Source: Promethearchaeota archaeon
GTDB taxonomy: Archaea; Asgardarchaeota; Hermodarchaeia; Hermodarchaeales; Hermodarchaeaceae
Direction: 5' to 3'
Assembly (NCBI GenBank): GCA_048938385.1
Contig: JBHLMG010000035.1
Location: 1-13,737, forward strand
DNA: 13,737 nt
Numbering within the stretch: the stretch's first letter is position 1; the number at the start of each line of letters is the position of its first letter. The position numbers and the translations under genes are program-made. Positions 1 to 13,737 of this stretch are shown in pieces. The notes under the pieces are model-generated. The model saw only the letters and a list, made by a program, of their open reading frames with translations. It had not been told where the DNA came from and ran no database searches.

Positions 1-145
1 TTTCCCGTAGTTGGCCCCGTCCGGAGGGTAGGTTGTCAACGTGTTACTGAGCGGTTCGCCACTCCTGTACGTGGTTACAGGCGTGCGACTTGCATATCTT
101 AGTCCTATCCCTATAGCAGTCGGGTCTGGCAGGATCAACCAGTGT
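1..145 (-). rRNA. rrs: 16S rRNA gene, 5' end (continues beyond the left edge of the window)
   Basis: Reverse complement reads CTGGTTGATCCTGCCAGACCCGACTGCTATAGGGATAGGACTAAGATATGCAAGTCG...GGCGAACCGCTCAGTAACACGT...GGGAAA, which matches conserved archaeal SSU rRNA 5' landmarks. The exact mature 5' end is uncertain by a few nt. Confidence 0.97.
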
Positions 146-482
146 TGGGGGTGGTCGCTTGGGTTGCGTAGGTTGCAACGGGTCCCGTGTTGTTGGGACG
201 GTTGGCGGTGGGTGTGAAGTTGGGTGCACTAGTTGGAATAGTTAGTGTTGCCTGTCTGTTGAGGTGGACGTATCTTCGACCCAAGAGTCCAGGGCCCTGG
301 GGGCTGGCTGGTTGGCTCGGGTCCGCATCTGGGTGTGCCGCAGACTGAATCCAATCTTTCATCGATGGGGCAGCGATGCCCCTTGCTCGGGATTAGTATG
401 CCAGTGGGTTCTGCGGTGACGGAGGTGTTGTGTGCCCAAGGTTGCTGTGAGAAGCGAGTAGTGGACACGCAATCTCGCGCCA
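146..482 (-). other. rRNA 5' leader (external transcribed spacer), structured
   Basis: Non-coding stretch between the TATA box and the 16S start. Inverted repeats at 163-179, 182-199, 278-323 and 367-382, and a 7-bp pairing between 338-344 and 410-416. The 5' boundary is inferred from TATA spacing. Confidence 0.7.
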
Positions 483-506
483 AAGAAGCTTAAGGGCAAT
501 CAGTGG

Positions 507-514
507 TTTAAAAA
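507..514 (-). promoter_or_regulatory. Putative rRNA promoter TATA box
   Basis: TTTTTAAA on the minus strand, the main AT-rich tract between the upstream CDS stop and the rRNA leader. Confidence 0.65.
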
Positions 515-557
515 TGTGTCGGGTTGCTTAGGAGCGGGGGCGCTGCGTCGGGGGTGG

Positions 558-1466
558 TTAGGGGAACATCATGCGGATGAGCAGTAGGATTGTGCCGAGG
601 AGGGCGATGTTGGTGAGGATGATGGTGGTGAGGGCGGCTTTGCGGATGGCGAGGCGTTTGGCGTGGACTACGGCTTGGGTGTAGATCCACAGGGTCCAGG
701 TGATGCACAAAAACAGGAGGCTGAAGGTGAGGAGGGGCCAGGCGGCGAGGATGGGGGCGGCGACGACGCGGATGAGGGCGTACACGCCGAAGGGCAGCCA
801 GGCGTAGACGGTGGCCGCCGATAAAGACCAGTGCCCGTCCGTGGCGTGGTAGCGGTAGCGGGTGATTAGCTCCGTGGCCAGGGTCGTGAGGGCCCAGGAG
901 GTGAGGAAGCTGAGGGCGGGGAGGTAGAGCCAGGTGGTGAGGAAGTCTAAGGGGAGAAAGCCGATGAACAGGAGGGGCACGACGGTAAAGAGGTAGGTCA
1001 AGGCGGCGAGGGTGATGACGGATTCGAGGACGAGGCGGTCGTCGCGGCGGGTGAGGTAGCGGAACAGGGGGGCGAATCCGAGGTAGTAGGCGAGTTGGCG
1101 GAGCCGGGGGTGCTGGACGGTGCTGCTGGGGGGAGCGATGCTGGGAGTGATGTCGGTGGCTTGGGTCAGGAAGGTGGCGGCGAGGCGGCCGAGGGGGGTG
1201 ATGTCGTAGGTTTTTTCCTTGCTCTGCACGAGGAGGGGGGCATCTGAGGTCATGAGTTGTTCGAGGTGGAAGTATAAGGTTCCCGGTTCGATGTGGAAGG
1301 CGTCGCGGAGGTCGCTGTAGCTGACGGATCCGCGGTCGTTGACGAAGCGGATGACTCGCCGGCGGAGGGGGTGTCCGAGGCTGCGAAAGAGGGCGGCTTC
1401 GGCGGGAGATTCGGTGTCTACCTCCGTGGCAGGGGTGGGAGGTGCGGGGGCTTTCTTGGTCGGCAT
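558..1466 (-). CDS. Membrane-tethered transcriptional regulator: ArsR-family winged HTH plus about 5 TM helices (Yip1-like)
   Basis: LFRSLGHPLRRRVI...SYSDL...PGTLYFHLEQL...YDITPLG is an ArsR/HTH_20 pattern. The C-terminal half has about 5 hydrophobic segments with a YAWLP...W..IY..AV...L...KA pattern resembling Yip1 domains. Confidence 0.85.
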   Translation of the reverse strand: MPTKKAPAPPTPATEVDTESPAEAALFRSLGHPLRRRVIRFVNDRGSVSYSDLRDAFHIEPGTLYFHLEQLMTSDAPLLVQSKEKTYDITPLGRLAATFLTQATDITPSIAPPSSTVQHPRLRQLAYYLGFAPLFRYLTRRDDRLVLESVITLAALTYLFTVVPLLFIGFLPLDFLTTWLYLPALSFLTSWALTTLATELITRYRYHATDGHWSLSAATVYAWLPFGVYALIRVVAAPILAAWPLLTFSLLFLCITWTLWIYTQAVVHAKRLAIRKAALTTIILTNIALLGTILLLIRMMFP

Positions 1467-1510
1467 AGGTGATGAGGGGGCGGTTGGGGTTGAAAATTGT
1501 TGTGGATTGG

Positions 1511-1554
1511 GAGTTCGAGTAGAGTCGAACTCGCCATTTCTATAATAGACGAAC
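1511..1554. promoter_or_regulatory. Tandem palindromic operator candidates (TTC-N10-GAA x2)
   Basis: Perfect inverted repeat GAGTTCGA-N6-TCGAACTC at 1511-1532, and a degenerate second copy TTTCTA-N6-ACGAAC at 1537-1554, offset by 24 bp. Confidence 0.65.
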
Positions 1555-1555
1555 T

Positions 1556-1567
1556 GAAAGTATATAT
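1556..1567 (+). promoter_or_regulatory. BRE-TATA promoter of the exported protein gene
   Basis: GAAAG followed by TATATAT, about 75 nt upstream of ATG 1641. Confidence 0.75.
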
Positions 1568-1591
1568 GTTCGTTTAAGGTAAGGGGGGGTA

Positions 1592-1608
1592 GCGCACAAT
1601 CTGTGCGC
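1592..1608 (+). other. 5'-terminal UTR hairpin
   Basis: GCGCACA-ATC-TGTGCGC is a perfect 7-bp inverted repeat about 25 nt downstream of the TATA box, at the predicted transcription start. Confidence 0.5.
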
Positions 1609-1640
1609 CAACCAAAACAACCAAAATCTGTGAACGAAAA

Positions 1641-2597
1641 ATGCCCAAGAATATGACACCTCGATCAACGCTCGCCCTCATCGCCATTGCCCTCAGCGTC
1701 CTCATGCTCTCCACCCTGCCCTTGGCAGCGGCCCAAACCCCTGAAGGAATCCTCTACCAGTACCAAATCGGCGACAAGCAAGTGACCCTCACGACTCCCA
1801 CCGTGGTGATTCGTGTCAGCGCCGGGAGTGCCGTGCCCCACTTCATGTTCTGGAGCCCAGCTCTCAACCCCAGCCTCCGCACGATCTACCATGTCCAGTT
1901 CTACCAGCTCTTCGAATTCAACGACACCAACGACAACCTAGCCTACGATAACGGGACGGACTTCGTCTATGATCCCGTCCTCGGGCTGGGTCGCATCGTT
2001 TGGGACTTTAGCGGATTTCAAACCGAGGAATCCGAGGGCGTCACCACAGCTGTGCACTTCAACTACACCCTCAGCGAAGTCCAAGGCACCGGACCCACCT
2101 ATCCGGATCTGTACATGGAACTGCGCTGCCACATCAACATCACCAACGACAACGAACTCAAATTCGACATCCTCATCAGTGGCTGGCCATGGATGCACAC
2201 CGATAGCTCCCTCGCCCTGCGCTGGGATCTCATGGTGCAAACCCCCGGCACCCACACCTACCGCCACGCCTACCAACACCGCTACGAAAACCGAACCTAC
2301 TCCTTTGATGGCGCCTACTTCTCCTACAGAAACTCTGCGAATGTCGGCAACGACACCGCTACTGTGACCAGCTGCTACGAAGACGCTCCGGACAAAACCA
2401 AGTTCTACCTCGTCTATCCCTACTTTGGCGACGAAGTGCTCGTCCATGACCCCATCATCGGCATCGAGCCAGTCTTCATCCCCAACACCCTGCTCCCGAC
2501 CCTCATCGTGATCGGCGCGGGCGCGCTGGCCTGTATCGCCATTGCTGCAGCCCTCTGGACGCGGCGACGCTCCACGACTCCTACTGCTCCCGGTTAA
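1641..2597 (+). CDS. Exported, C-terminally membrane-anchored beta-rich surface protein
   Basis: Signal peptide ending ...LPLAAA|Q; N-glycosylation sequons (NGT, NYT, NIT, NRT, NDT); C-terminal TM (TLIVIGAGALACIAIAAALW) followed by RRR. Alternative start at ATG 1653. Confidence 0.88.
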   Translation: MPKNMTPRSTLALIAIALSVLMLSTLPLAAAQTPEGILYQYQIGDKQVTLTTPTVVIRVSAGSAVPHFMFWSPALNPSLRTIYHVQFYQLFEFNDTNDNLAYDNGTDFVYDPVLGLGRIVWDFSGFQTEESEGVTTAVHFNYTLSEVQGTGPTYPDLYMELRCHINITNDNELKFDILISGWPWMHTDSSLALRWDLMVQTPGTHTYRHAYQHRYENRTYSFDGAYFSYRNSANVGNDTATVTSCYEDAPDKTKFYLVYPYFGDEVLVHDPIIGIEPVFIPNTLLPTLIVIGAGALACIAIAAALWTRRRSTTPTAPG

Positions 2598-2624
2598 TCG
2601 GTAATCGGGGGGAGTAGGTGTCCC

Positions 2625-2637
2625 TTTCTTTTTATTT
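2625..2637 (+). terminator. Oligo-T terminator candidate
   Basis: TTTCTTTTTATTT about 30 nt after the stop at 2597, at a convergent gene junction. Confidence 0.45.
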
Positions 2638-3483
2638 GGTCGCTTGGGATAAGAACTGCGTGAAGATATGCGTAAACCGGTGACGCCGCGTCAGCTGTTC
2701 GAGCTCCGTCACCTGCTCTTTGAGCCGGGTGATGCGTTCATCCACCCAGTGGGATCCTCGGCGGAACCGCATGGCTTCGACGCGGGGAATTTCCTCCTCA
2801 TAGGCGGAGGCGAGCCGTTTTTTCGCAAAGGTCACCCAGTCAGCGTCTTTTTCGGTGAAGATGTGGTATCGGGGATCAAAGGATTGTACTTTCAGCCGAA
2901 CTTCTTGGAATAGGTGGCGGAGGTTGCCACCGGCTAAGCCGGATTGAATCCCGAGCTCGCCTTCGCGCCGGTAATGGGCGTCCAAGTGGGGAAGGCCGTA
3001 CACCCGGCACATCGAGTAATCCGGTTCCAGGGCCACGAAGGTGCCTTCGGATTCGAGGTGGCGAACCAGCTCGCGGAGGCCTTCTTGTTTCAAATCGGAG
3101 ATGACGTGGCGGCTGTAGATGAGGTCGAACATCTCCTCCTTGGGTAAGGTGCCCTTTTCGACGATGTCACCAGCGAAGAAGCGAATCCGGTCGCCAAACT
3201 CGAACAACAGGGCCAGCTGGTTGGCACACGCGGTTAACGCGGGGTTGATGTCGATGCCCACGACTTCGCCCTTCGGCACCATGTTGGCTAGTTCGAGGGT
3301 CGTGCGGCCCACGCCACACCCGACATCGAGGATGCGCATATCGGGGCGAATCTCTACCTCGTCAAAATAGGTTCCGTACACGGGGATGCTCTCCCATAGA
3401 TAGTGGGCTAAGGCACCGCGGGGGTCTAAGACGCGGTGTACCGCATTCCGGATACGGGGAGAGTCTAAACCTGGTAAGCTCAC
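2632..3483 (-). CDS. Class I SAM-dependent methyltransferase
   Basis: Motif I ILDVGCGVG, followed by VVGIDIN, FDLIYS and LESEGTFVALEPD. GTG start preceded by the SD-like sequence GGGTGA. Substrate unknown. Confidence 0.92.
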   Translation of the reverse strand: MSLPGLDSPRIRNAVHRVLDPRGALAHYLWESIPVYGTYFDEVEIRPDMRILDVGCGVGRTTLELANMVPKGEVVGIDINPALTACANQLALLFEFGDRIRFFAGDIVEKGTLPKEEMFDLIYSRHVISDLKQEGLRELVRHLESEGTFVALEPDYSMCRVYGLPHLDAHYRREGELGIQSGLAGGNLRHLFQEVRLKVQSFDPRYHIFTEKDADWVTFAKKRLASAYEEEIPRVEAMRFRRGSHWVDERITRLKEQVTELEQLTRRHRFTHIFTQFLSQATK

Positions 3484-3623
3484 GCTAGTTCACCCATCGC
3501 CTTTCCCCAATGGTAGACGCATTATCACTTAAGACTTGTTCGCCACACTAAAAAACCCATATCATCGCCTGGCGTAACACTTTTTAGCTCCCTCTCTCGC
3601 TGAACAGCCAACACTCATACCCC

Positions 3624-3698
3624 GGGGCGGTAGATCAGTGGTAGATCGCGTGTCTTGCACACACGAGGGCCCGGGTTCAAATCCCGGCCGCTCCACCA
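3624..3698 (+). tRNA. tRNA-Ala(UGC)
   Basis: Acceptor stem GGGGCGG/CCGCTCC with the G3:U70 alanine identity pair; anticodon arm CGTGT-CT TGC AC-ACACG; T loop TTCAAAT; encoded CCA. Confidence 0.98.
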
Positions 3699-3737
3699 CA
3701 CTCCACCATCGCGCCAAAAGGCGATTCCAGAAGGAGC

Positions 3738-3749
3738 AAAGATTTTTAA
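3738..3749 (+). promoter_or_regulatory. BRE-TATA for the tRNA-Glu/tRNA-Leu pair
   Basis: AAAGATTTTTAA ending about 27 nt before tRNA-Glu. Confidence 0.65.
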
Positions 3750-3775
3750 CTCACCAACCCGACGCTCCCCCCATT

Positions 3776-3853
3776 GCCCCGGTAGTGTAGTCCGGTCAAT
3801 CATCATGGGCTTTCGCCCCGTGGACCCGGGTTCGAATCCCGGCCGGGGCACCA
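3776..3853 (+). tRNA. tRNA-Glu(UUC)
   Basis: Acceptor stem GCCCCGG/CCGGGGC; anticodon arm ATGGG-CT TTC GC-CCCGT; T loop TTCGAAT; encoded CCA. Confidence 0.98.
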
Positions 3854-3864
3854 CACCTTCAAAG

Positions 3865-3985
3865 GCGGGAGTAACCAAGCACGGTCAACGGTGCAGGGCT
3901 TAGGCCCCTGTCGTGTAGGCGTTCCTGGGTTCAAAAGCCGTCTCCGCCTAGGTTGGAACGGCGGAAAGTCCCAGCTCCCGCACCA
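3865..3985 (+). tRNA. tRNA-Leu(UAG) with a 33-nt T-loop intron
   Basis: Acceptor stem GCGGGAG/CTCCCGC; anticodon arm CAGGG-CT TAG GC-CCCTG; long variable arm; T stem CTGGG/CCCAG enclosing a 33-nt insertion; encoded CCA. Spliced length is 88 nt. Confidence 0.96.
3936..3968 (+). other. tRNA intron at non-canonical position 59/60 (relaxed BHB motif)
   Basis: Bulges AA^A (3934-3936) and AG^T (3967-3969) flank a central helix TTCA/GGAA with one A.G mismatch. Intron stem GCCGT/ACGGC. Excision restores the T loop TTCAAAT. Confidence 0.9.
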
Positions 3986-4052
3986 CTTTCACCAGGAGAA
4001 ACCAAAGGGTTCTTAATGCGCGGAGTCGTGTTTAGAGGGTGGTGAACCGCTG

Positions 4053-4499
4053 GTGAGCGTCAAACCCATCGGCGACCTGCTCATGGAGATCAAAAAGCGC
4101 TACGACAAGGACCGCTACGGCTGGCGTGTCCTCTCTGGGCGGGCGGACCACGGGCTCTACGACACCTTCATTCTTCACCGAGACCGGTTATGGCAGATGA
4201 AATCCGAACCCGTAAATCCTTTCGAGGTGATCGGTGTAGGCACGACGCATCACCGTGTGGACGAGGGGCTGCACAACCAGATCATGCAACAAGGGAAACC
4301 TTTCTTTTTTCAACTCATAGCTCCCCAGCGCAAGGGGCTGGTCATTGCTCAGGGGATGCAACGCTATTCTGATGACTCGGCCTCCCGGTTGCGCCTGGTC
4401 ATGTCGGATCGGCAGGAGCAGTTGGACCGAGAGCTCGCAACGGCAGTCAATTCAATGAGTTTGAAACGGTATCCTGAGCGGCATGCCATGTACGGCTAG
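4053..4499 (+). CDS. Conserved archaeal hypothetical protein
   Basis: 148-aa ORF with a GTG start after the SD sequence GGTGA. The motifs GWRVLSGR and KSEPVNPFEVIGVG resemble, from memory, an uncharacterised archaeal family. Confidence 0.8.
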   Translation: MSVKPIGDLLMEIKKRYDKDRYGWRVLSGRADHGLYDTFILHRDRLWQMKSEPVNPFEVIGVGTTHHRVDEGLHNQIMQQGKPFFFQLIAPQRKGLVIAQGMQRYSDDSASRLRLVMSDRQEQLDRELATAVNSMSLKRYPERHAMYG

Positions 4500-4527
4500 C
4501 AAAACAAAAGGGCAGTAAATCGTGGAA

Positions 4528-4637
4528 TGGCGCCGCGGAGCAGATTCGAACTGCTGACCTAGAGGTTAACAGCTTCAGGATGCCCACCATGGAGGTGGGT
4601 ACAGACTCCCGCTCTAACCGGACTAAGCCACCGCGGC
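4528..4637 (-). tRNA. tRNA-Asn(GUU) with a 32-nt anticodon-stem intron
   Basis: Acceptor stem GCCGCGG/CCGCGGC, discriminator G73, encoded CCA. After removing 4574-4605 the anticodon arm is GGAGG-CT GTT AA-CCTCT. T arm AGCAG-TTCGAAT-CTGCT. Spliced length is 78 nt. Confidence 0.93.
4574..4605 (-). other. tRNA intron at non-canonical position 30/31
   Basis: Central helix CGGG/CCTG with bulges AG^T and AA^G; internal hairpin CCCACC/GGTGGG. Confidence 0.88.
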
Positions 4638-4666
4638 GGAAGAGTGGCTGCTCCTTTTCATTGCTG

Positions 4667-4680
4667 ATTTTAAACTCTTT
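4667..4680 (-). promoter_or_regulatory. BRE-TATA for tRNA-Asn
   Basis: AAAGAG-TTTAAAAT on the minus strand, about 30 nt upstream of the tRNA 5' end. Confidence 0.7.
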
Positions 4681-4727
4681 CGATGCCTCCGACCACCAAA
4701 TCCCCACTAGCGGGTGCGTCAACGAGG

Positions 4728-5309
4728 CTAGTCTGTCGCATCTGGACCGAGAGGATGCCACAATTCGAGGGCGCGGCGGCGCTTTAGCTGTCGGCGTTGC
4801 GAAGTGAGGTAGCGGTTGATGGTGGAATGTTCAGCGCCACGAAGTAAGCGGACAATCGCGTTCACCGCGACTTGCTGGTTTTCCACCTCTCCGATCACTC
4901 CAATCGTGTTACCCATCACCGCGATGTAGGTGTCGGTGAGCTCCTCAATGGTACGCCGAGTCTTGCCCCCTTTGCCAATGACGCGCCCCTTTAAGCGACG
5001 GATTTGGTTGGGCGTGCTACCAAACTCTTCGAGGTCCACAATCCGCAGGTACACATCATCATCGAGTAAGGCAAAAGCTCGTTGGGGACTGAACCCCCGG
5101 CCAATGGCTTGAGTGATGTCACGGGCCTTCCAGACCGCTAGAGGATCCTCGGCATCGTCAAGGGATTCGACGACGACTAAGCCATCGTCACTATCAACCG
5201 TGATGATGGTGTGCGTGATTTTTTCCAGCTCACGCTTAATTCCCCCGTTAGGACCAATAAGCACCGCGATACGGTTTTTCGGAATTCTGATGCGTGCGTC
5301 AGCTTTCAT
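4728..5309 (-). CDS. KH-domain pre-rRNA processing protein (Dim2/Pno1/Krr1 family)
   Basis: RIAVLIGPNG, AIGRGFSPQRA, RLKGRVIGKGGKTRRTIE and GAEH motifs. ATGA overlap with the RIO1 stop codon. Confidence 0.95.
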   Translation of the reverse strand: MKADARIRIPKNRIAVLIGPNGGIKRELEKITHTIITVDSDDGLVVVESLDDAEDPLAVWKARDITQAIGRGFSPQRAFALLDDDVYLRIVDLEEFGSTPNQIRRLKGRVIGKGGKTRRTIEELTDTYIAVMGNTIGVIGEVENQQVAVNAIVRLLRGAEHSTINRYLTSQRRQLKRRRALELWHPLGPDATD

Positions 5310-6085
5310 TTTATTTTCCTCTGGCGAATTTGTTCTAAGATGTCTTCGAACTCAAGGTGAGGAATGTCAAACTGGTCAAAGTAGGCCAGTATATTCCGGA
5401 CATCCCGCTCAAAGAAGGCTTCACTGTGAGGGTGATCTCGCACCACGGCCTGTGAAATATCGATGATGACGGGTTTCTTCAGCAGCATGATGTTGTATTC
5501 ACTCAAGTCCGCGTGCACTAGCTGTGCATTGTGATACAACCTGGAAATCGCTTTGAGGATTTCTTTACGCGCGCGTTTGGGTTTTTTCGGCGCCTGTTGT
5601 TGCATCGTGGGAGCGGGTAACCCGTTTTTCCCAATGAACTCCATTATAAGGATATTTCGTTGCACATGGAAGGGCCGTGGCACCCGCACCTTGGCTTCGT
5701 GAGCGCGCAGTAGGTTCTTGTATTCCTTTGAAGCCCAAGCGGTAATGAGTCCCGCTCGGGACTTGGGAATCCGCTGAAAACGGGGATCGCCCTCCAAATA
5801 CAAAGTGATTCGTTTGAAATTGAAGGTAGCGATGCGATAGATCTTGATAGCGACATCCTTGCCGTCGGATCGAACGCCCCAGTACACATTCGCTTCTTTC
5901 CCCGTCGAAACGACTCCATTTACAACATCGATGATGCCTTTGTTGAACATCTGATACAGGGTGAGGAGGGTTTTCGTATCAAAAACCGATTCAATGACCT
6001 GTCGATCCTCAGATCGTTTTATCCGCATTCTCGCGTCCGCTATGCGATCATCGATCCGATCGAGTTTATCTGACAGGGAGGTCAC
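5306..6085 (-). CDS. rio1: RIO1 serine protein kinase/ATPase
   Basis: STGKEANVY, AIKIYR, YLEGDPRF, LVHADLSEYNI and IIDISQAV motifs. The start codon is uncertain. Confidence 0.97.
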   Translation of the reverse strand: MTSLSDKLDRIDDRIADARMRIKRSEDRQVIESVFDTKTLLTLYQMFNKGIIDVVNGVVSTGKEANVYWGVRSDGKDVAIKIYRIATFNFKRITLYLEGDPRFQRIPKSRAGLITAWASKEYKNLLRAHEAKVRVPRPFHVQRNILIMEFIGKNGLPAPTMQQQAPKKPKRARKEILKAISRLYHNAQLVHADLSEYNIMLLKKPVIIDISQAVVRDHPHSEAFFERDVRNILAYFDQFDIPHLEFEDILEQIRQRKIK

Positions 6086-6184
6086 CTCCTACACACGACT
6101 TCAGCATTAACATAGTAATCACGGTGCGGCGTGGAAAGCGCCAATCCGGACCTGATAAAGGTTGTTGTTCCCTCGCCTCACCTG

Positions 6185-6886
6185 TCATTCAGGTCCTTTG
6201 GTCTGATCTGTTTCCAGGTTCAAGGCAGTTTCCAGGTTATGGATGATCATCCCGACAATTGTTGAGGTTGGCAAGAACTCCGGATGCAGACTCACTGTTT
6301 CATTAGCAAGATCCGTTATCCGGGTTGACAGTTCACCATGCGCAAAGCCACCAACTAATACTAGGGGTCGCGCTTCGGATACCAGTGTTTTTGCCAAGGC
6401 TAGTGGCGTCATGGGCGTACCTGTTGGGGTAAGGACAATAGTCCGGGATGGAGTGAGCTCGTTCAGGTACTTCTCTAAGGTTCCTGCATACAGTTCAAGG
6501 AGTGGCGAACCAGATTGGGGGACACGCCCTGCTTGGAGTAGCTGTTCGATGAGTCCAACGAACCGCGCTTCCCGGCGTGGTAACCGTGTTCCCGGTCGGA
6601 TTTGAATCACTTGGTCAGCAATCGTGTGGACGAAGACCTGTAATTGCTCGTTCTGTGCTAGAACACTATCTAAGGCGATGAGGAGGCTTCGGTGAGCAAT
6701 GTCCGGGCGTCCACGCTTTTCTGAGGTGGAGAGGGCTTGTACTACCTTGGGAAATACGGCTTCATCGAGGAGAAGGTGTGCCGGTTCTTTTCCCCGCGCC
6801 TTCGCGGTGCGAAGAACAGAGGAATGCTGAACCATCTCCTCCGAAACTAACTCTAAGCTCGTTTCCACCAGTCCGAGCAATAACAT
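6185..6886 (-). CDS. nep1: Nep1/Emg1 SSU rRNA pseudouridine N1-methyltransferase (SPOUT)
   Basis: RGRPDIAH, VFVHT, RLPR...RFVGLIEQL and VGGFAHG motifs. ATG 6886 chosen because the SD sequence GGGTGA lies 7 nt upstream (the ORF track starts at GTG 6910). Confidence 0.93.
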   Translation of the reverse strand: MLLLGLVETSLELVSEEMVQHSSVLRTAKARGKEPAHLLLDEAVFPKVVQALSTSEKRGRPDIAHRSLLIALDSVLAQNEQLQVFVHTIADQVIQIRPGTRLPRREARFVGLIEQLLQAGRVPQSGSPLLELYAGTLEKYLNELTPSRTIVLTPTGTPMTPLALAKTLVSEARPLVLVGGFAHGELSTRITDLANETVSLHPEFLPTSTIVGMIIHNLETALNLETDQTKGPE

Positions 6887-6934
6887 AAAGGGGTCACCCT
6901 TTCGCGACACAGAGAAGAGATTACTCGCGGAGCG

Positions 6935-7288
6935 CTAGTCAATTTTGAGAAATCCGCGTCGTTCAAGCCAGCCTGCTTCACCTTGGGAATACCGAAAGAT
7001 GATATCGCCTCGTTGATCGGTTTGAAAATCCCAGGGGGCGACGAGCACGACATCGCCCTCACGAATCCATACGCGTTTTTTCATTGTTCCACGAATCCGG
7101 CAGAGCCGAGATTTCCCATCGGCGCATTTTACGCGGACTCGGTCATATCCGAGCAGTTGCACGGCTATGCCTAGTACTTCGCCTTCGCGGGGGATGCGGA
7201 CGCGAATCACTTCACCTTCTTGGCTAGATTGACCTTTGAAGGTACGCCTCCTGCTACCGGATTTACTTTTTTTTCGGGGTTTAGACAT
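6935..7288 (-). CDS. eif1a: Translation initiation factor aIF-1A
   Basis: QLLGYDRVRVKCADGKSRLCRIRGTMKKRVWIREGDVVLVAPWDFQ. ATG 7288 has the SD sequence AGGAG 7 nt upstream, and there is a TATA-like TTTTAAAT at 7333-7340. Confidence 0.97.
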   Translation of the reverse strand: MSKPRKKSKSGSRRRTFKGQSSQEGEVIRVRIPREGEVLGIAVQLLGYDRVRVKCADGKSRLCRIRGTMKKRVWIREGDVVLVAPWDFQTDQRGDIIFRYSQGEAGWLERRGFLKID

Positions 7289-7372
7289 GTTCAAACTCCT
7301 TGTTCAGATGCGCTACAAAGGGGACGACCACTATTTAAAACTGCGCAGCAACCAAGTATTTCTCGGGTAAAG

Positions 7373-8443
7373 TTACTCCTCACGGTCGGGAAGGAGGATT
7401 AAGCCATCGTTCCATTCGAGGGCTGCCACCGTTGAACCCAAAGGCAAGTCCGTACCAGGGTGGGGCAGGTCATAAACTGTGTAATCTTCTTGGTCCATTA
7501 ATTGGTATACCCCATCAACCAGTGATATCACTTGAAATGAATGGACTTGATCGGTTAGATGCTGTGTATCAATATCCGCGAGTTCTTTGGGGCTGAGTGA
7601 TTGACGGGAGTGGGACTCTAAGTTGATGAGTGTGTAGCGACCGTTTCGAAGACCGGTGATCATGTGGGGATGGTCCTTGAAGATGAAAACATCACCCACT
7701 TGGAGGGGTGGAAACCGGAGAGAGTAGGTGTCCCGTCGCAGGGGTTTTCCATCTCGGGCTCGGCCAGCGACTTTGCTGGAAATTCCGAGGATTAATCCAA
7801 AGGTGTCAGCAAGGTGTTTGGCTAGACTTTTGCACAGGCGCCCGGACACACACTTGACATCAAATCCTCCTCGCGTTTCTTTAATCCTAAACGCTGAAGG
7901 GGGTAAATCTTGGTTTTCTAGGCGTTGGTTAAGGTGGGTGAATATTTCCTCAGTTTGGTCAGGGGTGAGTCGACCGGCTGAGGTTCGGATTTGGATTATT
8001 GCTTCGAAGTAGCCACCCGCGGTTTGTCGACAATGCGTGCAAAGAACGGGTGTGATAGGAATGTCGACGGTCCCAGTTTCTTGGTAGTGGAGGCTCTCAA
8101 TTCGAGCGGTGACCTGCGCCTTGATACGCTTGGTCTTCGACAGTGTAGTTGGGGCAGGGTCGGCGAGTTCCACCTCAAAGGTCGCCGGTTCGCTCGGAGT
8201 AAAAAGCGGGTCCAGTAAATCACACACCATCGAATAGGTATGCTCGGCCCGCGAGGTTGATCCTTGTCGAATCCAATGCCCACTCGTATAGTAGGCTTGG
8301 CAGCGTGGACACACCTTGGCTTCTGGTGATCGGCGGAGAACAATGAGGGGATGCTGTTCGAAGTAACACGGTGCGCAAAAGCCTTTCACAAAGGGTCGTG
8401 ATTCAGCGGGTTCTTGACCGCACTTGGGACAACTTCGTGTCAT
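7373..8443 (-). CDS. nmd3: NMD3-family LSU maturation factor
   Basis: Four CxxC motifs (CPKC, CAPC, CPRC, CTHC), the signature YFEAIIQIR, and a C-terminal eIF5A-like segment (QLMDQEDY). Confidence 0.93.
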   Translation of the reverse strand: MTRSCPKCGQEPAESRPFVKGFCAPCYFEQHPLIVLRRSPEAKVCPRCQAYYTSGHWIRQGSTSRAEHTYSMVCDLLDPLFTPSEPATFEVELADPAPTTLSKTKRIKAQVTARIESLHYQETGTVDIPITPVLCTHCRQTAGGYFEAIIQIRTSAGRLTPDQTEEIFTHLNQRLENQDLPPSAFRIKETRGGFDVKCVSGRLCKSLAKHLADTFGLILGISSKVAGRARDGKPLRRDTYSLRFPPLQVGDVFIFKDHPHMITGLRNGRYTLINLESHSRQSLSPKELADIDTQHLTDQVHSFQVISLVDGVYQLMDQEDYTVYDLPHPGTDLPLGSTVAALEWNDGLILLPDREE

Positions 8444-8449
8444 CGTGGT

Positions 8450-8755
8450 TCATTTCGTCACTACTACTTGCGCATGGGGGATGTTCTGAATACGAATGAT
8501 TCCGCGTTCGTGGATTAGCGCAGCCTTGAGAGCTTCTTGAACAATGCGCTCACCTACGATATTTGCAATAGTAGCCTGTTGCATCGCGATGATGCTCTCT
8601 TCGAGGGACACGAGTTTACCTTTGTAGAAGGCTTCACTGACATGGATGCAACGGTCCCCTTCTTCGAAGAACTGTCCAAGAAGTTCTTGGTCACAGATGG
8701 CGACGATGTATTCGCCTTCACGCTGTATCTGGTTCATGTATACTTGCATATACAC
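8450..8755 (-). CDS. DUF424 family protein
   Basis: IVAICDQELLG, FYKG, ATIANIVG and IPHAQ motifs, with the usual synteny next to aIF-2beta. Alternative start at ATG 8749. Confidence 0.92.
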   Translation of the reverse strand: MYMQVYMNQIQREGEYIVAICDQELLGQFFEEGDRCIHVSEAFYKGKLVSLEESIIAMQQATIANIVGERIVQEALKAALIHERGIIRIQNIPHAQVVVTK

Positions 8756-8778
8756 TCACACTCCACGCCGAAACCTCT

Positions 8779-9399
8779 CTATCCCTTCAACGGCTTACGC
8801 CCACCACACGCACTACATACTAGCATAAGGAGGCGATCTTCACGCCGCATCTCAGTGTCTGGACGATGGCAAATTGGACACACGACGAATTCCTCGGTAT
8901 ACTTGGCAACGAGTTCCTCTAAAGCGCGTGAAGTGAATCGCCCGTTAAAGAACGCTTGCGTGCCACTGACTTCTCCAGCGGTTGCTAATTCATGGGAGAG
9001 GAATCGAATAAGGTGTTTGGGATCACGTCGCAGCGTGTCAGTAAGGTCTTTGAAGTTTCGAATCACTGTTCGAGTCCCCTGAATGAAGGAATCTACTTCC
9101 GGAACTTGAAACCTGGGTTGGTCAAAGACCTCAGGCGGAATCTGCTCACGCGCACGATGGAGAAGGGCATCATAATCCAAGGTGCTCGATACCTTCGCTG
9201 GCGCCTTCGCTTTGGATGTTGCGGCCGTCTTTTTCGGTGTAGCTTTAGGTTTGGCTTTGCTTGCAGGCGTTTTAGGTTGAGTAGCTTTTTTTGCACGGGG
9301 TTGAGCCTTAGCGGACGCAGGTTTCTTCTTTGCAGGAGCTTTAGCCTTGGGCGTGGCTTTCTCGCTTTTAGTGGTTTTCTTCGTCGTTTTTGGGGGCAC
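8779..9399 (-). CDS. eif2b: Translation initiation factor aIF-2 beta with a Lys-rich N-terminal extension
   Basis: Core DYDALLHRA...RFQVP...GTRTVIRNF...ELATAG...CPICHRPDT...CSACG. GTG 9399 is preceded by the SD-like GAGGCGA, and there is a TATA-like TTTATGA at 9444-9450. Confidence 0.95.
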   Translation of the reverse strand: MPPKTTKKTTKSEKATPKAKAPAKKKPASAKAQPRAKKATQPKTPASKAKPKATPKKTAATSKAKAPAKVSSTLDYDALLHRAREQIPPEVFDQPRFQVPEVDSFIQGTRTVIRNFKDLTDTLRRDPKHLIRFLSHELATAGEVSGTQAFFNGRFTSRALEELVAKYTEEFVVCPICHRPDTEMRREDRLLMLVCSACGGRKPLKG

Positions 9400-9553
9400 G
9401 GCATATCGCCTCGAAATCTAGCATTCAACTGTAGGATTGGAACCTCATAAAGCATCTGATTAACGCAACGAGTCAAGTACCAAATGAAGGCTCCTGAATG
9501 TCTAGGACTATTTTGAGCTGATACAAGAATCCCACAAAAGCCTTTGGTTTCGC

Positions 9554-10327
9554 TTAAGATTTCTTATACCGGTGGATTTCGGGTTCGTACACTTCGCCTT
9601 CACTGAGCAAATCGATTAAGACTTGTTCGACCGCCTCTTCGTCGATTCCAGAGGTCGCTTCAAGGATTTGTTCGAATCGAGCACCCCCCTCTGCGTCATA
9701 CTTCTTGATCGTTTCCAAAACTAATCGACGCACTTCTGGTGGTACTGGTAGTTCCTCATCCTTGTCAGGTGGTTGCTCTAAGGTATCTGTGGCGTTGTGC
9801 CAGACGCCCCCTTCGATTTCTCGTTGCGTTGTTACGGGGGTTTCGTCTTGAAGGGAACCGAAGTCTGGTCCGGTAAGTGAAAATTGGTCTTCGAGACGAT
9901 GAGGGGCACTTCGAGATGTAGCAAGTTCTAAAAGACGCACAGTTTCCCAGTTAGGGTCATCTAACCGGCGAACAATTTCACCGTTGATGTAAGTTTCCCC
10001 TTGAAAGCTTCGAACCCGTCCTACGACCAGAATTAAATCACCGACTTGTAACTGGCTGAGTTTCGCACTCAACTCTCCCCACATTTTCACTCGAATAACC
10101 CCAGTCCCATCATCTAGGGTTACCGTGGCAAAGCCTCTTCCTTCTTCTCCTAATCGTTCTTGGGTGGCTTCAAAGCGATCGACCACAGTGGCAATCACAT
10201 TCACACGACTAACTTGACCCAAAAATGTGTCAACGGCTACGACATTGCCTGCTTCATTGGCAACGAGTTCTCCTTCTTGAATATCTTGGATGGCGACCCG
10301 TGCAGCCGTAGCACGTTTGAATGACAT
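9554..10327 (-). CDS. Replication protein A, RPA32/RPA2-like subunit (OB fold, acidic linker, winged helix)
   Basis: RVNVIATVV, TLDDGTGVIRVKMW and VGRVRSFQGE OB-fold motifs; C-terminal GEVYEP winged-helix motif; BRE-TATA GAAGAAGTTTTATGA near 10373-10387. Confidence 0.88.
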   Translation of the reverse strand: MSFKRATAARVAIQDIQEGELVANEAGNVVAVDTFLGQVSRVNVIATVVDRFEATQERLGEEGRGFATVTLDDGTGVIRVKMWGELSAKLSQLQVGDLILVVGRVRSFQGETYINGEIVRRLDDPNWETVRLLELATSRSAPHRLEDQFSLTGPDFGSLQDETPVTTQREIEGGVWHNATDTLEQPPDKDEELPVPPEVRRLVLETIKKYDAEGGARFEQILEATSGIDEEAVEQVLIDLLSEGEVYEPEIHRYKKS

Positions 10328-10437
10328 AGTGTATCGAACTCCTATCTTCCCCTTTTCATTACTGCGTTTTCTTCATAAAACTTCTTCAAAGCGCGCTTCT
10401 CCATAAATGGTCTAGCTAAATCAAGACCTCGCGCAGC

Positions 10438-13400
10438 TTAACCCTCGGTGAACGGATCCACTGCTCCCTCAGTGGGGCTCGCAGGGGAAGGAACATCTCG
10501 TTGCGATGGTTCGAGGCATCCCTCAGTGTGCAACTGCTCGAGGGCGTTGGCAACGGCGAATTTCTTGTCTTGCCCGAATTTCTCGATGGCGGCAATGAAT
10601 AGTTGCGGCAAGAAAACGCGACCCTCGGTATCCGCTAGTTTCAAAGCGAGGTCATACACTTTCCGGGCAAATCCTCGGGATGGTGAATGCACGCATTCAT
10701 AGGAGAGGAGGAGCTCGCTGTGGAAACTCTCTTCAACGATGGTGTGGGCGGGGTCAAAGATATCAATGCGTCCATCAAAGCTGGCAAGCTGGGAGCTAAA
10801 CTGGGTTTCAAACTCCGTTGTGAACCGTGCTAGCGAATCCGTGACTTCTTCACTCGGGGATGCGTCGAGGATTAACACGCTCACGACAGACTGCCCCTCC
10901 CGAAGACTGAGGTGCAAATCTTTGTAATCAATGTCACGAAGCTGGGATTCTCGATCCAGCTCTCCGGACAACTCGCTGTAGAAGGAATTCACTGCGGCAA
11001 TAAACCCTGACAACAAGGCACTGGGAATTTCACCCCCGGTGAAGTTGTAAGTGAAAATTGGAAGCCCTGTTTTAGCGTACATGACGAAAAGCGTGCGAAG
11101 GTCCATCAACCCCATCATGCGTTGAGCCCAAACTCCTCCCGCCTCTTCAACCGCCATTTGTTTGGCGAGTTTCTTCGGTCGTACCCGCTTGATATACAGC
11201 ACTCGTGCAATGATTGCTACAAGGACAACTAGGACGATGAAGGGTAGGAGCGCGAGCAGGAGTTCAACCCACCAGGGGAGCGGACTGGGTGGACTTAAGG
11301 TCGAGAAGGTGCTCACGGTAGTATACGCCAGTTCACGGGACCCAAAATAGGTGGCGTTGGCCCACACTTGGGGCGCGTTTGATCCATCTCCCAACGCCTC
11401 GTCAGGGTACGATGGAAGTAGGACAATCAGAATCCGCATCCCCGTGGCGTCAGTCGTCACCGTCTCTGACACTAGCGTCACATCAGTGCCATTGGCGTGA
11501 TGCATCCACACGACTACATCAACATCTGCTCCCACAATAGCCGTCCCGTTTGGAAAGGTGAGCTGTACAGTAATGGGAATTTCTTGGGCGGGTTGAATAT
11601 TTGCTGGAATGTACACCGTGAGGGTTGGGTTGAGTTTCGCCAGCACCGTTAAGCTAAGAGTGATCGTTTGGTTCTCATGGTGGGTGCGTTGCGCGTAAAT
11701 ATCGAGACTATAGGTGGTTGGTGTGATACCAGTGAGGTCCAAGGTCAACTGGTAGACACCTCCTCCAACTGATACGAGGGGATATATGGTGCTCTGAAAG
11801 ACTGCCCACACCGTTGCCGAAGGAATTCCCGAACTGGTTTCCGTGTTAGTAAAGGTTACATCTAAAGTCAAGGTTTCGTTTTGGTATTCACTCGGCGTAT
11901 AGTCATCGTTTTCCGGCGTGAGTGAAGTTGGCCACACTAGATGAAAGCTCTCAGAAAAGACTTGGGGCAGGTAATTTTCGACGCTGATATTGAAGCTGAT
12001 CGTCCAGTAACCGACGCTAGCCCCTGTGGTGATGCACTGAACGGTATAGGTTCCGTCCCCGTTATCTACGGGACTGATGAGGGTCCAATTGCCTTCGATT
12101 TGGGCGCCAACGAGACCCTGAGCAGATAAATCCGAATAGGTTACCAGCAGGATAAACGCGTCATCGTAAAGTAGCGGTGACGCTGATTGAATCACCACAT
12201 TCACCGTAGCAGGCCGTATCAACACCTCGATATCGGTCTGATAGGTCTGCGGGTTATACCCAGGACGGGAGACGGTAATGGTGATGTTGAAGAAGGATGA
12301 GCTTCCGCTCACATTTAACATAAACTGCAGCTTGTAGGTTCCATTGTTCAAGTCAAAAGTGAAGATCGGTGTTAAGGGCGTTCCATTCTGCAAGCATGAA
12401 AATTCCGCCCCCGTGATCCCTGTCCCACCGGAGACCATCTCATAGGTTATCGTGATGTTGAAGGCGGCTCCCCCATCAACGGGAGACGGGTTGCTCCCGC
12501 TAATCGTCGTCGGTTCACCTTGCACGATGAGCGTAATTTTCAAAGTGTAGTTTTGCAAGTAAAAACCCGGTTTGGAGGCATTGACGATGAGAATGTGAAT
12601 ACCCACATCCAGAACGGTGCCCTCCAAGAGCACCGAATAGTTCCCGCCCCCGATTTGAGTGAGGGGACTAAAGAAACTCGGACCTGTGATGTTCACTATT
12701 GCATCCGCAATACCTCCTCCCAGTGGAGTCCAAATCGAATAGTTGACCTCTAAGGTCACAGCTTCGGTGTAGTTAATGGTAAGCGTCGTCCAATTGGCTA
12801 CGAGCTGCGTCTTGGACCATAAGGTGAGCGACACCGTTGTGGAGGCATTCCTATATCCAGCGCGATCAGCGCTCACCGTCCCTATATGGACACCTCGATC
12901 AAGATTCATAGCCAAAGTATCCAACGCGCTTTCATAATACCCTCCATTTACATCGCTGAGACTGTAAGTGGTACCCTCAAAGGTGACATTGACTTCAGCG
13001 TTTTCTATCCCAACTGTATTGTGGGCATCTTCGTAATAGACTCGGATGATGACATTATCTCCAATGAGGCTCGTGTAAGGACCAAGGTCGTCTGTAACGG
13101 TAGTTGGATATACGAGGGAAACGCTGCTGACTCCTACACCGACATGATAGGTGTTATTCCAGACCACTTCACAACGCATGGTTTCGTTGCCTATTCCGAT
13201 GCCTAATGGCGTGAATGGAGTAAAGTTCAGCAATCCGCTTATGTCAGGAACATCTGCTGTCTCACCGAAGGCTGTTCCACTTTCATCATAGGGCGTGAAA
13301 CGGCCTTCCCCGTTTGTGAACACATTTACCTGACTACTAATGTAGAGCGAATCGGTAATGTCGATTACTTGCCCTGTGACATCTAGCCCGTTCCGGTAGA

Positions 13401-13737
13401 TTACAACATTTTGGATGTAGTTTGCATCTGAGGCGGTGATCAGCCAGAGAGTGCTGTTGCCTGCACCTCCCAGCTCATCGATAAACACCCAGCCCGGTGT
13501 GCTCTTACCGTCGTCAGCGGTATATGTAGCCGGCAGCCCTCCCTTAAAGGCCCCGGTGACTGTCCAGCGATCTGGTAAGGTGAAATTGAGAGTACGGCTA
13601 TTGGCGTTTGCTCCAATGCTGGGGTATGACACTGCGGTGGTAATGTTCCAGTCAGCTGGGTTTCCCTCTGTGACTTGAAAGCTCGGGACCCCCTCGAAGG
13701 TGTAAGAAAGAGAGGCGTTGTATCGAAAGTTAAACAA
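10438..13737 (-). CDS. Large surface glycoprotein (5'-truncated): Ig-like repeats, one TM helix, cytoplasmic longin-like domain
   Basis: The frame is open to the window edge. Repeated beta-sandwich units with NGGYY/GGGNY/NNGTY/GDGTY/GGGVY and PGY/PGF motifs; more than 20 NxS/T sequons; TM WWVELL...RVLYI followed by KRVRPKK; then TGLPIF...LLSGFIAAVNSF. Confidence 0.9.
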   Translation of the reverse strand: MFNFRYNASLSYTFEGVPSFQVTEGNPADWNITTAVSYPSIGANANSRTLNFTLPDRWTVTGAFKGGLPATYTADDGKSTPGWVFIDELGGAGNSTLWLITASDANYIQNVVIYRNGLDVTGQVIDITDSLYISSQVNVFTNGEGRFTPYDESGTAFGETADVPDISGLLNFTPFTPLGIGIGNETMRCEVVWNNTYHVGVGVSSVSLVYPTTVTDDLGPYTSLIGDNVIIRVYYEDAHNTVGIENAEVNVTFEGTTYSLSDVNGGYYESALDTLAMNLDRGVHIGTVSADRAGYRNASTTVSLTLWSKTQLVANWTTLTINYTEAVTLEVNYSIWTPLGGGIADAIVNITGPSFFSPLTQIGGGNYSVLLEGTVLDVGIHILIVNASKPGFYLQNYTLKITLIVQGEPTTISGSNPSPVDGGAAFNITITYEMVSGGTGITGAEFSCLQNGTPLTPIFTFDLNNGTYKLQFMLNVSGSSSFFNITITVSRPGYNPQTYQTDIEVLIRPATVNVVIQSASPLLYDDAFILLVTYSDLSAQGLVGAQIEGNWTLISPVDNGDGTYTVQCITTGASVGYWTISFNISVENYLPQVFSESFHLVWPTSLTPENDDYTPSEYQNETLTLDVTFTNTETSSGIPSATVWAVFQSTIYPLVSVGGGVYQLTLDLTGITPTTYSLDIYAQRTHHENQTITLSLTVLAKLNPTLTVYIPANIQPAQEIPITVQLTFPNGTAIVGADVDVVVWMHHANGTDVTLVSETVTTDATGMRILIVLLPSYPDEALGDGSNAPQVWANATYFGSRELAYTTVSTFSTLSPPSPLPWWVELLLALLPFIVLVVLVAIIARVLYIKRVRPKKLAKQMAVEEAGGVWAQRMMGLMDLRTLFVMYAKTGLPIFTYNFTGGEIPSALLSGFIAAVNSFYSELSGELDRESQLRDIDYKDLHLSLREGQSVVSVLILDASPSEEVTDSLARFTTEFETQFSSQLASFDGRIDIFDPAHTIVEESFHSELLLSYECVHSPSRGFARKVYDLALKLADTEGRVFLPQLFIAAIEKFGQDKKFAVANALEQLHTEGCLEPSQRDVPSPASPTEGAVDPFTEG

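What the first reader, a model, noticed from the sequence alone, without database searches (positions are those of the whole stretch)
9181..9399. aIF-2beta carries a 73-aa polybasic, histone-H1-like N-terminal tail
Seen: the 73 codons before the conserved core encode 22 Lys, 1 Arg and only 1 acidic residue. The rest is mostly Ala/Pro/Thr/Ser, with internal repeats (KATPK x2, KAKAPAK x2) and a TPKK motif. An SD-like site and a TATA-like box lie upstream of GTG 9399. Established: typical archaeal aIF-2beta is about 140 aa and lacks the N-terminal lysine boxes through which eukaryotic eIF2beta binds eIF5, eIF2B-epsilon and RNA. Inference: in a probable Asgard archaeon this could be a precursor or analogue of the K-box tail, or a disordered RNA-binding or condensate-forming tail. 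Caveats: the core begins with an in-frame TTG at 9180 (MDYDALL), which could be an alternative or ancestral start giving two isoforms, and the Lys residues are dispersed rather than in poly-K runs.
Basis: partly seen in the sequence, partly recalled or inferred. Interest (0 to 1): 0.8.

Follow-up and report, generated by a model that had tools for sequence, protein, structure and literature searches.

The report
Lysine-rich tail on Asgard aIF2-beta
The only aIF2-beta gene of this Hermodarchaeota (Asgard) archaeon really does encode a floppy, strongly positive 73-residue tail, conserved across its family; it most likely works as a general RNA tether, one of a small set of such tails on this lineage's ribosome and RNA polymerase proteins, and is not an ancestor of the eukaryotic K-boxes.

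Summary
Codons 1-73 (window 9399-9181, minus strand) give 22 Lys, 1 Arg and 1 Glu (net +22) in front of a normal aIF2-beta core.

The tail is translated:
- All 16 other species genomes of the family that have the gene keep the frame open.
- The start position is conserved (GTG in one genus, TTG in the other).
- A conserved GAGG Shine-Dalgarno-like site and a TTTAT(G/C)A box lie upstream.
- Most relatives have no in-frame start near the core.
- TTG 9180 is an ordinary, non-conserved Leu codon.

About 60 metagenomic relatives (some labelled Hermodarchaeota) carry tails of 32-81 aa. Their sequence drifts (26% identity against 77% in the core), but the composition is held. AlphaFold predicts disorder.

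The tail is not a K-box homologue:
- The longest Lys run is 3.
- There are no acidic or hydrophobic flanks.
- No W2 domain was found in the genome.
- No tail was seen in the checked genomes of the other 27 sampled Asgard families.

Comparable tails occur in this genome on uL15, uL5, eL24, eL33 and RpoD only. The three tested (eL33, eL24, uL15) are likewise confined to this family. Other Asgard families put a Lys-rich extension on aIF2-gamma instead.

Best reading: a non-specific electrostatic RNA tether, untested.

This scan had already noted similar tails on aIF2-gamma and eL33 in other Asgard genomes and on RpoD here.

The parts
8779..9399 (-). aIF2-beta gene, 206 codons plus stop; the only aIF2-beta match in this genome
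   Evidence: PF01873, E 7.9e-33; one match in G000; core residues 74-205 align to archaeal aIF2-beta 1nee_A residues 5-136, E 3e-41
9181..9399 (-). 73-codon Lys/Ala/Pro/Thr/Ser tail (22 K, 1 R, 1 E; net +22), predicted disordered
   Evidence: AlphaFold2 model has no secondary structure and pLDDT 46-53 over residues 1-73; frame and composition conserved in relatives
9397..9399 (-). GTG start codon; its position is conserved (GTG in 13 of 13 genomes of the genus including this one, TTG in 4 of 4 of the sister genus)
9406..9412 (-). Shine-Dalgarno-like GAGGCGA (GAGG at -13 to -10), conserved as GAGGCGA or GGAGGC in all 17 species
9445..9451 (-). TATA-box-like TTTATGA at -52 to -46, conserved as TTTAT(G/C)A in all 17 species
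   Evidence: A promoter role is inferred from position and conservation and has not been shown
9178..9180 (-). TTG codon for Leu74, not a conserved start; relatives have D, T, E, S or F at this position
9142..9174 (-). Helix alpha-1 (residues 76-86), which aligns to the N-terminal helix of archaeal aIF2-beta and to the LPYSELL segment of yeast eIF2-beta
   Evidence: That this helix binds the gamma subunit is established for aIF2 and inferred here
8800..9120 (-). Alpha/beta core and C4 zinc ribbon (PF01873, residues 94-200; Cys174, Cys177, Cys195 and Cys198 invariant)
4728..8755 (-). Co-oriented downstream genes: DUF424, NMD3, aIF1A, Nep1/EMG1, RIO1 kinase and a Krr1/Pno1-like KH protein, forming a ribosome-biogenesis and initiation cluster
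   Evidence: The order aIF2-beta, DUF424, NMD3 is also seen in the distant tailed relative L054

Best explanation
The gene encodes the sole, functional aIF2-beta of a Hermodarchaeota-type Asgard archaeon. Translation starts at GTG 9399. The protein has a 73-residue intrinsically disordered polylysine tail directly in front of the helix that anchors beta to aIF2-gamma.

The tail belongs to a family-specific set of polybasic tails added to RNA-handling machines: aIF2-beta, large-subunit proteins uL15, uL5, eL24 and eL33, and RNA polymerase subunit D.

The most likely mechanism is inferred, not shown. The tail acts as a sequence-independent electrostatic tether to RNA: 16S rRNA near the aIF2-gamma site on h44, initiator tRNA, or mRNA. 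This would raise the on-rate or residence time of aIF2 or the ternary complex on the small subunit.

It resembles the eukaryotic eIF2-beta N-terminal tail in position and charge, and in that tail's reported non-specific RNA binding. It is not a homologue of the tail and does not serve its eIF5/eIF2B-epsilon docking function.
For: Shown:
- Translated tail. The frame is open in 17 of 17 species genomes of the family that have the gene. The start position is conserved, with conserved SD-like and TATA-like elements. In most relatives (for example L002, L004, L006, L012, L015-L017) it is the only in-frame start before the core.
- Selection on composition rather than sequence. Over 17 species the tails are 33-73 aa, K 26-40%, R 0.6%, D+E 1.8% and net +8 to +24. 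Pairwise identity is 26% in the tail against 77% in the core. Glu and Arg are each one transition away from Lys codons yet stay almost absent.
- About 60 metagenomic homologues carry tails of 32-81 aa with a conserved M-P-x-K-x-T-K-K beginning.
- The tail is predicted disordered.
- It precedes the helix that aligns to the first helix of solved aIF2-beta and to yeast eIF2-beta near residue 127.
- In this genome such tails occur on ribosome, RNAP and IF proteins only. The eL33, eL24 and uL15 tails are long in this genus, shorter in the sister genus and not seen in 15 other families.
- Other Asgard families with a tail-less beta carry Lys-rich N-terminal extensions on aIF2-gamma (checked examples from families f9, f13, f21, f23, f25, f27). 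This family's gamma is tail-less.

From the literature:
- Lys-rich low-complexity tails on prokaryotic ribosomal and DNA-binding proteins are linked to nucleic-acid binding (PMC6821194).
- aIF2-gamma sits on h44 (PMC7005279).
- K-boxes also bind RNA non-specifically (PMC3434475).
Against: The sister genus has shorter tails with net charge only +8 to +13, and some short-tailed metagenomic relatives have net charge only about +3 to +5, so a strong polycation is not strictly required. Low-complexity tails at protein ends can persist with little function. The near-exclusive use of Lys over Arg is not explained by simple RNA binding.
Confidence: 0.6

Rival explanations
1. The tail is an evolutionary precursor or functional equivalent of the eukaryotic K-box domain. 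It would dock an acidic partner protein (an eIF5 or eIF2B-epsilon W2-like domain or an analogue) that controls the GTPase cycle of aIF2.
For: The tail occupies the same topological position as the eukaryotic N-terminal tail, immediately before the gamma-binding helix. It has a strong positive charge, and the organism is an Asgard archaeon.
Against: No W2 domain (PF02020) was found in this 89.8%-complete genome. The longest Lys run is 3, whereas eukaryote-type sequences have runs of 6-8 (P0217, P0221). The tail has 1 acidic and almost no hydrophobic residues, whereas K-box modules need conserved acidic/hydrophobic flanks (PMC12439599). The tail is present in 1 of 28 Asgard families sampled and was not seen in the genomes of the others that were checked. 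Alignment of the tail to yeast eIF2-beta has only low posterior support.
Confidence: 0.07
2. The tail is a nearly neutral low-complexity expansion, tolerated at the free N-terminus of an abundant protein and without a specific role.
For: Sequence and length turn over rapidly (32-81 aa; 26% identity). Similar expansions occur on several abundant proteins of the same lineage. The sister genus has much shorter versions.
Against: The tail is retained in every family member examined while the core diverged to about 58-70% identity. Glu, Asp and Arg are strictly excluded although each is a single transition from Lys codons. The first eight residues and the start signals are conserved. The tails are confined to nucleic-acid machines and are not spread at random over the proteome.
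Confidence: 0.15
3. The tail binds DNA or drives RNA-protein condensates, as a histone H1 tail does. It would co-localise aIF2, ribosomes and RNA polymerase and so couple transcription to translation.
For: Its composition resembles H1 C-terminal tails and it has one TPKK motif. RNA polymerase subunit D has a comparable KKPAAKKAAA tail.
Against: There is no linker-histone globular domain or other DNA-binding domain. Four of the six tailed proteins are large-subunit ribosomal proteins, whose natural polyanion is rRNA. Nothing here distinguishes DNA from RNA binding.
Confidence: 0.12
4. The tail is not made: translation starts at TTG 9180 and the upstream open frame is accidental.
For: TTG 9180 is in frame at the first core residue. 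Some gene callers produced 127-aa truncated products for close relatives.
Against: TTG 9180 is not conserved, and most relatives have no in-frame start near the core. The upstream frame, its start codon, the SD-like site and the TATA-like box are conserved in 17 species. There is no SD-like motif in front of 9180.
Confidence: 0.03

Closest known systems
Eukaryotic eIF2-beta N-terminal tail with three K-boxes (yeast SUI3, human EIF2S2; for example PDB 3j81 chain l, 6k71)
   Same: A disordered, Lys-rich N-terminal extension placed directly before the helix that binds the gamma subunit. K-boxes are also reported to bind RNA non-specifically (PMC3434475).
   Different: K-boxes are runs of 6-8 Lys with conserved acidic/hydrophobic flanks that dock the W2 domains of eIF5, eIF2B-epsilon and 5MP (PMC12439599). 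Here the Lys residues are dispersed (longest run 3), acidic and hydrophobic residues are almost absent, no W2 domain was found, and the tail is confined to one Asgard family.
Canonical archaeal aIF2-beta (M. thermautotrophicus 1NEE, P. furiosus 2D74, S. solfataricus 3CW2/2QMU)
   Same: The core (residues 74-205) aligns end to end with E 3e-41 to 1e-16. It has the same helix, alpha/beta domain and C4 zinc ribbon.
   Different: The solved archaeal aIF2-beta proteins, and most of the nearest database representatives, begin 1-10 residues before the first helix. This protein has 73 extra residues.
Lys-rich low-complexity tails of prokaryotic nucleic-acid-binding proteins (ribosomal proteins such as bL21, HupB, topoisomerase I, Ku; Ntountoumi et al. 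2019, PMC6821194) and histone H1 C-terminal tails
   Same: At least 30% Lys, an Ala/Pro/Thr/Ser-rich terminal low-complexity region on a protein of the translation machinery. Composition is conserved while sequence is not.
   Different: aIF2-beta does not appear in that survey's table of the annotations with most such regions. The tail lacks the H1 globular domain.
Lys-rich N-terminal extensions of aIF2-gamma in other Asgard families (loci L056-L063)
   Same: The same heterotrimer, the same kind of tail (60-110 aa; strongly basic in L059-L061), and also at an N-terminus.
   Different: The extension is on the gamma subunit, and some are mixed-charge or carry an extra HhH-like motif (L056). They occur in families whose beta is tail-less.

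Membership tests
aIF2-beta / eIF2-beta (Pfam PF01873) | Match to the IF2B/IF5 domain above the curated cut-off | tested here: met
   113.3 bits against a cut-off of 27, residues 94-200
aIF2-beta / eIF2-beta (Pfam PF01873) | N-terminal helix followed by an alpha/beta domain and a C4 zinc ribbon, colinear with solved aIF2-beta | tested here: met
   Residues 74-205 align to 1nee_A residues 5-136 and 2d74_B residues 6-138. The model has helix 76-86 and a ribbon with invariant Cys174, Cys177, Cys195 and Cys198
aIF2-beta / eIF2-beta (Pfam PF01873) | Partner subunit aIF2-gamma present in the genome | tested here: met
   A 419-aa aIF2-gamma lies on contig C15 (PF09173 match of 93.5 bits). Binding between the two subunits was not tested
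Eukaryotic eIF2-beta K-box N-terminal tail | Three runs of consecutive lysines (about 6-8 each) | tested here: not met
   The longest Lys run is 3. Eukaryote-type hits P0217 and P0221 show runs of 6-8
Eukaryotic eIF2-beta K-box N-terminal tail | Conserved acidic/hydrophobic segments flanking each K-box (PMC12439599) | tested here: not met
   The 73 residues hold 1 acidic residue and 1 hydrophobic residue beyond the initiator
Eukaryotic eIF2-beta K-box N-terminal tail | A W2-domain partner (eIF5 or eIF2B-epsilon) encoded in the genome | tested here: not met
   PF02020 gave no match at E <= 1 in the genome, which is 89.8% complete
Eukaryotic eIF2-beta K-box N-terminal tail | Position immediately N-terminal to the gamma-binding helix | tested here: met
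   Residues 74-83 align to the LPYSELL helix of yeast eIF2-beta
Histone H1-like protein | Winged-helix linker-histone globular domain | tested here: not met
   No Pfam match other than PF01873 and weak zinc-ribbon hits
Histone H1-like protein | Lys/Ala/Pro/Ser/Thr-rich disordered tail with S/TPKK motifs | tested here: met
   30% Lys and one TPKK. This shows a resemblance in composition only
Prokaryotic Lys-rich low-complexity tails on nucleic-acid-binding proteins (PMC6821194) | A terminal low-complexity region with at least 30% Lys on a protein of the translation or nucleic-acid machinery, conserved among orthologues | tested here: met
   Nucleic-acid binding itself cannot be tested with these tools

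The most novel reading that the evidence does not exclude
Asgard archaea repeatedly, or ancestrally, equipped the aIF2 heterotrimer with a polybasic N-terminal RNA-binding tail. The tail is on beta in Hermodarchaeota and on gamma in several other families. The eukaryotic eIF2-beta N-terminal tail would descend from such a tail, with the K-boxes later sharpened and co-opted to dock the acidic W2 domains of eIF5 and eIF2B-epsilon.
Probability: 0.1. Interest if true: 0.8.

Novelty: new variant of a known kind. Interest (0 to 1): 0.5.

Why it matters
The N-terminal lysine-rich domain of eIF2-beta is described as eukaryote-specific (PMC6412873). This finding shows that one whole Asgard family has independently placed a long polybasic disordered tail at the same spot on aIF2-beta, and that other Asgard families put one on aIF2-gamma.

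This gives a natural system for testing what a bare polycationic tail does for e/aIF2 without eIF5 or eIF2B. It also offers a plausible raw material for the origin of the K-boxes. On the practical side, automatic gene calls for these genes disagree: both 127-aa truncated forms and upstream-extended forms exist. The conserved GTG/TTG start identified here corrects them.

Tried and rejected
- Tandem Repeats Finder on 9100-9450 found no array, so the tail is not a recent slippage array.
- The repeated peptides are only mildly above shuffled expectation.
- An ESM Atlas search of the tail alone gave no usable feature hit, only meaningless matches among disordered linkers.
- N-terminal methylation idea: the PPK start resembles the X-P-K motif of NTMT-type N-terminal methyltransferases (motif recalled from memory). 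No PF05891 match reached the cut-off, and many relatives have PSK, SSK or PAK, so I dropped it.
- The search for the 16S rRNA 3' end, to confirm the anti-SD sequence, failed because the 16S 3' end is not in this assembly.
- Twenty non-family Asgard loci with unusually long open frames upstream of aIF2-beta were fetched. None is Lys-rich and nearly all have an ATG within a few codons of the core. The same holds for ten more from families f16, f19, f21, f22 and f23.
- Complex prediction was not used, because no protein-protein binding claim is made.
- Literature searches found no description of a tailed aIF2-beta.

Full report
**Observation.** Window 8779-9399 (minus strand) is a 206-codon ORF that starts at GTG 9399.
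- Residues 94-200 match Pfam PF01873 (eIF-5_eIF-2B) at 113 bits.
- Residues 74-205 align end to end with solved archaeal aIF2-beta (1nee_A residues 5-136, E 3e-41; 2d74_B; 3cw2_K).
- The 73 residues before that contain K22, A17, P11, T11, S6, V2, Q2, E1 and R1, for a net charge of +22. The longest Lys run is 3. KATPK and KAKAPAK each occur twice, and there is one TPKK.
- The core is charge-neutral and uses Arg far more than Lys (R15, K5).
- The peptide repeats are only slightly more than shuffling gives (P about 0.01-0.02), and there is no DNA tandem repeat.

**Is the tail translated?** The frame opens six codons before GTG 9399. The only other in-frame ATG/GTG/TTG ahead of the core is TTG 9180.

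I searched 40 related genomes. All 16 other genomes of the same GTDB family that have the gene (12 of genus g1, 4 of genus g2) keep a long open frame upstream of the core. Genomes of 15 other families of the phylum do not.

At the homologous position, the 12 other g1 genomes all have GTG followed by P-P-K, S-S-K, P-S-E or similar. All 4 g2 genomes have TTG followed by P-A-K-P-K.

Seven to thirteen bases upstream, all 17 species have GAGGCGA (g1) or GGAGGC-like (g2). About 46-52 bases upstream, all have TTTAT(G/C)A. In this window these elements are at 9406-9412 and 9445-9451.

In most relatives (L002, L004, L006, L012, L015-L017) that start is the only in-frame start before the core, so the core cannot be made without the tail. 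The codon equivalent to TTG 9180 is D, T, E, S or F elsewhere. It is an ordinary Leu codon, not an ancestral start.

The genome has a single aIF2-beta match, so the tailed protein must be the working one. That the upstream elements act as SD site and promoter is inferred from position and conservation.

**Spread and mode of evolution.** A search of the 5.8-billion-protein collection found about 60 close homologues of 166-214 aa. NCBI labels among these hits include Candidatus Hermodarchaeota and the umbrella name Promethearchaeota.
- These homologues have N-terminal tails of 32-81 aa made of K, T, S, A and P. Most have 0-3 acidic residues (a few short-tailed ones have 5-6), and the tails begin with a conserved M-P-x-K-x-T-K-K.
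- Over the 17 species genomes the tails are 33-73 aa with 26-40% Lys, 0.6% Arg, 1.8% Asp+Glu and net charge +8 to +24.
- Mean pairwise identity is 26% in the tail against 77% in the core.
- Glu and Arg are each one transition from a Lys codon. Their near-absence in tails that have otherwise diverged almost beyond alignment argues for selection on charge and on Lys specifically (inference).
- AlphaFold2 with a 47-sequence alignment gives no secondary structure and pLDDT 46-53 for residues 1-73. A confident helix at 76-86 and the alpha/beta plus zinc-ribbon core follow, at pLDDT 85-96.

**Phylogenetic limits.** I searched 251 genomes of the phylum, covering 28 families and 63 genera; 234 had a match.
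- Lys-rich upstream frames were seen in family f1 only.
- I fetched the 20 longest open frames from other families. None is Lys-rich, and nearly all have an ATG within a few codons of the core.
- Ten genomes of families whose rows were not listed (f16, f19, f21, f22, f23) were checked separately, with the same result.
- An exhaustive HMMER search of 1.84 billion representatives with the core alone found one further tailed lineage. P0093 has 41% core identity, 19 Lys in 54 residues, and the same gene order (aIF2-beta, DUF424, NMD3).
- That search also found a few mixed-charge K/E extensions, two of which carry the NCBI labels Thermoplasmata and Micrarchaeia, and eukaryote-type sequences with true poly-K boxes.

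**Is it specific to aIF2-beta?** A six-frame scan of the whole genome (40-aa window, at least 10 Lys, at most 2 acidic residues, at most 3 Arg) returned only seven ORF segments.
- The seven segments are six proteins: aIF2-beta (N-terminal tail), uL15 (C-terminal), uL5 (N-terminal), eL24 (C-terminal), eL33/L35Ae (N-terminal, about 120 aa), and RNA polymerase subunit D (C-terminal KKPAAKKAAA repeats, split across two contig ends).
- All five other proteins were confirmed by Pfam.
- A looser scan added only two short basic N-termini and several implausible frames.
- The eL33, eL24 and uL15 tails follow the same distribution as the aIF2-beta tail. They are long in genus g1, shorter in g2, and not seen in the 15 other families sampled.
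- The tail is therefore one member of a lineage-specific set of polybasic tails on RNA-handling machines.

**aIF2-gamma.**
- In this genome it is 419 aa with no tail. The six other f1 genomes sampled have open frames of 421-422 aa.
- In families f9, f13, f21, f23, f25 and f27 the open frame is often 50-120 aa longer.
- In all eight fetched examples, the extra part is a Lys-rich N-terminal extension. It is strongly basic in L059, L060 and L061, mixed-charge in others, and carries an HhH-like motif in L056.
- In the genomes checked from those families, aIF2-beta is tail-less.
- The heterotrimer thus carries a basic tail on one subunit or the other in several Asgard lineages, which points to a function at the level of the complex.

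**Comparison with K-boxes.**
- The tail sits exactly where the eukaryotic N-terminal domain sits. Residues 74-83 align to the LPYSELL helix of yeast eIF2-beta near residue 127. The alignment inside the tail has only low posterior support.
- K-box modules are runs of lysines flanked by conserved acidic and hydrophobic segments that dock the W2 domains of eIF5, eIF2B-epsilon and 5MP (PMC12439599). Here there are no runs and no such flanks.
- No W2 domain (PF02020) was found in the 89.8%-complete genome.
- With the tail restricted to one family, homology with the K-box domain is unlikely.
- K-boxes are also reported to bind RNA non-specifically (PMC3434475). That is the property this tail most plausibly shares.

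**Mechanism (inferred).**
- Archaeal aIF2-gamma contacts helix h44 of the small subunit and holds the acceptor end of the initiator tRNA (PMC7005279).
- A +22 disordered chain emerging beside the beta-gamma junction would lie next to rRNA, tRNA and mRNA.
- Lys-rich low-complexity tails on prokaryotic ribosomal and DNA-binding proteins are generally linked to non-specific nucleic-acid binding (PMC6821194).
- I therefore favour a sequence-independent electrostatic tether that raises the on-rate or dwell time of aIF2 or the ternary complex on the 30S subunit (confidence 0.6).
- The rivals are a nearly neutral expansion (0.15), DNA binding or condensate formation in the manner of H1 (0.12), a K-box-like protein dock (0.07), and no translation of the tail (0.03).

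**Novelty.** Full-text searches found no description of a tailed aIF2-beta in archaea. [quoted passage not shown] The kind of feature is known, so I rate this a new variant of a known kind with moderate interest. Earlier notes of this scan had already recorded analogous tails on RpoD in this genome and on aIF2-gamma and eL33 in other Asgard genomes. I confirmed the first independently and the other two in part.

Noticed in passing
window 9397-9399; loci L002-L017: The aIF2-beta start codon is a conserved non-ATG (GTG in all 13 genus g1 genomes including this one, TTG in all 4 g2 genomes). Nearly all tail-less Asgard aIF2-beta genes examined start with ATG next to the core. A weak start codon on a start-codon-selection factor could be autoregulatory, as with infC in bacteria; this was not tested.
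   Followed up: partly
L056-L063 (other Asgard genomes): aIF2-gamma carries Lys-rich N-terminal extensions of about 60-110 aa in at least six other Asgard families. L056 also has an HhH-like motif (GIGKATAERM...) ahead of a Lys-rich linker. These families have a tail-less aIF2-beta in the genomes checked.
   Followed up: partly
G000 contigs C4 7951-8616, C4 2865-3521, C15 37271-37690 (minus strand), C24 36822-37436, C4 15785-16702 plus the end of C15: uL15, uL5, eL24, eL33 and RNA polymerase subunit D carry polylysine tails. The repetitive RpoD tail coincides with two contig ends, so the repeat probably broke the assembly.
   Followed up: partly
window 6935-7294 (minus strand): In aIF1A the Pfam eIF-1a domain starts at residue 38. 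A basic segment rich in K, R and S (MNMSKPRKKSKSGSRRR...) precedes it. The true start (TTG 7294 or ATG 7288) was not resolved and relatives were not compared.
   Followed up: no
P0172, P0224 (representative library): Two proteins of about 340 aa whose N-terminal part looks eIF5-like by eye, followed by the region that matches the aIF2-beta core (about residues 206-331). They look like tandem or fused eIF5/eIF2-beta-like proteins of unknown origin.
   Followed up: no
P0064-P0079: aIF2-beta proteins of about 205-241 aa, labelled Thermoplasmata or Methanobacteriota, are fused to a C-terminal TRAM domain (PF01938). This is a different way of adding an RNA-binding module to the same factor.
   Followed up: no
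clusters of P0009 and P0052; P0013, P0031, P0036, P0037, P0041, P0045: Public gene calls for these aIF2-beta genes disagree. Some are truncated to 127 aa without the tail. Others are extended upstream to an ATG (MHIVRRTHV...) that lies across the conserved SD-like site.
   Followed up: partly
window 10438-13737 (minus strand): A large ORF of more than 1099 aa, open at the window end. By eye it looks like a surface protein rich in N-x-T/S sites, with one hydrophobic transmembrane-like segment and a cytoplasmic C-terminal domain. It was not examined.
   Followed up: no
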